From a virus: DNA of 10,603 bases. The notes beneath the pieces are model-generated. The model did not search any database. It had not been told where the DNA came from and worked only from the letters and a program-made list of their open reading frames with translations. Numbering within the stretch: position 1 is the stretch's first letter; each line of letters opens with the position of its first letter. The position numbers were made by a program, and so were the translations under genes. Shown here piece after piece: positions 1-10,603 of the stretch. The DNA lies in the UHGV virus genome UHGV-1818536; one strand, written 5' to 3'.

Positions 1-425
1 TCTTCGCGTGTGGCGCTGTAAAACGTCACGTCATCCACGCCTTTGAAGTATTTCTTGATGGTTCCTACACGCTTAAGGCCAATCATTGCGCAGTACATCT
101 GCCCGTGGCGGAATTTGCGCGCAGCGAACGATGTGACGCACTGAACGGTGGTGTTAGTCAGAATGTATCGCCAGAACGCCAGCCCGATTTCCTTGCTGAA
201 GCCGCGAATCTCTGGCAGGTACATGGCGTGGCAATCGAATGTCAGCGGCTGAATCTCCTGATAGTAAACAATGCCGCCGAACTGCCCGTGCACGTTCACC
301 TCAAAGTAACGGCATTCAGGCTTGTAGTCGTATCCATCACCGTTGTTGCTACCGGCGATAATGTCGGGGTGATTTCCCACGGCTTCTATCAGGTCGATGT
401 TTCGCGTTGGTTTGAACTGAATCAT
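1..425 (-). CDS. 14: P22 gp14-like protein (ejection/assembly-associated), N-terminal ~141 codons; 3' end runs off the window
   Basis: ATG at 425-423 overlaps the tail-needle stop (TGATG); GGAG lies 5 nt upstream. My own translation of the minus strand is open to position 1 and begins [61 protein letters not shown]..., which matches my recollection of P22 gp14 and its position directly after the needle gene. Not in the supplied ORF track because it is truncated by the window edge. Confidence 0.8.
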   Translation of the reverse strand, partial: MIQFKPTRNIDLIEAVGNHPDIIAGSNNGDGYDYKPECRYFEVNVHGQFGGIVYYQEIQPLTFDCHAMYLPEIRGFSKEIGLAFWRYILTNTTVQCVTSFAARKFRHGQMYCAMIGLKRVGTIKKYFKGVDDVTFYSATRE

Positions 426-1378
426 CACTGCTCCGCGATTATCTTGATGGTTGTGGCAGTAAACGCCGCACCATTTGACTGAATGGTTAACGTGCTGCCA
501 TTTGTGGCAAGAAAGCCGTCTTTATCCACGCTGAAGAACGTAGCTAACAGGATGTTGTCGGTTGTTGTCGCCGCATTACGACTGCTGACCAACGTGTCAG
601 GAACAGAGCCGGAAAAGGTTAGCTGCATTGACCTGTTGGCGGTTCCGCTGGGCCACGTCCCGACAATCGACAGCTTGAAGAACAAGGTTTTGTTCTCGTT
701 GAACACAACCATCTTGTTGTTAACGGTGTCGAAGAATGGTGCCAACGTGCCGGATGACGGCGTGAGCGTTTTCAGCAGGCTAACAAGGTTGGTCGGCGCT
801 GTCGGGATGGTTACAGATACGCCAGAGTAAACAACCTCTGACTTCTTGCGAGTAGTGGCATACTCAAGCGCAGATATTCTTGTTGAGTGATCACCAACTG
901 TGCTTTGTAGCGTCGAAATACTTCCCTCTGCCGCTGTGAGCCTGGTATCAAGTGCGTCGATATCGGTTGTATTCTGAGTTATGCGCGCATCATGGTTTGC
1001 TAACTCAGATTCATTGGCAGCAATTCGCGTCTCGTGATCAGCCAGCTCTGTTTCAGCAGCCGTAATCCTTGTTTCATGATCTGCAAGAGTGCTTTCCGCT
1101 GTTGCGATTCTATGTTCATGATTGACGAGAGTTGCTTCAGCAGCAGCAATTCTGGATTCATGGTCTGCAAGGGTGGCATCCTGCTCATCATTCTTCACCT
1201 GTGCATCATAAGCCCCCTTCCCTGCTTCGTTGGCCTTGTTAGCCACGTTACCAACATCAGTGCCCTGTGCGATAACGTAAAGCAGATACGACTGCGAGAA
1301 GATATTGCGTGGAAGGACTGATGTGTCGAGCCGTGTAGCCTGAATGATTACCGGCACATTGAGATTCGAATCAGCCAT
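425..1378 (-). CDS. 26: Tail needle (P22 gp26-like), 317 aa: conserved N-terminal gp10-docking region, repeat-expanded trimeric coiled coil, and a C-terminal knob-like domain absent from P22 gp26
   Basis: The N-terminus [43 protein letters not shown]...[13 protein letters not shown] resembles P22 gp26 as I recall it. ATG at 1378 overlaps the gp10 stop (TAATG), with AAGGA 7 nt upstream. Residues ~67-125 are 14-aa repeats ([14 protein letters not shown] / [14 protein letters not shown] / [14 protein letters not shown] / [14 protein letters not shown]). The C-terminal ~130 aa are Thr/Ser/Gly-rich and beta-like. Length is 317 aa versus 233 aa for P22 gp26. Confidence 0.9.
1016..1190. repeat. Four imperfect tandem ~42-bp in-frame repeats inside the tail-needle gene, each encoding a 14-residue (two-heptad) coiled-coil unit
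   Basis: Units visible by eye: gcaattcgcgtctcgtgatcagccagctctgtttcagcagcc / gtaatccttgtttcatgatctgcaagagtgctttccgctgtt / gcgattctatgttcatgattgacgagagttgcttcagcagca / gcaattctggattcatggtctgcaagggtggcatcctgctca. Boundaries are approximate. The repeats account for the spurious opposite-strand ORFs at 1000..1191 and 1034..1321. Confidence 0.7.
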
Positions 1379-2796
1379 TACTCAATCCTTATCTGGCAGC
1401 CTGACAGAGTGACAGGTGACTTCGTGATAACGCGCAATTTGAAGCCGACATTTTTCCTGATGCGCCCTACTCGCTTCCACAAAACGCGTTTGTCGTAAAC
1501 GAACGGTTCATTCTGCTCAATCATCTGCTCACGCCCGTAATTGATGCCGTCAGTGGTTGCAGAGAGAAAAAGGCGGTCAGCATACTGCGCAACGCCAGTT
1601 GAAGATTCAACTTCAAGGTCGAAAACTCTGGCGTTATCCGCTTTGAACAACGGAGTAAACAGCAGGTGTTCCTGCTGCTTGTCGTACTGGCTGCTGATAT
1701 CGAACTGCAATTTCCCGGTCACGGATTCCAGCTTATCGCCGCACGTTATCTGATTTCCTTCGTAAATGAAGTCGATAGCGCGGTACACATCGTCATACAG
1801 ACCTGTTTTCAGCACACACCATTGCGGACCATTGGCGCTTGAAGATGCGTCGTACACGAGAACATGGCGTGGAAGGTGGATAATCAGCAACTCATGAGCA
1901 TCAAATCTCAGAGACTCCATCACGCCATCAGCCAGTTCATCAGCAGTGTAGGAGCGTAGTATTTTCTCAATGCTCGCGCTGGCGATTGGTGACACCTGAC
2001 CGGAGCCGATGATGTATACAGACGGCGCACCTGTTGCCGGATTGCTGATGAACGCATACGAATCAGCGAATGGCGTTTTGCAGTAAGTCCCGGCAATGCC
2101 TTTCTGCACCATCAGTGATGGCTGTGCGACATACAAAGCAGCACCAACGGTGGTTGCACCAGTCAGGGAGAAATATTCAATCGTCGATGAACCAAAGCAG
2201 ACGATGAAGTCTCGCCATGTGCCGATACCGATGATGCCGTCCGGCTGCGATTCTGCGCGATATTGTGCGCTGTAACGGTCAGGATGCGATTCGTCTTCAA
2301 GGTCAGTGATAAACCATGAATCAGTGCCGTCTTTTGACCACGCATAACGCCCACGTAAGCGCGTAATGTCGCGGACTGAGCCTAACTCATACTGCGTGAA
2401 TCCGCTGTCTGTAGGCCAGTTTGAGACGGTTTTAACCGTGCCATCATAGCGATACTCGACCAGTTGACCATTAACGCCTACAGCCTGAGATGTCCGTCCA
2501 TGCGCCATTGATACGCGACCACTTCCGGCAACATCACCGACCTCGCTTTCACCCTTATACAGCTTGCCGCCACACACGCGATATACAGCATTCTGCGCCA
2601 TGTTGTACTCGACTCCGCGCGATACACCGTTTACATCAGAGCGTTTGGCAATGCCCGGGAATGAGCGAAGATATCCGCTGCTGTTCAGGATTTCTTTGGG
2701 TGTAGCCAACATATTCACTGGCAGATAGTCGATATAGTCGGCGTTTCGAAAGTCTTTGCCGACACCTTTCATAAGCGGAAGTTGCTGAATCGGCAT
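1378..2796 (-). CDS. 10: P22 gp10-like head-completion / tail-hub protein, 472 aa
   Basis: 472 aa, the length of P22 gp10. It sits between gp4 and the needle gene as in P22. ATG at 2796 overlaps the gp4 stop (TAATG), with GGGAG 6 nt upstream. Confidence 0.9.
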
Positions 2797-3296
2797 TATT
2801 CGCTCCCGTTATCGCAAGGTTCCTTTCGGTGGAAGTAATTCCAACCATTCCACTTCGCCAACTGGTTACCGCTACCAACAGGCATACGGTTTGGATAACC
2901 GGACTTACATTTAGCGGCTTTTGCTCTGTCCATTGCAGACAGTTTGACGAGTCGCTCTTTCCCGTATCTGGCAGTGGTTATAAGTTTTGCAGACGCTTCC
3001 AGCGCATAATCTGGAGCAATGCGGCAGGCAAGGTTGAAAATGACGGCATTGATAGCGTTATTTGATAAACCGTGCTCATCGCCCGGATCTGGAGCGACAT
3101 CTGCATCAGCGAAAATGTAGCCAACGTTGATACCAGGTGACGCATCACCGCCAAGCCATTCAGCCATCATCATTTCAAGGTCGTTGACGCCGTCTTCCAT
3201 AGACTGCGGTTCGACATCGGTTAACGTGGCATTTGATGCCACACCGAGCTTACGTAATGCCGCAAGAACTAAATCACCCTTCGTTGTCAGGTTCAT
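2796..3296 (-). CDS. 4: P22 gp4-like head-completion (portal-binding tail adaptor) protein, 166 aa
   Basis: The ORF track opens this frame at 3365 (189 aa), but the internal ATG at 3296 ([32 protein letters not shown]...) gives 166 aa, the P22 gp4 length, and has AAGGCGG upstream. The 3365 start would overlap the upstream small ORF by ~90 nt. Confidence 0.85.
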
Positions 3297-3504
3297 CTGC
3301 TGCCGCCTTAGGTTTTCGACCAGGCTTTTTACGCTGTTTTTCTTCTGGCTCTGGCTCTGCAACATCCTTCAAAAGGTCATCAGGATGTGAAAACCAACCA
3401 GCATCCAGATATTCCTGAAGCTCTTCGGCTTTCACGATTTCAAAGTCGTAGCCAACGCCTTTCCACTTCTTCATGTCGCCATGACGAAAGATCATGTGTG
3501 TCAT
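3274..3504 (-). CDS. Small hypothetical protein (~76 aa) between coat and gp4, with a charged C-terminal tail ([27 protein letters not shown]); possibly the counterpart of the small ORF reported between genes 5 and 4 in P22
   Basis: The track ORF 3274..3552 begins with GTG overlapping the coat stop. I prefer the ATG at 3504 ([16 protein letters not shown]...), which has a strong GGAG 6 nt upstream and lies just downstream of the post-coat hairpin. Its 3' end overlaps the gp4 start by 23 nt. Coding status is not proven. Confidence 0.45.
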
Positions 3505-3514
3505 GCTTGTCTCC

Positions 3515-3545
3515 AGATAAAAAAGGGAGCCGAAGCTCCCTCTGG
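3515..3545 (-). terminator. Intrinsic-terminator-like hairpin immediately after the coat gene
   Basis: On the minus strand, just after the coat stop: (a)GA-GGGAGC-UUCG-GCUCCC-UUUUUUAU. This is a perfect 6-bp GC-rich stem (extendable to ~9 bp with a G-U pair), a UUCG tetraloop and a U6 tract. Confidence 0.6.
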
Positions 3546-3548
3546 TTA

Positions 3549-4844
3549 TCACGCAGTCTGGTTAGGCAGACCAACACCAATTGCCTCTGGTCGTACAGCA
3601 CATGCTGAATACCACACAGCAATACGGCACTTACCAGACAGAGTGTTGATATCACCCTGCGTTGCGAAGATGCCGTTAACACCAATACCTGGAATGCTGA
3701 AGGAAGACGTTTTCATGCCAGCAAACAGTTCATGGGTTACCGGGATCGGCTGAGACAGCAGACGGATTGAGTCATCAGCCCAGAACACGTTAGCGGTGGT
3801 TGTTGCCACGTTCAGAACGTTTACCGGAGTGGTATCAGCAAGAGAGGTGTTTACGTTAGCGTAAGCCTTCTCTTCTTTTGTCAGTGACGCGTCATCCAGC
3901 GCAATCGGCTTCGGCGTGATTTCGATGTGAGTACCATCGATCACACGGGTGATTGAGAAAGTAGCATCATCAGTCAGCACGTTCTTCGCCATCTGAGACA
4001 GGAATTTCACACCAGTGAAGCTGATTTTGTCGCCGCGCTTAAATCCGGTGGTGGAGGATACGGTCACCGTTGCAACACGGTTGTCGACGTTCTCTTTGTT
4101 ACCATCGGTATCAAGGGTGTATGCCTGCGGCTTAAACTTCTGCGCACCAGAAACAGTTACACCAGTAGCGGTTGACTTGGTAACTGCCGGAAGTTTCGGT
4201 GAGCGAAGAATTTCATCAAAGCCAGCAATCTGACGCTGAATAGTACCGTTGCGATACGCTTCTTCAGGAACGCGACCGAAGATGTCACCATCTACCAGGT
4301 TGCGGCCTGCTTTGCGGTAATCGTCAGGGTTCAGGAAGTAACTGATGCCCATATCGCGGTTTAGCTCACGGGAGAACATCAGGCGCTCTGCATCAGACAC
4401 AAAATCCCAGCCAGACAGGCCAGTAGATGGACCAATTGCGCGGGTATCGTGAACAACAAGCGAGCCCATTTCAGTTGCCTGTTTGGCAATCGCTGACTCA
4501 ATGTTATTCGCCAGTTTTTTGGCGGATGCCTGGATGCGGCGACGGTAAGAACGCTCATCACGCAGGTCATCTGCACGAAGCTCGAAGAAATCGTTATCCG
4601 GATCGCCCATGTTGCATTTCACGGAGAGCTCCAGAATCCCGGTAGCGTTGCCAGTTAAATCCCAGCCAGTCTGAGTTGGCGCTTCCTGCTCAACAGGCAT
4701 CCACACGGTGTTGCTTGAACGTTGCATGGATTCTGCCGGAGGGGTGTATTTTGTCACTTTGGACGCCATTGGCGTCAGGTTCTGGACGGTTTCGATGATT
4801 TCATCCAGAGCATACGTGACCAGTTGACCTTCATTTAATGCCAT
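3549..4844 (-). CDS. 5: Major capsid (coat) protein, P22 gp5-like, 431 aa
   Basis: 431 aa versus 430 aa for P22 gp5, with the recognisable start [27 protein letters not shown]... It follows the scaffold gene directly with a TAATG overlap, and AAGGA lies ~9 nt upstream. Confidence 0.95.
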
Positions 4845-5755
4845 TATCGAATTCCTTTATTCAGTTGCGCCTTGAGCTTGCGGTACGTCTCTACATCCCC
4901 TTTGTTTGCTGCCGCTTCCATCTGCTTTTCAATCGCAGAGATATTTGCAGCAACAGCGTGTCCCTGAATGGGTTCATCAGGTAACGGGGCTTCTGAAACA
5001 GGCTTTGCTCGAGGCTTGAGAGTTAAACGTTCTGACAGTCGAGTGAGTTCAATCAGCGCGGATTGCCCGTCCATCGCCAGCAACTGGCGTGTTTTCTCAG
5101 GATTAGCACCAAGGTGATACATGAGAGCGGCGGATTTCTCCGGGAAGAGGCGCATGATGTCGGCACCGACTGCTGGCGGCACCAGTTGCATGAATGCATC
5201 CTCTTTCTCCTGATAGTCAGGGATATTGAGCTTTTCCGCTGCGTCGTAGTGCTTACGGGCTGCCTCGACGTATTGCGCTGATTGCTGGGTGAACTCCTGA
5301 GTTTTGCGACCCTGCTCGGCGACAGCCTGGCTTCGTGCGTCCATAGCCTTGATCTGCCATTCACTGTTTGCCTGCTGGAAGGCAGCCAGTGCGCGGCTCT
5401 GGTCATAGTCGTACTTAGCCAGTGCATCTTCGGAAAGATAATCGTTAGGGTCTGGTTGTTTTGGTAACTCAGGGTTCACCCGCAGGTGCTCCGGCAACTC
5501 TCCACGCTTAACCGCTTCCATCTGCTGCTCAAGCTCACGCTGGCGTTTGCGTTCGATGCGGCGACGGGCAAATTCAGCATTAGTTGCCGGGTCTTGTTTT
5601 GGTTTCTCATCGTCTTTCAGGACAATCTCGAAGCCTTCTTCCTGACCTGCGTTGTCGTTGGCATTATCGACAACTAAGCCATCAGCAGATGCCGCTGCAT
5701 GATTGCCGGGCAGGGTTAATTCTTCAGAAGCCTGAATGTCGGTGGTTTGGTCCAT
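4844..5755 (-). CDS. 8: Scaffolding protein, P22 gp8-like, 303 aa
   Basis: 303 aa, the P22 gp8 length. It is acidic, helical and Ala/Glu/Gln-rich with a basic C-terminal segment (...[19 protein letters not shown]), and lies between portal and coat. ATG at 5755 is 13 nt after the portal stop, with GAGAGAG upstream. Confidence 0.9.
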
Positions 5756-5768
5756 GATTAACTCTCTC

Positions 5769-7934
5769 TTATTGAGGTGTCTCGGCTACTCCGCCGGAGG
5801 GGATTTGAACTTGACGCATAAGATTCGCGAAATCCATGCGTTGTGAATGAGTCTGGTCTGCATCTTTAAGAAGCAGCTCAGCGTTAGCACGAGCATCTTT
5901 GCTGCGCTGTTGCTGGAATTGACCTACGAGCTTGAGGTACTCACGCAGTTCTGCCTGCTTGTCGAGGTCCATATTGTTGAAGATTTCTGCAATCTTCGCG
6001 GCGTTGAGTTGGTTTTGGGCTTCAACCTTGGCAGCTTCAACCTGAATCTGCGCCTGTTGGTTCTCTGCCTTGAGCAATTCAGCCTGACCTTGCAGAAGGA
6101 TACCCTGCGCCTGAATTTGCTCTGCTGATGGCTGCTGCGGCTGTTGTTGTGCCTGCTGTACCATCTCCATCTCTTCAGGTGTTTCTGGTTTCTTCAGCCC
6201 CATCATCACCAGTTGCTTGTTCGCGTACTCTCGCATCATCTCGACGCCTTTACCGTCAAGCAGCGTGAAGTATTGCAGCATCAGCATCTGGAACTCTGGA
6301 GTACCTTGCGGAACCTTGGTGAGCAACTCCTGAATCTCTGCGCGGTTCTGTTCCTTCATACTCTGGAAGGATGGTCCAACGTCTGTATAGCACTCATAGC
6401 GACCGCGAATGTCGTTGAGTGTGACCACATTGCCGGACTGGTAATCGACAACTTGCGCATAGAGTTGAACGTCTTTCTCGCTTCCATCTTCAAGTGTCAG
6501 CGTTACATGACGAGGAACGTCATAAATATCGTTGACCATTGAGGCATAAATCTCGCCATCACGTCGCATTGCGGTAGCCAGGTTATCCTGAAACACGTAT
6601 GTCTCAAGGTCTGCCCGCATGTTCAGTTGATTGACGGTATCGAAAGCGACCTGAGAGTTTGCTGCCTGCGCATCCACACCAAGACTAGCCACCTCTTTCA
6701 CTGCGTTGGTGGCAGCCTCAAGCATGTAAGCGTTGGCTTGCGGCACTTCAGGGTTTTCCATGTAGGAGATTGGACCAATCGGCAGGTCGTTACCGTTTTC
6801 ATCGGTCTTGTTCTGCAGATAGTACGGATAGTCATCATTTCCACCGTACATGTATTCGTAGCCTTCGATTTGCTCAGGGAAGAAGGTCGGTTTCTTCTTC
6901 GGTGAACGAGCAACAATATCGGCGTTGAATGACATGATCATGTTACGAAGGCGCTGACCGTCTTTCGTCAGCCTTACCACTCCTTCGTAGCACTCCTTGT
7001 CACCAGCGAATGACCATTCGCCATACACTGGAACGATTGGGATATGCTCTCCGGCTATCTTCTCGCGGTCTTTCAGTATCTGCGTGCAGGTGATGATCGA
7101 CTTATACACACGCCGACGCTTCACCTTGCGCTCTGCTACCTTAATGAATCCACGATTAGCCAGGTCGTCGATGACGTCTTTGATATCCTGCTGGTAATAG
7201 CTGACCGGCTCACCTGTCAGCGGGTCGCGGTAGATGAAGACTTTCTCTTTCTTCTCTTCGACCTCGTAATACTCAGCGACGTAGACGACATCATTCGATA
7301 CCCACGGAAACAGCCATGTATCGTTCGGATTCTGGAAAGATGGCAAGGTGTCCGGATCAATACCGTAATCCTCTGCGAACTCTTTCCAGCCATTGCGCGA
7401 CAAGGCGTTAATCACCGTGCAGTGCTTAGCGTCGCTCTTATCCATCTGCTTGCTGTTGGCGTCCCATATGACGTGTGAGCAGGCTTCATGAATTGGCAGG
7501 CGTCGAATTACCTGATTGTTGCTTGTTGGATCGTTGTCTTCGTACTGCGTGACCAGACGCCATGCACCAACGCCGGACTCTATCTGCTCACGAACGCCAA
7601 CGTTAACGGCAATCTTTGCCGTGTTATGGCGCATATCAGTACGATACATCCCCATCAACACATCGGCAGCATCAGGATTAGCGCCGTCTTTGGGTCGGAA
7701 GAGAACGTCGATAGGGTTCCGGCGCATCTCTGCGACCAGTTTCCTGACCACCGGGCGAACAACATCGAATTGTCCGCGATATTGCAGGGTGGTGTAGTTT
7801 GATAGCCAGTCATCCCATTGCGACACTCGGCTAAAATACAGGTCATTTGTCGCCTCGGTTCTGGCTTCATCGCTCGCCATCCAGTCCGCGTCAAACTTGC
7901 ACAGAATGGAATTGAGTCTGTTTTCGTCGGCCAT
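5769..7934 (-). CDS. 1: Portal protein, P22 gp1-like, 721 aa
   Basis: 721 aa versus 725 aa for P22 gp1, with start [18 protein letters not shown]... and a Gln-rich, long-helix C-terminal ~120 aa typical of the P22 portal barrel. ATG at 7934 directly follows the large-terminase stop (TAAATG), with GGAG 7 nt upstream. Confidence 0.95.
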
Positions 7935-9434
7935 TTAAGTTCTCCGTGCGATGGGCCTGATTGGGGCTGGTATCTTTTTCTCTTTTGGTTTTTTGATGTC
8001 GCGCATCATTTTTGCGAAGCGGCGCATCATGTATGCATAGCGAACGGCTGAGAGAACGTCGTCGTTAAGCTTGACGATTTTCCCGTTTTCATCACGGTGA
8101 TAGAGGCGGAACTCCTCAAAGAATGGCTCACAGGTGTTGAATACTTTGAAGCGACCATCAAGCATCATGTCGCGCAATTCAGTGATGCCAGGCTCAACAG
8201 CATTACCGCCATCAGGCCATGTCGCATGCTCCTGCAACATCATAAAACCAGCTTCCGCGTACTGCCCTTTAAGCTGCTCACCGCCGCCCTTCTCGTGCTG
8301 GTTTCCGTCATGAGGCCATGCGGTTGGCACTTTATGCGCCCATGATTTAACTGCTCCCCACGCCTGAACGGCTGTTTTTTCTTTCGCCTTCCACACGCGT
8401 GAAACGTAGATTGTGTCTGCATCCTTATCCCACCAAAGCTGAACCTGCGCCTGTGGGTGATCCCATCCGAAATCAATCCCGCCAATTACGTAGAAGTGAT
8501 CAGGACACTCGAACGGCTGACACTTAATCGTCTCTTCCGGTATCTGGAAGATTCGACCACTACCCATCGTAGGAATACCGCGAGCACGCGCCTCTCTCTC
8601 ATGCTCTGGATAGGATGCGATGATTTGCTCTTTCTGCTCGTCGGTGTAGTGCTCAGCGTCATAGATGGTCATGTTGACCACTTTCTGCGACTTGCTGGGA
8701 TTCTTCAGGAACTTGGTAACAACGTCAGACATCCCCATCAGCGGGGTAAACGTCAGAATTGAGAATTGCCCGTATTTGTTGGTACGGGTAAGACCTTCGC
8801 CATAAATGCTGTATGGTGGCTCTTCGTCAAACCACACGCCGTGGATTGTGTCACCCTGCCAGCGAGCGCGGCCTTGCGAGTATGGTTTGAAGTAGCAGAT
8901 TGAAATGCCATCTTCAACGCCATCAGCCGTGTGATGCTTAACCAGAAGATGATCAACAAGGTTCGGAAAGAAAGGAGACTTCTTCCAGCTAATGATGTCT
9001 TCTTTCGGTATGGAACCGTAGCCAGGCTCATCATTCTCTTCGATACGACCGCACAGGATGCGTTGAGTCGTTTTGGTTACAGTCTCGTTTGTCTCGCCAC
9101 CAATCCAGAAAACAACAGGCTCATAGACACGCTTCCCTTTCCACTCACCGCCATATATACCATCAGCAGGATAGCCTTTTGTGCCCGGATAACGCCCGGT
9201 AAGGTGAAACGCGACTTCAGCAGCACCAGTAAATGACTTACCAAGCTGGTTACCAGCCATAAAACATCGCTCTGGATAGTCATGTCCGGCGTCGATGAAC
9301 TCACGCTGTTTGCTGTATGGCGTAAATTCATATAGCAGGTGTGTGTTCCGGTAGTTCTCTTCTTCTTCGAGTAGCTCGAGCAATTCGATTTGCTCTTCGT
9401 CGCTCAGGTTATCAAGAATCGCGTCCAGTTCCAC
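7935..9434 (-). CDS. terL: Terminase large subunit, P22 gp2-like, 499 aa (ATPase plus nuclease)
   Basis: 499 aa, the P22 gp2 length, with start (M)[28 protein letters not shown]... and a Walker-A-like AGNQLGKS near residue 60. The start codon is GTG at 9434-9432 (I read the bases directly), with AAGGAG 10 nt upstream. There is no in-frame ATG between the upstream stop at 9494 and residue 59. The gene overlaps the 3' end of terS by 23 nt. Confidence 0.95.
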
Positions 9435-9900
9435 GGTTGAATAGCTCCTTGATACGAGAGCGCCGCTTATCGCGATCTCCCTTATCAGGTGTCACGTCTT
9501 CAACTTGCGACTGCTCTTTGAGGCCCAAATCACGGGCGATGATGTTAGCGTTGAGAAGGTCAGCGGCTGCGCCAGAGAATTTCTGGTCGTAGATGATGTC
9601 TTCCGCTCGTGATGTGACGTCAGAAAAACCTTCCATTGACCGGAAGGTTCCCCATGTTTGCCTGGTGATATCAAGGAAGGTGCACAATCCTGAAATAGTC
9701 ATGGCTCGCATCTTAGGGACATTAGCCTTAATTATTTCTCCCTGATATGAAAATACCTTACCCTCCCATAGCGGGTTATCATCAGCCCACTCGAAGTATT
9801 CACAACAAGCAGCCCACAGCGCCTCAGGCGATTCGAATTTAGGGTTTCGCCCATGACTACTGCGGGCCTCCCAGAATCGGTTGCCCTTTGGTGCTGCCAT
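9412..9900 (-). CDS. terS: Terminase small subunit, P22 gp3-like, 162 aa
   Basis: The track ORF starts at 9906 (MNMAAPKGN...). The second ATG, at 9900, gives 162 aa (the P22 gp3 length) and has better spacing (6 nt) from a GTGAG Shine-Dalgarno-like element. The N-terminus [38 protein letters not shown] and C-terminus ...[37 protein letters not shown] match my recollection of gp3. Confidence 0.9.
9612..9633 (-). other. Position homologous to the P22 pac site inside terS (candidate packaging-recognition region, apparently divergent)
   Basis: The coding strand here reads GAAGGTTTTTCTGACGTCACAT. The P22 pac site as I recall it is GAAGACTTATCTGAGGTCGTTA, giving 14/22 identity at the equivalent codons. 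Whether this acts as a pac site cannot be judged from sequence. Confidence 0.3.
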
Positions 9901-9935
9901 ATTCATCTCACTTAATCGTTATTTCAGGTTGAGCA

Positions 9936-10178
9936 TCATGCTCCGGTGGTGAACAGGTCTAACGCTTCCTTCGATTTACGCACCGCTTCGAATGTGCGGA
10001 TCGTGATATCTGAATTAGCGCCGCCTGACTGGAAGTGAATTTTGAATAGCTCAAGCTTCAGCTCGTCAGTGCCAATGAATTGAAATGCTTCCTCTGCGGC
10101 TGCGTTCTGGTTCATGACCAGTTTGTAAATCTCTAACTGGAATTTCTGTTCTTCAGTCATGGGAATAATCTCTGCCAT
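9936..10178 (-). CDS. Conserved hypothetical protein, 80 aa, immediately upstream of terS (position and length match the 'orf80' of P22-like phages as I recall it)
   Basis: ATG at 10178 with GGAG 6-7 nt upstream. The protein MAEIIPMTEEQKFQLEIYKLVMNQNAAAEEAFQFIGTDELKLELFKIHF... is small, acidic and helical. It lies in the same orientation as terS, 29 nt upstream of it. Confidence 0.7.
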   Translation of the reverse strand: MAEIIPMTEEQKFQLEIYKLVMNQNAAAEEAFQFIGTDELKLELFKIHFQSGGANSDITIRTFEAVRKSKEALDLFTTGA

Positions 10179-10282
10179 TGTTGGCTCCGTTTATCCGTTA
10201 AAAGGGATATCAGTTAAGTTATCCCGTGCAGGGTATAAGCCATTATCAAAGCCACTCTGTAGGGAATGGCTTTTGTGATGGC

Positions 10283-10312
10283 AATAAAAAAGGCCGCCTG
10301 AGCGACCTTTCA
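10283..10312 (-). terminator. Strong rho-independent terminator on the minus strand, with a T-rich tract on the plus side as well (possibly bidirectional)
   Basis: Minus strand: UGA(stop)-AAGGUCGC-UCAG-GCGGCCUU-UUUUAUU, an 8-bp stem (with one U-G pair) followed by a U-run. On the plus strand the same hairpin is followed by TTTCATTTTTCAT. The stop codon of the upstream ORF is embedded in the stem base. Confidence 0.6.
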
Positions 10313-10603
10313 TTTTTCATCCGTTTTAATCATCTGGGTAATTAAGCGGCATCCAGTGTGTAACCTTGCTTGCTCCTGAATCGATGAATGCCTTGGTTCT
10401 CTGCCAGTAAGAGCCCATACATGATAGTTTGAACACGTCACCAGTTCCAGGATAAGATCACTCTCTTTTTCCACAACACCCTTTTCTGGCACCGCAGCTC
10501 CGGTTTCGGACGGCTTTGGCATACCTCCAGCCAGCCTGTCTTCCGCTTCCTGTTTTTCCGCTTCCATCCGCTTCTTCACCTGGAATACCGCCGTCTCCAG
10601 CAC
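10310..10603 (-). CDS. 3' end of an upstream ORF truncated by the window edge (at least 97 codons); product unknown
   Basis: The frame is open from the window edge to the TGA at 10312-10310. The 'M' in the track is a GTG at the edge, so the true start is almost certainly beyond the window. In P22-like phages this position holds late-region accessory genes between the lysis cassette and terS, but I could not recognise the sequence. Confidence 0.4.
   Translation of the reverse strand: MLETAVFQVKKRMEAEKQEAEDRLAGGMPKPSETGAAVPEKGVVEKESDLILELVTCSNYHVWALTGREPRHSSIQEQARLHTGCRLITQMIKTDEK

Follow-up and report, generated by a model that had tools for sequence, protein, structure and literature searches.

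An HS1-type tail needle in a P22-like coliphage genome and a 14-residue ladder of shaft lengths among its relatives

Which part of the virion is encoded by a gene whose product appears to combine a P22 gp26-like N terminus, a repeat-built coiled coil, and a Thr/Ser/Gly-rich C-terminal domain, does the length of such a protein change by whole repeat units among relatives, and do its length and its tip bear on host range? These questions are raised by a 10,603-nucleotide stretch of the virus genome UHGV-1818536, which was analyzed over its full length and is referred to here as the window. From the letters of this DNA, a tail needle with a tandem-repeat-expanded shaft and a C-terminal knob had been predicted, and both features had been proposed to influence the hosts that can be infected.

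Positions 425..1378 on the minus strand hold a tail needle gene of the HS1 type, a homolog of P22 gene 26 and Sf6 gene 9, on the basis of the ORF list, the identity of its product to the Escherichia coli HS protein ABV04705.1, and PHROG and PDB matches. According to the ORF list, the gene runs from an ATG at 1378-1376 to a TGA at 427-425 and encodes 317 amino acids plus a stop; this assignment to the minus strand is a correction to the original prediction, and all parts of the needle described below lie on the same strand. The protein matches PHROG 1030, "tail needle knob" (3.6e-136), and PHROG 1219, "tail needle protein" (9e-58). Upstream, the gp10-type tail hub, the channel of which is plugged by the needle, is encoded at 1378..2796 on the minus strand (Pfam PF11134, 1.8e-301), and its TAA stop overlaps the needle ATG as TAATG. 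Downstream, the needle TGA overlaps, as TGATG, the ATG of a gp14-like gene (DUF2824; 3..425, minus strand; PHROG 651, 2.7e-73), which is cut by the window edge and the position of which is occupied by PF11039 in relatives. Genes further upstream encode a gp4-type adaptor (PF11650) and a P22-type coat protein (PF11651) by Pfam. The order gp10 hub, needle, gp14-like gene, which is that of the gp26 family, is the same in the relatives examined. The late operon of a P22-like coliphage makes up the whole window, and this DNA is about 97% identical over 85 to 90% of its length to coliphages IME10, APC_JM3.2, and HZ41. The location between gp10 and gp14 homologs and the gp26-type N terminus identify the protein as a tail needle, in agreement with the PHROG and PDB matches and with what had been predicted.

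Three short ORFs inside the needle gene (1000..1191, minus; 1034..1321, plus; and 483..830, plus) were rejected as chance frames within a conserved coding gene. Weak Pfam matches to MscS_porin, ATG16, XhlA, and crescentin were disregarded as compositional noise, and NCBIfam yielded no model for the needle protein, with sub-threshold coiled-coil noise (SMC, PspA) alone.

The needle is already known in detail. Its exact protein sequence is present in public data, in a cluster of 1430 members named "tail needle knob protein" to which ABV04705.1 also belongs, and the two proteins are identical at 307 of 317 residues in a gap-free alignment. We regard ABV04705.1 as the needle encoded by the HS1 prophage of E. 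coli HS (EcHS_A0316; PMC3741392), because the HS1 needle is described as 317 amino acids long in that paper, S269 is common to ABV04705.1 and the crystallized HS1 knob (PDB 4K6B), and the remaining residues fit the published numbering. The protein of the window is thus a near-copy (97%) of the HS1 needle, and both the knob and the homologous gp26 core are represented by crystal structures. Matches that cover at least 80% of the gene occur in phages vB_EcoP-720R6, Gally, and JEP4 and in 164 of 5426 complete E. coli genomes; among the matches listed, those at this coverage are all 954-nt genes with 95 to 98% identity.

The N-terminal virion-binding plug (aa 1-60; 1199..1378), predicted to fold as a helical hairpin and close the gp10 hub channel, was assigned by identity to P22 gp26 and by PDB matches. 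Residues 1 to 65 are identical to P22 gp26 at 53 of 65 positions, as had been proposed for this part of the protein, and residues 1 to 78 at 62 of 78. The gp26 chains in the PDB (2poh/3c9i) match at E values of 1e-41 to 1e-46, reaching about 1e-46 over residues 1 to 118, and PDB 8eap_B matches residues 3 to 64. The N-terminal hub-binding domain of about 60 residues is therefore homologous to that of P22 gp26, as in the gp26 family. In the Sf6 tail structure from cryo-electron microscopy, the N-terminal helical hairpin occupies the channel of the hexameric hub as a quasi-sixfold plug and holds back the packaged DNA (PMC9728967). Adjacent to the plug, an NxxQD polar core motif, N62-D-E-Q65-D66 (1181..1195), places N at heptad position a, Q at d, and D at e, within a KNDEQD segment identical to that of P22 gp26. 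The motif coordinates Ca2+ in P22 gp26 (PMC13580157), and N62, Q65, and D66 form a putative Ca2+ site here.

The C-terminal domain of about 143 amino acids (aa 175-317; 428..856), 34% of which are Thr, Ser, or Gly, had been suspected to be a knob of the kind carried by Sf6-type needles, and it proved to be one. It matches the complete profile (positions 1 to 175) of Pfam PF16532, Phage_tail_NK, "Sf6-type phage tail needle knob," at 1.4e-107 and 357 bits against a cutoff of 27. Residues 167 to 317 differ from the crystallized HS1 knob segment (PDB 4K6B) at a single position, A269 versus S269, and show about 99% identity with that of Sf6 (PDB 3RWN). The published knob is a TNF-like jellyroll trimer that resembles the fiber knobs of adenovirus and PRD1 and holds three L-glutamates at its subunit interfaces (PMC3741392); the same fold would be expected here by analogy with the Sf6 and HS1 structures (PMC3741392, PMC9728967). 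Leavitt et al. described L-glutamate contacts of the HS1 knob at E181, K235, S283, D285, L290, and K312 and a tip phosphate triad of S266-R267-N268 (PMC3741392). All eleven of the residues checked for the glutamate pocket and the phosphate triad are present at the HS1 numbering, consistent with a predicted pocket of the same kind.

Between plug and knob, aa 56 to 174 (857..1213) form a coiled-coil shaft that, from its heptad table and its homology with the gp26 coiled coil, is predicted to be trimeric. It contains 17 heptads in one unbroken register, with L, I, or V at position a and H, A, N, or L at position d, a long and uninterrupted pattern that is compatible with a parallel trimeric coiled coil. 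The shaft of the HS1 needle has been described as 16 heptads long and about 210 Å, and those of Sf6 and P22 as 11 heptads (PMC3741392). Four clear units of 14 residues, each of two heptads and 42 nt, occupy aa 70-83, 84-97, 98-111, and 112-125 (1004..1171) at spacings of 42, 42, and 42 nt, and share 7 to 11 of 14 residues and 19 to 32 of 42 nt with each other. Three degenerate units follow at aa 126 to 167 (878..1003); they keep the heptad register, show 0 to 7 of 14 residues identical to the core units, and lie in register with the deletion junctions of three relatives (P0015, P0064, and L004).

The periodicity was shown by a repeat search and by autocorrelation. At a lag of 14 residues, the shaft has 43 identities, compared with a maximum of 24 among 5000 shuffles, and 7 of 5000 shuffles of heptad order alone attained the observed value. 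At a lag of 42 nt, DNA identity is 0.51, compared with a maximum of 0.44 after codon shuffling. The four tandem 14-residue units of the original prediction are thus real, since their periodicity exceeds that of the shuffle controls. As DNA repeats they are more modest: the 42-nt periodicity is present, but the units are old and diverged (45 to 76% identical, with a longest exact in-register match of 8 to 10 nt), and a scan of the window with Tandem Repeats Finder gave no array within this gene, even at a score of 30. Likewise, the description of the shaft as repeat-expanded stands relative to Sf6 and P22, by the published heptad counts of 16 versus 11, but not as a recent expansion in this gene. 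The seven-unit, 317-amino-acid layout is kept in homologs from Klebsiella aerogenes and Serratia marcescens at 76 to 79% identity, indicating that the 317-amino-acid form is old and stable rather than recently expanded.

Among relatives, the number of units is far from fixed. The homologs analyzed were the best 120 of 2489 by score, a selection rather than a random sample, and their total lengths fall on two ladders with steps of 14 residues, 289/303/317/331/345 and 254/268/282/296/310/338 amino acids. When the shaft was isolated between the anchors NDEQD and LEYATTRKK, its length was equal modulo 7 in 110 of 114 homologs, with classes of 75, 89, 103, 117, and 131 residues in the HS1-type series and 40, 54, 68, 82, 96, and 124 residues in the Sf6-type series. 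A 324-amino-acid entry (P0007) is not a shaft variant, since it is a gene of the 317-amino-acid type with a 7-residue N-terminal extension that stems from a different start call. Knob-bearing needles of 281 to 308 amino acids also occur in Citrobacter, Buttiauxella, and Symbiopectobacterium.

Writing the shafts as 14-mers, with the units of the canonical 317-amino-acid shaft numbered 1 to 7, revealed at least 12 distinct in-register junction architectures. Within the HS1-type series, 303 amino acids is reached in three ways, by fusion of units 1/2, 2/3, or 4/5, and 289 amino acids by two routes; a 49-residue deletion that joins unit 4 to unit 7 gives 268 amino acids, a 28-residue duplication of units 1 and 2 gives 345, and the same 28-residue duplication together with the loss of 14 residues gives 331. 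Within the Sf6-type series, deletions of 28 and 14 residues give 254 and 268 amino acids, a 14-residue duplication gives 296, and one or two additional copies of a 28-residue block give 310 and 338. A four-way DNA alignment shows deletions of exactly 42 nt at two different boundaries between units, as well as an 84-nt duplication, within DNA that is otherwise near-identical. The deletion junctions share only 5 to 8 nt of imperfect homology, and the 84-bp tandem repeats are 93% identical in the 345-amino-acid gene and 98% identical in the 338-amino-acid gene. The proposal that needle length would vary in 14-residue steps between relatives is therefore borne out by the two ladders, the exact 42-nt deletions, and the 84-nt duplication, and unit number is not invariant among close homologs.

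These length variants are real and inherited. One and the same 303-amino-acid protein recurs on 17 contigs and in four prophages that are mosaically distinct, with differences in terminase family, coat length, and tailspike, and a 289-amino-acid protein is found on 17 contigs from NCBI and Logan assemblies. It is very improbable that the ladder is an artifact of short-read assembly across a repeat, with 317 and 282 amino acids as the only true forms. Such an artifact would fit the origin of the variant sequences, most of which come from draft or third-party assemblies, and the 345- and 338-amino-acid forms, which are singletons whose near-perfect 84-bp repeats (L001 and L002) have copy numbers taken from single short-read assemblies. 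Against it, the deleted units and their neighbors match exactly over at most 10 nt, which is too little for collapse in a de Bruijn graph; the common variants all preserve the reading frame and the unit register, with junctions in several different places; and variants recur in assemblies made independently by different submitters with different pipelines, on contigs of up to megabases. When complete E. coli genomes were searched with the 303-amino-acid gene, in two junction types, and with the 345-amino-acid gene, the top matches were all 954-nt genes aligned in two pieces, and the 912- or 1038-nt form was in none of them, which an artifact would also fit. The 303- and 345-amino-acid variants are hence rare in complete E. 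coli genomes, which could mean mild counter-selection, and, with no single-piece match among those top matches, their confirmation comes from draft, third-party, and Logan assemblies only.

The same data bear on whether the 42-bp array acts as a contingency locus, that is, a hypermutable tandem repeat that would produce needles of mixed length within one lysate. The repeats are in frame, their number varies among relatives, and the two relatives with near-perfect 84-bp tandem copies would be expected to be unstable at this site. However, near-identical, slippable tandem DNA units were not found in the window, where the divergence of the units makes a poor substrate for slippage; individual variants are stable enough to remain unchanged across the 17 contigs and the four phage backgrounds; and in nearly every complete E. 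coli genome the gene has one of two lengths, 954 nt or 849 nt. A contingency locus is thus scarcely credible. The original view of the 42-bp repeats as a substrate for slippage or unequal recombination accords with the gain and loss of units in relatives but fits this window poorly.

Both the knob and the length of the needle had been suggested as possible influences on host range, and neither suggestion was supported. Published P22 chimeras that bear the HS1 knob, or the knob and most of the shaft of Sf6, plaque normally on Salmonella (PMC3741392), which argues against a role of the knob. For the shaft, needle length was compared with tailspike type at 84 loci, and no coupling between the two was found in this set. 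The 317-amino-acid needle co-occurs with at least 28 clusters of tailspike receptor domains, in tailspikes of 478 to 1281 amino acids; one tailspike cluster (L018 and L084) is paired with both 317- and 282-amino-acid needles; and the identical 303-amino-acid needle is paired with tailspikes of 665 and 805 amino acids. The breadth of tailspike clusters that accompany one needle length and the cluster shared by two lengths indicate that needle length is not coupled to the primary-receptor module.

An influence of the needle on the course of infection is a separate matter. PMC3741392 describes the needle as projecting past the tailspikes and as thought to be the first to touch the outer membrane. 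Changes at the tip slow K+ release, equated with slower DNA delivery, and Leavitt et al. attributed an altered rate of K+ release to shaft residues 69 to 141 (PMC3741392), given which the shaft may not be inert. Subtler effects of length on delivery kinetics or stability are possible, and longer needles have been linked with stability in a published correlation of the two. The needle might even serve as an adaptive ruler, with 14-residue changes selected for reach through O-antigen or capsule and contributing to host range or infection efficiency. The discrete, recurrent, and horizontally spread length classes, the reach of the needle beyond the tailspikes, and the proposed effect of shaft sequence on K+ release kinetics are in keeping with a ruler. 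We nevertheless consider it unlikely, as one length serves with so many tailspikes, one tailspike cluster with two lengths, and one 303-amino-acid needle with two tailspike lengths, and the 317-amino-acid layout persists in genera whose surface polysaccharides are very different. Equally doubtful is a broader version, in which the shaft is a recurrently resized module, with at least 12 separate events in E. coli and Shigella prophages and spread between mosaic phages, and this pattern might be owed to selection for reach or stability, with the moment of DNA release adjusted to envelope architecture, and not to neutral drift.

We are highly confident that the gene encodes a tail needle of the HS1 subtype, from an E. 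coli temperate phage or prophage that is P22-like (Lederbergvirus-type); no observation speaks against this identification. Presence in the virion, plugging of the channel, and release at infection, all known for P22 and Sf6, would be expected here from the 97% identity to the HS1 needle. The working proposed for this needle takes its plugging role, its trimeric state, its glutamate ligands, and its influence on the rate of delivery from published work on P22, Sf6, and HS1. Three chains would assemble into one long fiber, in line with the homotrimers of P22, Sf6, and HS1. The N-terminal 60 or so residues of the needle would fold back as a helical hairpin and, once packaging is complete, plug the gp10 hub and hold the genome inside the head. 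Residues of about 56 to 174 would form a parallel three-stranded coiled coil of 16 to 17 heptads, arranged as about seven two-heptad units of 14 residues, and residues of about 175 to 317 a trimeric TNF-like knob, with three intersubunit L-glutamates, at the tip beyond the tailspikes. Release of the needle at infection would allow ejection proteins and DNA to exit, and tip and shaft would probably modulate the speed of release and delivery but not the species infected. Owing to the 42-nt periodicity of the shaft, and since any whole number of heptads should still fold, in-register deletions and duplications between units would be the commonest length changes to survive, and the population would contain needles 14 or 28 residues apart. 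We infer, as the most economical reading, that the variants are tolerated and near-neutral rather than host-range switches, and slippage or short-homology deletion and duplication between the 42-nt units appears to be the most economical mechanism of their origin.

For annotation, the value of the result is small, because the protein is a near-copy of one of the best-characterized phage tail parts and is already named correctly in databases. The ladder is one modest addition, a natural series of needles of 289 to 345 and 254 to 338 amino acids with essentially identical plug and knob, which offers ready reagents for asking whether length affects the kinetics of DNA delivery or thermostability, a question first raised by the Cingolani and Casjens groups. 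No population-level 14-residue ladder of needles was found in the literature examined, in which shaft-length variation is represented by Leavitt et al. (2013) alone and which does not cover Bhardwaj et al. (2009), the paper likeliest to describe such a ladder.

Of the known needles, that of HS1 (EcHS_A0316, ABV04705.1; knob, PDB 4K6B) is the closest, with the same 317 amino acids, 16- to 17-heptad shaft, contact residues, and gene neighborhood. Nine of the ten substitutions that separate the two lie within residues 54 to 138, at the end of the N-terminal domain and in the shaft, and there is no difference in kind; however, the head genes around the needle are a different mosaic from those of HS1, and the window is closest to IME10-like phages. 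Sf6 gp9 (282 amino acids; PDB 3RWN) has a nearly identical plug and knob (knob, about 99%) and the same function and virion position (PMC9728967), whereas its shaft is 35 residues, or 5 heptads, shorter and is about 67% identical to that of HS1 (PMC3741392). A megablast alignment with Sf6 covers only 79% of the needle gene of the window, in two pieces, and shafts of the Sf6 type follow a 14-residue ladder of their own, offset by 7 from that of the HS1 type. P22 gp26 (233 amino acids; PDB 2POH/3C9I) shares the N-terminal 78 residues at 79% identity, including NxxQD, as well as the plug function and homologous first LADHE-RI units of the shaft, but it lacks the knob, ends in an unrelated C-terminal domain with an inverted coiled-coil tip, and has 11 heptads (PMC3741392). 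The fiber knobs of adenovirus and PRD1 (P5) belong to the same class of TNF-like trimer folds, according to the Sf6 and HS1 structure papers; those knobs bind receptors, whereas swaps of needle knobs leave species specificity unchanged (PMC3741392).

The shaft of the needle carries a polar-core motif, NxxQD, present as N-D-E-Q-D at residues 62 to 66 (window 1181-1195). The motif is identical in the window needle and in all homologues whose shafts were anchored on NDEQD, among the best 120 of 2489 analysed; in P22 gp26, it coordinates a Ca2+ ion (PMC13580157). Beyond it, core position d is occupied by histidine in six shaft heptads (3, 5, 7, 9, 11, and 16; H73, H87, H101, H115, H129, and H164; window 878-1171), which would place stacked His layers within the predicted trimeric coiled coil. 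Such layers might confer pH-sensitive stability on the shaft.

The heptad register is broken in a few variants. P0054, a 309-aa Sf6-type needle encoded on a 5.03-Mb E. coli contig, carries an internal duplication of 27 residues rather than 28 (…IAQNESDI/NHEERISQAESTLQEHETRIAQNESDI…), and its register is therefore off by one residue, as 27 mod 7 is 6. In an eLife 2016 study (PMC4786415), a two- or six-residue insertion in a heptad repeat is described as producing a new fibre type; by analogy, this register shift may create a local structural break in the P0054 shaft, or the needle may be defective. Further out-of-register needles, each a singleton, are P0051, P0053, and P0008. In addition, P0125, a JGI/IMG member of the needle's cluster named "predicted nucleic acid-binding Zn-ribbon protein," is a misannotated needle.

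Elsewhere in the window, a small conserved ORF of unknown function (3274-3552, minus strand; PHROG 1175, 2.7e-37) lies between the coat and gp4 genes and is 92 aa long as listed. At the same position, relatives have calls of 61 to 62 aa, and the P22-like prophage L109 has one of 110 aa; given these calls, translation probably begins at a start codon inside the 92-aa ORF as listed. The gp4 ORF (2796-3365) is likewise listed at 189 aa, versus 153 to 166 aa in relatives. Tandem Repeats Finder also reported a 21-nt unit (2.0 copies, 80% identity) at 8001-8042, within the large terminase gene, which is probably a chance repeat.

In L109, an HNH endonuclease gene (L109 5843-6358, opposite strand; PF13392, 171 aa) sits between the scaffold and coat genes, and NUMOD4 or HNH genes are annotated beside the needle gene in some E. 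coli genomes. These genes look like homing-endonuclease insertions into the late operon.

The knob is also found apart from the full needle. In many E. coli O157:H7 genomes, the match is confined to the knob half of the needle gene (query 507-954, 95% identity; H49 to H69), as at NZ_CP008957.1 3283761-3284208. The matching gene in these genomes, annotated "tail needle knob protein," adjoins a DUF2824 gene and looks like a truncated needle gene of a decayed P22-like prophage common to the lineage. Loci from Citrobacter meridianamericanus, Enterobacter asburiae, and a Vibrio MAG (L097, L100, and L104) match the knob only (query 174-317, 39 to 53% identity), and the gp26-type N-terminal part is missing from them. 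Proteins other than P22-like needles thus also bear the knob domain, as Leavitt et al. (PMC3741392) remarked of some T4-like phages.

Follow-up and report, generated by a model that had tools for sequence, protein, structure and literature searches.

A small gene between the coat and gp4 genes of an Escherichia coli P22-like phage: a member of the P22 orf69 family with a possible accessory role in DNA packaging

The DNA analyzed here, hereafter called the window, is a stretch of 10,603 nucleotides from the UHGV virus genome UHGV-1818536. It corresponds to the head-assembly region of a P22-like phage or prophage of E. coli, in which every gene lies on the minus strand, and its nucleotide identity to the phages IME10, APC_JM3.2 and CurroJimenez_Bas106 is about 97%. 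For capsid assembly and headful packaging, P22 serves as a textbook system. The upstream neighbor of the gene considered in this work is the P22-type coat gene (3549..4844, minus strand; Pfam P22_CoatProtein, E = 2.8e-166), the stop codon of which occupies positions 3551-3549. Directly after this codon a terminator scan locates a terminator-like hairpin (3522..3543, minus strand), which has a GC-rich stem of 9 bp, a UUCG loop and a T-run (MFE -21.1 kcal/mol, z = -2.67); the annotations of P22, Sf6 and HK620 include this stem-loop as well. There follows a small ORF of 76 codons plus TGA (3274..3504, minus strand; ATG at 3504-3502, stop at 3276-3274) encoding a protein of 8.8 kDa with a pI of 5.1, and a GGAG Shine-Dalgarno element can be read from the sequence at 3511..3514 on the same strand, 6 nt 5' of the ATG. 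The downstream neighbor is the gene of the head-to-tail adaptor gp4 (2796..3296, minus strand; Pfam P22_Tail-4, E = 1.1e-58). The two frames share 23 nt (3274..3296, minus strand), in which the acidic end of the small protein (DEPDNEG and the stop) faces the first codons of gp4 (MNLTTKGD). The likely Shine-Dalgarno element of gp4, AAGGCGG, lies 6 nt before the gp4 ATG within the K-A codons of the small ORF (3303..3309, minus strand), and its bases are invariant across subtypes.

These features agree with an initial annotation of the same DNA. The 76-codon frame, its GGAG and the 23-nt overlap with gp4 were each confirmed, with the addition of the strand that had been left out; the hairpin after the coat gene was likewise recovered, at 3543-3522 with a folding z of -2.7, and the last 27 residues of the translation are exactly those quoted. 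The gene is already known as an annotated ORF or hypothetical protein of the P22 orf69 family, and CurroJimenez_Bas106 has an annotated hypothetical protein with which the encoded protein shares 100% identity.

The small ORF is a genuine protein-coding gene, namely the version of P22 orf69 found in E. coli phages. The frame is intact in 82 of 83 close DNA copies, which comprise the analyzed stretch, two phage records and 80 IMG/VR loci; among them we found one nonsense change at W37 and one stop codon lost through a change that is synonymous in gp4. Of the 23 sites that vary among close relatives within codons 1-49, 19 are third codon positions and none is a second position (binomial p = 1.7e-6), and the changes in this region are synonymous in 19 cases and nonsynonymous in six, giving a per-site ratio of 0.07. 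Comparison of the N-terminal block with alleles of the Enterobacter, Klebsiella and Citrobacter types yields pS values of 0.5-0.8 and pN values of 0.13-0.24, and the pN/pS of the N-terminal domain is about 0.2-0.3 against relatives of the Enterobacter and Klebsiella types. Selection on this domain within subtypes is purifying, not diversifying. The gene also has 289 close homologues in a large protein collection and, in a set of 5,426 complete genomes of E. coli, is present in 217, with its product labelled a hypothetical protein by PGAP. It has been considered that the ORF might not be a gene at all, just a chance frame in an intergenic spacer, since it is short and lacks annotation in some records (IME10, APSE-2 and phiSG1). 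This reading is contradicted by the conservation of the frame, the third-position bias and the conservation across the family, to the point that we regard it as having practically no chance of being correct. The same three results refute the reservation in the initial annotation that the ORF could be non-coding; two of the checks that it had proposed, conservation of the frame and the pattern of synonymous sites in relatives, both fit coding in the frame of the small ORF.

Assignment to the orf69 family follows from the alignment of residues 1-74 with positions 1-72 of the 72-position phrog_1175 profile, a match over the full length (E = 1.4e-37); P22 orf69 itself matches this profile at 4.5e-31. 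When 1.84 billion cluster representatives, clustered at 50%, were searched exhaustively with a family profile, 685 of them matched at E <= 1e-3. The order coat, small ORF, gp4 was found in P22, epsilon34, Proteus, JEP4, Shewanella, Kosakonia, Aeromonas, Vibrio and sortkaff phages, and in the Proteus, Escherichia (JEP4), Shewanella and Kosakonia phages a member with the same N-terminal domain lies directly 5' of the gp4 homologue. The Vibrio protein matches phrog_1175 marginally (E = 0.008), whereas the Aeromonas and sortkaff proteins have no match to this profile and their likeness was judged by eye. We also examined nine diverse metagenomic members, two of them on contigs too short to judge; all seven informative contigs carry, in this order, a P22-type coat gene, sometimes an extra small ORF, the family gene and a gp4-type or equivalently placed gene. 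The stop codon of the family gene usually overlaps or abuts the gp4 start. The extent is 17 nt in P22, while Sf6 has 26 nt and metagenomic loci have 1-14 nt; at two loci (L100 and L102) a gap separates the family member from gp4. Synteny with coat and gp4 is thus strictly kept across a very broad evolutionary span.

No other family could be attached to the protein by the searches that we performed. Pfam, NCBIfam and PADLOC gave no significant family, the DUF7302 model being reached only below threshold (E = 0.016, with 16 bits where the cut-off is 24.9), and no chain in the PDB matched by sequence profile or by fold. The lack of a matching solved structure is consistent with a non-structural role, without proving it. 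Matches in BFVD were confined to uncharacterised phage proteins of the orf69 family. No functional study emerged from a literature search on orf69, hkbT, WDGH and AT-hooks in phages; the epsilon34 genome paper describes the role of the P22 gene as unknown and the gene as non-essential (citing Eppler et al. 1991). The mention in the initial annotation of a small P22 ORF at the equivalent position, with no assigned function, therefore proved accurate on both counts: orf69 is annotated there, behind the same annotated hairpin.

The protein is built of four parts: a folded N-terminal domain, a (Glu-Pro)n spacer, a basic peptide of 11 residues and an acidic end that overlaps gp4. AlphaFold2, run with a 20-sequence alignment, predicts for the N-terminal domain (residues 1-49, about 48 residues; 3358..3504, minus strand) a beta-hairpin formed by residues 2-14 and 17-25, a helix at 26-34, the invariant pair G36-W37 and a second helix at 41-49, with pLDDT values of 86-91 over residues 1-40; residues 50-76 are predicted to be disordered (pLDDT <50). 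The spacer, AEPEPEE (3340..3360, minus strand), is encoded by a GAGCCA hexanucleotide repeat (TRF, 3344-3359) which is present in 2.7 copies in the analyzed ORF and in 14.8 perfect copies in one relative. Among close relatives the number of EP units ranges from one to more than 13 and the frame is always kept; the length of the spacer drifts by slippage of the 6-nt repeat. The basic peptide (3307..3339, minus strand) has a net charge of +7 and the acidic C-terminal end one of -4, the whole protein being acidic (net charge -5). The acidic end is largely set by the conserved N-terminus of gp4 in the other frame.

The basic peptide deserves separate consideration, as the initial annotation had compared it with an AT-hook. 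The pattern RKKPG(R/P)KPKA is kept across the Escherichia, Enterobacter, Klebsiella, Citrobacter and Serratia types, between which its R, P, G and R codons change synonymously, and this combination indicates that the peptide is selected as a peptide. In the motif we counted 3-4 synonymous against 0-1 nonsynonymous changes between the analyzed ORF and one group of subtypes; the basic peptide is consequently, like the N-terminal domain, under purifying selection. The tail among close relatives has three synonymous and six nonsynonymous variants, mainly singletons. The last codons of the motif (CCT AAG GCG, in the K-P-K-A region) are invariant at the nucleotide level and coincide with the gp4 Shine-Dalgarno element, so that part of the motif conservation is not driven by the protein.

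This nucleotide constraint raises the question of whether the ORF is mainly a leader for translational coupling, directing ribosomes that arrive after the hairpin to the start of gp4 at a low, fixed rate, its peptide being of minor importance. Such a reading would account for the location of the gp4 Shine-Dalgarno element and start codon inside the ORF, for the overlap or abutment that is the rule in the family, for the invariance of the K-P-K-A codons and for the weak amino acid constraint of the tail among close relatives. Yet a leader would not keep a foldable domain of 48 residues under purifying selection across 685 clusters, nor does it explain why the R, P, G and R codons within the basic motif vary synonymously, or the gaps before gp4 at L100 and L102. 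Moreover, RNA folding around the gp4 start revealed no sequestering structure (z = +0.7) and no sign that gp4 translation depends on the ORF. Coupling is in any case compatible with a function of the protein, and we consider it quite improbable that the leader role is the main one.

How closely the tail resembles an AT-hook can be judged by comparison with the HMGA-type motif, the core of which is R-G-R-P. The two have in common that they are short, disordered (here by prediction), rich in K, R, P and G and flanked by acidic residues, with Lys or Arg next to the core, whereas the analyzed tail has a single copy of G-R-K-P in place of G-R-P. AT-hook-like variants with RGR or RGRKP occur in other proteins. 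The canonical Gly-Arg-Pro core is absent from the analyzed protein, which reads P-G-R-K-P-K at this point, and the AT_hook model of Pfam does not match it. When the tails of 116 small representatives were sorted by simple patterns, a canonical [RK]GRP core was present at the equivalent position in 12 of them (e.g., KPRRGRPPKVKE), 18 were GRKPK-like and 35 ended in another cluster of K and R, whereas in P22-type alleles the proline of the motif varies (GRKSK, GRKLK). At least 15 of the 116 tails are helical (10 by pattern, five by eye). Those of Vibrio-, Shewanella- and Aeromonas-type relatives might be HeH/SAP-like, but Pfam gave only isolated matches in the set of 15 helical tails, one to Rho_N (1.7e-4), one to SAP (2.4e-4) and one to HeH (0.03), all of them below the curated cut-offs; the analyzed protein itself has no match to the HeH, SAP or Rho_N profiles of Pfam. 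The comparison drawn in the initial annotation therefore holds in part: predicted disorder, purifying selection on the basic core and the RGRP found in 12 of the 116 tails speak for it, whereas the G-R-K-P of the analyzed protein is not canonical. "AT-hook-like" is a fair description of how the tail probably acts, not a statement of membership.

Alleles of the family behave as an exchangeable cassette. P22 and epsilon34 have coat proteins that are 98.5% identical (over the last 200-300 residues) and gp4 proteins that are 97% identical, as opposed to 36% for the N-terminal domains of their small-ORF proteins. The nucleotide identity between the two phages ends just after the hairpin and returns at AAGCCTAAGGCGG; this break defines a cassette bounded by the terminator on its left and by the ribosome-binding site of gp4 on its right. 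Alleles are thus swapped as a unit between head modules that are otherwise nearly identical. There are also hybrid alleles such as P0268, which combines an epsilon34-like N-terminal domain and a WDGH domain with a tail of the type seen in the analyzed ORF.

One reading is that of a moron-like accessory gene, which would act on the host or its defence from a parked position in the late operon, for instance as a small DNA-binding or mimic protein countering a nucleoid protein, a nuclease or an immune sensor. The gene is reported to be non-essential, its mosaic boundaries are sharp and its flanks are nearly identical, and it tolerates the insertion of the WDGH domain (PF25311) in epsilon34-type alleles, besides forming hybrids and containing a hypervariable repeat. 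On the other hand, it is unusual for a moron to keep so strict a synteny, with P22-type coat and gp4 genes as neighbors even in very distant phages, PADLOC and NCBIfam gave no match for the protein, and the N-terminal domain is under purifying instead of diversifying selection within subtypes. On balance, we find this reading unlikely.

The same mosaic structure bears on the partners of the protein. The occurrence of very different alleles next to nearly identical coat and gp4 proteins speaks against allele-specific contacts with either of the two, and in favor of a partner of generic nature, DNA for example, or of a site that is highly conserved. It thus weakens the proposal that the protein serves gp4 or the portal neck as an assembly chaperone or adaptor, in which the N-terminal domain would bind gp4 (which is monomeric until it meets the portal), portal or terminase, and the charged tail would serve for protein-protein contact or solubility. 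The position of the gene immediately upstream of a gp4-type gene, usually with an overlap, does suggest co-production, and the protein has not been seen in solved structures and is dispensable in the laboratory, as might be expected of such a factor. Nevertheless, with gp4 and coat 97-98% identical between P22 and epsilon34 and N-terminal domains at 36%, and with interchangeable basic tails of AT-hook type, which suggest a generic polyanion as partner, we would assign the chaperone role a low probability.

Additional information on the N-terminal domain came from the long hits of the exhaustive search, about 20 of which start with a GIY-YIG-like motif when inspected by eye. Six proteins were scanned with Pfam or PHROGs: P0275, P0283, P0284, P0295 and P0343 gave matches to GIY-YIG, SegE_GIY-YIG, NUMOD3 or phrog_314 ("homing endonuclease"), and P0347 gave none to these four. 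C-terminal to the nuclease domain, the GIY-YIG-like proteins contain 3-7 tandem modules with the consensus I.V.KDG..K.V...EL..YL..GW..G. A profile of this module aligns with the profile of the orf69-family N-terminal domain at an hhalign probability of 96.7% (E = 4e-10), over only 21 columns, and the endonuclease-like proteins independently match phrog_1175 at 1e-10 to 1e-16. The module of these proteins, which belong with PHROG 314, shares with the N-terminal domain the strand-helix-GW motif V..(D/E)EL..YL..GW, whereas the small-ORF protein has a single module, a longer hairpin and no nuclease domain; in agreement, Pfam finds no GIY-YIG catalytic domain in the 76 residues. No Pfam model or PDB chain covers the tandem module, and a search for a characterised endonuclease carrying this repeat yielded nothing beyond a GIY-YIG protein annotated in a Chryseobacterium jumbo phage.

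In GIY-YIG homing endonucleases, the regions downstream of the catalytic domain constitute the DNA-binding part. Since the module is shared with these presumed DNA-binding regions, the N-terminal domain of the small-ORF protein may, by analogy, also contact DNA. The motif is equally present in the Firmicute proteins P0292, P0351 and P0383, which bear signal peptides and are presumably extracellular, and this indicates that the module is not dedicated to DNA binding.

A packaging- or DNA-associated accessory role, as suggested in the initial annotation from the placement of the gene, would fit the strict synteny and the modular architecture described above. In our tentative interpretation, which we hold to be somewhat short of an even chance, the protein is a dispensable bipartite DNA-binding tether that is co-translated with gp4 and aids the passage from packaging to head completion. 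The basic peptide would bind DNA with low specificity, in the minor-groove manner of an AT-hook, and the N-terminal domain would either bind DNA too or engage a conserved part of the packaging or neck machinery. Made together with gp4 by translational coupling, the protein would act as a dispensable helper, not part of the virion, at the point where packaged DNA passes from the terminase to the head-completion proteins, a role that would be functionally comparable to that of lambda FI without any relatedness to it. Several properties have been weighed against this model, namely the acidic nature of the whole protein (net -5), the missing GRP core, the variable proline and the weak constraint on the tail. 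To these have to be added the nucleotide constraint exerted by the gp4 ribosome-binding site, the presence of the module in presumably extracellular proteins, the 21 columns to which the hhalign match is limited, the sub-threshold level of the HeH/SAP-type matches, the lack of similarity to lambda FI and the RNA folding result at the gp4 start, which lends no support to coupling.

Should the helper role be real, it would introduce an accessory factor in the packaging and head-completion pathway of P22; if there is no such role, the gene would still be a well-defined exchangeable cassette and a candidate for a host-directed activity. In either case the orf69 family is no oddity of P22, given that it is syntenic, extends to 685 clusters at 50%, and has a bipartite structure with parts that resemble DNA-binding elements. 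A broader and more speculative extension, to which we attach a low likelihood, is that all P22-like head modules may carry a dedicated small DNA-tethering factor that holds or hands over the DNA end. This factor would consist of an endonuclease-array module joined to an AT-hook or AT-hook-like peptide by an EP spacer of variable length, and would act between the release of terminase and the binding of gp4. In podophages with P22-type packaging it would then be the functional equivalent of lambda FI; another possibility would be a protein associated with the DNA end and injected in few copies.

Among known systems, the closest relatives of the analyzed gene are P22 orf69 (NP_059631), epsilon34 gene 6 and ST64T Orf-186, covered by PHROG 1175 and 3769. 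P22 orf69 has the same arrangement of post-coat hairpin, ORF and overlap with gene 4, and it shares the N-terminal domain, the basic K/R-G-R-K-P-K-A tail and the acidic stretch at the end; it differs in that its N-terminal domain is about 39% identical to that of the analyzed ORF and in the absence of the (EP)n spacer. Epsilon34 gene 6 (186 aa) retains the same N-terminus and a C-terminal KKPGPKPKA...DADKD, with the WDGH domain (PF25311) inserted between them. At the same position, Sf6 gene 6, HK620 hkbT and an unannotated ORF of APSE-2 encode proteins of 61-63 aa that overlap the gp4 homologue and have a basic patch (KRGRK or KKGKR) near the C-terminus, and they fall in a separate family, PHROG 3251. 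Homology of Sf6 gp6 to the orf69 family is undetectable (hhalign probability 0.3%), and we treat this group as positional analogues only. The succession of an acidic EP repeat and a basic stretch rich in K and P recalls a feature of TonB-type proteins, the proline-rich spacer of which is (Glu-Pro)n-(Lys-Pro)n, but TonB is membrane-anchored and periplasmic, a context unrelated to that of the small ORF.

The closest functional analogue is lambda FI (PF14000, PDB 2LSM), by analogy and not by membership. Homology was considered and rejected: with hhalign the family profile reached a probability of 0.2%, and the helical tails compared with the N-terminus of FI one of 7%. The PF14000 model of Pfam detects lambda FI and not the small-ORF protein, and the fold of the C-terminal head-binding domain of gpFI was not recovered, the PDB search having returned no fold match. 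The resemblance lies instead in genomic position and overall design. In lambda, E (major capsid) and FII (head completion) flank the FI gene, as coat and gp4 flank the small ORF, and the FI product is likewise a small protein of two modules with an acidic linker, flexible in FI. Lambda FI links the terminase-DNA complex to the capsid without being part of the virion, and suppressor mutations can bypass the need for it. The FI gene is essential for lambda in vivo; orf69, by contrast, has been reported as non-essential.

The mosaic boundaries of the cassette formed by the small-ORF gene, which lies between the coat and gp4 genes, are sharp, as shown by the comparison of P22 (L003:940-1260) with epsilon34 (L006), which are near-identical until the post-coat hairpin ends, unrelated beyond it, and near-identical once more starting at AAGCCTAAGGCGG, the ribosome-binding site of gp4. 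The hairpin that marks the upstream boundary (window 3522-3543, minus strand) resembles an intrinsic terminator, having a UUCG tetraloop and a T-run, and its extended fold is able to pair bases adjoining the GGAG of the small ORF; it may attenuate transcription, make the coat mRNA more stable or reduce small-ORF translation. Alleles of the epsilon34/ST64T type carry the WDGH domain (PF25311), inserted after the N-domain and ahead of the basic tail (epsilon34 gene 6, L006:657-1217), and one protein retrieved by the profile search, P0268, combines this arrangement with a tail of the window type, a hybrid make-up that indicates recombination inside the small-ORF gene.

The contents of the same interval vary in other phages. 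APSE-2 has an intact, unannotated ORF resembling Sf6 gp6 between its coat and gp4 genes (L008 ~1015-1205), the small ORF is likewise left unannotated in the IME10 records H3-H5, and the 295-nt coat-gp4 gap of phiSG1 (L007:900-1195) contains no obvious intact ORF. Some distant P22-like modules have one more small gene separating coat from the orf69-family gene, for example one for a Phage_gp49_66 protein (PF13876) in Aeromonas phage 4_4512 (L093:621-992), with additional genes in two further loci (L097:1161-1766 and L098:3364-3504). This makes the stretch between coat and gp4 a general hot spot for insertion.

Within the small ORF, the Glu-Pro spacer is encoded by a GAGCCA hexanucleotide microsatellite (window 3344-3359, minus strand), of which there are 2.7 copies in the window and 14.8 perfect copies in another compared locus (L133, 746-834). 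Spacer units range from one to more than 13 among close relatives, a hypervariability of length that arises because slippage of this repeat always preserves the frame. One IMG/VR copy of the small ORF carries a W37 nonsense mutation (L031:1500-1611), and another has lost its stop by a TGA to GGA change (L011:1500-1755), which leaves the amino acid encoded in the overlapping frame of gp4 unchanged. In the metagenomic protein P0296 the small-ORF tail is joined in frame to the gp4 N-terminus; an indel or assembly error is the most likely origin of this fusion, a frameshift product a less probable one.

We found a strand-helix-GW module of ~30 residues with the consensus V..(D/E)EL..YL..GW..G, present in 3-7 copies downstream of GIY-YIG nuclease domains (P0275, P0283, P0284, P0295, P0343, P0347) and also in signal-peptide-bearing, apparently secreted Firmicute proteins (P0292, P0351, P0383). 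Since the module is matched by no Pfam model and no PDB chain, it appears to be an undescribed repeat.

The coat, gp4 and gp10 proteins of the window match Pfam models named after P22 and are ~60-75% identical to their P22 counterparts, whereas the 317-aa tail needle (window 425-1378, minus strand) has a knob domain of the Sf6 type (PF16532, E 1.4e-107). This juxtaposition marks a mosaic joint within the tail genes of the window.

Follow-up and report, generated by a model that had tools for sequence, protein, structure and literature searches.

A terminator-like UUCG hairpin conserved directly after the coat gene of a P22-like E. coli prophage

Gene content around the coat gene

The stretch of DNA analysed here (the window) comprises 10,603 nucleotides of the virus genome UHGV-1818536, and its source element is a P22-like E. 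coli prophage. The coat open reading frame (ORF) and all long or late ORFs of the window are encoded on the minus strand and follow the order of a P22-type late operon (Table 1). The coat protein showed 99% identity to those of the E. coli phages IME10, Bas106 and Dewey, and 73% identity to P22 gp5 over the full length. At the DNA level, the region of the hairpin described below shares 96-99% identity with eight E. coli phages of the Lederbergvirus type, and it was found in 217 of 5,426 complete E. coli genomes, 174 of the complete genomes having the region in its full length of 201 nt.

Bas106, with 98.4% identity in the region of the hairpin, carries on a single strand a Q-like gene, followed by two tRNA genes, the lysis cassette and then the head genes. 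An earlier note on this DNA, made from the sequence alone, had assumed that the late operon is antiterminated. The window ends downstream of the place where a Q-type gene would lie; the assumption is in line with the Q-like antiterminator gene that heads the same one-directional operon in this close relative.

The coat gene is followed by a gap of 44 nt, which is among the few true gaps of the operon, the other genes overlapping or abutting each other. The first gene beyond the hairpin is a 76-aa ORF, not gp4. Its start is the same as the one annotated in APC_JM3.2 and Bas106, and it occupies the place of P22 orf69, L orf186 and epsilon34 gene 6. The 3' end of this ORF overlaps the start of gp4, and relatives carry an annotated 501-nt gene, named gp4 or Ad3, at the gp4 position. 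The earlier note had placed the hairpin ahead of gp4, gp10 and the needle gene; it does lie upstream of all three, but the intervening 76-aa ORF had been overlooked.

Table 1. Features of the window around the post-coat hairpin, with the genes of the late operon
Feature	Position	Strand	Basis
Small terminase	9906-9412	-	ORF list
Large terminase	9434-7935	-	ORF list
Portal	7934-5769	-	ORF list
Scaffold	5755-4844	-	ORF list
Coat (major capsid), P22 gp5 family, 431 aa	4844-3549	-	ORF list; annotated as coat or head protein in relatives
Tandem in-frame stops TGA (3551-3549) and TAA (3548-3546), coat end ...GCG TGA TAA	3546..3551	-	sequence
RNA hairpin AGAGGGAGC-UUCG-GCUCCCUUU	3543-3522	-	terminator scan, RNAfold, covariation
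U-tract UUUUUUAU	3517..3524	-	sequence; T-tail score 3.05
Shine-Dalgarno GGAG of the 76-aa ORF, 6 nt ahead of ATG	3511..3514	-	sequence; unpaired in local fold
76-aa ORF, ATG at 3504	3274..3504	-	phrog_1175 (function unknown), E = 1e-37
gp4 homologue (head-tail adaptor), 166 aa from ATG at 3296	2796..3296	-	frame arithmetic
gp10	2796-1378	-	ORF list; annotated in close relatives
Needle with knob domain, 317 aa	1378-425	-	ORF list

Structure of the post-coat hairpin

The hairpin starts 5 nt past the coat TGA, lies within the intergenic gap and has the same orientation as the gene. Its two arms, AGAGGGAGC (3543-3535) and GCUCCCUUU (3530-3522), enclose a UUCG loop (3534-3531) and form nine pairs, of which five are G-C, three A-U and one G-U. 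The core is a 6-bp helix GGGAGC/GCUCCC (3540-3525) that is closed as C(UUCG)G. This core is directly abutted by the U-tract UUUUUUAU, which the terminator scan accepted as a T tail. Six consecutive U residues (3524-3519) overlap the end of the stem, and the first three of them are also able to pair with AGA at 3543-3541; A and U come next (to 3517), then CU before the GGAG of the following ORF.

Folding of positions 3552-3505 with RNAfold gave -18.0 kcal/mol and a z-score of -3.0, and none of 200 dinucleotide shuffles was as stable; the stem alone reached -14.3 kcal/mol. The terminator-shaped UUCG hairpin with U-tract that the earlier note had reported after the coat gene is confirmed. The coordinates given there were correct, but the strand, which had not been stated, is the minus strand. 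The element has the stem, the U-tract and the position after a stop codon that define a rho-independent terminator at the sequence level, and we consider the hairpin real and functional-looking. When the palindrome is read on the plus strand it is followed by a poor T tail, TCTGGTTATC, and the hairpin should therefore act in the direction of the genes only. A bidirectional terminator, as annotated on both strands in phage L, could be ruled out here for the same reason.

Several other assignments were considered and rejected. An outer helix between CCAGA (3547-3543) and UCUGG (3516-3512), which would sequester the Shine-Dalgarno sequence, is found in the minimum free energy fold of 131 nt and is absent from the centroid. 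This helix is not conserved: UCUGG is replaced by UAUGG or AUUGG in close relatives, where the pairing is broken, and other clades have no counterpart. An RNase III site was ruled out, as 9 bp are generally too short for this enzyme. As the variable small ORF follows the hairpin instead of preceding it, the terminator of a moron was excluded; this ORF overlaps gp4 and has no terminator of its own. An Rfam 15 scan of the whole window matched no family at the gathering score.

A generic terminator scan of the window gave nine sites against ten expected from shuffles, and thus no enrichment, the post-coat hairpin having the longest stem (nine pairs). In a separate scan, 176 gene-strand hairpins were filtered by a cut-off of dG <= -14 kcal/mol together with a strong T tail. 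Only two of them passed, the post-coat hairpin and one at 10311-10288, both of which are intergenic, and the T-tail score of the former is the highest among the stable gene-strand hairpins. The late operon in the whole genome of Bas106 likewise has only two strong intergenic terminator-like hairpins, located after the lysis cassette and after the coat gene.

Conservation and covariation

Among the phages and prophages examined, the hairpin is nearly universal after coat genes of the P22 family, which come from many host genera and represent two divergent types of coat. All 80 IMG/VR relatives, which are contigs encoding a practically identical coat, carry it. Their 6-bp core does not vary, and variation was seen in the loop (UUCU, UUUG, UUAG), in the weak outer pairs and in the length of the U run. 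About a fifth of them carry a different downstream ORF, and at this mosaic joint homology ends directly 3' of the T tract. The same break was observed in about 40 complete E. coli genomes, in which the matches end at nt 131 of the query, and between the Salmonella phages P22 and L.

A scan of one genome per species yielded 23 full-length prophage loci with coats at 65-86% identity. Two of these loci belong to E. coli/Shigella, and the host genera of the remainder are Citrobacter, Buttiauxella, Kluyvera, Tatumella, Symbiopectobacterium, Rahnella, Pantoea, Rosenbergiella, Providencia, Proteus, Morganella, Xenorhabdus, Pseudescherichia and others. A GC-rich tetraloop hairpin was found in 22 of the 23 loci, the exception being a frameshifted copy in Erwinia. 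The spacer between stop codon and stem varies from 2 to 21 nt in these loci and is itself not conserved. Nearly all relatives have a T-rich tail followed by GGAG or GAGG. The earlier note had named absence from close relatives as an observation that would speak against the element; the 80 contigs, the 22 loci and the compensatory changes given below show the opposite.

An equivalent hairpin is also carried by P22, L, SEN22, BTP1 and the Proteus phage Brookers. With coats of the Sf6 type (~25% identity), it is present in Sf101 and in the LF82 prophage Gally, and the Pseudomonas phage AH02 (coat 31% identity) has a hairpin with a GAAA loop. In the E. coli phage Sortsne an unrelated hairpin is followed by eight U. 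At least one coat relative, the Ralstonia phage Firinga, has no hairpin at this place, from which it follows that the element is dispensable. Judged by the gaps between annotated genes, Brookers and AH02 also seemed to lack it. This was wrong, since the annotated ORFs start too early and span the hairpin, and several database ORF calls that span it are probably wrong.

Covariation was analysed in 27 distinct sequences that were gap-free on the loop; AH02 was left out, having been mis-registered by MAFFT. The aligned sequences are related and their stem types cluster by clade, so the following counts reflect few independent events: pair 12-21 occurs as G-C in 16 sequences, as A-U in ten and as G-U in one; pair 9-24 as G-C in 11, as A-U in nine and as U-A in two; and pair 14-19 as C-G in 25 and as U-A in one. 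Paired cells amounted to 83%, compared with 35-65% when the partners were slid, and none of 500 shuffles matched the observed pairing or covariation score. RNAalifold independently yielded the 6-bp core with three compensatory pairs. These compensatory changes, together with the non-conserved flanks, show that it is the fold, rather than the sequence, that is under selection. In 22 of the 27 sequences the loop is UUCG, and GAAA occurs in one of the 27, as it does in AH02. UUCG and GAAA represent the two classes of unusually stable tetraloops, and UUCG loops are over-represented in E. coli terminators.

Counterparts in P22, L and lambda

The element is already known in P22 and its relatives. 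BK000583, a third-party reference annotation of P22, contains a stem_loop feature at 6102..6119 with the remark 'putative; similar in location to stem-loops in phage HK97 and phage lambda', and in AF527608 the P22 element is labelled 'RNA stem-loop'. A terminator is annotated at the same place in phages L, ST64T-like, g341c, Emek and MG40, with AY795968 and MW013502/3 among the records, and the P22 and L counterparts were annotated by independent curators. In the genome paper of phage L, the role of the stem-loop is given as unknown, and two options are proposed, partial termination or the halting of spurious, non-antiterminated transcription (PMC8022706). The idea put forward in the earlier note is essentially this speculation. 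New in the present analysis are the near-universality of the hairpin, the compensatory change, the recurrent mosaic joint and the modest drops in expression, which vary with condition, in two public data sets. No Term-seq or 3'-end mapping was found in the literature for any P22-like phage.

The stem-loop of P22 and L is positioned as in the window, 5 nt past the orthologous coat stop and ahead of a variable small ORF and gp4, and the gene order scaffold-coat-hairpin-small ORF-gp4-gp10 is common to the window, P22, L and BTP1. Like the window's element, it consists of five to six GC-rich pairs with a C(UNCG)G tetraloop, followed by a U-rich tail and the Shine-Dalgarno sequence of the next ORF. 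The stems differ, being GGGAGC/GCUCCC in the window and GGGGC/GCCCC in P22 and L, so that the window has an additional A-U pair besides a compensatory difference. Its U run (UUUUUUAU) is cleaner than that of P22 and L (UUUCUUUAU), and the small ORF downstream is a different mosaic variant from that of P22 and L.

In lambda, a hairpin AUGGCCC-UUCG-GGGCCAU is located 3 nt past the stop of gene E, inside the Q-antiterminated late operon, and is followed by a U-rich stretch and the Shine-Dalgarno sequence of Fi. Its U tail is interrupted (UGUUUCUCU), unlike that of the window. The lambda capsid gene is not recognisably related, and the lambda hairpin is therefore a positional analogue rather than an orthologue. 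The parallel with the stem-loop after the HK97 capsid gene is known here only from the remark in BK000583.

Expression across the hairpin in BTP1 and Gally

Published per-gene RNA-seq tables were re-analysed for two highly spontaneously induced P22-like prophages, BTP1 and Gally, which are relatives of the window's phage and not that phage itself. The data consist of low counts per gene and derive from lysogen cultures rather than from synchronised induction.

BTP1 carries the hairpin AGGGGC-UUCG-GCCCCU in the gene order of the window. The ratio of coat to next-gene TPM had a geometric mean of 1.57 and was above 1 in 16 of 17 conditions (PMC7067206 supplement). Its range was 1.2 to 2.2 across the eight conditions in which late genes were most highly expressed, seven of them giving values of about 1.7-2.2. 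Drops also occur in BTP1 at junctions without a comparable hairpin, namely 1.95-fold from gp10 to gp26 and 1.54-fold from holin to lysozyme. The BTP1 tables list no ncRNA at the 3' end of the coat gene.

In Gally, a prophage of E. coli LF82, the hairpin is AAGGGGC-UUAC-GCCCCUU, followed by UUAUGUUUU. Reads per kb were 1.6- to 3.9-fold higher for coat than for gp4 in four conditions (PMC9928086 S4). In individual samples the excess of coat over gp10 was about 3- to 22-fold. Relative to scaffold, coat was 2.6- to 41-fold higher in those four conditions, which suggests a coat-specific transcript. The profile was flat in stationary LB, with a coat/gp4 ratio of about 1.0, as expected for read-through. 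The strongest drop across the hairpin (61-74%) was observed in macrophages, in which the lytic cycle is blocked and the coat gene was transcribed 17- to 41-fold above scaffold.

The step in expression after the coat gene that the earlier note had predicted is thus seen at the gene level in both prophages, but it is absent in one condition and is matched at junctions that have no hairpin. The drops fit a leaky terminator or a 3' stabiliser. Such a pattern is to be expected if the hairpin stops unmodified polymerase and lets polymerase modified by Q pass.

Proposed role of the hairpin

We interpret the hairpin as a canonical rho-independent terminator and 3'-end hairpin which bounds the scaffold-coat segment and which is leaky, giving a few-fold excess of coat mRNA, and assign this reading a probability of roughly 0.6. 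The procapsid genes of the late operon (scaffold and coat) would have their 3' limit at the hairpin. Polymerase without a Q-type modification, coming from weak internal promoters or from complexes that have lost the modification, would stop in the U-tract; judging from the general behaviour of intrinsic terminators, 3' ends are expected at about 3518-3516. Q-modified polymerase would terminate weakly and for the most part continue into the small ORF and on through gp4, gp10 and the needle gene. RNAs that end at the hairpin, either by termination or by trimming after cleavage, may be shielded from 3'-exonucleases by the C(UUCG)G stem-loop. The net outcome would be coat mRNA at about 1.5- to 4-fold the level of the distal head-completion genes. 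In this scheme we infer termination itself, the difference between modified and unmodified polymerase, and the stabilisation of the RNA. A ribosome terminating at the coat stop, 5 nt from the stem, could hinder the folding of the hairpin.

In P22 particles, coat is present in several hundred subunits, and gp4 and gp10 each in about a dozen copies. The earlier note had suggested that the hairpin helps to set the ratio of coat to completion proteins; a drop of ~1.6- to 4-fold is far too small to account by itself for several hundred versus about 12 copies. As the effect on mRNA is few-fold, translation must supply most of the difference in protein ratio. Polymerase modified by Q is expected to ignore such terminators, as known for lambda Q, and the effect during the lytic cycle may therefore be small.

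The hairpin might instead serve only for safety, stopping stray non-antiterminated transcription in the lysogen or in early infection and leaving lytic stoichiometry unaffected. Any transcripts that start at internal promoters of the capsid cluster would thereby not reach the genes for head completion and injection. The phage L paper names this function as one of two options (PMC8022706), and it is in line with Gally, in which the drop was strongest in macrophages under a blocked lytic cycle and disappeared in stationary LB. In BTP1, however, the step is largest in the conditions of strongest expression of the entire late operon and so resembles an effect of induction, and the harm that a low level of gp4, gp10 or needle would do is not obvious. 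The proposal also overlaps heavily with the leaky terminator and differs from it only in which effect was selected; on its own we consider it unlikely. It is more doubtful still that the hairpin is purely a 3' stabiliser. Read-through would then be complete, as the Q context predicts, RNase E would cut in the AU-rich single-stranded stretch that is indeed present past the hairpin, and the hairpin would block 3'->5' exonucleases, so that the scaffold-coat segment outlives the distal one in the manner of the intercistronic hairpins of malEFG and puf. The extreme stability of the structure, with its C(UUCG)G loop in 22 of 27 distinct sequences, would suit this function, and a modest step is consistent with differential decay. 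Against it stands the T-rich tail that abuts the stem and is conserved in nearly all relatives, which would be needless for blocking an exonuclease; moreover, the downstream fragment would have the hairpin close to its own 5' end and could be stabilised by it as well.

A role in translation appears very improbable. The element could uncouple coat ribosomes from the next ORF, which would thereby gain its own initiation rate, or it could offer a U-rich landing site for S1 ahead of the downstream start. The rarity of a 44-nt gap among overlapping or abutting genes, and the T-rich tail, to which a GGAG or GAGG is directly joined in nearly all relatives, point in this direction. However, the Shine-Dalgarno sequence is unpaired in the local fold, the CCAGA/UCUGG pairing that would cover part of it is broken in close relatives and absent in other clades, the distance from stop to stem ranges from 2 to 21 nt, and uncoupling does not need a GC-rich tetraloop hairpin. 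It is hardly credible that the element acts at the DNA level or is neutral, as a conserved linker at the boundary of recombining modules or as a chance palindrome without RNA function. The mosaic homology does stop directly 3' of the T tract, both in E. coli and between P22 and L, but pairing is preserved by compensatory changes as the sequence changes, hairpins without homology to this one follow unrelated capsid genes at the corresponding position (Sortsne, lambda), the T tail is strand-specific, and 0/200 shuffles folded equally well.

The Gally data raise a further reading, which seems rather remote to us: a discrete, Q-independent coat transcript that ends at the hairpin, or a terminator that prevails in part over Q antitermination. 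If true, the hairpin would bound a separately regulated unit that provides coat protein or a coat-derived RNA outside lytic growth. Were such a coat-only RNA general in P22-like prophages, the hairpin would be more than a tuning knob of the late operon.

Comparison with other systems and significance

Leaky terminators after the major coat gene are found in T7 (T-phi after gene 10) and in f1/M13 (after gene VIII). As in the leaky terminator proposed here, they are located right after the most abundant structural gene, whose transcripts consequently exceed the distal ones. Transcription in these systems, unlike that of the P22-type operon, depends on a phage-encoded RNA polymerase (T7) or on a promoter cascade (f1) rather than on an antiterminated host polymerase, and termination was measured there. 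Stabilising hairpins inside operons are represented by the REP elements of malEFG and, in the puf operon of Rhodobacter, by intercistronic hairpins. They resemble the post-coat hairpin in that a stable hairpin ends a segment needed in larger amount, with a several-fold difference in mRNA expected. They differ in having neither U-tract nor termination, and an effect on half-life was shown there, whereas the evidence here consists of gene-level steps in relatives. Weak terminators tune phage operons generally (PMC9163698).

With hundreds of coat subunits required for every dozen copies of the completion proteins, and one long transcript to supply them, a contribution of the hairpin to meeting this demand is plausible. 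The element also bears on a small, long-standing question, namely how intrinsic terminators behave inside Q-antiterminated operons. IME10, APC_JM3.2 and Bas106, the closest relatives from E. coli, have no annotation of the element in their records; the practical value of the present results is one of annotation, the element being one to be marked in P22-like prophages of E. coli.

Mosaicism downstream of the coat gene

Comparison of the coat gene region with related loci revealed a recurrent mosaic joint directly 3' of the T tract that follows the UUCG hairpin, at approximately 3510-3517 of the window, found in L009, L118 and other compared loci. In these, one coat gene with its hairpin is followed by either of two alternatives, the 76-aa ORF (MTHMIFRHG...) or a different ORF (MSVMIFQAGG...); in strain EC21Z-014 the latter encodes a 'WDGH domain' protein of 195 aa. 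Homology to the window ends at this joint in about 40 complete E. coli genomes, and phages P22 (orf69) and L (orf186) diverge from each other at the same place.

A further rearrangement was found in E. coli CPww7 (NZ_CP075716.1; L117, 2381-2560), in which the block of hairpin, small ORF, gp4 and gp10 is joined to an unrelated tail-fibre fragment ('gp53-like'), itself adjoining a recombinase gene and genes for tail sheath and tail tube. Homology to the window starts here just 15 nt upstream of the coat stop; the rearrangement therefore removed the coat gene and retained its last codons and the hairpin.

The coat, hairpin and small ORF region of the window was also encountered with 100% identity at 1466507-1466707 of NZ_CP026085.1, a record of 4.83 Mb labelled E. 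coli DH5alpha. To our knowledge, such a P22-like prophage is not expected in K-12 cloning strains, and 4.83 Mb exceeds the expected size of a DH5alpha genome. The strain label or the assembly of this record may be wrong.

Gene calls and features of the coat-small ORF region

Several database gene calls extend through the hairpin or across the small ORF (position 2492 in locus L087, 2491 in L088, 1823-1960 in L004 and 2036 in L002). Brookers gp6 and AH02 gp6 have annotated starts upstream of the hairpin, a 'hypothetical protein' call in Louie covers the coat stop together with the hairpin, and the gp4 call of IME10 is lengthened to 606 nt, thereby covering the small ORF. The longest ORF of the window at this place (3552-3274, GTG at 3552) is the same gene-call artefact. 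Within the small ORF, the EPEPEE repeat region carries around 36 extra bases in IME10 and APC_JM3.2, and the record of the latter has a repeat_region annotated there.

Coordinates of additional features in the window
Feature	Position	Strand	Description
Second strong terminator-like hairpin	10288-10311	minus	GAAAGGUCGC-UCAG-GCGGCCUUUU then UUAUUGCC; -14.1 kcal/mol
Tandem in-frame stops	3546-3551		TGA TAA, ending the coat ORF
Length-variable short repeat	3330-3370	minus	GAGCCAGAG/CCAGAAGAA (EPEPEE), inside the 76-aa ORF; 2042-2092 in locus L001
Needle gene	425-1378	minus	317 aa; P22-type N-terminal needle phrog_1219 and C-terminal knob phrog_1030

Two Pseudescherichia prophages (L108, L110) have a triple coat stop, TGA TGA TAA. 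Multiple in-frame stops are consistent with a very heavily translated coat gene.

For Gally, the P22-like prophage of E. coli LF82, the number of reads per kb over the coat gene alone (L121, 24929-26200) in macrophages exceeded that over the adjacent scaffold gene 17- to 41-fold (PMC9928086, Table S4). The coat gene is scored as up-regulated and its neighbours as down-regulated, and the paper makes no comment on the coat-only read excess. This suggests a promoter inside the coat gene or just upstream of it, active without the lytic programme.

Second hairpin and needle gene

The second hairpin of the late operon overlaps the stop codon of a truncated ORF (10603..10310), for which PHROG gave no match, and an 80-aa phrog_571 ORF (10178..9936) lies 110 nt downstream of it. 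A comparable hairpin is located 3' of the lysis cassette in Bas106 (37765-37784).

The gp26 needle of P22 is shorter than the needle protein of the window and is not known to carry a knob. Gally encodes a protein of equal length (317 aa), whose annotation reads Sf6-type tail needle knob protein.

Follow-up and report, generated by a model that had tools for sequence, protein, structure and literature searches.

The packaging-initiation site of a headful phage, together with the specificity with which that site is recognised, sets the host DNA that the phage carries in generalized and lateral transduction. A first-pass annotation of a 10,603-nt stretch of viral DNA (UHGV-1818536; the whole stretch is hereafter called the window) had described a small terminase gene, terS, with P22-like ends and a divergent centre holding the equivalent of the P22 pac site, and had proposed that packaging in this phage probably begins at a pac sequence different from that of P22. 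The question raised by this locus is whether the centre of terS was acquired by exchange and, if it was, whether it brought another pac specificity with it.

The window covers a head-assembly region that belongs to a phage or prophage of the P22-like group (Lederbergvirus); all genes lie on the minus strand, in the order orf80 (DUF2560), terS, terL, portal, scaffold, coat, gp4, gp10, and tail needle. Over its whole length it is approximately 97% identical to the E. coli phages IME10, APC_JM3.2, Louie, Dewey, Bas106, and HZ41 and only approximately 80% identical to P22. In a sliding comparison with P22, a block of 93-100% identity was found from orf80 to approximately nt 900 of terL, broken only by the missing P22 orf59c and by a patch in terS; outside this block, identity is 65-80%, and the part of terL that encodes the nuclease domain and the portal, scaffold, and coat genes all fall in this lower range. 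The coordinates of the features are collected in Table 1. At 9907..9935 the window has no counterpart of orf59c, which separates orf80 from gene 3 in P22, and the gap between the orf80 homologue and terS is only about 30 bases. The junction in terL was placed at nt 900-930 of the gene (window ~8505..8535), in the linker between the two domains (domain limits taken from PMC11728703).

Table 1. Features of the window and of the APC_JM3.2 comparator; identities, dS, and dN are relative to P22.
Feature	Coordinates	Strand	Description
Tail needle (gp26 homologue)	425..1378	-	317 aa; 233 aa in P22
terL (large terminase)	7935..9434	-	499 aa; Pfam Terminase_6N and Terminase_6C; chimeric relative to P22
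terL, nuclease part	7935..~8505	-	aa 313-482; 80% protein, 74% DNA identity
terL, ATPase part	~8535..9434	-	aa 1-300; 99% protein, 95.8% DNA identity
terS (small terminase, gp3 homologue)	9412..9900	-	162 aa; ORF 9412..9906
terS, C-terminal block	9412..9596	-	nt 305-489 (aa 103-162); 99.5% nt, 100% aa identity; dS 0.02, dN 0
terS, exchanged cassette	9597..9785	-	nt 116-304 (aa 39-102); 64.0% nt identity; dS 1.34, dN 0.34
Sub-segment C2	9597..9690	-	aa 71-103; HTH-like helices and pac-coding loop
22-bp pac equivalent	9612..9633	-	GAAGGTTTTTCTGACGTCACAT; coordinate transfer from BK000583 and epsilon34; 15/22 identical to P22
Predicted pac core	9616..9632	-	AAGGTTTTTCTGACGTC; starts at gene nt 269, coding strand
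Sub-segment C1	9691..9785	-	aa 39-70; end of helix 25-41 and beta-hairpin
terS, N-terminal block	9786..9900	-	nt 1-115 (aa 1-38); 97.4% nt, 100% aa identity; dS 0.14, dN 0
orf80 homologue (DUF2560)	9936..10178	-	PF10834; 96% nt identity to P22 orf80; marks where the P22-like block ends upstream
APC_JM3.2 terS	L176 (MG197996) 802..1290		P22-type cassette on the backbone of the window

The terS product matched PF16677 (GP3_package), the family of P22 gp3, over profile positions 1-105 of 105 with a score of 106.7 bits (cut-off 29.4), and aligned gaplessly from end to end with the solved P22 gp3 chain 3P9A, which has the same length (82% identity, 162 aa, E = 1e-90). The coordinates and the peptide reported in the first-pass annotation were correct. 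Two in-frame ATG codons are present, one at 9900, equivalent to that of P22, and one at 9906. The latter is used in the IME10 record (164-aa product) and the 162-aa start in P22 and most other records; a GAG-rich Shine-Dalgarno-like stretch fits ATG 9900 better, judging by its spacing, and would be too near to ATG 9906. The 3' end of terS overlaps the start of terL by 23 nt. The tail of P22 TerS (aa 140-162) binds the TerL N-terminus (aa 1-58) (PMC9611059). This tail is identical in the window protein, and residues 1-58 of TerL are 98% identical to those of P22; with tail and N-terminus both kept, the window terminase is predicted to form a holoenzyme of the P22 type.

Alignment of terS with P22 gene 3 (AF217253) gave 72 nucleotide mismatches and zero indels. 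Of the mismatches, 68 fall in nt 116-304, whereas nt 1-115 contain only 3 and nt 305-489 only 1. The protein agrees with P22 gp3 at every one of residues 1-38 and 103-162, and 29 of the 64 residues between them differ. Identity to P22 is thus far from uniform along the gene, and the mosaic described in the first-pass annotation is borne out segment by segment (Table 1). Substitution rates were estimated by the Nei-Gojobori method with P22 as the reference. Synonymous divergence is near saturation in the patch (dS 1.34) and is only 0.02-0.14 in the flanks, from which an imported cassette, not local drift, is deduced; with a dN/dS of approximately 0.25, the patch has the appearance of an old divergence under purifying selection that lies between recently shared flanks.

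The boundaries of the cassette are abrupt in both nucleotide and synonymous divergence, and alternative cassettes occur on one backbone. The E. coli phage APC_JM3.2 shares 95-100% identity with the window over the stretch compared, which begins at orf80, spans terL, and reaches into the portal gene, whereas nt 116-304 of its terS are of the P22 type (97.9% identity to P22, 64% to the window). The backbones being nearly identical, these two E. coli phages differ by exactly the terS cassette, and APC_JM3.2 provides a natural isogenic comparator. The same cassette type was also found in Pseudescherichia and Pantoea prophages (L097 and L099) with evenly diverged flanks, which makes them a pointer to the kind of lineage from which the cassette came.

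Divergence of the centre in place, by rapid or diversifying evolution and without horizontal exchange, might be suggested by the fact that, across the family, the TerS protein varies most in its centre. This explanation is nevertheless very improbable in view of the near-saturated dS of the patch beside its flanks, the low dN/dS, the sharp boundaries, the near-isogenic sibling with the alternative cassette, and the presence of the same cassette type in other genera with different flanks. Synonymous constraint on the flanks does not rescue it, since flank wobble positions of terS vary freely across the family. An assembly chimera or a sequencing artefact is a negligible prospect, given that an identical or nearly identical terS allele is present in 9 phage isolates, the identical TerS protein in at least 75 IMG/VR contigs, and the patch, with an identity of at least 95%, in 146 of 5426 complete E. 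coli genomes (approximately 2.7%). The IMG/VR scan was made with the single protein and returned only identical or 99% identical copies, so that its count informs prevalence and not diversity. The dS contrast and the prevalence in E. coli genomes were taken to exclude both of these explanations.

The allele has been deposited repeatedly. Across the whole gene, those of IME10 (gp3), HZ41, E212, EC.P3, Bas106, Louie, and Dewey share 99.0-99.6% nucleotide identity with the window and encode an identical protein, and the IME10 allele shows no material difference from that of the window. No analysis of the mosaic structure or the pac site of the IME10-type allele was found in searchable papers. The phenomenon itself is known, as the first-pass annotation had noted: segmental exchange of terS in P22-like phages is documented in PMC4669245, which cites Leavitt et al. 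2013, and it resembles what is observed here. The window terS is a mosaic of a known kind and a widespread, already sequenced allele; what was claimed to follow from it for pac specificity is probably incorrect. The study of Leavitt and colleagues reportedly centred on Sf6-type TerS, a family different from that of the window protein.

The cassette comprises 189 nt, and the protein domain and the pac equivalent are linked inside it and exchanged together. Its secondary structure was placed on an AlphaFold (AF2) monomer model, in which C1 and C2 take the positions given in Table 1 with low confidence (mean pLDDT only 60). The 29 differing residues accordingly fall in the hairpin and the HTH-like helices, and the charge changes from P22 to the window in the latter are L80R, E81Q, R84G, R89M, and D91G. 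Positions of HT (high-transducing) mutations in gene 3 were sought in the literature and none was found. One such mutation, which may lie near residue 81 (Q in the window, E in P22), was given no weight.

The annotated pac of P22 (BK000583 4..25, gene 3 nt 268-289) is GAAGATTTATCTGAAGTCGTTA, and the epsilon34 annotation agrees on the position. Transferred to the window, this interval lies within the cassette, inside the divergent centre as the first-pass annotation had stated. The match of 14 of 22 positions that it reported holds against the variant GAAGACTTATCTGAGGTCGTTA of phages L, epsilon34, and UAB_Phi20 and not against P22 itself (Table 1), and the comparison had evidently been made with a phage L-type pac. 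Of the 7 bases that differ from P22, 3 are at degenerate positions of a 17-nt core (G4, T8, and C14) and 4 are immediately 3' of it, where GTTA in P22 is replaced by ACAT. The 22-bp pac is said to have been defined genetically by Wu et al. in 2002, and that interval spans these 4 bases.

The bases critical for pac function were derived from PMC11260489 only. In that work, nine host chromosomal sites are packaging starts for P22 terminase, two of them validated on plasmids (PMC11260489 Table 1), and a four-base synonymous pac mutant, pac-wobble, cripples self-packaging. The nine sites share A1 (A2) G3 ... T11 G12 ... T16 C17 within a stretch of 17 nt whose other positions are degenerate, with no conservation among them in the bases 3' of the 17-mer. 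A weight matrix was trained on the nine host sites alone, all phage sites being excluded, and its scores report what P22 TerS tolerates, not what the window TerS requires. All invariant or near-invariant positions (A1, A2, G3, T11, G12, T16, and C17) are kept in the window site, and G4, T8, and C14 are each present in several functional host sites. The window core scored 23.4 bits, the Emek-type site 21.8, the P22 pac (P22 genome L178, position 5..21) 21.2, the phage L pac 18.9, the nine host sites 12.8-20.1 in leave-one-out scoring, and the inactivated pac-wobble mutant 8.9. The native pac of P22 is not the top match to the host-site consensus of its own terminase, and some Pantoea and Tatumella sites reach 23.4 bits as the IME10-type site does.

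The core is the sole strong match in the window, the next best scoring 11.0 bits; none of 200 shuffles reached its score, and the exact tail probability of that score is P = 3.5e-10 per position. Across the 39.6-kb genome of IME10, too, it is the only strong match (next best 14.9), as is the native pac in the P22 genome (next best 15.6). The coding of EGFSDV in the window ranks 1 of 768 synonymous codings on the matrix, and that of EDLSEV in P22 ranks 1 of 1152. The site has the gene position, the orientation, and the conserved core positions of the P22 pac and carries the bases needed by P22 terminase. Base changes that P22 terminase would not tolerate were sought in the window site and none was found, and the site did not emerge as a distinct pac-specificity class. 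The proposal of a pac different from that of P22 was thus not sustained: the invariant core is kept, the score is above that of P22 (23.4 against 21.2 bits), and the coding is the best available. A plain mismatch count across the 22-mer is a misleading guide to specificity, since no more than about half of its positions are informative.

The main alternative is that the cassette is a specificity module with a cognate pac, such that P22 and the window phage could not use one another's sites. It draws on the linkage of domain and site in a single cassette that is exchanged as a unit, on the extent of protein divergence (29 of 64 residues, several of the changes altering charge in the HTH-like region), and on the 7 of 22 differing pac bases. 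A published rule takes more than 90% identity to mean the same specificity (PMC2629481), and at 82% the window TerS would be flagged as possibly different. The matrix moreover shows the tolerance of P22 and not the need of the window protein, and how P22 TerS reads pac is itself unresolved, specific binding not having been demonstrated in vitro (PMC9611059). Against this stand the retention of every invariant core position, the occurrence of the variant bases G4, T8, and C14 in host sites that P22 terminase uses, the matrix score above that of the P22 pac, the family-wide maintenance of the motif at synonymous positions whatever the cassette type, and the assortment of C1 independently of C2 and pac. 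On balance, this alternative was considered unlikely, albeit well above the two explanations dismissed earlier. A specificity of the window TerS that is shifted relative to that of P22, yet overlaps it, is conceivable, as the 29 changed residues and the charge changes among them could narrow or shift its pac preference.

The explanation preferred here, which is held to be probable from sequence comparison, is that terS is a recombinant whose cassette derives from a diverged lineage, that its pac core still belongs to the P22 recognition class, and that the site in its own gene is used. The ends of the gene are of the P22 type, and codons 39-102 would come from another lineage of this family that diverged long ago, relatives of which are seen in the Pseudescherichia and Pantoea prophages. 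The exchange probably occurred by homologous recombination in the near-invariant coding sequence on either side, bringing in the beta-hairpin together with the HTH-like helices and the pac site (codons 90-95). Because the core is in the same recognition class as the P22 pac, the terminase most likely recognises AAGGTTTTTCTGACGTC within its own gene; TerL would then cut near the site, with headful packaging towards terL (lower window coordinates) as in P22. A packaging start at the predicted core (Table 1), as a P22-class site with this direction, is thus the likely case, and compatibility with the P22 site would be expected to follow. Packaging in the manner of P22 is supported by the P22-identical C-terminal tail of TerS and the near-identical (99%) ATPase domain of TerL. 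The deposited genomes of the allele and its close relatives are opened at the terminase gene by convention and not at mapped ends.

The TerS family comprises 4960 homologues. To sample its diversity, a scan of genome contigs with alignment was used, which yielded 80 homologous loci, each species being represented by one genome and the taxa extending from Enterobacterales to Rhizobiales and further; these were codon-aligned together with the phage alleles. From the alignment, 74 sequences with pairwise nucleotide identity below 85% were retained, which are not phylogenetically independent, and it was calculated for each codon how often two sequences with the same amino acid also use the same codon. 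This synonymous-codon identity was 0.99, 0.86, 0.90, and 0.97 at codons 90, 91, 92, and 95, respectively, and 0.77 or less at all remaining codons of terS, which is a strong contrast. In 57 of the 74, codon 90 encodes E, K, or Q, and its third base is then always A; codon 95 encodes V or I, with C as the third base in 73 of 74; and the third base of codon 92 is T in 55 and C in only 3, although other Phe codons of the gene favour TTC. The wobble pattern of codons 90-95 reflects selection on DNA rather than on protein. The conserved frame is xAA GRT TTT nnn nnn RTC (window 9616..9633; loci L096-L175 and phages), and the top matrix match is at nt 269 in the gene of almost every homologue. The conservation extends to GC-rich Rhizobiales, and the central CTG of the core is kept in an enteric subset that includes P22 and the window.

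Within the family, C1 and C2 are combined independently of each other. Serratia fonticola alleles combine a P22-like C1 with an IME10-like C2, Emek combines a C1 of its own with an IME10-like C2, and the IME10-type C1 was seen only in the IME10-allele cluster and its Pseudescherichia and Pantoea relatives. The TerS proteins of the Salmonella phage Emek type and of Serratia, Tatumella, and Pantoea prophages resemble the window protein in C2 (85-91% amino-acid identity) and in the pac class, which is EGFSD(V/I) in protein and AAGG(T/C)TTTTCTGAC(A/G)TC in DNA, but their C1 (hairpin) half is of a different type.

A bolder reading of these data, offered tentatively and in our judgement rather doubtful, is that the pac core is an ancient DNA element of the gp3 family, maintained from Enterobacterales to Rhizobiales, and that its reader is a conserved part of the terminase and not the cassette. 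If so, the candidate base-specific readers would be the near-invariant N-terminal arm or the invariant helix of aa 104-127, and cassette swapping would be driven by a cause other than pac, for example, escape from satellite or defence proteins that bind TerS.

Some consequences depend on the less far-reaching conclusion that a common E. coli allele uses a P22-class pac. In that case, knowledge gained with P22 about pac-like hotspots in host DNA would be transferable to E. coli, and the phages concerned should be able to initiate packaging at one another's pac sites. The conserved core and the natural isogenic cassette pair together offer a handle on which part of a P22-type TerS reads pac, and the deeply conserved, codon-optimised core and the pair formed by IME10-type phages and APC_JM3.2 may be worth specialist attention.

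Several minor observations were made in the course of the analysis. In the tail-needle gene, window 426..1147 is without a nucleotide match to P22, and a search of the gene for tandem repeats found none; the C-terminal knob of its product is of the Sf6 type (PF16532, E = 1e-107). CCG replaces AAG at the start of the motif in L138, L141, L154, L157, L159, L161, L168, L172, and L173, which are alphaproteobacterial and other loci. The CCG-type loci, plus one with CTG, have an extended N-terminus of another kind, ..G(R/K)F(L/V/T)(P/K/Q)GNRFWE, replacing MxAPKGN. A possible covariation of this arm with the start of the motif was not counted as evidence, as the CCG loci look like a single lineage and L145, L155, and L169 are exceptions. 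Finally, a terS 100% identical to that of the window was found in L096 (JAUVQU010000080.1), a 9.7-kb contig of a MAG labelled Cellvibrionaceae, which is probably mis-binned or derived from a contaminating enterobacterial phage.
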